DNA of 64,000 nt from Octopus vulgaris (Eukaryota): NCBI GenBank assembly GCA_951406725.2, contig OX597833.1, forward strand, positions 21,638,001 through 21,702,000, read 5' to 3'. Positions within the stretch are counted from its first letter, which is position 1. Every line of letters starts with the position of its first letter. Position numbers and translations under genes: made by a program. Below the pieces are notes generated by a model that was not told the DNA's origin, made no database searches, and saw nothing but the letters and a program-made list of their open reading frames with translations. Positions 1-64,000 of the stretch are shown here, piece after piece.

Positions 1-807
1 GCAAAAATATTTCTTTAAAAAATACTTTTTATGGTAACAAACCTTTTACTGGTACATTGAAGTTTAACATTTCAAAAGAACTGATATCAAAGACAGGAGG
101 GAACAACTGAGGGAGACGGGTGGGTGCAAATACCCAGAATCACTTGTTGCATAAAAAATATATTGTCAAGTTGAGGTTCATGCAGATGATATAGTGAGGT
201 AAGAAAACTTAATTAATTAAGTAATAATTAGATAAAATTTTCTTTCTCATTACAACACTTACATTAGCACTAATTATACTGTTTATGTCAAAGGTACACA
301 GAAACACTATCTTTTTTAATATATTGTCCTAAATAAGGACAATGTAATGTAAAGAACTACAAAGAAGAGAAAGAAGGGGGCTACAAATTCAAAAGATGGA
401 TGGAAAAGTCAAACGAGTGAATATCATAGAACAGGGAAAGACAAGATGATGATGGAAAGTTCTAGAAAAGCAGCAGTTTGAGGAAAGAAGCTGTTAGAAT
501 AAAAAGGACAGAATAAAGAGAACAGTCGCACCTGGCAGAGAAGTGGACAGCTTCTTTAAAGATCTTTACGGAGGGTACTGGACAAGAAAGTTCATTGGAA
601 CAATGACCATGGAAATATAGAAAGGACCGGAATGAAGATAAATTTTGATGATGTGTTAAAGACTCCAGCCTAGTTGAAGGAGCAGGACTCACCATATTAA
701 CAACTTGATTGGGAATTTGATCACTATTAAGGTAAGAACTAATTCCTCAGATTGGCACATGGCAAAAAAATACATGTGAGATGATCATGGTGATACTGTT
801 ATGTATG

Positions 808-1041
808 GAAGGTGGCGAGCTGGCAGAAACGTTAGCACGCCGGGCGAAATGCGTAGCTGTATTTCGTTCGCCGCTACGTTCTTAGTGTAAATTCCGCCGA
901 GGTCGACTTTGCCTTTCATCCTTTTGGGGTTGATAAATTAAGTACCAGTTATGCACTGGGTTCAATGTAATCGACTTAATCCGTTTGTATGTCCTTGTTT
1001 GTCCTCTCTGTGTTTAGCCCCTTGTGGGTAATAAAGAAACA
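808..1041 (+). mobile_element. tRNA-derived SINE, family A (Nin/Deu-domain-like core GCCTTTCATCCTTTCGGGGTCGATAAA)
   Basis: A/B-box-like head, conserved core and a 16-bp TSD GATACTGTTATGTATG (792-807, 1042-1057). Many further copies, e.g. 1633-1850, 5985-6210, 21930-22370, 41740-42205, 43370-44060, 63700-63880. Confidence 0.85.
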
Positions 1042-2394
1042 GATACTGTTATGTATGTGTGAGGGAGTGTATGGTGGTGGGTTGGTGGATGACACCTGGT
1101 GTCTGGGGACATTTTCAGTTGTAAATCAGAGATTGCACATCGATTGCCAACCTGGTTTTCCTACTGATTTTGTGTTTTTCATTTTAGTCTGATGGCAGAA
1201 GCTGTACCCTGGACATATACAGAACCTCTGACACAAGTGAAACCTTTATGGTTGATGCCCTTCTTTTGGAATAATGGTAAAAAGGGGATTACAGGGAGTA
1301 CATGTGGGTAGGGAGGAAATTTCAGAGTGATAACGCCAACATGGCTGTGTGGTTAAGAAGTCTGCTTTCCAGACAATAGTTTTAGGTTCAGTCCCACTGT
1401 GTAGAACTTTTGGCAAATGTCTTCTACAATAACTCTACCAGTTTCTATTCAGTTCCTGTCTACCAATTTCTACTAACATAATGTGTTAAGAAAATGCCTC
1501 TATAGCTCTGAGAAGACACATTTCACAAGGCACCATGCAGTTTGAATGAACTTAGAATTATATAGTTTCAAAGTGATCTGTTTCTGTTAATGTTGTTGGG
1601 GGTATTAATTATGTTAATATTTGTGGTGATGAAGGTGGTGAGCTGGCAGAATTGTTAGCATGCTGGACAAAATGGTTTGTGGTATTTTGTTCATCCTTAT
1701 ATTCAGAGTTCAAATTCCGCTGCGGATGACCTTGCTTTTTCATGCTTTTGAAACTGATAAAACAAGTAACATTCAAGTGCTGGGGGGTCAATGTAATTGA
1801 CTAGCCCCTCCCCTCAAAATTTCAATCTTTGTACTTATAGTAAAAACGATATATGTAGTGGTGTTCATGGCGATGTTAGTGATGTTTAACCACAGGTCAA
1901 TACTGACCTAAGAGATCCATGATTAAATACGTCCCTATCTTTTTGGTTTTATGGAGTGTTTTTTTTTTATCTATATGTAGAGAACGTAGAACCATGCCAA
2001 CATTGGTTGTCAAGCAGATGCAGGGTACAAACACATCATAAACACTAAGACACACTCACAAACACACACACATGCACACACACGCATACATACTCACACA
2101 TAGAGATAGAAGGATCTGATTTGAGGGGGATTTAGCTATTATTTCTTCCAGCTTGAGTAACCACCAGATTTATAATAATCTTTGGTATAAAGGTATTTAG
2201 AGTGTAAGCTAAATGACATAGCTATTAACTGGAATCAAAGAAAATCTGAGACACAGATTCGCCCTTGCCAGGAATTTAACCAGAATTTGCCGACATTAAA
2301 TAGAAGCAAAGTAAGTTACATCAAAAGGGAATGTCACGATTTATCTAAAGTGTTGATGTCCTTAAAAAGATTACATGAATGGCAGTATGTTAAC

Positions 2395-2614
2395 TATTTA
2401 GCATTCAGATTACTCTGTCAAATGTAAAACATATTTACTCGCATTGCTTTGAATTAATCTTGCATTTATCTTGTAGTTTTAGTGTTTTGAAGATGTGATT
2501 GTTAATGTTTTAGAATGGCATTGTAGGGTAGGTGTGAAAGGCCAGATCTTGCTGGTTTGAACACAAAACAGGTTGAATATTTGGGCTGGTTATGATCAGT
2601 TTAAATGCTAAAGG
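2395..2614. mobile_element. TTAA-type MITE, degenerate
   Basis: TTAA|CTATTTAGCATT ... AATGCTAAAGGG terminal inverted repeats. Confidence 0.55.
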
Positions 2615-2830
2615 GTACAATGTTAAAGTGCAGGCATGGCTGTGTGGTTAAGAAGCTCACTTTGCAACCAAGAGGTTTCGCGTTCAGTCCTACTGCATGG
2701 CACTTTGGTCAAGTGTCTTCTTCTATAGCCTCAAGTTGACCAATACCTTATGAGTGAATTAGGAAGAAGGAAGCTGTGAGGATGCTTGTGTGTGTGTGTG
2801 TGTCTATGCTCTGTGTGTGTGTGTGTGTGT

Positions 2831-2876
<46 letters not shown>

Positions 2877-5815
2877 GTGTGTTTATGCTGTGTTTGTACC
2901 CTACTACTTAACTATTTGACAACAGGTGTTGGTTCGTTTACATCCTTCTAACTTAACAGTTTCAGAAAAAGAGACTGATAGAATAAGTCCCAGACTTCAT
3001 AATTGACAATAAGCAGCAGGGTCACTGCAATAGCTGGGAAGTTAACCTTGTGATGGACCAGCATTCTGTTCAGGGGTAAGTGTTATAATCTCAGTCACTT
3101 ATAAGCCATGAAAACTAGGTTAAACTTTCACCTTGAGTCTTAGGGCTCATGAGAAATCTGAGCTAAGCTACAATACTATAATTATGGATTTATTATTAAT
3201 AGATTACTTCCCTCTATGGTACTCTCTTGGTTTGAAGGTAACTAACTCTTATGGGCTTTTTTTTTTTTTGTCTTTCACTGGTTTCAGTCATCGGATAGCT
3301 GCCATCTTGAGGAAGTGGGGTGTGCCACCTTCACAAGGTAAAAGTGGTGCTCCAGCATGGCCACTGTCAAATGTACTTTAGAGCTTATCTTACCGAAACT
3401 AAAGTTGGATCAAAGGAAAGTCATCCTGTTATAAAGGGAGGCAACTAAAGAAATCACAGTACCACAAGGTTCTTTTGTTTGAGGCCCTGATTTTGCTGTC
3501 CCATGCCAATACACACACATACACACACAAAGAAATACACACATAACACACACACACACACACACACATACACACACACACACACACACACAGAAATACA
3601 CACATGCACAGATGTTATATTAAAATTAATCAGACCAATGAAATAAAATGTATTTCATTGAACATTTTGTTTTTAATAAAACATTAACACTCAAAGCAAG
3701 TGCACTTGCATTTGTAATTCTACATGGCCTGACTCATCTATAAGCATCTCCATAAATCTTTCTATCAAGCTATGTCGGCTCATAAGAGCTGATCTCCAGG
3801 TTTCCATGGTGTATAAATACCCCACCTGGATGAGACACCAGTCCATCGCAGGGTTACTCATTTTTGCTGGCTGAGTGGACTGGAGCAATGTGAAATGAAG
3901 TGTTTTGCTCAAGAACACAATGCATCACCCAGTCCAGAAATTGAAACCACAATCATGCAATCATGAATCCAACACCCTAACCACTAAGCTATGTGCCTCC
4001 ATGTTAATCATAGTTTCCGCACTCCAGTGATTATACAGGCACAGTGTACCTTCCTGTTGGTACCTGTATACAGCTAAGTAGACTGGGTCATAGTGAGTTG
4101 AGTGTCTTCACTTGTGATAAGAAACAATACACTGACCATTTCCCTGTTAACTAACTTTACTACCTTGACCAGAGAAACACCTGTGACCATGCAAATTGAT
4201 GACTTTTTGACCTGTAAGTCAATACCTTACTGCCCTGGCCAGTGACAAAATGCATATATTTGACCTTTTGGCTGATAAATCAATATCCTACAGTCTTCAG
4301 AGTAAGCTAGAAGAATCATTAGAACTTTGGACGAAATGCTTAACAGCACTTTACATTCAAAGTTCAAATGGTTTATGTTCCCTGTCAAGAATATGTCTTG
4401 TAGCTCTACACTTTCAAAGATATGTAGCTACAAACTCGTACACACACACAGACATATATACAACAGGCTTCCATACAGTTTCCATCTACCAATTTCACTC
4501 ACAGGGCATTTGTCAGTCCATGGCTATAGTCGAACACACTTACACAAGGTTCCATGCAATGATACTGAACTCGAAACCATATGATTGTAAAGCAACCTTC
4601 TCACTCACATAGCATTAGGAAGGGCATCCAGCCATAGAAACCATGCCAAATCAGACTGCAGTCTGTAGCAGCTTCCTTGTTTGCCAGCTCTGGTCAAACT
4701 GTCCAACCCATGCCAGCATGGATAACGGACGTTAAAGGATGAAGATGATGATGAATAGTCATGTCTGCAACTATATGCGAAAGTAAACTAATGATTTCTA
4801 ACATAGTCACAAGATTACAAATATTGTAGGAGACGTTTGCCTCACAGAAACAGCCAGTTCTATCTCTGCAAATGTAGGGCATTTGATATAATCCAAGCCT
4901 GGACAGTATGATACAGATGACAGGTTGTTGCCCATAAGGTATATTACCCCCGTCTCCATGTCACTGATGGATTCAAAGAAACAGCCAAGCCATTACAAGT
5001 TGGTACCAGCGTTGTTGCAGGAATTACCAGAATGAGGTTGTAAACAATGTCAAACTGCCTCAGGAACTCTGACTTCTGATTTTTCCTTGAGGTTTATTCC
5101 TGAAACCTTTCCCATGACTGGGTATGGCTGCAAGACAGTGGAAGTTCAGGATTTTCCTTCCCCTAGTGGTTTTCCCCCACCCTCAGGCTAATGACCTTCA
5201 TCTACCCAACTGACTCGCTAATTATCCAATTGGTTTGATTCTGACAGGTGCTATTGTTCCAGGTGAGCGTAGAGCTGGGAACAACAGTGGCTAAGAGGTG
5301 ATTCCACGCTCCTCAAAATCCTGGAACTCCTGAACCAAGTTCCTACAAATGGATGCAGCTTAAAGTCATACCAAATCCCAGTTTTTGATTTTAACTTTTA
5401 TTGATCAGGGAAAGCATAAAAGATAAAGTTGACTCTACCCAAATTTGAACTCAGAATTTAAATGGATGTTGCTAAAAACTGCAGCACTGAGTTAGTGATT
5501 CTAGTATTCACCACCCTTATGTGAAACGATAACAGGAAATTATTAAATAGGAAGAAATCTTAAGGGATGATGTAGTTAATTAAATTAAGACCATACTTGG
5601 TACTAATTTTATTGATCCTGGAAGAATAAAAAAAGTTTACTATTGAAAGATCTGAACTCATATCATAAAAAGATGTCAGTATATAACACAGGGCATTTAA
5701 TCCAATACTCACTGATTTTGTTACTCTACTTCTATTCATTTACGGGTTTCCTTCATTGGACTGTGACTGTGATTAAGCACTGCTTTCAAGGGACTTAATC
5801 AGTCATATCAAGCCA

Positions 5816-5908
5816 GTGCGGAGAAATGGGATGACATGGCTGGGTCATGTGCTAAGAAAGGATGAAAGTATCTGGGTGAGAGGAGTGATGGAAATAAATG
5901 TAGAAGGA
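5816..5908 (+). mobile_element. RTE-like LINE C-terminal fragment
   Basis: WLGHVLRKDE...VEG resembles the RTE C-terminal W.GHV.R motif. Confidence 0.45.
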
Positions 5909-5922
5909 ACTATCTATCTATC

Positions 5923-5967
<45 letters not shown>

Positions 5968-7195
5968 GTCTGTCTATCTATCTATCTTATTTCTTTACTG
6001 CCCACAAGGGGCTAAACATAGAGGGGACAAACAAGGACAGACAAAGGGATTAAGTTGATTAGATCGACCCCAGTACGTAACTGGTACTTAATTTATTGAC
6101 CCTGAAAGGATGAAAGGCAAAGTCAACCTTGGCAGAATTTGAACTCAGAACGTAATGGCAGACAAAATACCGCTAAGCATTTCACCCAGCGTGCTAACGT
6201 TTCTGCCATCTCGCATCTATTTATCTATCTATGTCTATCCATCCATCCATCCATCCACCTATCTAGGACATTTTTTTCTATATCCTGTGTATCCTTCCTT
6301 ATTAATATGAAGGATCTGGAAAACAAAGAATATGGAAAAATATGGAGAAAACTACCAATAAGGCTAACACCTGCTTTAACAAAGAAAATGACCTTGAAAT
6401 ACTTGTTGTTGCTGCATTTATTGGAATTTTGGGGTCATCTTTTAACATAAAGGAGCTCTGCCGAATACACCTTTTTACACCATTGTACACAGACAGAATT
6501 GCACTTATGACAGCTTTCATACAGTTTCTGTGTCCCAAATCTCACTCACAAGGGGTTAAGTAGTAGACAATTGTAGAAAGTGCCCTGCATTGGGGACAAT
6601 TACAGAACCTTCTGCTTATGAACCAATCAATTCAACTAAAAGCTATGCCAACACTGATATGTAGAGGAGTCTTTTACATGGTGTCTGGCCAAATAAATAG
6701 CAGCCAATTCTCCCTCAAATCACGTCCTGCTGTCTTTAAAAAAGGGACCCATTAGATAATGTCCTGGAAAAAGATAGGATGGTCTTATAGAAAAAGACAA
6801 GATGGTCATGGCTAGAATACCCTTGATTATAGATCTGTTCTATCAGCTTAACCTAGGGTTAAACAATAAGAACTAAAATAATGAAATAACGCATGAGGTG
6901 TGGTTAACTTAACATCTATTATTTCGTTATCTAAAACCTCACCTGACATAACTGTTCACAATCTTTTGATTACAGATAGAAAAAAAAAAGGCTTGGTTTT
7001 TTTTTTATTGTTTTTTATTATAAGAGGTTTTATTAACCCCAATGACTTTTAAACTGCAAAATGTTTGAAGTGGAACTAATTAAGTGAGGTACAACTGAAC
7101 TTGTCATCTCAACTACTCTGAAGTGGGTTGAGGGTATCTGAGGGTGGATATTAACTTCCAAAACTGTGCCACTGACTTCAATCAAATAGATATAT

Positions 7196-7242
<47 letters not shown>

Positions 7243-7584
7243 CAGATGTATATATAAAATATACGAAATTAGCATGCTAATTTAACACATCTTACTCAGA
7301 GTGGGGAGGGTTTTCTCCCCTGTCAATACAAAGAGTCCATGTGCTTTTGTGACTAATGAGTCTACGACTCCTATTTCAAGCAATACTGGTGTTCACTGCA
7401 CCTTTGTCACTCTTAGTGATGGTGAATTATTTCCTTATTGGTTTTAAATTGCTGCCAACCACCTTGATTATAATACACACACACACACACATACACACAC
7501 ACACACATATATATATTTAATTTTAAGTTTTTAACTTTACAACTTATGTCTCTTTACAATTTAACATTTTTTAATTACAGATTC

Positions 7585-9512
7585 CTCAACAATGTCCCTT
7601 GGGTGGTGACCACCGCAGACTGCTGGTTGGCCCACAACAGGTCCTACATAGGAATGATGGCACACTGACTTGATCACAAGACTCACACAAGACAATATGA
7701 CATCCTGGCTTGCTCATGGCTCAGAGGACATCACACCTTTGATGTTTTTGCCCAGACCATGGTGGACATCCATTACAAGTTCCGTCTGCAAGACAAGGTG
7801 ACCAGGATGACAGCGGATAACAGCAAAAACTTTGTTATGGCATTTATGCAGTTTGGTACAGAAGTTGAACTCTTGCCAGACATTCCTGAGGCTGCTGCCG
7901 ATCCAAACATGGAGAGCATTGAGGATGTGGACCTGGACATGGATTTCGAGGCTGGAGATGTGGACAAAGTTGAGTACATTGTTGAGTCTATTGATGCTAT
8001 CCTTGATGAGCCCAGTGGCCTATGCCTAAACCTGCCAGTGCACATAAAGTGCACAGCCCATACCTTCAACTTGGAAGCCAGCATGGATGCCGACAAAGCT
8101 CTTGACAGTGCTTTGTTCAAATCAGTCGACAGGAAGGCCATGTTCAAAGCACAGTGCCTGTAGAATCAGCAGAGCTGCAGCACGGTGGCAGCAGACAGTA
8201 TTCTGGATGTATTGAAGAAGAGGCTGGCAGTACCCAACACTACCAGATGGAACTCTGTCTATGACTCTGCTGTTGACCTCAACAACCTACTGATGAAGAA
8301 TAGGGGAGCTGTCTACAAGGTGATGACGCAGCTGAAGCTATAGGCCTTCACTGATTCTGAAATCGGCTTCCTGACAGAGTATGCCCGGGTGATATCTAAT
8401 GTTGCCAAGGCCTTTGATAAAGTCCAGCGGGTGGACCACTATAGTTGGCTGAAGGCTACCAAGATTGGGAGCCTTCTGCCAACTGTAGTGGTTACTGTCA
8501 TAAAGTTGAAGGAGGCCAAGTTCAAACATTTCCTGTACTGCAGTCCTCTGGTAGACATGACACTGGCAGACCACGAAAAGGTTTGGGATCCTCCTAGAAG
8601 ACCTGAAGTGCCAGCTAGCTGCTGCCTTCTACCGCAAGTTTCACCTGTTCTGGCTGGAGCAGTATAATAACAGCCAGGTTAGCAGAGTAATGAACGCCAC
8701 AGAGACCATCGTAGAGATAGTCCTAATAGAGACCAATGAGGAGGGTAGCAGCACTTCCAGCAATGAAAATGAGGAAGATGAGTTCTTCAGCAACATCATT
8801 TGGTTCTGGGAGAGCAGGAGCCACAGGTCACTGAAGTCCAAGGCGCAGAACCTGGTGAAGATCTGACTGGAGGCTGTCTCGAAGGAGGTCTTGAGTGAAG
8901 TTGTCTTGTTGAGTGAGAGGTCTTGATTAACCTGTTCACCAAGTATAACACCACAATCCCATCCAGTGTTGCAGTTGAGCACCTATTCTCTATAGGTAAA
9001 GATATTTTGAGAGCCAAGAGAGTCACCTTGTCAGGTGGAAACTTTGAGAGGCTGATGTTTATAAAGGGCAACCAGCATTATATCAGGGCAATGGAGAAGG
9101 CCCAGCCAGAGTAGTACACCTTGATCATCATCTGATCTTGGTATGATACCTATACTATACTATACCTTTTTTGATTCATTTAAGACTTTTTCTACAGTAA
9201 AACAAGTGTATGTTGACAGAAAAACTGATGTTTAATTTCACTTATTCATTTAATTATTTGCATACTGCTTTTTGGAAAGATCTGACTAAACTACATGAAA
9301 ATTTCAGCTATCTAGGTCTGTTTTTAGGGTTTTTAGAGCCAAAAACCAAACCAAAACTACATTCATATGATAAAAGTAAATGGCTATCATTTAGCATTAG
9401 CTTCCACTAAATTTTTTTACCTGTTTAGCAGTTTAGCATTTGTGATGCTAATCTTTTTAGTTAGCTGTTTAACAGTTAGTGAAGCTAACTTTTTGGTTAG
9501 CTGTACCCACTA

Positions 9513-9515
<3 letters not shown>
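7585..9515 (+). mobile_element. hAT DNA transposon remnant (transposase pseudogene plus right end)
   Basis: Translated motifs TADCW..HNRSY, TADNSKNF, CTAHTFNL (CxxH), TRWNS and SSVAVEHLFS (hAT dimerisation S..ER.FS). In-frame stops (e.g. 8161, 8341) and a frameshift near 8575. TTAGC subterminal repeats and a terminus ...GTACCCACTACTG at 9515. No left end seen. Confidence 0.85.
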
Positions 9516-9549
<34 letters not shown>

Positions 9550-9717
9550 AATAGCTTTATCTATATATATCATCATCATCATCATCATTTAACACACCCG
9601 CTTTCCATGCTGGCATGGGTTGGAAGGTTGGATGGGACCCAGCCAGGTAGAAGACTGCTCCAAGCTACTGTGTTTGTTTATGTATATGTTTATATATAAA
9701 ATATTTACCCTATATAT

Positions 9718-9776
<59 letters not shown>

Positions 9777-9940
9777 CAAATATATAGCAATACCACCCTG
9801 ACTGCCGGTAGCTATCTTGGACTTCCTGTATTTCTTTATTTGGCAATCCAAAGTGTGAAGGAGTTGGGTTCCCATTAGGGGGCTTGTGAAACTTGAAGTA
9901 GCACAGGACTGAATCAACTACTTTCAATGACATATGTATG

Positions 9941-9985
<45 letters not shown>

Positions 9986-9991
<6 letters not shown>

Positions 9992-10190
9992 TATATAGAA
10001 GGAGCTTCTACAGGACTAGTACTGTTTCATTCAAGAGAAATCTTCAGGAAGCTGAGCTTCCTGAAGATTTCTCTTGAATGAAACAGTACTAGTCCTGTAG
10101 AAGCTCCTTCTATATAATAAATTAATTTTACTCTGCTATGTATTGAGTACCTTACTTACTGTGGTTAACCCCGAATCAACCCGGGACCTA
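9986..10190 (+). mobile_element. Fold-back element with hammerhead-like core (Penelope-like terminus) in (TA)n
   Basis: Perfect 137-bp palindrome 9986-10122 (1-nt loop). CTGAAGA(10061)...GAAA(10080)...GTC, then AATAAA and a ~70-bp unique tail. Confidence 0.7.
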
Positions 10191-10323
10191 CATATATATA
10201 TATATATATCATCATCATCATCATCATTGTTTAACTTCCACTTTCCATGCTAGTGACCGCGTGTGTACCGTTGGCGATTTTTTTTCCTCTGTCTTCCCTT
10301 CTCTAGATCTTTCCTTCTCCTAT

Positions 10324-10358
10324 GTTTCCGACGAAGAGCTCCGCTCGAAATGTTAAAC
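10324..10358 (+). ncRNA. Minimal type-I hammerhead ribozyme motif (variant core)
   Basis: gttt-CCGACGA-a-gagc tcc gctc-GAAA-tg-TT-aaac, within a ~200-bp element ending in (TA)n. Confidence 0.6.
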
Positions 10359-10453
10359 CCTCCTTCCTTCCTCCTTTCCTGAGCGTCCAATAATACTATA
10401 TTTGTTCCACATCCTCGCGTTGTTGTGTTTTTTTTGTGCTTTCTTGTTTGGAT

Positions 10454-10500
<47 letters not shown>

Positions 10501-10712
10501 GTCTTTGTATATATGTACGAGGGGACAGCCATCATATGTATGTATATATATATATATATATATATATAGATGCATATATACATACATACATACATTACAT
10601 ACATACATATACACACACTACACACACATACATATATGCATGCACACACACACATCAGAATGGATAGAAAATAGATGTACGTCTGTGTGTGTGTGTGTGT
10701 GTGTGTGAGTGT

Positions 10713-10768
<56 letters not shown>

Positions 10769-12538
10769 ATAGATGATATTGTAGATCACTAAGTAGGAAA
10801 CTAATACAGATTGCTCTCTTTGTCTGACTGGAGCTTTGATCTGAAATGCTGGGCAGAGATTGGGAAACAAGATAGTGTATCATTTGATCTCATAAATATA
10901 TGAAGATGTGCGGGTTTTGTGCCCACATGCGTGCATGCGTGTGTGTGTATGTTTGTGTGTGTGAGAGTGTGTGTGTGTGTTATGCCTTAGGGTGTATTTT
11001 TCTAAGGCAGTATGCATGTGTTTGTGTGTATGCGCATATGTGCATGAGGGTGATAGAAAGCCCATAATAACATGTTTATCAGGAGACATGAAGCGAAGAA
11101 CGTACAAGAGTACATGTGTTTTTAAAACAAATGGGCCATCAGGGCCATATGGAAATACAACAAACAAACAACCATTAATCTAGCATTGATAAACTATAAT
11201 CTCTAATCTGAAAACTCTGTGTGTCAAGATGTACTGGAAATGTCTGGTTTTAAAAGAAAACCTGTTGATATTATCAGGAGTCGGGTGGGGGGGATGTCTT
11301 GTGGGGTGATTGTTATTTTTAAAATTCTTCCATTTTATCTTTGCTAACCTTAGGTCATGCGCTCATGTCATTAACATAATATCATAATCTCTGTTGCCAT
11401 TATTAGTAATGAGGTGAGGTCTGTTTTGACAAGGAACATGTAAACTCTTGGGCAATGTCAAGAACAACAGAAATCAGGAGATAGCCCACTCACCTCCACC
11501 ATGCCAACAAACACTGCCCTCCCCCCCGACCCCGCCAGGACCACTGCCACTGCTGCCACTTAGAAAAATCGGTTCATTTCAAATCGTTATTTTATCAAAA
11601 CAACAATAGCAACCAACAAACAAACAAAAAAAACTAACTCTTCTGATAACTTCATTATTTTGATAGTAAACAATTAAGCACTTGATAATCTTATTTAATA
11701 ATAGTATGTCTAATTAGCTTACATATGTATGAAGTGGAGGTGCCCTTGGTTTGTCATCATGTGATGGTTATAAACTAGTATTAATGTCATACAAGCCATG
11801 TTGTTTGTTTTTAGTCCTCCGTGATAAAACATGTCTAGCTATGGGGAAATATTACCTTGCTTGGAAGCAGGTACAAAATGACAACAGGGTGGGCATCTAG
11901 CTGTAGAAAATATACCTCAATAAATTTTACCTGAGCCATGAAAGCATTACCATTATACAAGCAATGTTGTTTATTACTAGTCTTTCACAAAAAGCATGTC
12001 TGGCTAAGGGAAAATATTACTTTACATGTAAAGCAGGTAAGTGCTTGTAACTGGAAGAGTATCTGGCTCTAGAAAATCTGCATTCATGGCAAGCATGAAA
12101 AAGTGCCATCGTCACCATCATCATCATTTAATGTTTATTTCCCATGCTGGCATGGGTTGGACAGTTTGACAGGAGCTGGCAAGCTGGGAGGTCTCATTTG
12201 GCTTGATTTCTATAGCTGGATGCCCTTCCTAATGCCAACTATACATTACAATATATGCTGGGTACATTTAACATGGCCCTGCAAGAGCGCTTTTTGCATG
12301 GCCCTGGCACACAACTCTTGCAGCGCAATCCTCCAAGGGAAGTGGCCTTAACACCTTTGCTGTCGAGGACAAGTCTTATGAGAAGTTCAGCATCCGGAGG
12401 TTGCCCTTCAGTACATCGTCCCATGTCTTCCTGCATCTCCCTCTTCTACCTGTCCCATCCCAGTCAAAACTAATTCTATAAAATATCTATATATCCCAAC
12501 AGGAGAAAAATATTTGTATTTCTTGAAAGAAATTGTCC

Positions 12539-12586
<48 letters not shown>

Positions 12587-12589
<3 letters not shown>

Positions 12590-12882
12590 TATATTAGAAG
12601 TATTGGGGGTTATGTACAGATTTAATACATATGAAAGAAAAAGGTGTTCAGAATGCTGGATGGTTGTATATAAAAAAAAAAATTTATTTACATATCACAT
12701 ATTATTTCTTCAAATCACATATTTAATTACAATTTTAAGCACTTTCAACCACTACTGTAGTTTCAAAAGTGCTTAAGTATGTAATTAAATATGTGATTTG
12801 AAGAAATAATATGTGATATGTAAATAAATATATATTTTTTTTATATACAACCATCCAGCATTCTGAACGCTTTTTTCTTTCA
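12587..12882 (-). mobile_element. Fold-back element with half hammerhead in (TA)n
   Basis: ~250-bp imperfect palindrome 12632-12882, unique tail 12587-12631, GAAAgtgcTT near the axis, (TA)n on both sides. Confidence 0.6.
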
Positions 12883-12937
12883 CATATATATATATATAAT
12901 ATATATATATATATATGTATGTATGTATGTATGTATA

Positions 12938-13020
<83 letters not shown>

Positions 13021-15363
13021 ATGTATGTATGTATATATGTGTGGAGGCATGTGGCTTAGTGGTTAGGGTGTCAGCACCATGATCGTCAGATTGTGGTTTC
13101 GATTCCTGGACCGGGTGACGCATTGCGTTCTTGAGCAAAACACTTCATTTTCACATTACTCCAGTCCACTCAGCTGGCAAAAATGAGTAACGCTGCAATG
13201 GACTGGCATCCCATCCAGCTGGGGAACTCATCCAGCATAGAAACTGGGAAACCGGACCCATGAGCCTGGCTATATATATATATATATATATGTATATATT
13301 TTTCAGCTGATCTAATGGAGAAAACATGCACAGTTTTTAAATTCCAATCATCTGCAATCAGAAGTAACTATGCTTGTGGTGGTTGAGATTGTTAGCATTG
13401 CTGCTTTCATTTCCTAGTGAGCTTTGTTAAATAGTCATCGTAACGAATTTGTCTTTTGTAAATGTAGAAAAACATTATGATACGTCATTCACCAGAATTA
13501 AAGTTTAAACAGTCATAATGGAAGATGGAGAGTAAGCTGAAAGGAAATTAATGAAGTATGACTATTGGATATCTAACATGATAGGTCAAGTTTGTATCAG
13601 ATACAAAAAACAAAAGAATATTAAATTCAGACATTTGAATGTTATTTAGATGAATGACTAAGATGGTATGTCTATCTATATACTTTGTAAAGCACTAGTT
13701 AAACCACAAATACGGTCAAAGGTACTTGCTCACAAAGAGACACAGGGCAGGATTGAACCAGCAGTCATGTAGTTGTGAAGCAAATTTCTTAACCACAGAG
13801 CCACTCTTGCACCATGTACTTAAGTCTCCCAACGTAGTTGTGATGACACATTATTTGCATCAGTGTGACATACTTATATACTGTCATATCATCATCACCA
13901 TCGTTGTCATCATCATCATCATCATCATCATCACCATCACCCTCAACATTGCTATCATCATTGTTATCATCATCATCATCGTTGTCATCATTGTCATTGA
14001 CACCATCATCATCATCATCATCATCATCATTGCCCTTGCCATTGTCATCATCATCGTTATCATTGCCATCATCATGATTGTTCTAGCATCCCCTCTTCCA
14101 TTCTTGCATGATTCAGATGGAATTTCTTGAGACTAATTTTTTTACAGCTGGATGCCTTTCCTGTCACCAACCTTCAGCTGTTTCCAAGCAAGGCAATATT
14201 TCTCCATGGCCTGACATGCTTTTCATGGAAGATTGAAAATAAACATTTCTCCTATGTTGGTGACACTCATTTACAGCTACTGCACAATAGCCAGATAAGA
14301 GGACACCAGCAAATATATATGCACACACACAAAATACACACTCACACATATACATATATGGGTGGGTGGGTGTGTATGTGTGTGTGCAATGAGCTTCCCT
14401 CAGTTTCTGTTAATCAAATCCACTCACAAGACTTTGGTCAGCCCAGGGCTATAATAAAAGACACAAAGACATTTGGCCAATATGACACACCATGGGACTG
14501 AACCTGGAACCATGTGGCTGGGAAGCAATTTCTTAACCACACAGCCACACATACACATCAGGCAGACAGATTGGAAACAGCATTTCTCAAAGTTATCCCA
14601 AAAAATGTTAGTAAACAGAAGAAACTCCCAAATAGAAAATTTGTTTGTTCCTTCTCAAGCCATGCCTGGCTCATAAGGGCCAGTTTCCCAGTTTCCTTGG
14701 CGTATAGGTTCCCCACCAGGATGGGACGCCGGTCCGTCGCAGGTGAGCTGCAAGATGCAGGAGGAAAGAGTGAGAGAAAGTTGTGCCGAAAAAGTCAGCA
14801 GAAGTTCGCCATTACTTTCTGCTGGAGCCATGATGGAGCTTAGGTGTTTCGCTCATAAACACACACATCGCCCGGTATGAGATTCGAACCCATGATCCCT
14901 TGACCGCAAGTCCACTGCTCTAACCACTAGGCCAATGCTAATTCTTTTGTGCCCTAAAATCCTTTCCCTGTCTGAATTCCAGTTCCTTTTTCAGCTTTAA
15001 CTATACAGGGCTACAAATGTCAAGCAAAATCTGTGCAACAACCCAGCCACAAGGTTTTCTTTTTTACATTACACTGGCGCTTTGTCATTTCCATACTCTT
15101 CAGTTCCATTTCTGTTTTTTTTTTGTTGCTTTTTTTTTTGTTTTTTGCAACAGAACAAATTGTATTTGGTAAGTATTTGTTGCTAAGTGGACTGAAAAAT
15201 TTTGAGAATCAACAGGGAATCATAACAACTGGCACAAAGCAGTGCTGCTGCAGATAGGATATGATGTCTGCTGAACTACCCGAGTCAGTCCACTTCTATC
15301 AGACTGAAGCTAAGGTACACTTATCAGTTTTTCTGTATATAAACACACATCATCATCATCGTC

Positions 15364-15396
<33 letters not shown>

Positions 15397-15403
<7 letters not shown>

Positions 15404-15671
15404 ACATTACTCGGTAGTCAAGATAAAACTCTGAGTTTCAGATGCCGAAGTGGAAATCCACAACACCATCTCTTCGGTTATCTGGCTATTTGAAAACGTT
15501 TTCAAATAGCCAGATAACCGAAGAGATGGTGTTGTGGATTTCCACTTCGGCATCTGAAACTCAGAGTTTTATCTTGACTACCGAGTAATGTAACATATTG
15601 TATAGATAAATTTCCTCTATTTACATAATATTGAGGTCTCTTTCTTTCTTTTGTTATCTTACCGTTTTATC
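15397..15671 (+). mobile_element. Fold-back element with two mirror hammerheads in (TA)n
   Basis: Perfect 202-bp palindrome 15397-15598 followed by a unique tail to 15671; (TA)n on both sides. Confidence 0.8.
15512..15574 (+). ncRNA. Type-I hammerhead ribozyme motif (CCGAAGA core); mirror copy at 15421-15483 on minus
   Basis: agataa-CCGAAGA-gatg..gtgga tt tccac..catc-t-GAAA-ctc a gag-TT-ttatct; stems I, II and III all pair. Confidence 0.7.
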
Positions 15672-15694
15672 ATATATATATATATATATATATG

Positions 15695-15822
<128 letters not shown>

Positions 15823-15865
15823 CAAATGAAAGTCAGAAGATGGAATATACGAGAATATATTATTA

Positions 15866-15968
15866 ATCACAACAATTGTTTCGACACATTTAGCATCGAC
15901 TCCTCTTGTGGGATACACAAAAACTGGTTCAGGAGTATCCATGGTGCACACGTATCTCGTTGGGTGAT
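15866..15968 (-). ncRNA. Degenerate hammerhead motif with long stem II
   Basis: atcac-CCAACGA-gatacgt...atgtgtc-GAAA-caattg-TT-gtgat. Confidence 0.6.
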
Positions 15969-16338
15969 AAATTAAAAAAAACCCTCGTTAAAATGACTGT
16001 TCCATCATGCAACTTTCCGTTTTGTAGAGAGAAAAACAGCCAGACGGAGGAAAATTGTTCATATATATAGAAGATCCAAAAATTAAATTGCAGAAGACAA
16101 CAAGAGAAACGAACACTTAATCCAGAGAGAAAAATTATATATGTATATATATATATATATATATGTATCCTTCATCATCATTATCATCATCATCATCTAA
16201 TGTCTATTTTTCATGCTGCCATGGGTTGGACAGTTTCACAGCAAGTTAGAAGACTATGCCAAACTACTTGCTGTTTCAGCATGGTTTCAATAACCAGAAA
16301 CCCTTTCGAATGCCAAATTTACACACACACAAAATTCA

Positions 16339-16387
<49 letters not shown>

Positions 16388-17408
16388 TACATGCATAAAT
16401 CTACGTGGAAAATTTTCTCCTGAGACTAGTCCTGCAGTGAAAGGTTTTGTCATGTCCAAAGAACTCAAAAGTATTAAACATGACTCTACACAAATATATT
16501 TTATACTGCATTGCTTTGTGCTAATATGTGTATGCATGTGTGTGTGTGCATGAGTGTGTGTGTGTGTGTGTGTGTTTGTGTGCATGTGTGTGTATACATA
16601 CACACGCATGTATATATGCATGCGATTGCAGATGATTTGAATAATAAGTTTAAGAACAGCAATTCTCAACCCTGAGGATACCTACGTGAACAATTTCTTT
16701 CTTGAAATATAACCATCTCTCTCTGATTGGGATATATACATATATATTTATGTAAGTATCATCTTCATCATTTAGCATCTGTTTTCCATGCTGGTATGGA
16801 TCAGATGGTTTAACAGGAACTGGTATACCAGAGAGCTGCACCAAGCTCCAGTTAGTTTTGGCTTGGTTTCTACAGCTGGATGTCCTTCCTAATGTCAACC
16901 ACCCATAAAATTTACTCATTGTATTTTATGCGTCACCGGAATGGGTGCCTTTTATGTATCACCAACACAGGCGCCTTTCATGTGTCACTGGCACATTCGC
17001 CTGTCATGTGTCACCAGCACAAGCGCCTTTTATATGTCACCAGCATGGATACCTTTCATATGTCACCAGCACTGGTTGCAACTATGACTTCACTTAGCTG
17101 GATGTGTCTTCTCAAGCACAGTAAATTACTAAATACATGTAGATAACTGTTTATAATATTGGAATGGAATCCGTCCCTTACCATTCCTGCCTAAGGACTT
17201 AAACCTGTGGTGACTAACAACATGTATTAAACTCAAGCAAAACAGGGTTTATTTAATGAGACACCCTTTGTAAAATCATCTGATGAGACACTTCTGCACC
17301 ACAACCAGTTATACAGTATCCCACCCATGGGGGATCGATGCAGAATGGGTTGAAATGATTATTATGAGCAATAGAATTTCTCATATATTCCATTTTCCAT
17401 CTATGTCA

Positions 17409-17924
17409 TCTATATATATAAAACTGTAGTTGTGTGAGTGTCTGTCCCCTTCGATTTAGATTCCTAACTCCTCCCACATTTTGCGGTGCAGTTTAACCAA
17501 ATTCGAGTATCTTATAGTCGTGATTAATATCGAGCCCGTCTGGCTATTAGCGCGCGTCTACGATGAGTCTACGATTTTAAAAATAATTTAACATCATTTT
17601 TTATTCCATTTTAATGCATAATTTTTCGTGTGTCGATTGCGGCGGAGTTGGCGTCCACGCTCAAACACCTGCACCTGTGTTTGCTTCTCCCCTTCTTCCC
17701 TCCCTCGTGAAGCTGTGGGGAAGGGAGTGTAAGGAAATCAACATCGTAATGCGTTGTCAAGGAGACCAGCGTTCTTTTAGAACAACGACTTCATGGCTTG
17801 AAGACACCAAAACAGAAATGGCTAAGAAAGCCCGAATTGGCATCTATAAAGGAAGTAACTCTCTAAAAATGCTTATATAGTTATTTCCCTTACAAACCCG
17901 AGCAACGCCGGGTGATACTGCTAG
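17409..17924 (+). mobile_element. Non-autonomous Helitron
   Basis: A|TC 5' end, CCCGAGCAACGCCGGG hairpin (17897-17912) shortly before the CTAG|T 3' end, no TSD, CpG-rich interior. Confidence 0.85.
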
Positions 17925-18473
17925 TTTGTTATATATATGTGTGTGTATATCTATCTATCTATCTATCTATCTACATACACATATATATATATTATACATA
18001 CATATATATATATATATTCTTTTACTCTTTTACTTGTTTCAGTCATTTGACTGCGGCCATGATGGAGCACCATTTTTAGTTGAGCAAATCAACCCCAGGA
18101 ATTATTCTTTGTAAGCCCAGTACTTATTCTATCGGTCTCTTTTGCCAAACCGCTAAGTTACGGGAATGCAAACACACCACCATCGGTTGTCAAGTGATGT
18201 TGGGGTGACAAACACAGACACACAAACATACACAGACACACACACACATATATATATATATACATACATATATATGACAGGCTTCTTTCAGTTTCCGTCT
18301 ACCAAATCCACTCACAACGATTTAGTCGGCCCAAGGCTATAGTAGAAGACACTTGCCCAAGGTGTCACACAGTGGGACTGAACCCAGAACCATGTGGTTC
18401 ATAAGCAAGCTACTTACCACACAGATACATATATTTATATATACTTTTATTAAAGCTGCAAAATTATCACAAA

Positions 18474-18515
18474 AACTGATTCCCAGAGTTTCACGTTCCT
18501 GTTCATCAGACAGTT
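18474..18515 (-). ncRNA. Degenerate minimal hammerhead motif in fold-back element 18445-18615
   Basis: aactgt-CTGATGA-ac aggaac gt-GAAA-ctc t ggg-AA-tcagtt, flanked by inverted TTTTATTAAAGCTG/CAGCTTTAATAAAA. Confidence 0.55.
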
Positions 18516-18730
18516 GTGAAGAAAACTCAGCTTTAATAAAACCATGTTACTCTACTTTTGGTAGTGGTAGGTAAGTACTATTTTCCCACCTTGTTTTGCA
18601 CTCATGGGCTCACCTCTGTGTGTGTGTGTATGTGTGTGTGTGTGTGTGTGTGTGTAGGTCAGTCATCAAAAAATGAGAAAAAACCCACACTATGTATTTG
18701 AGTAATAAATTCTTTGGCTATATATTAAAA

Positions 18731-18790
18731 GCTACCATTGGTTTCATGCTTATTATTACACTTTGCACTAGTAGACAACTCATCAGACAG
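18731..18790 (-). ncRNA. Degenerate hammerhead motif
   Basis: CTGATGA...GAAA-cca a tgg-TA; stems I and II pair poorly. Confidence 0.4.
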
Positions 18791-18906
18791 GCTGATATGT
18801 AGCACACACCCTCCTTACTGCTAGGCATAGTCATGTTTTTGTTGAGTGACCAAGATCATATAATTCCATGTTCGTAAAGAGAATACAGAGCAATTCCTTT
18901 TGTGAT

Positions 18907-18942
<36 letters not shown>

Positions 18943-19224
18943 GCTGGCAGAGCAGATATAAAACACAAACTACATGCTGGGCCTATTGTGATACACTCTG
19001 CAACCAGGGGAGTTGTGAAATATTGGTCAGTGGTCATAAATCAGAAAAAAAGTGTTCCCTAAAAGAAATTTTCAGCTGTTATACTTTTATATATTTGAGT
19101 AGAATACTCTTCTGACTAGTTATTACCATAACCAAGGATATACTTGTCAAATACTCAAATACATAAAAGTGTGTGTGTGTGTGTATTAATCAATGTGTAC
19201 AGTATTGCATATCCATTGCAGCCA

Positions 19225-19307
19225 ATCTTACCAAGTGGTTTTGCAGTAGAGGTTCAACAAGATATTAGCTAACAGCCTGATTATATAACCCTGCCCTCTT
19301 CAGAGAT
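19225..19307 (-). ncRNA. Degenerate hammerhead motif
   Basis: atct-CTGAAGA-gg gcag...ctgc-AAAA-cca ct tgg-TA-agat (G12>A at a former CpG). Confidence 0.55.
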
Positions 19308-20286
19308 GGCAGTTATGGAAGAAAATGTGGTGACTGCTTGCTATTGTTGGAGGTGAAAAGACACATCTAGTTTGTGGTTGCTGTGAAAAAGACAATGAAA
19401 TGAACTGAGCAAGGGTTCACTTAAGAGTTATGTCCCTTGGCACCAAAAACCACCTTGGTGGGTGTTGCAAGGCAACAAGGGTTTTCTGGAAATGTGTTTA
19501 TGAGAAATGTGTGCATGTTTTGGTGTTGGTGTTCTTGTAGAGTTGGAATGTGTGCAGCGGTACTATATGTGTAATGTTTTTTGGTGGGGGTGGGGTGTGA
19601 ATGCCCAAAGGTCACATAAGTATTTTTTTATGCATGTGTTTTGTTAGTGTTTTGGTTAAATTCTCTGGAGTATTTGTGTAGGTATGGTGTGTGTGTAGGG
19701 AAACTATATTTGTGAGGGCTTATATGGGGGGTGGGGTGAAAAAAGGATCTATTGGGTGGATGTCAACTGTGTTAAGGGGCATATGTATCTGTAAGTGCGT
19801 TTGTGTATATTTTGATCAAATGCTTAGCTGGGTCCCCTAGTATTAGTAATGGAAGAGCCAAAGTTGAGGAACTAGCAGTTATAATCATGATGAGCATATG
19901 AAAATAATGTGGGGGTACGTGACTTAGTAGCTAGGGTATTGAACTCATACTTGTAAGATTGTGGTTTCAATTCTAGGCAATGCATAGTGCTTGTTGGCAA
20001 AACACTTCATTTCATATTGCTCCAGCTTGCGAAAATTAGTTATCCTGTATCGCTGCAATGGATCAGCATCCTGTCCAAGGAGGAAATATATGCACCACAA
20101 AACCTGGAAAATGGGTCACATGAGCCAGTGGCCTATAGCTTAGGAGGGACCTTTGATCCTTTTATATATATACACACAAACACATAAATAAATATAGTCA
20201 TTTGTAGCGATTAAAAAGCTGCCTAACCATACTTACTCTTCCTTTTGACTCTTTTACTTTTTATTTTTTACAAATAAATATACATA

Positions 20287-20700
20287 GGCACAGGAGTGGC
20301 TGTGTGGTAAGTAGCTTGCTTACCAACCACATGGTTCTGGGTTCAGTCTCACTGCATGGCATCTTGGGCAAGTGTCTGCTGCTATAGCCTTGGGCTGACC
20401 AATGCCTTGTGAGTGGATTTGGTAGACAGAAACTGAAAGAAGCCTGTCGTATATATGTATATATATATATATGTATGTGTGTGTATATGTTTGTGTGTCT
20501 GTGTTTGTCCCCCTAGCATTGCTTGACAACCGATGCTGGTGTGTTTACGTCCCCGTCACTTAGCGGTTCGGCAAAAGAGACCGATAGAATAAGTACTGGG
20601 CTTATAAAGAATAAGTCCCGGGGTCAATTTGCTCAACTAAAAGGTAGGGCTCCAGCATGGCTGCAGTCAAATGACTGAAACAAGTAAAAGAGTAAAAGAG
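20287..20700 (+). mobile_element. tRNA-derived SINE, family B (GGCGCAGGAGTGGCTGTGTGGTAAG..., internal TA/TG microsatellite, GAGTAAAA tail)
   Basis: Near-identical copies at 18017-18423(-), 47503-47890, 49237-49582, 53827-54258, 57311-57820(-) and 62668-63067. Confidence 0.85.
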
Positions 20701-21382
20701 TTTACATATATATGCACCCATACACACACATACATCATCATCATTTAACATCTGTTGTCCATGCTGGCTTGAGTTGGACGATTTGACCAGGGCTGGTAAG
20801 CTGGGGCAGCTGGGGCGCTACACCAGGTTGAGGTAGGATTTGTACTCTGACTTCATACAATCCTCACCAACAATGATTATCCAAACAAATCCATGGGCTG
20901 GAGGGTTACCTCTAGGAGTGGTGCAAAGGTCTCGTCCACCAGGAGTAGGGAATCATTGACAAATAGTGGATGCAACAATGTGCTGTTACAGCACATGGCC
21001 CATGCTAGAAGTATTACTACTACTATTACCTTCATCACTGCATAGTGAACTTCTTAACCATGTAGCTATGCCTGCATCCATATGAGAAAGCATGGCTTCA
21101 GAAAGCCATTTCATAAATTATCAGATTTGTGTGAGATATTGATTACACTGTGTGACTATGTTTATCAATAGTACAATGAACATCCTGTTACATATACAAT
21201 ACTAGCAAATATTTTTTTTTACGTCACTTTAAAACTGAGGTGTACAAGTCAACAACAGAGCTTAAACATGATGGCTTACCCTGCAAGAAATAGCAGCAAC
21301 CAAATCTCCTGAAAATCACACCATGATACCTTAAAATAGGAAGGACTAGGAGACTTTGCACGACGTTGTACAAGCAAAAAGG

Positions 21383-21414
<32 letters not shown>

Positions 21415-22994
21415 AGATGGGATGGTCACACAGGAATGTTTTTGATAATAGGTTGACTCATTTAAAGGCTGATCAAGGGTTATACAATGACAACATATAC
21501 ATAGCTATCATCATCATTGTTTAACGTCCACGTTCCATGGGTTGGCCGATTTGACTGAGGACTGGTGAACTAGATGGCTGCACCAGGCTCCAATCTTGAT
21601 TTGGCAGAGTTTCTACAGCTGGATGCCCTTCCTAATGCCAACCACTCCGAGAGTGTAGTGGGTGCTTTTACGTGCCATGGATTTTAATGAGATCACAATA
21701 TTAAATAACCAAGGCATTTGTAATCTTGTGCCTATGTTAGAAACTGTCCTCATATTGATATAATTATTAAAATCTTGTACTGTTAGGTGGTGAGATAGAT
21801 GGATCCTTAGTGTGCTAAATGAAATTCTGAGCAATATTTTCTCCACCTTAATGTTTTGATTTCAAATTTTGCCAAGGATGATTTTGTCATTCATACCTTT
21901 GGACTCAATGAAATAAAGTACCAGTTGAAAGGCAGCGAGCTGGCAGAAATGTTAGCACGGTGGGTGAAATGCTTAGCGGTATTTCGTCTGTCATTACATT
22001 CTGAGTTCAAATTCTGCTGAGGTTGACTTTGCCTTTCATCCTTTCGGGGTCGATAAATTAAGTACCAGTTACGCACTGGGGTCGATGTAATCGACTTAAT
22101 CCCTTTGTCTGTCCTTGTTTGTCCCCTCTGTGTTTAGCCCCTTGTGGGCAATAAAAAAATAAGAAACATTAGCACGCTGGGTGAAATGCTTAGTGGTATC
22201 TCATCTGTCTTTACATTCTGAGTTCAAATTCCACCGAGGTTAACTTTACTTTTCATCCTTTCAGGATCGATAAATTAAGTACCAGTTGTGTACTGGGGTC
22301 AATCTAATCGACTGGCCCCCTCCCTCAAAATTTCGGGCCTTGTGTCTAGAGTCAAAAAGAAATAAGTACCAGGTGAACATTGGAATGTTGTAATTGACTA
22401 GACCCCCTTGCCCAAAATTTCAGGCCTTATTATTATTATTAAGGTTATTATTATTAGTGGTTAGGGTGTTGCACTCGCAATTTTGCAATCATGATTTCAA
22501 TTCCTAGACCAGGAGATACATTGTATTCTTGAGCAAAACACTTCATCTCAGGCTGCTCAATAATTAGTTTGACACCTGAGGTGTGGCACACAGTGCACCT
22601 GTTCAGGTAACATCGATTTGATAGAGAGAGTGAGCTAAGGTGTGGCGCAAACATTTGATCAGTATAAACAAATCTTTTGTGCAGGTTGCTCGACGAAAGC
22701 TGAATACTCATAAGTCATCTTTGATGGGAGAGGCCATCACTATTAAGGTGGTGGTCTAGCAGAATTGCTAGCATGCCAGGCAAAATGCTTAGTAGCATTT
22801 CATCTGTCTTTACATTCAGAGTTTAAATGCTATCAAGGTCAGCTTTGCCTTTCATCCTTTCAGGCTTGATAAAATAAGTACCAGCTGAATACTGGCATTG
22901 ATGTAATTTACTTACCCACTCCCCTGAAACTGCTGGCCTTGTGCCAAAATTTGAACCCATTATTATTATTATTATTATTATTATTATCATCATC

Positions 22995-23262
22995 TAGTAG
23001 TTTTATTTTTATTTCGTGCTTTCACTTCACTACCGAGCACAGCTCTGTGTGCCTTGGGTATGTGCCGTGGTTTGTAGTGATGCTCTTATTGTTACTGTAT
23101 TGAAAGTGTTTTGCGTAGGATGTGTGCAGTGCCTAGTAGTACAATTTTCTGTATGTTATATATATTTGTAAGTCCTGGTGTTTTTGTTACGTGTTTGTCT
23201 GAATATTTTTTTATCATACCTAATGCACCTACTATAATAGGAATTTTCTGTTTTTAGATTCC
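22995..23262 (-). mobile_element. 3' end of a Dong/R4-like (restriction-like endonuclease) non-LTR retrotransposon
   Basis: Translates IPIIVGALGMIKK...IQKIVLLGTAHILRKTLSIQ*, followed by a 3'UTR and (TAA)n. Confidence 0.75.
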
Positions 23263-26200
23263 ACATTCGTTATTTCTGTTTTTAGATTCCACATTTGTTC
23301 TTTCTGTTTTTAGATTCCCATTATAATTAATTATTATTATTATTATTGTTATTACCTTATTGCTATTTTTAATTCATGCTTTCATAGCACTATTGAGTGT
23401 AGTAACTGTGTGCCTTGGGTATGTGTGGTACTTTGTTTTTGGTTTTGTTTAGTTTTAGTGAGTAAGATACGTGATATGTGGGTAGTGCTATACTCTATAT
23501 CTTGTATGTTGTACATACTTTTAAATCCTGGGATTTTAGTTGATTCACGAAAAAAGCACCCATTACATTCTGTAAATGGGTTGGCATCCAGCCACACAAA
23601 CTATGCCAAAGCAAGCACTGGAGCTTGACTCAGTCAAATCTTCCAAGATTTATACCAGCATGGTATAAAGGATGTTAATGATGAGATGTTTCTTTTACCA
23701 ATTTAAATGCTGGAACTGGTACATTATGTACCAGTACCTGCAATTCTAGCATCCAAGTCAGCTTTTTGCTTCCAATCACTTTAACACTTTTGGAAATATA
23801 TTTGGAGTTAAGAAGGGTATCCGGCCATAGAAACCATGCCATAAAAACCATTCCCAAGGCATTTTTTACAGAAACTGTTTATGATTTTAGCTTCCATGTT
23901 CAGGTTATCTGTGTTTCCAAATCTCTATATTAGGATAATTTTTACACTTCATTGAGAGATATATTTATCATCAGTTGAGACTGATACTTTCAACAAGACG
24001 CCTTTCCTTTTTTCGTGATCCTTGATAACAATATCTGATTGATTGGGTTTAATCTTCATGTGTGTTTCTTTTGGAATATCCCAGATTACTGTTGCTTTGT
24101 CATTGTCCAAGACTTTTCAGAGTGTATGCACACAACACTATTATTATTATTATCATTCTTTTAACTCAGGTTTAGTTGGAACTCCAGGAATCTTGCATGT
24201 GTAGCGAGCTTGCTGCCTACAGCCTACGGTACAACCTTTTTACAACTGTCTAATACTTTTCTGATGATTCTGGCCATGCCAAGGAGGCAAACCTTTTTGT
24301 GATAGTTCTACTGGGTACTCTATTCCCATTTCCTTTATATTCCTCTTGATTATAATTATTAGTGGTTAGGGTGTTGCACTCACAATCACAAGATCATGGT
24401 TTCGAATCCTAGACCAGGCGGTGAATCGTGTTCTTGAGCAAAACACTTCATCTCACATTGCTCTGCGATTGCTTCGACACCTGACATATGGTACACAGTG
24501 CACCTGTCTAGACAATGTTTATTTGATGGAGAGAGTGAGCTAACGTGCAGCACAAACATTTGATGACTATAAACAAATCATTTGTGCAGGTAATTCAGCA
24601 ATGGCTGAATGTTCTTACATCATCTTCAATGAGAGACCCCCACCATTATCATTATTATTATTATTATAAAGGTGGTGAGCTGGCAGAATCATATGTGCTT
24701 TGGAAACAATACTCAGTGGCATTTTGTTTTTGCTCTTTACACTCTGAGCTCAAATTCTAGGTGTCCGAACTGGGAGACAATCAGACACAAGTCTTTGTGA
24801 TAAATACTTAAAGGCAGATAAAATGCTTTCTGGCCCTTCTAGTTCTTTATGGTCTGGGTTTCACTTCCACTAAGGTCAACTTTGCCTTTCATTCTTTCAG
24901 AGTTGATAAAATAAGCATCAGTTAGGTACTGTGGTTGATGTAACTGACAAGAACCTTCCCAAAAATTTCAGTTCTTGTACAAAAAGTAGAAAGGATTATT
25001 ATTATTTTTAAGGCTGTGAGCTGGCAGGATAATGTGTGCATTGGCCAAAATGTTTAGTAGCATTTCTGCTGGTTCATTACATTCTGAGTTCAAATCCCAC
25101 TGAGATCAACTTTGCCTTCCAACCTTTTAGTGCTCATGAAAATAAAATACCAGTTTTGTACTGGTGTTGATGGCATCAACTGTCTTCCCCTAAAACTGAT
25201 GATGCTGATCCAGATATAGAAACCAAACCAAAAATGATGTAGTCTTCTGACTTGTCTAGGAAGGCAGACTTTCACCATGATGATCTATCCAACCCATGGT
25301 GGCATGGAAAATGGACATAAAATGATGCTGATGATGATGGATGTGAAGAAAAATGAGAGCTCACAGACAAATCCCAAACTGATAGGTCAGAATAATCAAC
25401 GTTAAAACACACACAAAAAAAAAAATTATCAGCTGTGACTTTGTTCAAGATTTCTCAGGAAAGATCTCACTTAGGTGCCACTTTTACTCTCCCAATGGAA
25501 ATATGGCTCTGTGGATTATTTCTAGCTCGTTTTGTTGACTACTTATGTGCCATAGACAAGGATGTCCCAGGGCTACAGAACAATGACAGCAACACTTACA
25601 TAGGTGCAGACATGGCTGTGGGGTTAAGAAGCTCACTTTACAACTGTGTGGTTTCAGGTTCCATTTCAGCAAGAGTCTTCGATCATAGCCCTGTTGACAA
25701 CTGTGAGTTCCAGGTGAATACAGAGATGCCCTGTCAATCACCCTTTGCTTGATGCTGGGAAAAGTTGTTCTGACAATCACGGAATCTCCTGATGAAACAG
25801 GACAGAGAAGTGGAGTTTTCTCTATCCTTGCATATGCATATGCCTTGTATCCTTCCCCTTGAAGTCATTGGCTGTCATGCCTATGCAGTGTTTTGTGATG
25901 CCATCAGATGGTGTGAGGGTGGCTCTATCAACCACAGCCCATGAGAGGCAGTATTCTCCCATAGGGCAGTTGGTAGGATTTCTATGGTTACAGGTTGTGG
26001 TGTGTATAGGAGCCTATGTAGCTGTGTTTGTGTATATTATAGAATGTGATATTAGAAGTGATGTTGTCTAAGCAGGAGTAACTGACCGTGACATTGTGGA
26101 GGTTGAAAAGTTTATAATACTTATGGGTTATAGGGAAATGACTTTTTAATTAGCATCAGGAAGCTCCTGCTGTTGGTTCAAGCTATACAACTTCCAGATA

Positions 26201-26870
26201 TAATAGTGACAACTATCTACCAACATCTTGTTCAACTACGTGGGCCTAAGAACAAAGAAAATAATTGATGTTGCTTCCAGACCAATAACACCACATGATC
26301 TGAGTTGACCAACAGAGGCTTAACATCTAGAAGCTATCTTGAATATGTCTCATATGCTTTCTCTCAAGATGCCTGACAAGTTAGCTTCATTCTATGAGCT
26401 TACGAAACTGCTATCAATATGTGTGTGTGTGAGCCTTTGTATCAGTTTGTTACATCCCACCTGGCACTTGACAACTAGAGTTGGTTTGCTTACACACCCA
26501 TAACTTAGTGGTTCAGTAAATGAGACCAATAGCATAAATACCAAGATTTTAAAAAAACCCTCAGTACTGGGGTCAATCTGTTTGAGTAAAACATCCAAGG
26601 TGGTGCTCCAGCATGGCCTCAGTCCAAATGATAAATGATAAACCAAAAAATCTCTTTGTTAGCTTTGCTTGGATTCTGCTTCCTTTGAATGAATGTTTTT
26701 GATATTTTATTTTTCTCTCTTTATTTTCTAATTTTGATTTTGATTGTTAAAGCATGAGAAACTGTTAAGATCTCTTAACCTCATAGAATAGTAATGCAGA
26801 ACTGCACATCAGTACGTGTGTGCATATGTGCATGTATGTATGTATATATATATATATATATATATATGCG

Positions 26871-26908
<38 letters not shown>

Positions 26909-27084
26909 CTACAAAATTAGTGGCGATGTCACGAGTGCCATAGCTTATCGGCCCTGCCTTTCCCTTGGATAACACTGGTGGCGTGGAGAGGGGAGGCCGG
27001 TATGCATGGGCGACTACTGGTCTTCCATAAACAACCATGCCCAGACTTTAATACACCATTACATATGAGTAAAGGCATATATAC

Positions 27085-27126
<42 letters not shown>

Positions 27127-28599
27127 TTTGTGGAGGCACAATGGCCTAGTGGTTAGGGCAGCGGACTCGCGGCTTCGATTCTCAGACCAGGCATTGTGAG
27201 TGTTTATTGAGCGAAAACACCTAAAGCTCCACAAGGCTCCGGCAGGGGGTGATGGTGAATCCTACTGTACTCTTTCACCACAACTTTCTCACATTCTTCC
27301 TGTTATTTTCAGCCTTGTCACGCTCTGTGTCACACTGAATCACCCCAAGAACTACGTTAAGGGTACACGTGTCTGTGGAGTGCTCAGTTATTTGCACATT
27401 AATTTCACGAGCAGGCTGTTCCGTTGATCGGATCAACTGGAACACTCGTCGTCATAGCCGACGGAGTGCCAACAATATATATATATACATATATAGGTAG
27501 ATAGATAGATAGATACACATACATATATACACACATACATGTATAAAAACACTCATATATACTCACTCTCATATGTATACATACAAATTCACAAACACAC
27601 ACAATGCCAGATGAAATTAGATGAATGACTTGTGACAAAAAAGGATAGGGATTCAATGATTCAATAACAATTTTCAAAGTAAAAAGAGAGAGAGAGAGAG
27701 AGATAAAGGGACAGGTAGGGAGAGAGAGAGAAAGAGAGGGCTAGAGAAAGACAGAGGAAGAGACAAGAAGAAAAGTGACAGAAAGAGAAAAGAAGAGAGA
27801 GAGAGAGAGAACAAAAGTGAAAGAGTAAGAGAGAGATGGGGAAAAGGAAAGAGAGACAGAGAGAAAAAAAGGAGACAGGGACATACACACAGTAAGAAAG
27901 AGAGACACAGAGAGACAGAGAGAAAGAGAGAAGTAGAGAGATCAACAATTGAAAAAAAAAAAGGAATACACCCACTTAAAACGGTAAGGTTTATTTTCAG
28001 AACAAAAAAAAAAAGAATTTTGCTAAATATATTCCTTGGTTTTTAAAATAAAAAATAAAATGAAAAAAAAAGGTAAAATCATTTATCAGAACTTCTGTAC
28101 AGATACAAGAATTGATTGCTTTTTTTTTTATCACACCTCCAAAGAAATTTCGAATGGGTTACAGAGAAAAAAAAAACGAGGGGAGGGGTTGGAGAGAAGA
28201 AAAAGTATGTTTAGCAACATTTTAAGAAAATTGGTAAACATTTTTTTAGTCAACGAGAATATTCTTCAAAACTTTTCTGGGATTGATTTATTTCTAAGGT
28301 TTTTTGTCAATAGTTATTGATACATATAGATAACCCAGACTTTAAAGTCTAATCTATACATACATGCATACATACATATTTGTGTGTGTGTTGTGTATAT
28401 ATATTTATGAGAGGGATAAGTATCATGTCACTTTGAATGCTTTTAAATACATATATTATATGTATGTATGTGCATGTTTGTGCGTGTATATGCATATAAA
28501 TATATATGCAAATATGTGCGTATTTATATATCATATCATATATATATATTACTGTTTAGGTTATAAGAATATAGAAACTTCAAGAGACATGAAATAAGT

Positions 28600-28815
28600 C
28601 ACATTTTAACAGTTGAATTTAATGTAGATAAAGCTATATAAAGAACAGCATTGTAAATATTGAGTTAAAAAACCCCTTAGCATAGGAAAAGTCAAAGGAT
28701 GCCTGTGGGATTGAACCTACAATGGCCTTTTGACTTATTCAATCCAAAGTGTTTTTAACTCAATATTTATATGCTGTTATTCATACTTATATCTGCTTCA
28801 AGTTCTGTCATTAAA
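28600..28815. mobile_element. Inverted-repeat element enclosing a tRNA-like fragment
   Basis: AACAGCAT.GTAAATATTGAGTTAAAAAAC...AAGTCAAAGG / CCTTTTGACTT...GTTTTTAACTCAATATTTA.ATGCTGTT around GGGATTGAACC. Related to 48255-48548 and 49630-49815. Confidence 0.6.
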
Positions 28816-28831
28816 AACGAAATACATACAC

Positions 28832-28888
<57 letters not shown>

Positions 28889-29184
28889 GGAGAAAGAGTT
28901 TAGCTATTTTGATAATTCATCCTTGTTAATAAGTGAATGAAAATTTCTGCACCCCTCTCTTTTGATGTCATACTATATAAAGAACAGCTTTTGATGAGTC
29001 TTCGGTAAAAATGATGATGATAATAATAATGATGATGATGATGATTCCAAGTTTTGGGTCAAGGCCAGCAGTTTTACTGTGAGGGGATAGTCGATTATAA
29101 TAATGCCATACTTCACTGTAACATTATTTTATCAGTCCTGAAAGGATGAAAGCTAAAGTTGACCTCAAAGGGATTTGAACTCAG

Positions 29185-29475
29185 TGGCACGTAAAAAGCA
29201 CCATCTGATCGTGGCCGTTGCCAGCCTCGCCTGGCCTCCGTGCTGGTGGCATGTAAAAAGCACCATCCGATCGTGGTCGTTTGCCAGCCTCGTGGCACGT
29301 AAAAAGCACCCACTACACTCACAGAGTGGTTGGTGTTAGGAAGGGCATCCAGTCATAGAAACATTGCCAGATTAGACTGGGCCTGGTGCAGCCTTCTGGC
29401 TTCCCAGACTCCAGTTGAACCGTCCAACCCATGCTAGCATGGAAAGCGGATGCTAAACGATGATGATGATGATGA
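29185..29475 (+). mobile_element. MetaSINE-like element (AGGAAGGGCATCCAGCCGTAGAAAC core, (GAT)n tail) with internal tandem units
   Basis: Core and tail recur at ~4615-4755, 12120-12290(-), 16765-16900(-), 21510-21675(-), 32320-32470 and 41075-41230. Internal GTGGCACGTAAAAAGCACCATCCGATCGTGGCC units. Confidence 0.65.
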
Positions 29476-32400
29476 ATGTAAAGAGTTGGGAAGAAATGTT
29501 GCTAAGCATTTTGCCTGATGTACTAAGGATTATGCCAGCTCCCTGCCTTATAATAATCCTTTCTACTAGCGGCACAAGGCTTCAAATTTATGGGGAGGGG
29601 ACTAGTCGATTATATCAACCCCAGTGTTTCAATGGTACTTAATTTATCAACCCCGAAAGGATGACAGGCTAAGTTGACCTCGGCAGAATTTGAATTCAGA
29701 CTGTAGCGGTAGACAAAATACAGCTAAGCATTTCGCCTGGTGTGCTAACAATTCTGCCAGCTCACCGCCTTTAATAATAGTAATAATAATAATAATTCTT
29801 TCTACTATAGGCACAAGGCCTGAAATTTGCAGGGAGAGGTTAAGTTGATTACATCAACCTCACTACTCAACTGGTACTTAATTTATCGACCCCAAAAGGA
29901 TGAAAGGCAAAGTCAACCTTGGTGGAACTTGAACTCAGAATGTAGCTGAGCATTTCACCCAGCACACAAATGATTCTGCCAGCTCACTGCCTTGTATAAC
30001 AATAATAATAATAATGATGCTTTCAAGGGCTGAAATGGGTGGGTGTGAGTGGATTACATTGAGCCCAGTGGATAACTGGTACTTAGTTCATTGACCCCGC
30101 AAACATGAAAGACAAAGCTGACCTTAGAGGAATTTGAACTCACAATGTGAAGACAGACAAAATGTTGCTAAGTAGTTTACCTGATGTGCTAAGGATTCTG
30201 ACAGCTTACTACCTTATAATAATAATAATAATCCTTTCTATTAAAGGCACAAGGCCTGAAATTTTGGGGGAGGGGGATAGTTGATTACATCAACCCCAGT
30301 GCATAACTGGTACTTATTTCATCAACCATAAAAGAATGAAAGACAAAGTCAACTTTGGCAGAATTTGAACTCAGAATGTAGAGATAAGCAAAATACCACT
30401 AACAATTCTGCCTGCACATAGCCTTAATAATAATAGTAATAATCCTTTCTAATATAGGTACAAGGTCTGAAATTGGGAGAAGGGACTAGTTGATTATATC
30501 AACGCTGAAAGGATGGCAGAATTTGAACTCAGAACGTAACAATGGGCAAAATACCGCTAAACAATTTGTCCAGTGCGCTAACAATTCTGCCAGCTGATTG
30601 CCTTAATAATAATAATAATAATCCTTTCTATTAATAAGCACAAGGCCTGAAATTTTGGGAGGCGGGGGTCTAGTCAATTAGATCAACCCTGAACTCAAAG
30701 GGCACTTATTTTATTGACCCCCAAAAGGTTAAAAGGCAAAGTTGACCTTGGCAGGATTTGAACTCAGAAAGTAAAACCTGAAGAAATGCTGCTAAGCATT
30801 TTGTCCAGCATGCTAACGAGTCTTCCAACTTGCTGCCTGATAATAATAATAATAATTCTTTCTTTATAATAACAAAAAAAGTAACAGTAATAACAACAAT
30901 AATATCTGCAAAAACTCGGGTAGTCTGAAAAGAGAATATTCAGTTGTTTAGTCAACTATCCAACCTGCTCAGTAAGTGGCTGAGTATTCCACAGACATGT
31001 GTGCTCTTAACATATTACTCAAGCAAAATCAGTGTGACACAGTCTGGAACAAAGCTGGACCTTTGAATTACAGGCTTCTGAACAGTTTCCTTCATTTACC
31101 CAGTTATACAATAAAGTCTTGGGGAAGGGGGAAAAGTATTTCTAATGGAATAAACCCTAGAATATTCCTGGTACTTATTCTAACAACTGACAGTTAGGCC
31201 TCCTAAGTTATTGCTTGATCTGGTAGAAACAGCAGCTAAATCACCCAAAAACATACTCAATTGTCTTGGAAAAAAAAAGGAAGAAAATACATGGGTGATG
31301 TACTCCAAGCGACCCTTCCAGAAAACCACCAAGATGGTTATGGCCAGATTGCATTTGATTATAGGATTGTTTGATTAAATTTGACCCGAGACTATAAGTA
31401 ACAGCTCAAGAAGAAAGAAGGGCAAAGCTAACAACATAGGTGGAATTTGAACTGTGGAATCTTAGGGATTTAACACAGATCCCCCTCCCCACTACCTCTA
31501 TTTTGATATCACACAATACAAAGGAAAGCTTCTGATGAGTCTCCAGATTTAATAATAAGGATTTCAAATTTTGGCACAGGACCAGCAAATTTGGGGCAGT
31601 CAAAGTCGATTACATCAACCCCAGTGCATAAACCAAAAGTATGGAAGGCAAAGTTAACCATGGCAGAGTTTGAATTCTGAAAGTAAAGGCAGACAAAATG
31701 CCACTAAGCATTTCACCACACATGCTAATGATTCTGCTAGCTCACCGGCTAAAAGTAGATTTCAGCAGGATTTGAACTGAAATTTCAAAAACCCGGAAGA
31801 AATACTGTAAAGAGGTTTTTTTTTTTACCTTTTACTATAACAAGTTTACCAGCTCACTCGTAACTTCCAGATCTAATAATAATAGTAATAATAACCCTTT
31901 CTACTATAGGCACAAGACCTGAAATTTGGGGAAGGGGGATAGTTGATTATATCGACCCCAGTGTTTCACTGGTATTTAGTTTACTGACCCCGCCGATATG
32001 ATGAAAGGCAAAGTCAACCTTGGCAGAATTTGAACTCAGAATGTAAAGATGGATGAAATACCATTAAGCATTTGACCCAGCATGCTAACAATTCTGCCAG
32101 CTCTCTGCCTTAATAATAATGGCTTCAAGTTTTGGCACAATGCCTCTGTGTCTCTATCCAGCAAGAGAATTCATATATTTACATTTCAGCATACACTTAT
32201 ATTCCTCAATATTACACTCCACTCAATTGAGGGCATCTGGTCTTGCAAGTACTTAGCAACCTCACTCATGCTGGTGCCACAAAGAAATAAAAAACAAGAA
32301 AGTATACAGTACTCTCTGTAAAGTGGTTGGTATTAAAAAAGGTATCCAGATGTAAAAACTGTGACAAAAGAGACACTGGAGCTCAGTACAGCTCCCCATT

Positions 32401-34210
32401 CTACCGGTTCTTGTCAAACCATCCAACCCATGCCGGCATGGAAAGAGGGATGTTAAATGATGATGATGACAACTGTAATACATTTTAATCCAATACTCTA
32501 GAATGTTGATGATTACTGATGATGACGACGATAATGGCAACAATAACAATTATTACTACTACTACTATTATTATTTCTAATTTAGATACAAGACTAACAA
32601 TTTTTAGGGGAGGGTGTCAGTTGATAATACTTGACTGGTACTCTATTTTAAACCCGTACCCCCAAGGATAAAAGGCAAAGTTAACCTTGGCAGGATTTGA
32701 ACTTAGAATGTAAAGACCTGAAAGACATGCCATTCAGCATTTTGTCTGGCATGCTACCAACTCTATCAGCTCACTGCCTACATGATAATAATAATAATAA
32801 TAATCTTTTCTACTAAAGGCACAAGGCCTGAAATTTTGGGTGAGGGGACTACTTAATTTGAGTGATCCCCAGTGTTTCACTGATACATAATTTATCAACT
32901 CCGAAAGGATAAAAGGCAAGATCGACCTCAGCGGAATTTGAACTCAGAACGTAAAGTCAGACGAAATACAGCTAAGCATTTCGGCCGGTGTGCTAATAAA
33001 ATAATGGTTTCAAGAGTTTTGCCACAAGGACAGCAATTCGGGGGGGGGGGGGAGGGGACGAGTCACTCGTTAGGATGAAAGACAAAGTTGAGCTTGGTGA
33101 AATAATAATAATAATAATAATGACTGTTTCAAATTCTTGTACCAGGCCAGCAATTTTTGAGGGGAGACCAGCTGATATCATTGATTGTAATACTTGATTG
33201 GTACTTTATTTTATTGATTCCTAAAAGATTTAAGATAAAGCTGACCGAGGTAGGATTGTAAATCAGACCCTAAAGAGCTTGAAAGAAACCACAAGTCATT
33301 TTCTTCCATGCTCTCCAATTCACAAAATTTGTTGCCTTTAATAATAACAATAACAATAACAATAATAATAATAATTATTATTATTATTATTATTATTATC
33401 TTTTCTACTAAAGGCACAAGGCTTGAAATTTTGGGGTAAGGGGACTAGTCAATTACATCATCCCTGAAAGGGTGAAAGGCGAAGTCAAGCCTGGGGGAAT
33501 TTGAACTCAGAACGTAGCGGTAGATGAAATACTGCTAAGCATTTTACCCAGCATGCTAATGATTATGCCAGCTCACCGCCTTTATAATAACAATAATAAT
33601 CCTTTCTACTGAAGGCACAAGGCCACCAATTCTAAGGGTTGACCTTGACTGTAAGCGAATTCAAAACATAAAACCAGAAAACATGTTGCTAAGTGTTTCA
33701 AGTAGCGTATTAACGATTCTGCCAGCTTGTCGCTTTAATTGATCTTGGCGAGATTTGAACTCAGTAAGTAAAGAGTGAATAATAATAATGATAATAACTG
33801 TTTCTAATAGAGGCACAAGGCTAGAAATCTTTGGGAACGAGCTAGTCAATTATATAACCCCATACACCAGTGCTTTTCAAACTTTTTGTTGGAGCGGAAC
33901 TACAAGGAAACATTCCACTGGCTTGAGGAACCCCTGCGCAATAACTTAATAGTTATATGCACACATATCTGCACAGGAGAATTAAAAATTACTGCCGATT
34001 TTAGCAGTTTTGTAACTTCTTGCAGAACCCCTGGACTGTACTGGCAGAACCCTAAGGTTCCGCGGAACCCCGGTTGAAACTGCCATACACATACACACAC
34101 ACACAATACTCAACTGGTACTTATTTTATTGACTCTGAAAGGACGAAAGTCAACCTCAGTGGAATTTTAACTCAGAATGTTAAGACAGATTAAATACTCA
34201 CCACCTTAAT
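29470..34210 (-). repeat. Head-to-tail array of family-A SINEs separated by (TAA)n
   Basis: Roughly 15-18 full or partial copies by eye, all in minus orientation, most bounded by TAA repeats. Confidence 0.85.
33868..34082. mobile_element. hAT MITE inserted into a SINE
   Basis: CAGTGCTTTTCAA ... TTGAAACTG ends with an exact 8-bp TSD CCATACAC (33860-33867, 34083-34090). Confidence 0.85.
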
Positions 34211-36127
34211 AGTAATAATAATAATAATAATAATAGTTAGGAACAGTAAGGATTCTAAGGAGGATGTTGGCCATTGGATATAGCTCGCTTTTTTGGTATA
34301 GTGTTGGTATAACATCTGCCAGAGCAAAAGTGCCACTGAAAATAATAATAATGTAGGTGCCCTAGGTATGATATAAAAAAAACTAAAAATAATAAAAAGG
34401 GGGATGCCAGAAACATTTAGACAACATCCCAGGAGAACCATGTCTCAGAGAAATCCAGAAGATTGTGCTGACAAGTACTGCCCGCATGCTTAGAAAAACC
34501 CTATCAATTTAAATGTCTGGAGGTATTTTGCTACTGCCCCTGCCACTTACTCTCCCAAGGCTTTCAGTTATACCATAATATCTCTCATCCTTCACTTGCC
34601 TTAGGGCACTGGGTATGTTTCAGGACATAACTGCAACAAACATTCAAATTAAAAGTAAATACCAACAACAATAGTAATGTTTTTTGAATTGGGCTCAAGG
34701 CAGGTAATTCTGACTGATTGACTGGTTCCTTATTTTATCGAACATGGAGAGATGAAAGACAAAGTTGAAGTTAAATGATGATGATGATGATGATGAGGCA
34801 TGTAAAGAATTGGAAGAAATACTGCAAGGTATTTTGTCAGATGCTCTAATGATTCTGTCAATCCACAGTTCTTTAATTTCTAAAATGGGAGCAAGGCTAG
34901 AAACTGAGGGGAATGGGGTGGGGGTAGATAAATGGATGCAATCCACCACACACACACACCCTGTATTTAAGTAGTATTTAATACTTTGTTTTTTGCTTTT
35001 TTTTTATCAGGCCTGGAAAGATGAATGAAAGAAAAGGAGTTGAGACATTGGCAGGAATTGAAACTGAGAAAGTGAAGAGCAATAACAAGAGCAACAATAA
35101 TGAAAATCAGAGAAAGAAAGAGAAAGAGAGAAAATATGTTAAACTGAAAAAGAAAGAAAGAAAGAAAAAACAACAGATGAAACACGAGAGGATGTCCTTT
35201 TATGTTGGGCAATGTTGACAGAAGGGACAGAGCAGGAGTTGGGTAAGAAACGGTTTGGTATGGCTGCTTTGGCACTGCCTGTTTGGTCTTGCTGATTTGA
35301 CACTTATGTGACACCAGACATTGTAGTGTTTTTCTCGCCCTCTCTCTGTTTATGTACATGAGCATTATTTCTCTTTATGTGAATGAAGAGAGAGAATGTG
35401 TTTCTATCTCTCTCTCTCTTTCTGTGTGTGTGTGTGTTTGCCTCCAGTGCCGAAAAGTACTGCGGCCAAAACCAAGGCTAAATGTCTCATCAGCCGGACC
35501 AAAATGTTCAGCGTCCAAAGAGCAGCAATGCAATCGTCTCATTCCGAGCAAGGGACAGGCTTTAAGCAATAAAGTATATGGGTTCTAGTGAAACGAGGAA
35601 CACAAGTGGTGGGTTTAAGAGATGCAACAGTGACAATGGAAGAAGTTAAAAGAAGGAGAGGGATCGTAAGGGGAGATAAATGGAAAGGAGACCACAATAT
35701 CTAAATCAGCAAAGGTTTCGTTACCATAAAAACTAATTACTCAGTTTTCTTTGTTGTTTTCCTTCTTCTTTATTTTCTCTTAAATAATTTAATCCATTGT
35801 TTTTCTCCAAAAGTAGATCCAGTCTTGAAATATCCCCCAAACATGTAATTCCTCCATTCCTGTGTGCTTCTACATTAAATATGCTTCTGGCTTGTATGTG
35901 TAGACACAACTATATACATACATATATATATATACATACACACACACACACATATATACACATACATAAATATATATACACACACACACACATATATAAA
36001 GTTAACAATGTGTTATACAAACAATAGACACAGCCTGGAAACAGGACTCAATACAAGAGCAGATTCTAAAAAAGTGGTAGAGTTTGAATCAGCCATACAT
36101 TTGATGAAACTTCAAAGTTACTGTCAG

Positions 36128-36171
<44 letters not shown>

Positions 36172-36223
36172 GTAGACAAACCAAATATTTTGAGAGCATT
36201 TAATGTGTATATTTTGAAATGTA

Positions 36224-36299
36224 TTAACTGAAGAAGATTATGTGTAAGGGGATGTATTTTCTATTGTATATTACGCAAAATCTGAAACATGCATATTAA
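36224..36299 (+). ncRNA. Hammerhead motif in fold-back element (~36170-36400)
   Basis: ttaa-CTGAAGA-agattatgtgtaa...ttacgcaaaatct-GAAA-catgca-TA-ttaa, with an inverted copy of the 3' part at ~36188-36215. Confidence 0.65.
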
Positions 36300-36820
36300 A
36301 TGCTTTTGAGATAAAAGGATAGTAGTCAAAAGGTCACAGAAAAACACAACTCTTGAAAAGAAATTGAGAAGTTATGCTTTTGTATTGTCTGGCTATATAT
36401 ATTACTACTTATGGCATATTAGTGGACAGAATGTTATTTAGTTTTGTGCAGACTATCGCATTTGGCAATACCAACAAGATTGATATTGCCAAGGGCAACC
36501 ATCACCAACATAGTGACCTGTTGTATACCATAACCAGCAATATAGTACTCAAAAGAATAAAAGTATACATACGTACATATATGTCTTATTTATTATTTTG
36601 CACATTACTTAATCATTGTTATATGTTTTATCTTATATTTAATCTTTCTATAATATGTAATTTTTCTAAATGGTATAATATAATTTTTCATTATTGAATT
36701 GATTAAAGGAGTTTTTTTTTCTAATTTTTATATATATATATATATATTATATTTTGTGAAATTTGATTTAGTATTTCTAAATTGAACTTTTCCCTGTAAG
36801 TTTCGAATAATATTTCCTCA

Positions 36821-36869
<49 letters not shown>

Positions 36870-37865
36870 TATATAATTTGCTTACGTATTGCAATACTAT
36901 ATAGATTTGGTAATCAATAGCCTGAAACGGGAATTGATGAAGTGGTATCTTGTTATGAGGTAGGTGTGAGTAATGCATGTGTGTGTGTGCATGTGTGTAT
37001 AATTTGCTTACAAATACGTCTATGTATTGTAGTTAAGATTGTAAGTAAATCTGTGTTTCTAGCCTATGCTATACACATATAGTTTTCAATGGATATTATT
37101 CTGCTCTACCCAACTGTATTGAGTACTATTTTTTTTCCACATCATTGCATTTCATACTTGCTATTATCCCATACATATACATACACATATACATATACAT
37201 TCAACACACAGACATATGTATATGTATAAAATTCATCAGTAAAATATGACAAGATTTCTTTACTGTCATCACAAAATAACTTTAAAAAAACACAAACAAA
37301 AACCAATAGAGAGTCAATGGATGAAACTAGACAAAGTAGTGTGCGTAAATAGTTATCATAATAGAGAAGGTTGGCTTCCTTTGCCATAGTCTCCTTGTTT
37401 ACTTTTAAGTGGAGAAATGATGAAGAAAAGGTAATTGTTATTATCAATATCATTATTATTATTATAATCATCATCGTCGATAATCCACATGAGATTGTTT
37501 TTGTTTTGTAAAAATTCTTTTAATCAGAAAAAATAAAATTTATATATATCTGTCTATACATGTATATATATATATATATGTATGTGTGTATATGTATATT
37601 TATATAGACATGTGTGTGTGTATGTGTATACATACACACTCATACACATGTATATATACGTATATATATATACATATATAGATATCATCATCATCAATGT
37701 GTGTATGTATATGTGTGTATATATACACACACACACACACACATACATACATAAAATCATCAGATTCAAATAAATAAATGCAGTCTACTGTTTGTGTATC
37801 CAAAAACGCACACACAGACACACACACATATATAGACTGATTTTTGTCTTCCACTGGTTTGCAAG

Positions 37866-37960
37866 ATGCCTGATGAAGTGTGGGGTGGTTTAGCATGTAA
37901 AATAATGATGTAATACATTGAGTGCAAGTAATTGCCACACTATTGAAACAAGTGTAGCAT
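37866..37960 (+). ncRNA. Hammerhead motif with canonical core
   Basis: atgc-CTGATGA-agtgtgg...ccacact att-GAAA-caagtg-TA-gcat, between CA/TA microsatellites. Confidence 0.7.
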
Positions 37961-38767
37961 GAATTGAACTGTTGAATATGTATTCACCTTCATTTATTAA
38001 ATACATGTATACACACACACACACAAACATACACACATATATGTATATACTCACACACATACAGATATATATAATTGTTTTTGTTAAAATGAAAACCTTT
38101 CTTCAGAAAAGGAAAACAAAGAAAAACAACAGGCAACATCCTAAATTCATTTTAGAGAAGTAAGAATTTCCTCTTCTAGAAAGTGACAGCATTTTCAGTA
38201 AAAGATTGTGCTTTAAATTATCCATCCAGGTTTTTAACCAATGAAAATTCATTAAAAAAAAAATGATCCCCATTAAAATTAAAGAGTGCAGGCAAAAGCT
38301 GCTTTAGTGACCAGAATTGAGGAAAAAAATCACGGACAATTTTGGTTTCACCATTTTTCTTCCCCTTTGCCAGCTTTCAACATTTTACAATTTCAGTGGA
38401 AGGGAGAGAGGAAGAAGAATGGGATGTTGTGATGTTGATGCCTTTCTTCCACATCCTATCCCAGCTGCTGCTGTCTCAAACAAGGGTATTTTGCAATGTG
38501 AAGTGAGATGAGATGACGTGACGGTTTGAAACAGTGATGAAGAACACAAAATTATCTTGCTTCAACTTGACATTGACGAGCAAGAAACAACGAAATGGTT
38601 GCCATCATACTGCACACTTTGATTTTCTTTGTATTTTTTTTTTTTTACTGGTAGCAGGAGTAGGGAATTTTAATGTGGGTAGTTGCAGCCCACCTCTTTC
38701 ATTAATAATGCTTGCTACAAAATTCAAGCATTATTAATAAAAGAGTGGTGCAAACAAAACAAAATAC

Positions 38768-39014
38768 TTTATTTAACTGGAAAACGCTTAAAAGAGATCA
38801 ATCTCTTTTTTTATGTGTGTATATACTATATCCATATTATATGCAGGTATGTATCAAGCTAGTTCATTGCCAATGATTTATAGGTAGGGAAATTCAAAAC
38901 TAGAATTAACACTTTTTACTTTATTGTAATAACTAGGATGGCTGACGATGTCCTGTAATCCATATATATATATTTTCACACACACACATGCATATATATA
39001 TATATATATATATA

Positions 39015-39049
<35 letters not shown>

Positions 39050-39359
39050 ATATATATATATATATACACGTATGTAGTGGTTACTAAAGTGACAGAAGGT
39101 GCTAGTAAGCACTAACATAGCTAGAAATAAGAGTCAAAACAACTGTTAGCCACATGAGAGCACTTTAGTGACCACTATACATGTTGCCTTTTGGTTCTAA
39201 ATTGTGAATAGCCACCTTAATAATTTATATATATATATTAAGAAAGAGAAATGAAGGAGAGAAAATGAGGGAGAGACAGCAGAGTCAGATAAAGATATGG
39301 AGATAAATTTCTTTTAAAGGCAGGGTGAAGAAAAAGAGTTGTTTATATTTCTTTTTATT
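38768..39359 (-). terminator. Candidate polyadenylation signals of the ataxin-1 3'UTR (AATAAA at 39359-39354 and 38773-38768)
   Basis: AATAAA on the minus strand followed by U- or GU-rich sequence. AT-rich DNA gives many chance matches, so this is tentative. Confidence 0.3.
39075..39177. mobile_element. Small MITE-like inverted repeat
   Basis: TAGTGGTTACTAAAGTG ... CACTTTAGTGACCACTA; no clear TSD. Confidence 0.55.
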
Positions 39360-40304
39360 GTATTTATATTGGGTTTTTTTTTTCTTTGTGCTAAAAACCC
39401 CACCAAGAATGGGATAAAAGACTAAAAATTTTCAGAATATAGCAAAAAAAAAAAAACATCTTTTAAAAGTATTACTGAATGTCCAAAATATATCCCAAAT
39501 ATGTCATCTCACATTTAAAAAAAAAAAAAATCCTGTCCTCCAATCAAGGGAGATAAATAGATAAACAGAGAGAGTGTTGTGGGAGAATTAACAATTTACA
39601 TGGGGGGGAGCAAAAAAAAAAGCAAAAAAATACTTTCTTGTTTACTTTCTGATGAGAAAAATATAATCAACTTATCACTTGTTTTACTGTTTTTGTTTTT
39701 TGTTTTCTTTTGTTGCTTTTTTTTGTGTTTCTGTTTTTTTTCACCTTTCAACAATATCATATCATTCATATTAATCCAAAAAACAACTTTAGTTGTAAAG
39801 CAATCCATGGTTTCAAAATTCATATACTGTATGCATATATATATATATTTATATATACGTGTATATATTTATATATTATATATCTATATCTATATATGTT
39901 ATGTATATGATAGACAGCAATAAAACTTCATTAAATTTAACCAATTAACTTTGTTTAACACATTTGTCTTTTTTTTTTAAATTCCTTATTTGCAAATTAG
40001 CCATTTCTTCATCTTCCTCTTTCTTTAAACATCTGAGATTTTCCCTATGAAATCCATTCACCTTTCCATTTAGTCCACAGTTTTATTCCCTCTTTCTTTC
40101 GCTCTTTCTTTCTTTTCGTACCATCACCACATCTGCCCCCACCCCCACCCCCTCTTGCATTCCATCTCTACCCCTTTATTAGACTAATCAATGGCAGCAG
40201 TAAATATCACCTCATCCTTCTACTGCATGTGCACTCACACATTCACACTACCACACACACACACATACATAGACAGACACACATGGATACATCCACAGAA
40301 ATTC

Positions 40305-40919
40305 TCATTCATTTTTGGTGACATTGGCTTTACTGTCTTCAGCAACATTGGAAGCCGATTTGTCGAACTCAGCAGTCGGGTCAACTTTTATATTGTCCGG
40401 AGCTGACCAACGCCTTTTGCGTACCTGTTGAACTCCTAAGCCATTACCATTATTGCTAGTGTTGGTAGCAGTGCTATTTTTATTGCTACTAATGTCTTCT
40501 GGGGCTAAATTTGTCTGAGTCTCAGTACTGTGTGTTGTAGTTTGTTTATGACCGAAGCTCATAGCTGCTGGAGGGCTGCAGTGCCGACTTAAATAAGATG
40601 ATTGGTTTTGTTGGCAATTAGACACTGGGGATGATGTTGATTTTGTGGATAGAATTGTATTCATAGTAGAAGTAGTACTAGCAGTTCGGAAGTTGGAGTG
40701 GGCCTCTCCGTCGATTTTGGTCCCCTTAAAGCTCTGCTGGTATTGGGGATGGATCATATCTCTGGGCGCTTCTTTGTGTGTCAAAGATATGCAGACATCC
40801 CCAACTGATAACTTGTGGCAGTCAAGTCCATAGCGCTTTATCGTTCGTTGGGGACAACATGATGACCATCCTTTGCCAAAAACAAAGAAAGGATGTTCCA
40901 GGGTGGCTTCCACAGTCAC
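40305..40919 (-). CDS. ATXN1: Ataxin-1-like gene, last coding exon (C-terminal AXH domain, RKRRWSAP motif, stop)
   Basis: Acceptor TTTTTTCTTCTTCATCAG|GTG, phase 0. Translates VTVEATLEHPFFVFGKGWSSCCPQRT...KLSVGDVCISLTHK (AXH) and VRKRRWSAP. Total CDS 8+1576+615=2199 nt = 732 aa plus stop. Confidence 0.95.
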   Translation of the reverse strand: MTVEATLEHPFFVFGKGWSSCCPQRTIKRYGLDCHKLSVGDVCISLTHKEAPRDMIHPQYQQSFKGTKIDGEAHSNFRTASTTSTMNTILSTKSTSSPVSNCQQNQSSYLSRHCSPPAAMSFGHKQTTTHSTETQTNLAPEDISSNKNSTATNTSNNGNGLGVQQVRKRRWSAPDNIKVDPTAEFDKSASNVAEDSKANVTKNE

Positions 40920-42284
40920 CTGATGAAGAAGAAAAAAAAGTATTAATATTTACAAGAATAATTAATTATCAATTATTAATTAATTAACATCAACATAAAA
41001 GTATTAAACAAACGTTTGCCTGAATCTTTGAGACAAAGAACTACCATTCTATTATACAGTAAATGCTGTAAAATGGTTGGCATTAGAAAGGGCTTCCAAC
41101 CTAAGAACCCATGTCAGAGCAGGCACTAGAACACGCAGCTGTCGTTGGGCCCATCAAATTCTATTCAAACCTTCCGACCATGTCAGCATGGAACATGGAC
41201 GTTAAATGATGATGATGATGATGATGATGATACACCTATATTTATAGACTAGTGTCGGAATCTTGGTTTTCTTCATCACAGCATTTTGGTCATTGTACCC
41301 TGTGGCCATCTTTAGGTGCCAGCCTTGTTTAGTAACATTCTTGGGATTCTGGAATTTGGAACCAAACCTTGCATTAAATCTGCAGAATAGATTGCTCTTG
41401 TTTCACCATGTAATATACTGAGCCAAAATTTGAAACCGTCACCATTATTGAAACATGTGTTGCATGAACAGAACTATTGAATACATATTTGTATTCATTT
41501 ACTAAATACATATATATACACAAACAGTATTGCGGCTGATTTATTTGACTAAACCCTTCAAGGTGGTGCCCCAGCATGGCCACAGTCCAATGACTGATGG
41601 AAACAAGTGAAAGAGAAAAGACAGACAGTTCTTATGGATTTAATGAAATACCTCGGCAAGAATAAAGAGTGATGAAACAAACACCACAAACATTTTAATC
41701 ATAATGATAACAACAACAACAATAATAATAATAATAGTACTTTCTGCTGTAGGCACAAGGCCTGATTTTTGTGGGGAGGGGACTAGTCGATTACATCAAC
41801 CCCAGTGTTTCACTAGTATTTAATTTATCGACCTCGAAAGGATGAAAGGCAAAGTTGACCTTGGTGGAATTTGAACTCAGAATTTGAAGACAGACAAAAT
41901 ACTGCCAAGCATTTGGCCAGGCATGCTAACAATTCTGCCAGCTTGCTACCTTCAACAACAACAATAATAATAATAATAATAATACCAATAATCCTTTCTA
42001 CTGTAGACACAAGGCCTGAAACTTGGGGAATGGGGATTGTCGATTACGTTGGTCCCAATATTCAACTAGTGCTTAATTTAGTGACACCAAAAGGATGAAA
42101 AGCAAAGTCAACCTCAATGGAATTTGAACTCAGAACATAAAAACGAACAACATGCCACTAAGCATTTTGCCTGGCTTGCTAACAATTCTACCAGCTCACC
42201 ACCTTATTAATAATCATAATAATAGTATGCAGCATAGAAAATTTCAGGAAGAGGAAACATAGTCATTTATATCGCCTCCTTTAA

Positions 42285-42506
42285 CCCTTTCATTACGAAC
42301 CCGGCTGAAACCAGCACTGGCTCTGTAGTACAAATGTCTTGTTTCCATAAGTTTTGAATTAAAATCTTCCACCAAACCTTAGTCACAATTTATGTTCCTA
42401 ACACTAGCTTAATGATAACTAAGTTATTTTACTAAATTCTTTCTTATATTTAAAATTAATTGACAGAAACACAGAGCATCTTGAAATAAATACAGTAACG
42501 AAAGGG
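42285..42506 (+). mobile_element. piggyBac-type MITE (222 bp)
   Basis: TTAA|CCCTTTCATTAC ... GTAACGAAAGGG|TTAA. Confidence 0.85.
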
Positions 42507-42914
42507 TTAATGTGATTTGCACATCATTTAACTGACTGCAGAAGGATGGAAAGTAAAGTCCATCCCAAAGGTATCAGAATGCAAAACATAATGGGATGGA
42601 AAGTAATTTTTATCCATCTACTATTCTACTGATTTGGCCAGACCACTACAGTTTAAAGAAAAAATTACAGTAACAATAATTATGATTTAAACAACAATGA
42701 ATAAATAAGTAAATACACACACACAGACACACTCACTAATAAATATTTATTAAGTATTAATTCATTTTAATTATTCATGATAAACTGCCAAATATTTCAA
42801 TCAATTGAAGTCACTGGACATTGGAATCAGTTGACTGAAACATATGGCCATTTGTCATGAATCATAACATTGATTAACAAATAAATATTTCTCATAGGGT
42901 TTTTTTCCTTCTCT

Positions 42915-43170
42915 CACAAATGAGAATACTAAAAATGAATCTGGATGCTCTCAAAAATTAATTAAAAAAAAAAAACGGAAAAATAATCCAGAATCCTTGT
43001 CCAGTACCCGATTGATCCCAAAATCTAATCAGTTCATGCCAGTCACAAGGCCAAACATTCCTGAAAGATTCATCTGAATCTATCCAGCGGTTCTTGGAAT
43101 ATCTTGCCCACGGTCTAACAAACATGACTAAAAGCAATACCGCTGCCTTTGCTAAGGTGGAGGTAATAAT
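42915..43170 (+). mobile_element. Interspersed repeat with 3' hairpin (ACC.C.GCCTT..CTAAGGTGGAGGT), possibly Helentron/DINE-like
   Basis: Second copy at ~62010-62262. The class assignment is inference. Confidence 0.5.
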
Positions 43171-43320
43171 AATTGATATGAGATCCCCATGTCACACACA
43201 TATGGTTGCGATGCACGCACCTGGTGTATTTTTATGAGACGGATAGTCATGATGGGTATATTGGACTTTGTATATTTGTACTCCAGTGTCACTTTGATGG
43301 CATGCACTGCTCCCTCACTC

Positions 43321-43361
<41 letters not shown>

Positions 43362-43784
43362 TAATAATCCTCTCTACTATAGGCAGTACTCAATCCCAGT
43401 ACTCGACTGATACTTATTTCATTGACCCCTAAAGGATGAGAGACAAAGTTGATTTCAGCAGAATTTGAACTTAGAATGTGAAGACAGACGAAATGCCACT
43501 AAGTATTTCACCCGGCACGCTAACGATTCTGTCAGCTCACCACCTTGATAATAATAACAATAATAATAGAGAAGATTGGAACAGAAAGTCCTGTAGAGCT
43601 TTTCTACAGAAAGTTTCCCTCTTTGGGACAGGAAAGATTATTAGAAGGGTTTTAAGCACTTAAAAGACAATTGAAACACCACTAAGCATTTCATCCAGCA
43701 TGCTAACAATTCTGCCAGCTCACCGCCTTAATAATAATGATGATGATGATGGTGGCGGCGGCGGCAGGAGGAGGAGGAGGAGGA

Positions 43785-43839
<55 letters not shown>

Positions 43840-44055
43840 CATCATCTTTTCTACTCTAGGCACAAGGCCCAAAATTTTTGGGAGGGACCAGCAAATTAGA
43901 TTGACCCCAGTATTCAATTGGTACCTAATTTATCGACCCTGAAAAGATGAAAGACGAAGTCAACCTAGGTGGAATTTGAACTCAGAATGTAAAGACAGAT
44001 GAAATATGGCTAAGCATTTCATCCGGTGTGCTAGCATTTCTACCAGCTTGCCGCC

Positions 44056-44124
<69 letters not shown>

Positions 44125-44524
44125 TCTTAAAAAGGATTGATGTAACTCTTCTTATTTTGAACTTGACAAAGACAGATGTACTGTTAAAATATCGTTCAAC
44201 TAATAAAATATCTTACAATCGAATTGCGCTCTTCGTCTTAATAATAATAATAATAATAATAATAATATATATATATATTTCTTTATTGCCCACAAGGGGC
44301 TAAACAAGGACAGACAAAGGGATTAAGTCGATTACATCGACCCCAGGGCAAAACTGGTACTTTATTTATCGACCCCGAAAGGATGAAAGGCAAAGTCGAC
44401 CTTGGCAGACAGATGTACTGTTGAAACATTATACAACTAATAAAATATCTTACAATCGAATCGCGCTCTTTGTCTTGACTAATAATGATAATAACAATAA
44501 TAATAATAATATGCATGATTATAC

Positions 44525-46100
44525 CTGAACTTTATTTTCACCAACCAGGAAGCTGAGAATAGTGGTTCCAAGGTCCACATTTTCATCCGTACGAACCACT
44601 GTGCTGGAGTCTATTTTGAGGTCAGCACTGATCTCTGCACTGTGAATGAAATCGTTTGTCTGTAAATCTTCAACACGCTTCAGGTCACCATTGGCAAGCT
44701 GAATGATTGAACCCTTGATGAAATGCGGAGGATAGTGAAGGTGTGGTGTCATAGGGGCGTTAGGTATTCCAGGCGATGTCCTTGTGCCTTGTAGTTGTGG
44801 TTGATGATGTGGTTGGTGTTGCTGTTGTGGTTGTTGTTGTTGGTGTGGGTGTTGGTGTTGTCCAATTCCCATTTCACAGCCTGTCGATGCCATCTCGCTG
44901 ATCGACTTTGACCGTTTCGCCGGCGATATGGCTTCTGACTTATGATGATAAGTCTTTGCCCCAGCGGACAATACTTGCTCTGGCTCTACGACTGGAGATT
45001 CGTTGATTTGGATGTTGGGTGGCCGGGTGAGTATACGGTGTTTCAAACTACCCTCTTTGCCACTTGGTACCTTGTAACCCAAGTCCTTATTGAGATCTGT
45101 TTTGGGGGTGGTTGTAGTGTCCTTCAGTAAAGAACTGGTTTTATTCTGAGTCGATAAGGGAGATAACTGACGAGAGTGCAAGTGTTTCTGTTGTTGTTGT
45201 TGTTGTTGTTGTTGCTGTTGTTGTTGTGATGAGGCTGAGTGAGACTTATCCTCTTTTGAAAGACTATGAGAAGGGGCAACTCCACGTGGCGAGTGACTGT
45301 AGCCGTCGACAGTCGCAGCCTCAGCGAGCGAATCCCTCATTTGTTCTTGTTTAGGAGAGTGTTGATGCATAAGAGCTGACTGGCTGGGCGAGTGTCCGAG
45401 GTTGCCGGCGGAGCTGGGAGAAGTGGTCGGAGTCGCATTCCGATGACTGGACAGTGGAGAGTATTGTGATATATGAGTTGGCATGAATGTGCGAGGTAGC
45501 TGCGATTGGCTGACATGCTGGGTGTGGCTGCCCATGCTGGCGAGGACAGCAGAGTAGGAGTCCAAGTGAGGGTAGTGACCAGCTGGTGACAACAGGCAAC
45601 TAGGTGAGTAGCCTTGTGGGTATTGAGGGTAGAATGTATTATAAGGTGACACGGCACCAGATGCTAGATGACCGGCTGGCTGTCCATGAATGCTATAAAG
45701 AGAGGAAAATGAAGCTAGTGAGCTATTGGCTGTCGTATAGAGAGAGTTACCGTATTGGCCAGCGTGATAAATCCTTGGAGCTGGATCAGCAACAGTTGGA
45801 GAAGGCCGAAATAAGCTGCCAATAGACGATTGGCTGCTGTTAAGAACCGATTGCATCTCCAGACCAGGCTGTGTAGCTGTGCGCACGGTATGCAAGCTTT
45901 CTGCAGCTTGGACAATAGTTGGAGCAGTGTAGCCGGGGAGAAGGCTGCTGTGAACAGGACGAAGGGGTAAAGAGGGTGCTACACTTTGAGTCGATCCATC
46001 GCCAGTGCTGGTGTTTGGGAAGCAAGAGAAAGGACGTGGAGCTGTTACTGAACTACTTTGAAGAGGAACAGGAACTCTACCATTCTGTCCACAGCCATTT
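44525..46100 (-). CDS. ATXN1: Ataxin-1-like gene, large exon (low-complexity S/P/Q/H region, polyQ, N-terminal part of AXH domain)
   Basis: Frame is open from acceptor TTTTTTTCCAG|A (46101-46103) to donor CAG|GTATAA (44524). It extends the 458-aa ORF-track ORF upstream without stops. Ends in YPPHFIKGSIIQLANGDLKRVEDLQTNDFIHSAEISADLKIDSSTV...VGENKVQ, matching the ataxin-1 AXH domain. Confidence 0.93.
45188..45226 (-). repeat. Coding polyglutamine tract, 13 Q: (CAA)3 CAG (CAA)8 CAG
   Basis: Read directly from the sequence, in frame with the ataxin-1 exon. Confidence 0.95.
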
Positions 46101-46819
46101 CTGGAAAAAAAAAAAAGACAAGAGGAAAAGATATTTTAAAAGAGGGAATATTTAAAAAAAAAAACAAAGAATATTTGCTGTTACCATACAAACAAAATAT
46201 AAAATAATTCTTTTAATAAACAAAAATAAACGTGATAAGAAGCTTGCTTCCCAATCACATGGTTCTGGGTTCAGTTCCATTGTGTGGCACCTTGTGCAAT
46301 AACCTTGGGCCAATCAAAGCCGTGTGAATGGATTTGGTCGATGGAAACTGAAAGAAGCCTGTCATATATATGCGTGTATGTGTGTGTGTGAATTTGTCTC
46401 CCACCACTTGTTTGATAAATATATAGATATTATATATTAAGAATAATAAAGAGTATGGAGACTTGTACATATACAAAATTTTTTTGATAGCTATATACAA
46501 CATATCAACTATTATTAATATTAATATATACTCCAGGGGTAACCTTTACAGTCCAGCGTAGAGGACACAGAATTATCCATCAGAAGAATCCATGGAGTGA
46601 CTAACAATTAATTGTAGACACAAATGTTGGATACTGATTGTTGTGATATATATATATATATATATATATAGATAGATAGATAGATAGATAGATATAGATA
46701 GATATATATAAGATATGAGGAGTTTTTGTCAGAGTGATTCAAACTAATAGGTATGCTACTAAAATTCTGGTTTTGATTTGAACTACTGTTGAACTGCCGA
46801 CTATACCTACATACCTTCA

Positions 46820-46883
<64 letters not shown>

Positions 46884-46934
46884 CATACATATATATTATA
46901 TATATAGATTTATTTATTTCTTCATTCATGTTCC

Positions 46935-46969
46935 TTTCTGTTGAAGAGTGTAGCCTCAAAATGTAATAG
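46935..46969 (+). ncRNA. Highly degenerate minimal hammerhead-like motif (element ~46910-47058)
   Basis: ttt-CTGTTGA-a-gagt gtagc ctc-AAAA-tg-TA; same layout and tail style as the element around 10324. Confidence 0.4.
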
Positions 46970-47092
46970 ACTTTCTCACCTTCCCGACCATCAAATTAAT
47001 ACACCTGCTTGTTGTTTATACACCTGTCTTAGTCTTTTGTTTTCAGTAAATTTCAACTATATATATATTTATATATATATACACACACACAC

Positions 47093-47478
47093 ATATATAT
47101 TTGTTAAAGAGACAACAAACAATGAAAGCAAGACAAACATCTCAAGTCATATATGTTATTATTATTAAAAAAATTTGAAGTTTTACAGCTGTTTCTGGGA
47201 TATCTTGTCATTGGAAACAAACAGGGAAAATGTGAAAGGTATAGACAGCTGTGAGACTTTAAATTTTTCTAATAATAATAACATATATGAATTGAGATGT
47301 TTGTCTTGCTTTGGCATTTGTTGTCCCTTTTAACAAATATATATCCGTTGTATCGGAAATCTACAATGGTTTCATAACTCCTATCTCGGCTATGAGCTTG
47401 GAGCCCTGGTAATCTGTTACAGCACTTACTCAAGTGTGCCTAGTCATTTAGATCACCTGTGAATTAAACCCCCATACT
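47093..47478 (+). mobile_element. Fold-back element (palindrome 47093-47344 plus tail) with hammerhead motif at 47180-47218 (minus)
   Basis: Arms of ~100 bp. Minus strand reads gttt-CCAATGA-caagatatccca-GAAA-cagctg-TA-aaac; the right arm repeats ACAGCTGT. Confidence 0.7.
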
Positions 47479-48550
47479 TTGTATGTGTGCATATATATAT
47501 ATAGGTGCAGAAGTGGCTGTGTGGTAAGTAGCTTGCTTACCAACCACATGCGTGGCACCTTGGGCAAAGTGTGTTCTACTATAGCTTCAAGCCGACCAAA
47601 GACTTGTGAGTAGATTTGGTAGACGGAAACTGAAAGAAGCCCGTCGTATATATGAATGTATGTATATATATATGCTAGTGTGTCTGTGTTTGTCCCCCCA
47701 ACATTGCTTAACAACTGATGTTGGTGTGTTTACATCCCCGTAACTTAGCAGTTCGGCAAAAGAGACCGATAGAATAAGTACTAGGCTTACATTACAAAGA
47801 ATAAGTCCTGGGGTTGATTTGCTTGACTAAAAGGCGGTGCTCCAGCATGGCCACAGTCAAATGACTGAAACAAGTAAAAGAGTAAAAAGTAAGCGTAATA
47901 CATATATATACTTTATATATGTATATACACACACATATACATATACATGTCTATATGTATTGTGTGTGTTTTTGTCCCCTACTCCATTATCACTTGGTAA
48001 TTGGTGTTGGCTTGTTAACATCTTCAGTGTGTGTTTGTGTATGTGTGCATGTTTGTACTTGTTATTGTCTCCTTGTCTTGACATGACTTGATAGCTGTAA
48101 ACGAGTGTCACTGTCGTGTAAGCAGTGTCTTACATTTCCAATATTTTATGGAAACATTACCTTACCTGTCTATGAAACAACAATTAACATTGCAAACCAT
48201 TATGGAAACACTGTAGCTTACTTAAACTGTTATAGAAACCCTTCAATTGTTTTTAACAGTGCAACTTGAAGCAGATAAAGCTATAAATAATATTGTGTAA
48301 GTGTTGGATTAAAAGCACCTTTGGACAGAAAAAATCGAAGGCTGCCCAAGGAACTTGAGCCAAGATCTTCAGTAAACACAGCAGACATATTCTACCATTT
48401 TACCAAAGCAATTCTTTTTTTGCCACCAGCAAGATTTCTATGTTGACATCATAAAGATTTTAAATCTTTGAGACATGTGAAATAATTCTTTGTTTTTTCA
48501 ACAGTGGAACTCAAAGTAAGATAAAATTATAAATAATACCTTGTAAAATA

Positions 48551-49627
48551 TGAGATGGTATTAAAACGTTCCCAGATTAGTTCTGTAGCATGCCAACAGA
48601 TGGCAGTACACAGTTGTGTGCACAGTGAGAGCTAGTGGTGACCCTCATGAGGCAGTGTGCGGAGTGGCATTACTATGTTTAGTTTGCAATTCCTTGTATG
48701 TTGCAGTCGGCAATTTTTGACATAGACAGGAAGTTGGAACTAAGAGCCAACATGAAATTTTGTGCAAAACTACAGAGACATTGAGCATGCTTTGGCAAGC
48801 TTAAAGTGATGAGGCAATGGGTCGCAGGTGCTTCAAAAGCGGAAGAATGTCCCTCGAAGACCTACCATGAGTGTCACCTGTGGAAAGTGGAGAAAATTCA
48901 TCAGTTTGTGCATGTTCTTCATGATGACAATCCACTCTGTCACTGAGCCCTCCTCACTAGGGAGTTTCTCACTAAAAACAACATGGTATCGCTTCTGCAC
49001 CCAGCCTATTCACCAGTTTTAGCAACTGAAGACTGCCATCTCTTCCCCAAGATGTGAAAGCAGCTCAAAAGTAACCATCTTAATACCGTTGTCAAGATCC
49101 AAAGCAAATTACACAAGAATTGCCCTTAATTCACTTACAGAAAACAACTTCCAGACTGGATTCCAAAAGTGGGAGGAATGCTGGGACCAGTGTACCGGTG
49201 TACAAGATGACTATTTCAAAGAAGGTGTTAAAACTTAGGCGTAGGAGTGGCTGTGTGGTAAGTAGCTTGCTTACGAACCACATGGTTCCGGGTTCAGTCC
49301 CACTGTGTGACACCTTGGGCAAGTGTCTTCTACTAAAGCCTTGGGCTGACCAAAGTATGTGTGTGTGTATATGTTTGTGTGTCTGTGTTTGTCCCTCCAA
49401 CATCGCTTGACAACTGACGGTGGTGTGTTTACGTCCCTGTAACTTAGCAGTTCGGCAAAAGTACCGATAGAATAAGTACTAGGCTTACAAAGAATAAGTC
49501 CTGGGGTCGATTTGGTTGACTAAAGGCGGTGCTCCAACATGGCCACAGTCAAATGACTGAAACCAGTAAAAGAATAAAGAGTAAATAAATTAATTTTTTT
49601 TATTAAAACTTTTTTGGTATCACCTTG
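48551..49627 (+). mobile_element. Degenerate mariner element (internally deleted, carries a SINE insertion)
   Basis: TA at both ends (48549-48550, 49628-49629). Degenerate TIRs TGAGATGGTATTAAAACGTT / AACTTTTTTGGTATCACCTTG. Remnants RKLE.RANMKFC and HPAYSPVLATEDCHLFPK (cf. mariner YSPDLAP). Confidence 0.85.
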
Positions 49628-51056
49628 TATTGGGTTAAAAAAAACCTTTGAATAGAAATATTCAAATGATTGCTTTATTCCAATGGTAGAAAATCTGACA
49701 TGTTTACAGAAGATGTGGGTTCAAGTCCTATGGACAACCTTCAGCTTTTTTTATCCAAGGGGTTTTTAAACACAATATTTACATGCTATTATTTACACTT
49801 TATCTACTTCAAGCCCTCTCAAAAAAACTGTTTTGAAAAGGATCATCTCTTTGATACAGGGTCTCTACAAAAAGACTGTTTTGGAAAGGATAATTTCTAA
49901 GGATAATTACGGAAACATTACAAATATTGATTTCAAATTTTAGCACAAGGCCTGCAATCAACCCCAGTGCTTGATTGGTTCTTATTTTACAACCCAGAAA
50001 GGATGAAAGGCAGACAACCTCAATGGAAGTTACACTACAAATATTACAAGATATTACAAGTCTGATTGACTTTTTTTTTACAAGGTGTTTCTATCACTTT
50101 AGTTCAGGCATGAGCAGCGTTTATCAAGAAACAGTCTGCATGAGACGTAGCTCATCATCAAACGAACTAATTCATGCTAATTTTTTGTTGGCATGCCATT
50201 TGGAAAGTCCACCAAGACATAATTTTCCCAAGAGTGTTTTACATAATGATTAGTGAGAAAGCGCATGGCTCAGTGGTTAGAGCATTGAGCTGAGCTTATG
50301 ATCATGAGGTTGTGAGTTTGATTCCCAGACCAGGCTGTGTGTTGTGTTCTTGAGCAAGACACTTTATTTTTATGTTGCTCCAGTTCACTCAGCTGTAGAA
50401 ACGAGTTGCGACATCACTGGTGCCAAACTGTTTCGGCCTTTGCCTTTCCCTGGTATAACATCAGTGGCATGGAAAGGGGAGGCTGGTATGCATGGGCGAC
50501 TGCTGGTCTTCCATAAACAACTTTACCCAGACTTGTGCCTCAGAGGGTAACTTTCTAGGTACAATCCCATGGTCATGCATGACTGAAGGGGGTCGCCCTT
50601 CACCCTTCAATGTGAAGATGCATGGCCTAGTAGTTAGGATGATGCACTCACAATTACCAGATTATGGGTTCGATTCCCAGACCATGTGGCGCATTTTGTT
50701 CTCAAGCAAAACACTTTGTTCCACGTTGCTCTAGTGATATGTGGGAACCAGAATGTCAGAGAATAGACCCAACGTTTCCTCCGCATGTCATAAAAGGGTA
50801 ACTAAAAGAGACTGAGGTAAGATTTGTGCACCCCAACCTCGTAAAAACCCTCCCCAGCAACGACTACCCAAACAGACCCCATGCGTCGGAGGGCTGTCAT
50901 CAGAGTGATGCCGTTATACCATCCAGCAGAAGAGACTCACTAACATATGGTCGATGCAGCAACATGCTGTCGCAGCACATGACCCCATGCTGCTCTAGCT
51001 ACTACAAGTACTACTATTACTACTACTACTACTACTACTACAACAACTACTATTAA

Positions 51057-51165
<109 letters not shown>

Positions 51166-51464
51166 TAATAATAATAATAATAATAATAATGCAAAAAAAA
51201 TCTATTCTAAAATAATAAAGATCAGCCCAACTTCACCCTAAAGAAGTTAATTGCAAAAGATGTAAAACTATAGGTATGTTTTCTAAAAGATATATTTAGG
51301 TTGTGGTGGTGGTCGTGGTTGGGGGTGGGGTAAATGATCCAACTTATTCTAACTCCTATACTATTTCCTTTACATTATTGTAGGAAACTGCGAAAACACA
51401 CATTACTGTCTGTTAAGTATTTCAGTAACACATGAACATGTACACACATACATATATGTATGTA

Positions 51465-52102
<638 letters not shown>

Positions 52103-52357
52103 AAAATAAAGTCAAGGTAACATTATCTGGAACCAAAGTAAAGGCTTGCTGGATGAGGTTTGGGATGAAGAATGGAAGCAAAACACAGACATAAGCTACA
52201 GCAGAGACAGAAACAGAGAGGGGGAGAGGGGAGGGGGATTTTAAAAAAAGAAAAAGAAGAAAAAAAACAGAAAAAAAAACATATAGAATAAATAATGAAA
52301 TAAATAAATAAATAAACGAATAAATAAAGAGAATAAATATTCAGTTGAAACACTCAC

Positions 52358-52365
52358 CTGTTCAT
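52358..52365 (-). CDS. ATXN1: Ataxin-1-like gene, coding part of first coding exon (ATG AAC AG)
   Basis: Minus strand reads ...AAACAG ATG AAC AG|GTGAGT, a consensus donor. The phase-2 end joins the next exon (starts A AAT GGC) to give MNRNGCGQ... in the long frame. An in-frame TGA lies upstream (52426-52428) with no intervening in-frame ATG. Confidence 0.7.
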
Positions 52366-52403
52366 CTGTTTCCTAACTCTCCTATCTGCATATCTCCATT
52401 CAT
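52362..52403 (-). promoter_or_regulatory. Upstream ORF (MNGDMQIGELGNR*) whose TGA overlaps the main ATG
   Basis: ATG at 52403-52401, 13 codons, stop TGA at 52364-52362 within ATGA. Confidence 0.55.
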
Positions 52404-52807
52404 TAATAATAAAAAGATATGTGCATCAAACAACAACAACTACAAGAACAGCAACACAGCAGCAGGTACGAGTAGTCGTTCCACCAGGTATTATATTATT
52501 ATTTCTGAAACATGGAGGAAGTCTTTTATTTTTTATTTTTTTTATAGATATTTATATGAATTTTTTGTTGTTTCGTTTGTTTAAGGGGTGGTTTTGTGTG
52601 TGTTTATTGTTTGTTTTTCCTTGTTCCTTAAAGCTTACTGATAACGTAAATCCAAACAATTGCTTTGATGTGGGTTTTTTTTTATTATTTGTGGGTTTTT
52701 TTGTGCTTGGTCTTCTTCCTTTTTTCTACCACAGGCTCCGCGGGTAGCTGATGCTGGTTCTGAATGGTTAGGGAAGTTTTCCAATCTTAAGCAACAAGCA
52801 ACAATCT
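52366..52807 (-). other. Putative 5'UTR portion of the ATG-containing exon
   Basis: SINE-free unique sequence bounded by a candidate acceptor ACTTTTACTATTGCAG|AGA at 52808-52810 (minus). Confidence 0.4.
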
Positions 52808-53102
52808 CTGCAATAGTAAAAGTGTTGGCAATATAAACAAACAATAGATGAACAGCTTTAAAATGTTACAAATGGAAAACAAACAAAAAAAAACACAACA
52901 TAAAACACAACACCATCATTTTTAGTATTAACCCTTTTGTTACCATATTCTTGTAGAAATACACTGCCTTTGTTTCAATTAATTTTGGAAATAATGAAGA
53001 ATTTATTAGAATAACTCTGTTGTTGTTAGGCTGTTGTGTGGAACATAAATTGACATGAAATTTTGGTAAAAGGATTTTGCTTTTTTTTTTTTCAATTTAG
53101 AA

Positions 53103-53324
53103 CCCTTTCATTACTGTATTTATTTTGAGATGGTTTGTGTTTCTTTCAATTACTTTAAATATAACAAAGAATTTAGTAAAATAACTTAGTTATCATTCAG
53201 CTAGTGTTAGGAACATAAATTGTAACTAAGGTTTGGTGGAAGATTTTAATTAAAACCTTAATGAAAACAAGACATTTGTACAACAGAGCCAGAGCTGGTT
53301 TTAGCCAGGTTGGTATCGAAAGGG
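53103..53324 (-). mobile_element. piggyBac-type MITE, inverted copy of 42285-42506
   Basis: Same internal sequence in reverse complement, CCCTTT...AAAGGG|TTAA. A related partial copy starts near 52933. Confidence 0.8.
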
Positions 53325-53777
53325 TTAAAACAGGGAATTTGTTTCATAGAACCTGGGTTAGTTTCAGGCAAGAAGAAATCAATAGAGTTGAATATAAACC
53401 TAAAATGGTATGTCAGCTAATTCTAGAGCTAAAAATAGGTCTACTGCTCTAAAATAAAAAATAGGTCCAAAAATATTTATGGAATATGGAGAAGTTGGTA
53501 CGTGTCCTGCGATCCTCACAGATTCTTTATGAATAGTTCTTCTCTGGGCCACTGCATTCAGATAGTGAATACTACCACCATCTATCTCTACATGTAATAC
53601 TAGCAATATATGATACATTCTGTAGTATGAAAAATGTATCATACTTTGATATAAAATATATTATATAAAGATACGATGAAAACAAATATGTATTAATATG
53701 GAAAAATATTCTAAATTGATATAAATTTTGTATTGTATAGATATGAAATTATAATATATATAATAATACAATTCAGG

Positions 53778-53820
<43 letters not shown>

Positions 53821-55292
53821 AATATAGGCGTAAGAGTGGCTGTGTGGTAAGTAGCTTGCTTACGAACCACATGGTTCCATGTTCAGTCCCACTGCGTGGC
53901 ACCTTAGGGCAGGTGTCTTCTACTATGGCCTCGGGCTGATCAAAGCCTTGTGAGTGGATTTGGTAGACGGAAACTGAAAGAAGCCTGTCGTATATATGTG
54001 TATATATATATATATATGTGTGTGTGTATGTGTGTGCGTATGTGTTTGTGTGTCTATGTCTGTTCCCCCAACATCGCTTGACAACCGATGCTGGTGTGTT
54101 TATGCCCCCGTAACTTAGCAGTTCAGCAAAAGAGATGGAGAGAGTAAGTACTAGGCTTACATTACAAAGAATAAGTCCTGGGGTCGATTTGCTCGACTAA
54201 AAGCAGTGCTCCAGCATGGCCACAGTCAAATGACTGAAACAGGTAAAGAGTAAAAGAGTATATATATAGAGAGAGAGGAGGAGAGAGGGAGAGATAGAAA
54301 GATAGACAGACAGAGACACACATAGGCAGAGAGAAAGAGAGAGAGCAACAGAAGATAGATATAGATATATTGAGGGCTTCTTTCAGTTTTCTTCTACCAA
54401 ATCCACTCACAAAGTTTGGGTTGACCCAGGTTTACAGTAGGTGACATTTGCCCAAGGTGTCACACAGAGGGACTGAACCTGGAACCATGTGGTTGGGAAG
54501 CAAACTTCTTAACCACACAGCCACACCTGCACCTATGGCTCAGCACTCATCAATACACTAATCTGAGAAAAGTGACATGGTGGTCACGATTGGAAAGTCT
54601 CTGTTCGTAACGTTTTGCCCACATCATGACTGACCCAGGGAGCTAAACCAACAATAACAACAACAACAACAACAAAAACAATTTTAATAAAATGAAGAAT
54701 GAGTCAGAACATTCCTGAACTTCTTAGATATGAGAGGAGGAGGGGGAAGGCGGGGAGGGGAAGATCATCAACAAACAAGTAAAGCATATAAGGTATGTAA
54801 ATAAATAAAATAAAAGCAACTACACACACATGCACACACATACACGTGCACACACACACGCAGTCTGCAGGCACTTGTGCAAATATGCAAGTCAAAGTCA
54901 TACATTTTCCCCTTTTTTATTCTCTCACACACCCAAAGCATACACTCTCTCATTCTCCTTCTTCCCCCTCTCCTCCGCCTCTCGCAGGCCCAACTATACA
55001 AATTATAAACTCACAGGCCTGGGAATACTCACATATACATATATACAACAACTCTCTTACTCTCTCTCTGTCTCTCCTCCTCTTTCACTTTAACACATAC
55101 AAACATTCTGCAGTCACATAACAACAAATGTATACACTGCTTTCATATATTACCCAACTCGCACACCTGTGATTACATATGTAAAACGTTTTACATAGGT
55201 ATAGTAGAAGACCCTGGCGGTACCTTGGACAATTGTCTTCTACTATAGCCTCAAGAGTGGATTTGTTAGATGGAAACTGAAAGAAGCATGTA

Positions 55293-55331
<39 letters not shown>

Positions 55332-55335
<4 letters not shown>

Positions 55336-55630
55336 TGTTCCTCTCAAGCCATGCCTGGCTCATAAGGGCCGGTTTCCCGGTTTCTTGGCGTATAGGTTCC
55401 CCACCTGGACGGGACGCCGGTCCGTTGCAGGTGAGCTGCAAGATTCAGGAGGAAAGAGTGAGAGAAAGTTGTGGCGAAAGAGTCAGCAGATGTTTGCCAT
55501 TACCTTCTGCCGGAGCCACGTGGAGCTTAGGTGTTTCGCTCATAAACACACACATCGCGTTGTCTAAGATTCGAACCCGCGATTCCTTGACCGAGAGTCC
55601 ACTGCTCTAACCACTAGGCCATGTGCCTCC
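55332..55630 (-). mobile_element. tRNA-derived SINE, family C (GGAGGCACATGGCCTAGTGGTTAG... head)
   Basis: A box TGGCCTAGTGG and B box GGTTCGAATC. Near-identical copy at 14641-14934(-); relatives at 13043-13270, 27131-27473 and 63370-63607(-). Confidence 0.85.
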
Positions 55631-56734
55631 ACACACACACACAAACATATATGTAGGGTTAGGGTTATATATATATATATAGGCACAAGCGTGACTGTGT
55701 GGTAAGAAGCTTACTTCCAACCACATGGTTCTGTGTTCAGTCCCACAGCATAGCACCATGGGCAAATGTCTTCTGCTATAGCCTCAGGCTGACCAAGGCC
55801 TTGTGAGTAGATTTGGCAGATGGAAACTGAAAAAAAACCTGTCATGTATGTATGTGTGTGTGTGTGCGTGTATGTGTATTTATGTGTGTGTGTCTTTGAT
55901 TGTTCCCCACCATCGCTTGACAACCAGTGTTGGTGTGTTTATGTTCCCACAGCTTAGTGGTTTAGCAAAAGAGACAGACAAAGTACTAGGCTTACAAAGA
56001 ATAAGTCCTGGGGTCGATTTCTTTGACTAAAAAACCCTTTAAGGCAGTGCTCCAGCATGGCTGAAATAAAGAAAAGAATAAAAGAATTGTGTCTGTATTT
56101 ATCCTCCACTGCCACTTGATAACTAGTGTTGGTTTGTTTACATCCTTGTAACTAAGTGATCAGCCAAAGAGACTGATAAAATAAGCACCAGGCTTTAAAC
56201 AAAGTCCTGGGGTCAATTCATTCAATTAAAAATTCTTTAAGGTGATGCCCCAGTATGGCCACAGTCTAATGGGTGAAACAAGTAAAAGAAAAAGACACAC
56301 ACACCCACAGCCACAATGAGCTTTGACATAGTTTCTGTCTACTGAATTCACTCTGAAGGCATTGGTCAGCCCAGGGTTATAGTAGAAGGCATTTTATTTT
56401 GCCCAAGGTGCTATACCCTGGGACTGAACCTGAAACCATGTGCTAACAAAGTGAGCTTCTTAACCACACTGTCATGCTTGCAGCCATGTAGATACCAGCT
56501 CAAATGAAAAATGAAAAAGATAGGATGGCCATGAATGGAGATCCTTTACTGGTACATCAGCTTGATCAGATTTCACCCGGATGCTAAACAACAGCGATAG
56601 GAGAGGGAGAGAAGAGGAGGAGGAGAAAGAAGTGGAAGAGAAGGGAGGAGGGGAGGGGGCTTAAAAGACATGACAAAATTAAGTCATTATACTTGAAACA
56701 TTAGAAGCTGAAGCATGCCTAGACAATATGATTG

Positions 56735-56761
56735 TGACCTGCGACCTCTGACCTCTGACAA
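56735..56761. promoter_or_regulatory. Tandem DR1 nuclear-receptor-like half-sites
   Basis: TGACCT g CGACCT c TGACCT c TGACAA in unique sequence upstream of the ataxin-1 coding exons. Confidence 0.35.
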
Positions 56762-57552
56762 GAAAAAAAAAAAGAAAAAAAAAAACGAACAACACATTCT
56801 CTGAATTCTTTCAGATTTGAAAATTACATAAAGCTGCAATGTGTCTGTCTGTTGGATATTTGAAGTGGAATTTGGAGATTTTTATCTTAATCCATGCCTT
56901 AAAGGAATATAAACACGCAGACAATATATATATATTATGTATATCTATATTTTTAGTGTGTTTATTTCAATTCATATATGTATATTTATATACACATATA
57001 CATACATACACAATATATATATATATATATGAATCTTATGAATGTACTTATGTAGTTGAAAACATATACATCATCATCATCATACATTGTCGTGGTCCGC
57101 TAACATCTGTTTTCCTTGCTGACATGAGTTGGATGGTTTGACAAGAGCTGTCCAGCCAGTAGACTGTGCCATGCTTCTGCATCACCTCTCCTCTCCACGC
57201 CACCTATGTTATATCCAAGGGAAAGGTAAAGGCCGATACAGCTTGGCACCAGTGACATAATAATTCGTTTCTACAGCTGAGTGAACTGGAGCAACGTGAA
57301 ATAAAGTGTCTTACTCTTTACTCATTTACTTGTTTCAGTCATTTGAGTGTGGCCATGCTGGAGCACCGCCTTTAGTCGAGCAAATTGACTCCAGGACTTA
57401 TTCTTTGGAAGCCTAGTACTTATTCTATCGGTCTATTTGCTGAACCGCTAAGTTACGGGGACATAAACACACCAGCATTGGTTGTCATGCGATGTTGGGG
57501 GGACAAACACAGACATACAAACTTATACTCAGACATACATACACACACACAC

Positions 57553-57599
<47 letters not shown>

Positions 57600-57630
57600 C
57601 TCAGACATACATACACACACATACATATAT

Positions 57631-57661
<31 letters not shown>

Positions 57662-58522
57662 CGATGGGCTTCTTTCAGTTTCCATCTACCAAATCCACTG
57701 ACACGGCTTTGGTTGGCCCGAGGTTATAGTAGAAGACACTTGCCCAAGGTGCCACGCAGTGGTACTGAACCTGGAACCATGTGGTTGGTAAGCAAGCTAC
57801 TGACCACACAGCCACTCTTGCTCAAGAACACAACACACAGGCTGGTCTGGGAATTGAACTCACTACCTCATGATTGTCACCAACACTAATGAGGTTTGCT
57901 ATGCATCTTGCAAGATTATGAACCATGGGTGGGGAAGTGGGGAACTTCATGTGAAAAAAAATAAGGAACTGAAAGGGTTAAAGCCAAACAGGTTTCTTGC
58001 TGAAAAAAAGCCATCATTATCTTTGTTTTACAATTCACCCTTCCACACTGGTTGGGGGTACAGGTCAGACCAAAGGAGTCAAACTTGTTTGGCTTTGCAG
58101 GTTGGATTGAAACATAAATTAGATCATAAATTAGGTGTTAAATAAGAATAATTACACCTTAAAAACCCTGTTCATACTGTAGGTAGGCTAAATTAAATGG
58201 ATGAAAGTGAGTGTGGGGCAAGTTTGTTGAAAGGTGAAGAATGGCCAGTGTGAAAGAAGCAATTCTGAGTATACACCTGTGAAAAAATAAAAGAAGGGCT
58301 CTTGCTCTGTTGGTCAGGCACCCCTGGCTTTTGTGGGGTTTTCCACAAGTAACCTTTAAAGTACCACCCCCATTGCAAGTTTTTATTGTTTAATTTTTGT
58401 CTGTTATTTCCTGTATACACAAACATGAAAACCCATTGCATTCTCTGGTTTTTGTCTTTTAATGTTATTGTATGTCCTTTCATATTTGTATATATTAGTC
58501 CTTGTGGTCAATAAAAGAATAA

Positions 58523-58567
<45 letters not shown>

Positions 58568-60909
58568 TAAGACATCACACAGTATCCAATGTTGTTATTA
58601 TCATTATTACTATTAATAATATTAATATTACTGTTCCTAATTTTAGTACAAGACCAGCTATTTTAGTGGGGAGAATATCAGTTGAGTACATATTACCCCA
58701 GTATATAGCTGGTACTTGATTTTATTGGCCTTAGAAGGATGAAAGACAAAGTTGACTTAGGGTAGACTTTGAACTCAGAAAGCTAAGCATTTCATCCAAT
58801 TTACTGACGATTCTTCAAGCTTGATGCTTTAACAATAACAATGGCTCCAAATTTTGGTAAAAAGCCAGCAATTTTATGGGAGAGGGACAGTCGATTACAC
58901 TGACCCCCACCCCACCCCATCACTCAACTTATATAGATTTTAAGGCTGACCTCATCAGAATTTGAACTTACAATATAAAATGACAGAAGAATGCCACAAA
59001 GCATTTTATCTGATGTACTAGCAATTCTGCCAGCCTGCCATCTTTCTTTTATTCTTTTACTTGTTTCAGTCATTTGACTGCGGCCATGCTGGAGCACCGC
59101 CTTTAGTCGAATCAAATCAACCCCAGGACTTATTCTTAGTACTTAGTCTATTAGTCTCCTTTGCTGAACCACTAAGTTATGGGGACCTAAACATACCAGC
59201 ATCAGTTGTCAAGCGATGTTGGTGGGGGACAAACACAGACACACACATATATATACATATACACGACGGGCTTCTTTCAGTTTCCATCTACCAAAGTGTC
59301 TTCTATTATAGCCTCGAGCCGACCAAAGCCTTGTGAGTGGTCACAAGGCTTTGGTCGGCTTGAGGCTGTAGCAGAAGACACTTGCCCAAGGTGCCACGCA
59401 GTAGGGCTGAACCCAGAACCATGTGGATTTGGTAGACGGAAACTGAAAGAAGCCTGTCGTATATATGTATATGTGTGTGTGATTGTCTGTGTTTGTCCCC
59501 TAGCATTGCTTGACAACTGATGCTGGTGTGTTTACGTCCCCGTCACTTGGCGGTTCGGCAAAAGAGACCGATAGAATAAGTACTGGGCTTACAAAGAATA
59601 AGTCCCGGGGTCGATTTGCTCGACTAAAGGCAGTGCTCCAGCATGGCCGCAGTCAAATGACTGAAACAAGTAAAAGAGTAAGATATAGCTTATTAGCGAA
59701 TAAGCAAGGGGGAAGAGAGCGAAGAGAGATGAGGGCTGTTAATTTAATTAGCTTTAACCTTAAATGCTAATTTACTTAGGTAATTTTTGAGAAGGCCATG
59801 CCACCAAAGATCATCACACAAAGTAATAGACCAGCCTCTCTTAGCAATCCACCCTCCCCACTATCGCCATCACATTCAATGACACCATACCCCGTCCCCA
59901 TTATGCACCCCTTAATCTCCCTAATTTATAGCTCTTTAAAACTCATGCAGTGCAAATTTACTTAGAGGCTGTGCTGCAATGTTTCAGCAAGCCATATCTT
60001 GACAGGGTTTGCAGACACTGTTTTATTGCAGTTTGAATGTCAGAGCAGCAGCAGAGAAGGTGGATGGTAGAAGGGAGAGGTATGTGGGGTTTATTGTAGT
60101 TTATCTGTAGGTGAGGAGGAGGAGGAGGAGGAGGAAGAGAAGGAGCAGAGACAGAATGTGACAAAATGTCAACACTAAACAAGTTGTTGGAATAAAAGTG
60201 AGAGCAATAGGGAGGCAGTGTGGAGAGAGGTGAAAGGGGGGGGGGGGTGACTGAAGAGGAGGCAAAAGAAAAAAAGGAACAGGCTATAGGGGGGCACAAG
60301 TGCGAGGGGGACAGACAGGCAGAGGGAGGAAAATGAAAGAGGAGGAATGTAAGAACTGTTTAAAAAAATATGCCATACATACACAAACATACATCACACC
60401 ACACACACAAACATATACTGTTTATGTATATATATATACACACACATAACATATTATTATATACACATACATGTATACATACACACACCATGAATTCAGA
60501 GTGAGTAAGCTTTTTAATAGCACTTCATCTATTTTCTTTTGTGTCTTTATTTAAATTGGCTGTTTTTTTAAAAAAAACATTACTATCATTATTGTTGTTG
60601 TTGTTGTTGTTATTACTATATTTTTGCTTTGATTGACTTTTTGAAGTTGAACAGCTGTTGTATGACATCACGTTGACGTAGAATACCAACAGCCCCACCT
60701 CAACCAACACCAGACCACCACAGCCGCCACCTGCATCCCCACCTCACACCCACCCTGTTTGTTTTTACATTTTTTATCAATGCAATTAAAAACTAATGCA
60801 TACTTTCCTTTTTCTTTTTTTTCTTTTTCCTCACCCTGACTTTGAACATGTTTCTTATATATAATATGCCTTGTTATCATCATCATCATCATCATAAACC
60901 ACAATATAG

Positions 60910-61085
60910 ATGGCCTGTGCCGGTGGCACATAAAAGCACCATCCGATCATGGCCATTGCCAGCCTCGCCTGGCCCCCATGCATGCCAGTGGCACATAAAA
61001 AGCACCATCCGATCATGGCCGTTGCCAGCCTCGCCTGGCCCCCATGCCAGTGGCACATAAAAAGCACCATCCGATCGTGGCCGTT
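60910..61085 (+). repeat. Three tandem ~55-bp units from the MetaSINE-like family
   Basis: GTGGCACATAAAAAGCACCATCCGATCATGGCCGTTGCCAGCCTCGCCTGGCCCC x3; same unit at 29185-29310. Confidence 0.8.
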
Positions 61086-61296
61086 GAAGAAATTGGAATT
61101 GATGAGAGTAGAGCAGGCTCCCCCCAAAACTGCGCTATTGGGGGCAGCTTGGATTTTGAGATTAGTGCTTAGGTGTCTTCCACAATAAGTTAACATCCAA
61201 GTACCCACAGAAAGAGACCCTGTGAGACCTCTGCCAAGAGGTTGCTGTCCATTCTCACAGAATCAACCAGAGCAAGTAAGACTGAGAACTTTGAGA

Positions 61297-61298
<2 letters not shown>
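61086..61298 (+). mobile_element. 3' end of a Dong/R4-like retrotransposon (different subfamily)
   Basis: KTALLGAAWILRLVL*, followed by a UTR and (AAT)n. Similar remnants at 24150-24350(-), 34240-34670(+) and 43568-43663(+; LQKVSLFGTGKIIRRVLST*). Confidence 0.65.
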
Positions 61299-61332
<34 letters not shown>

Positions 61333-62667
61333 CTTTTCTGCAACAGGCACAAGGCCTGAAATATGTATTTTAAGGCTAAATAATAATTCTGTTTATGTTT
61401 GCATAACTGAGATATTTTTGTTTGGATTATATAGTTATTGGTTTTATACTTCTTTCTATATTCTGTAATTGTCACAATATAGAAACGTTTCTCATGGCAC
61501 CAGCAGAATTTTTCCATGTTTTACTGGTATTTAATTTATTGACCTCAAAAGAATGAAAGGCAAAGTCAACCTCGGTGAAATTTGAACTCACAACATAGCG
61601 ACAGGCAAAATACCACTAAGTATTTCGTCCAGTATGCTAACAATTCTGCCAGCTCGCCTCCAAATAATTTCAGCTGAAATTTTGTGGTAGGGGACTAGTC
61701 GACTACACTGACCCCATTGCTTGACTGGTACCTATTTCATCAACCCCAAAAGAATGAAAAGCAAAGTTGACCTTGATGGAATTTGACTCAGAATGTAAAG
61801 ACAGACAAAAAAAAAAGCCAAGCACCAAGCCTGACATGCCAACAACCCTGCCAACTCGCCAATAGTAGTAGTAGTAGTAGTAGTAGTAGTAACAACAACA
61901 AAAGCACTCGGAGAACACAAACTTTTATCAAGGAAACACCAATGTCCTCCCAAAGATTAGCCAGAGATAATTCTTTAAATGAGAATATCTGAAATAAACT
62001 CGACTGTTCTCATAAACGAAAATACTAAAAATGAACCTGACCACTCTCAAAAATTAAGTAAAAAACAGGAAAAATTATCCAAAATCCTTATCTGGTCCCG
62101 GATCAATCCCCAAATCTAATCAGTCCATGCTAGTCATGAGGCCAAACATCTCTGAAAATTTCATTCGAATCCATCCAATGGCTATTGAGATATCTTGTCA
62201 ACGGACAAACAAACAAACATGACTTGAAAGCAATACCTCTGCCTTCTCTAAGGTGGAGGTAGTAGTAGTAGTAGTAGTAACTAGCTGGACCTGTGAAAAA
62301 TTCACAAAAAACATAAAAAATGTAAGCATCTGTAAATTGTGTGCTGGTGCCATGAGAAATGTTTCTTGTCATATTCTGTGTGAGGTTGAATCTCCCTAAG
62401 AACTACATTAATGATACGCATGTCTGTGGAGTACTCAGCCACTTGCGAGTTAATTTTATCCTCGTGTGGTAATAAAAAGTGAAAGCCACATCCAATATTT
62501 GCTGTGTTCATGAGCAAAGTTGACTTCGATGTAATTTGAACTCAGAACATAAAGAGTCAGAAGAAACACAGCTGAGCATTTAGTCCAATATTGAAGGTCT
62601 TATGAGATTTTCCTGTACAGATTTTGTTCAAATCAGTTTTGAAAGTCTTATGAGATTTTCCTGTATA

Positions 62668-63067
62668 GGCGCAGGAGTGGCTGTGTGGTAAGTAGCTTGC
62701 TAACCAACCACATGGTTCCGGGTTCAGTCCCACTGCGTGGCACCTTGGGCAAGTGTCTTCTGCTATAGCCCCGGGCCGACCAATGCCTTGTGAGTGGATT
62801 TGGTAGACGGAAACTGAAAGAAGCCTGTCGTATATATGTATATATATATATATGTGTGTTTGTTTGTGCATCTGTGTTTGTCCCCCTAGCATTGCTTGAC
62901 AACCGATGCTGGTGTGTTTATGTCCCCGTTACCTAGCGGTTCGGCAAAAGAGACTGATAGAATAAGTACTAGGCTTACAAAAAGAATAAGTCCCGGGGTC
63001 GAGTTGCTCGATTAAAGGCGGTGCTCCAGCATGGCTGCAGTCAAATGACTGAAAAGAGTAAAAGAGA
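62668..63067 (+). mobile_element. tRNA-derived SINE, family B, well-preserved copy
   Basis: Same sequence as 20287-20700. Confidence 0.85.
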
Positions 63068-63637
63068 TTGACCATGAGATTCAAGGAAGATGACCAAACC
63101 TTTGAATTCAGAACATAAAGCCAGAAGAAATGCCGCTAATCGTTCTTCCTGGCAACTGATTCTGCCCACTCACTGCCTTAGCGTCTATGGTTTAATAATA
63201 ATGATTTAACAATAATGTTCTTTTGACACACATATTCAATCTATGTGCTCTACTTGTTTTTCTGGCACACTGCAATTTAGCACAGTGGAGATGACTCCAT
63301 CAAAGTACAAGGTGTTAAATCACCTGAAAGTCACACACAGGTGAAACAACTCACCACAAGTCCCTTTCAGGAGCGATGGACAGGACGCCAGTCCATCGCA
63401 GCATTACTCAAGAAACAGGAAGAAAGAGTGAGAGAAAGTTGGGGCGAAAGAAAACAACAGGGGTTGCCGCCACCCCCTGCCGGAGCCTCGTGGATCTTTT
63501 AGGTGTTTTCGCTCAATAAACACACACAACACCCGGTCTGGGAATCAAAACCGCGATCCTCCGACCGCGAGTCTGCTGCCCTAACCACTGGGCCATTGTG
63601 CCTCCACAATATTAATAACAATAATAATAATAATAAT

Positions 63638-63691
<54 letters not shown>

Positions 63692-64000
63692 TGCTATTGT
63701 AGGCACAAGGCCTAAAATTTTGGGTGAGGGGTTGTTTTTCGCTGGTACTCAATTTATCGATCCTGAAAGGATGAAAGGAAAAGTCGACCTCAGCGGAATT
63801 TGAACTCAGAACGTAGCGGCAGGCGAATTACCACTAAGCATTTCGTCCAGTGTGCTAACGATTCAGCCAACTTGTCGCCTTATTAATAATCATAATAACG
63901 ACAACATATGTGAGAAAATAGGCAAGGTTCTCATGCCATTGCCATGAGAAATGATTTTTTTATGTTTCAATTAGTATTCAGGAATTTTTTTTCCATGCAA

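Follow-up and report, generated by a model that had tools for sequence, protein, structure and literature searches.

Back-to-back hammerhead motifs in a perfect 202-bp palindrome of Octopus vulgaris: a probable Penelope-like insertion with its own inverted copy

Results and Discussion

A perfect palindrome in a (TA)n tract

The 275-bp element described here is very probably the 5'-truncated end of a Penelope-like retrotransposon (PLE), consisting of a pseudo-LTR, a hammerhead motif and a tail, that was inserted together with its own inverted copy into (TA)n DNA. This reading is based on the combination of an inverted 5'-truncated copy, a one-sided tail, a hammerhead and an AT-rich target, which is the published signature of PLE insertions. 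The window, i.e. the whole stretch of DNA that we analysed, is 64 kb long.

A self-complementarity scan yielded two arms of 101 nt each (15397-15497 and 15498-15598) that are 100% complementary, with 0 nt between them and an axis between AAAAC and GTTTT at 15497/15498. The preliminary description, which had reported perfect arms without loop or mismatch around that axis, was accurate in this respect, as it was for a 73-bp tail on one side only and for an inverted arm that terminates at an internal ATAT (15595-15598). The organization of the element is as follows.

15366 to 15400, no strand: left (TA)n target tract, TA x17.5, the last 4 nt of which are common to the arm end
15397 to 15497, minus strand: inverted, tail-less copy of the element end, most likely the derived fold-back arm, as the sequence upstream is non-palindromic in other copies
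15495 to 15500, no strand: AACGTT hexamer at the axis, the likely fold-back or annealing point, also present in the non-palindromic family copy
15498 to 15598, plus strand: direct copy of the element end, a putative 5'-truncated pLTR-like segment
15599 to 15671, plus strand: one-sided 73-bp tail; family ends at 15668-15672 are joined to (TA)n
15672 to 15821, no strand: right (TA)n/(TATG)n target tract

No other even-centred perfect palindrome of the window is as long; the next one listed has an arm of 26 and is a (TA)n tract. Elsewhere, a 20-bp palindrome at 55178-55197 has the same AAAAC/GTTTT axis and is otherwise unlike the element. The element has no ORF, and the unique DNA beyond the palindrome differs between the two sides, such that neither flank mirrors the other.

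The nearest recognised gene ends approximately 25 kb away. It is an ataxin-1-like gene on the minus strand (40305-46135) with a short polyglutamine run and an AXH domain split over two exons (44519-46135 and 40305-40949), the best named relatives being an Argonauta hians ataxin-1-like protein (77%) and a cuttlefish protein (66%). We also scanned ORF pieces against Pfam. Of 645 pieces, 346 passed a complexity filter, and the 150 scanned were the longest of these with a start before 40 kb. The scan gave only weak, sub-threshold matches to hAT dimerisation and BRF1 domains, with no reverse transcriptase family or host exon near the element. A decayed hAT-like transposase remnant lies at ~7670-9110 on the plus strand, including a weak Dimer_Tnp_hAT match below the cut-off at 8917-9111. 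Two further structures of the window are an AT-rich, MITE-like foldback at ~12630-12885 (core 12672-12839), with long imperfect inverted repeats and a 14-nt spacer, which adjoins (TA)n and has no hammerhead motif, and an imperfect hairpin with 43-bp arms at 59294-59383, apparently formed by a common short repeat, two pieces of which are inverted relative to each other.

A non-canonical hammerhead motif on each strand

The same hammerhead had been claimed on each strand of the palindrome. We searched both strands of the 64 kb with a type I descriptor built on a core pattern and requiring stems I to III. It returned four matches, two of which are exactly those claimed; the other two are in a second palindrome at 9986-10122. 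A looser pattern limited to the core gave nine matches, four of them inside the two hammerhead palindromes.

15421 to 15483, minus strand: type I hammerhead motif with the same sequence as the plus copy
15512 to 15574, plus strand: type I hammerhead motif, from the descriptor and folding

The plus-strand motif has a 6-bp stem I (15512-17/15569-74), the core segments CCGAAGA (15518-24) and GAAA (15556-59), and a stem II that starts with G15525-C15554, the G10.1-C11.1 pair thus being present. Its stem III of 3 bp is palindromic, and helix III pairs with itself at eight of nine positions (-7.4 kcal/mol). Cleavage is predicted after U15568, the last base of a GUU triplet. Every position of the CUGANGA...GAAA...UH core is found in the element except for U4C, and an extra pyrimidine (U) at 15555 is inserted between C11.1 and G12, 3' of stem II. 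These two features make the motif non-canonical as judged from its sequence. According to an excerpt of PMC3088659, U4C lowers hammerhead activity in vitro and is tolerated in one viroid.

Neither of two scans with the Rfam hammerhead models (E<=10 in one, E<=1 in the other) matched the element. When the 63-nt motif was folded in isolation, stem I was absent from the MFE structure, and 14 of 200 shuffled sequences folded as well. Stem I has pair probabilities of 0.25-0.91 in the tail-less arm, which drop to 0 when the tail is included; the tail end (~15648-15659) is then predicted to pair with the 5' strand of stem I and the core, with probabilities of 0.92-0.99. This blocking helix is not beyond chance, as pairing of equal strength was obtained with 131 of 1000 shuffled tails.

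Any one transcript of the palindrome would contain one sense hammerhead and its exact antisense, the latter coming first. We predict no ribozyme activity in read-through RNA, in which the sense arm would be fully paired with an antisense arm made before it. Folding predictions favour the hairpin by approximately 100 kcal/mol (-188.3 kcal/mol, vs -87.1 kcal/mol for the best hammerhead-containing fold). The hairpin proposed in the preliminary description is therefore predicted indeed, but the competition with the ribozyme fold that it envisaged was overstated, the contest being this uneven.

By eye, a pyrimidine-rich tract followed by AG is found just 5' of stem I (15498-15509), and a GT donor-like site at 15585 is followed by a pyrimidine-rich tail end up to 15671. 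By analogy with Drosophila Penelope, these might possibly correspond to retained introns.

A second element of the same build

The other two descriptor matches belong to a second element located 5.3 kb from the first.

9986 to 10191, no strand: second element of the same build, with perfect 68-bp arms (palindrome 9986-10122) and a 1-nt loop at 10054

Its hammerhead (10054-10106) has a GUA site, a 7-bp stem I, a 4-bp palindromic stem III and, like the first, a U before G12. In common with the first element, it is flanked by (TA)n on either side and has a tail at one end only (~69 bp); its axis is at the first base of stem I. The local similarity between the two elements was matched or beaten by 8 of 300 shuffles. 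Thus, the second element is not clearly related in sequence to the first and would belong to a different family. As both axes are situated 5' of stem I instead of at the cleavage site, we reject a fold-back set by ribozyme cleavage.

The element belongs to an abundant repeat family

We surveyed the family by aligning the Logan contigs of four sequencing runs to 15468-15685; none of the listed pieces spans that whole stretch. Runs X1 and X2 come from one study with two organism labels, other than the possible source of the assembly, whereas X3 is the possible source sample. These three are DNA-like runs; X18 is guessed to be RNA, and its single contig was excluded as evidence of expression. Contig depth left of the axis was left unused because contigs there fit both arms, and summed depth does not equate to copy number. 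Contigs matching the element numbered 1,773 in X1, 9,528 in X2 and 2,986 in X3, with one in X18. At least 0.8 of 15 words sampled from the element were present in 20 of 24 listed runs, under nine organism labels. Two of these 20 runs, outside the four aligned, comprise only 5-6 million letters, which indicates a very abundant repeat. The arm and tail therefore represent a very abundant repeat family in octopod genomes.

Contig cover climbs at ~15495-15500 and collapses past ~15670. The following counts refer to the best-supported loose ends, outside which there are 275 more. The ends behind 15668 and 15672 continue mostly into (TA)n, in 37 and 12 contigs of X1, 72 and 25 of X2, and 54 and 13 of X3, respectively; thus, the family 3' end is joined to (TA)n in all three DNA-like runs. 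In X1, the tail-less end behind 15608 also joins (TA)n (six contigs among the best-supported ends). These junctions support the earlier proposal of priming or template switching on the TA target, for the tail-less end in that one run. They also bear on another class of elements: a MITE or foldback DNA transposon was rejected, because the family extends 73 bp past the repeat at its 3' end, and on that side only, without terminal repeats at both ends.

Upstream of 15495-15499, other copies share a non-palindromic sequence, found in at least 15 contigs of X1, at least 31 of X2 and one of X18. Between 15495 and 15669 the X18 contig has the same sequence as the window; upstream of this come 82 unlike letters. 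Since the sequence that other copies have upstream does not mirror the right arm, the parent must be non-palindromic and the left arm derived. The parent sequence already holds AACGTT, and a comparison by hand shows pairing at 8 of the 11 positions closest to the axis. Judging from this sequence, the axis region of the parent is an imperfect palindrome that was perfected in the window copy. Two other opposite-strand joints, 15509/15615 and 15512/15604, were found among the listed loose ends, in one contig each.

These data bear on whether the palindrome might be a self-standing, non-autonomous mini-element, copied whole with a fixed axis and mobilised in trans by a PLE. All 15 words are found in runs X1 to X4, under three organism labels, X18 lacks two of them, and 12 of the 14 distinct 31-mers missing from the X18 contig span the axis; hence, the word across the axis is very likely present outside the source sample as well. 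One diverged contig of X1 also crosses the axis (15468-15539, with six other letters and three gaps), with 30 letters left of it, below the 31-letter bar for bridging. However, the upstream sequence is non-palindromic in at least 47 contigs from three runs, there are other inversion joints, and the imperfect palindrome of the parent, acting as a hot spot, accounts for a recurring axis. A perfect 101-bp hairpin would moreover be a poor template for reverse transcription. We thus regard whole-element copying as improbable, and in the literature we found no report of non-autonomous palindromic fold-back Penelope elements or of inverted palindromes of hammerhead pLTRs.

A fold-back artefact of assembly or library preparation at this locus appears very improbable. 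Both flanks are microsatellites and no listed contig spans them, as such an artefact would have it, but both outer ends are family-typical (TA)n junctions, and a folded-back read would also have mirrored the flank, in contrast with the differing unique DNA on the two sides. All 15 words are moreover present in two runs of a study other than that of the possible source, and an element of the same build lies nearby.

Five variants reach at least 5% in the family. Only two fall inside the hammerhead motif, at 15546 in an internal loop and at 15555 (T>C), the latter making up ~9-35% of the depth; 15581 and 15582 are polymorphic sites outside the motif. T15555C could pair with G15525 in a slipped register, which is 6 kcal/mol worse for the U allele. 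The distribution of variants within the motif weakly backs a hammerhead.

A scan of viral contigs for exact 20-mers gave no match. The single 20-mer match in metagenome contigs is 21 bp long in DNA of 65% GC, and we dismissed it as a chance hit. No RNA dataset among the 24 listed runs carries the element words, and we found no description of this family in the literature on octopus Penelope elements and hammerheads.

Probable insertion as a Penelope-like element

The comparisons in this section refer to excerpts of the cited sources. In PLE insertions, an inverted 5'-truncated copy is frequently found, together with a tail on one side (Craig 2021, PMC8557442; Arkhipova 2013, PMC3846280), and the palindromes at their junctions are mostly head to head and have been interpreted as products of self-priming. 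Both strands of AT-rich DNA are cut and extended in vitro by a PLE protein, which uses uncut RNA and starts reverse transcription at two sites, the interval between which is the tail (PMC11167929). Metazoan PLEs have minimal hammerheads that occur as opposite-strand pairs with a palindromic helix III (Cervera and de la Pena 2014, PMC4209133). In O. vulgaris, 190 families of PLEs account for 6.83% of the genome.

The insertion unit of endonuclease-bearing (EN+) PLEs (PMC3846280; PMC8557442) resembles the element in its head-to-head direct and inverted copies, junction palindrome, tail at one end, AT-rich or (TA)n target and terminal-repeat hammerhead, of which our element has the motif only, with a variant core. 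In contrast, the element is only 275 bp long and has no ORF, and its tail exceeds the published 30-40 bp, at 73 bp or, measured from the 15608 end, about 63 bp. Similarly, in Poseidon PAc of Anolis (Frangieh 2024, PMC11167929), hammerhead stem II starts with an ATG, the tail is defined by two alternative 3' ends, and the inserted copy spans the uncut hammerhead; PAc differs in that the element's frame, starting at the stem II ATG (15526), closes after 20 codons and in that the element is known from sequence alone. A search for a longer protein from that ATG, with stops read as X, yielded one candidate, with no hit at E<=10, which is weak evidence. EN+ PLEs have a single ORF for a telomerase-like reverse transcriptase with a GIY-YIG endonuclease; neither this search nor the Pfam scan connected such a sequence to the element.

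The element shares with the minimal PLE hammerheads (PMC4209133) a type I topology, a long helix II and a short palindromic helix III suited to dimers, yet their extra nucleotide is between positions 9 and 10.1, whereas that of the element is between 11.1 and G12, and the core of the element has U4C. As there is no second sense hammerhead in cis, a dimer would need two molecules. Non-LTR retrozymes (bioRxiv 10.64898/2026.07.22.740005) are likewise short, non-coding, PLE-derived and equipped with a type I hammerhead, but they form head-to-tail tandem arrays and not head-to-head pairs; blastn found no direct repeat of the element unit in the window. Finally, the octopus Naiads (Naiad_Obim and Naiad_Ovul; PMC8557442 supplement) have the same host group and preference for (TA)n. 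The Naiad clade has an N-terminal GIY-YIG ORF and no canonical hammerhead, while the element lacks an ORF. A 20-mer of the element is absent, on one strand, from the text of that supplement, whose line breaks or cuts could hide it, and the printed 3' end of Naiad_Obim is unlike the element by eye.

Altogether, the element most likely represents an ordinary PLE insertion of an already published type, and its family could not be matched to a named one. As extrapolated from what is published on PLE biochemistry, an autonomous partner would supply the GIY-YIG endonuclease that nicks (TA)n, and reverse transcription would begin at the tail end and run back through the uncut hammerhead. The cDNA might then halt in the imperfect palindrome around AAC/GTT and fold back, and the folded cDNA would copy itself up to the internal ATAT, which would anneal to the other TA end. 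We lean slightly towards this fold-back route for the inverted arm. The other candidate route, to which we would give somewhat less than even weight, is that two cDNAs were primed from both target strands at the two start sites of reverse transcription and joined via the self-complementary hexamer AACGTT. The inversion step of PLEs is itself described as unresolved (PMC8557442; PMC11167929).

In both routes, the arms were most likely made in one insertion event and were identical from birth, so ongoing arm-to-arm conversion is not needed. The preliminary description had suggested either such conversion or a very recent insertion. The latter is loosely supported: the absence of differences over 101 positions gives an age bound of ~4 My, calculated by hand with a JC distance of 0.09 for 25 My (PMC13282606), which points to a young insertion. 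No target-site duplication is readable within (TA)n.

Resemblance to mir-9

The Rfam mir-9 model matches 15462-15533 with 60.6 bits, for a gathering score of 58.6. It includes the following segment.

15502 to 15524, plus strand: stretch complementary to the Rfam mir-9 5p consensus, with 19 Watson-Crick and 2 G:U pairs of 23, overlapping stem I and the core

Identity to the mir-9 5p consensus is 19/23, the best in 128 kb (both strands). The sense strand pairs with miR-9 at 21 of 23 positions, including positions 1-13, with -26.6 kcal/mol compared with -36.7 for a perfect duplex, and U4C gives a G-C pair to miR-9 position 6. The segment forms an imperfect inverted repeat with 15647-15669, i.e. 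the 5' strand of the hammerhead with the tail end, both resembling strands of the mir-9 duplex; for this reason the tail end matches the mir-9 motif at 17 of 23 positions. An excerpt of PMC9699675 (table S5) lists Mir-9 as expressed in the skin and suckers of O. vulgaris.

A microRNA gene of the mir-9 type is ruled out by the perfect 101-bp stem, the difference at seed position 5 and the dispersed nature of the repeat. More broadly, the hairpin could be a miR-9-related small-RNA locus, or the family could carry a functional miR-9 target site over the hammerhead core, in line with the score above the gathering cut-off, the identity and pairing, and the listed expression of Mir-9. We consider this hardly credible. 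The match disappears when one arm is scanned alone, and perfect hairpins score on many microRNA models: our hairpin obtains 86.9 bits on plant MIR6140 and the second palindrome 69 bits on mir-3199, both below the gathering scores. As a mimic, the element differs from miR-9 at position 5 of the seed, and a dispersed repeat offers no conserved single locus. The binomial chance expectation after multiple testing ranges from 0.0007 to 0.3 depending on assumptions (~0.005-0.1 at p=0.28). The match is thus probably due to chance, in a comparison with the Rfam consensus, from which octopus miR-9 may differ. We also think it very unlikely that slicing guided by host miR-9 between 15514 and 15515, and not self-cleavage, processes or restrains the RNA of the family, with fold-back insertions templating miR-9-like small RNAs.

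Significance

Perfect hairpins of this kind yield false microRNA calls, as the Rfam mir-9 match illustrates. Scattered in octopus DNA, they are candidate double-stranded RNA substrates in a group of animals with heavy A-to-I editing. Finally, this young and abundant family, having polymorphic sites as well as identical arms, makes it possible to test self-priming against two-primer models of PLE inversion across the genome.
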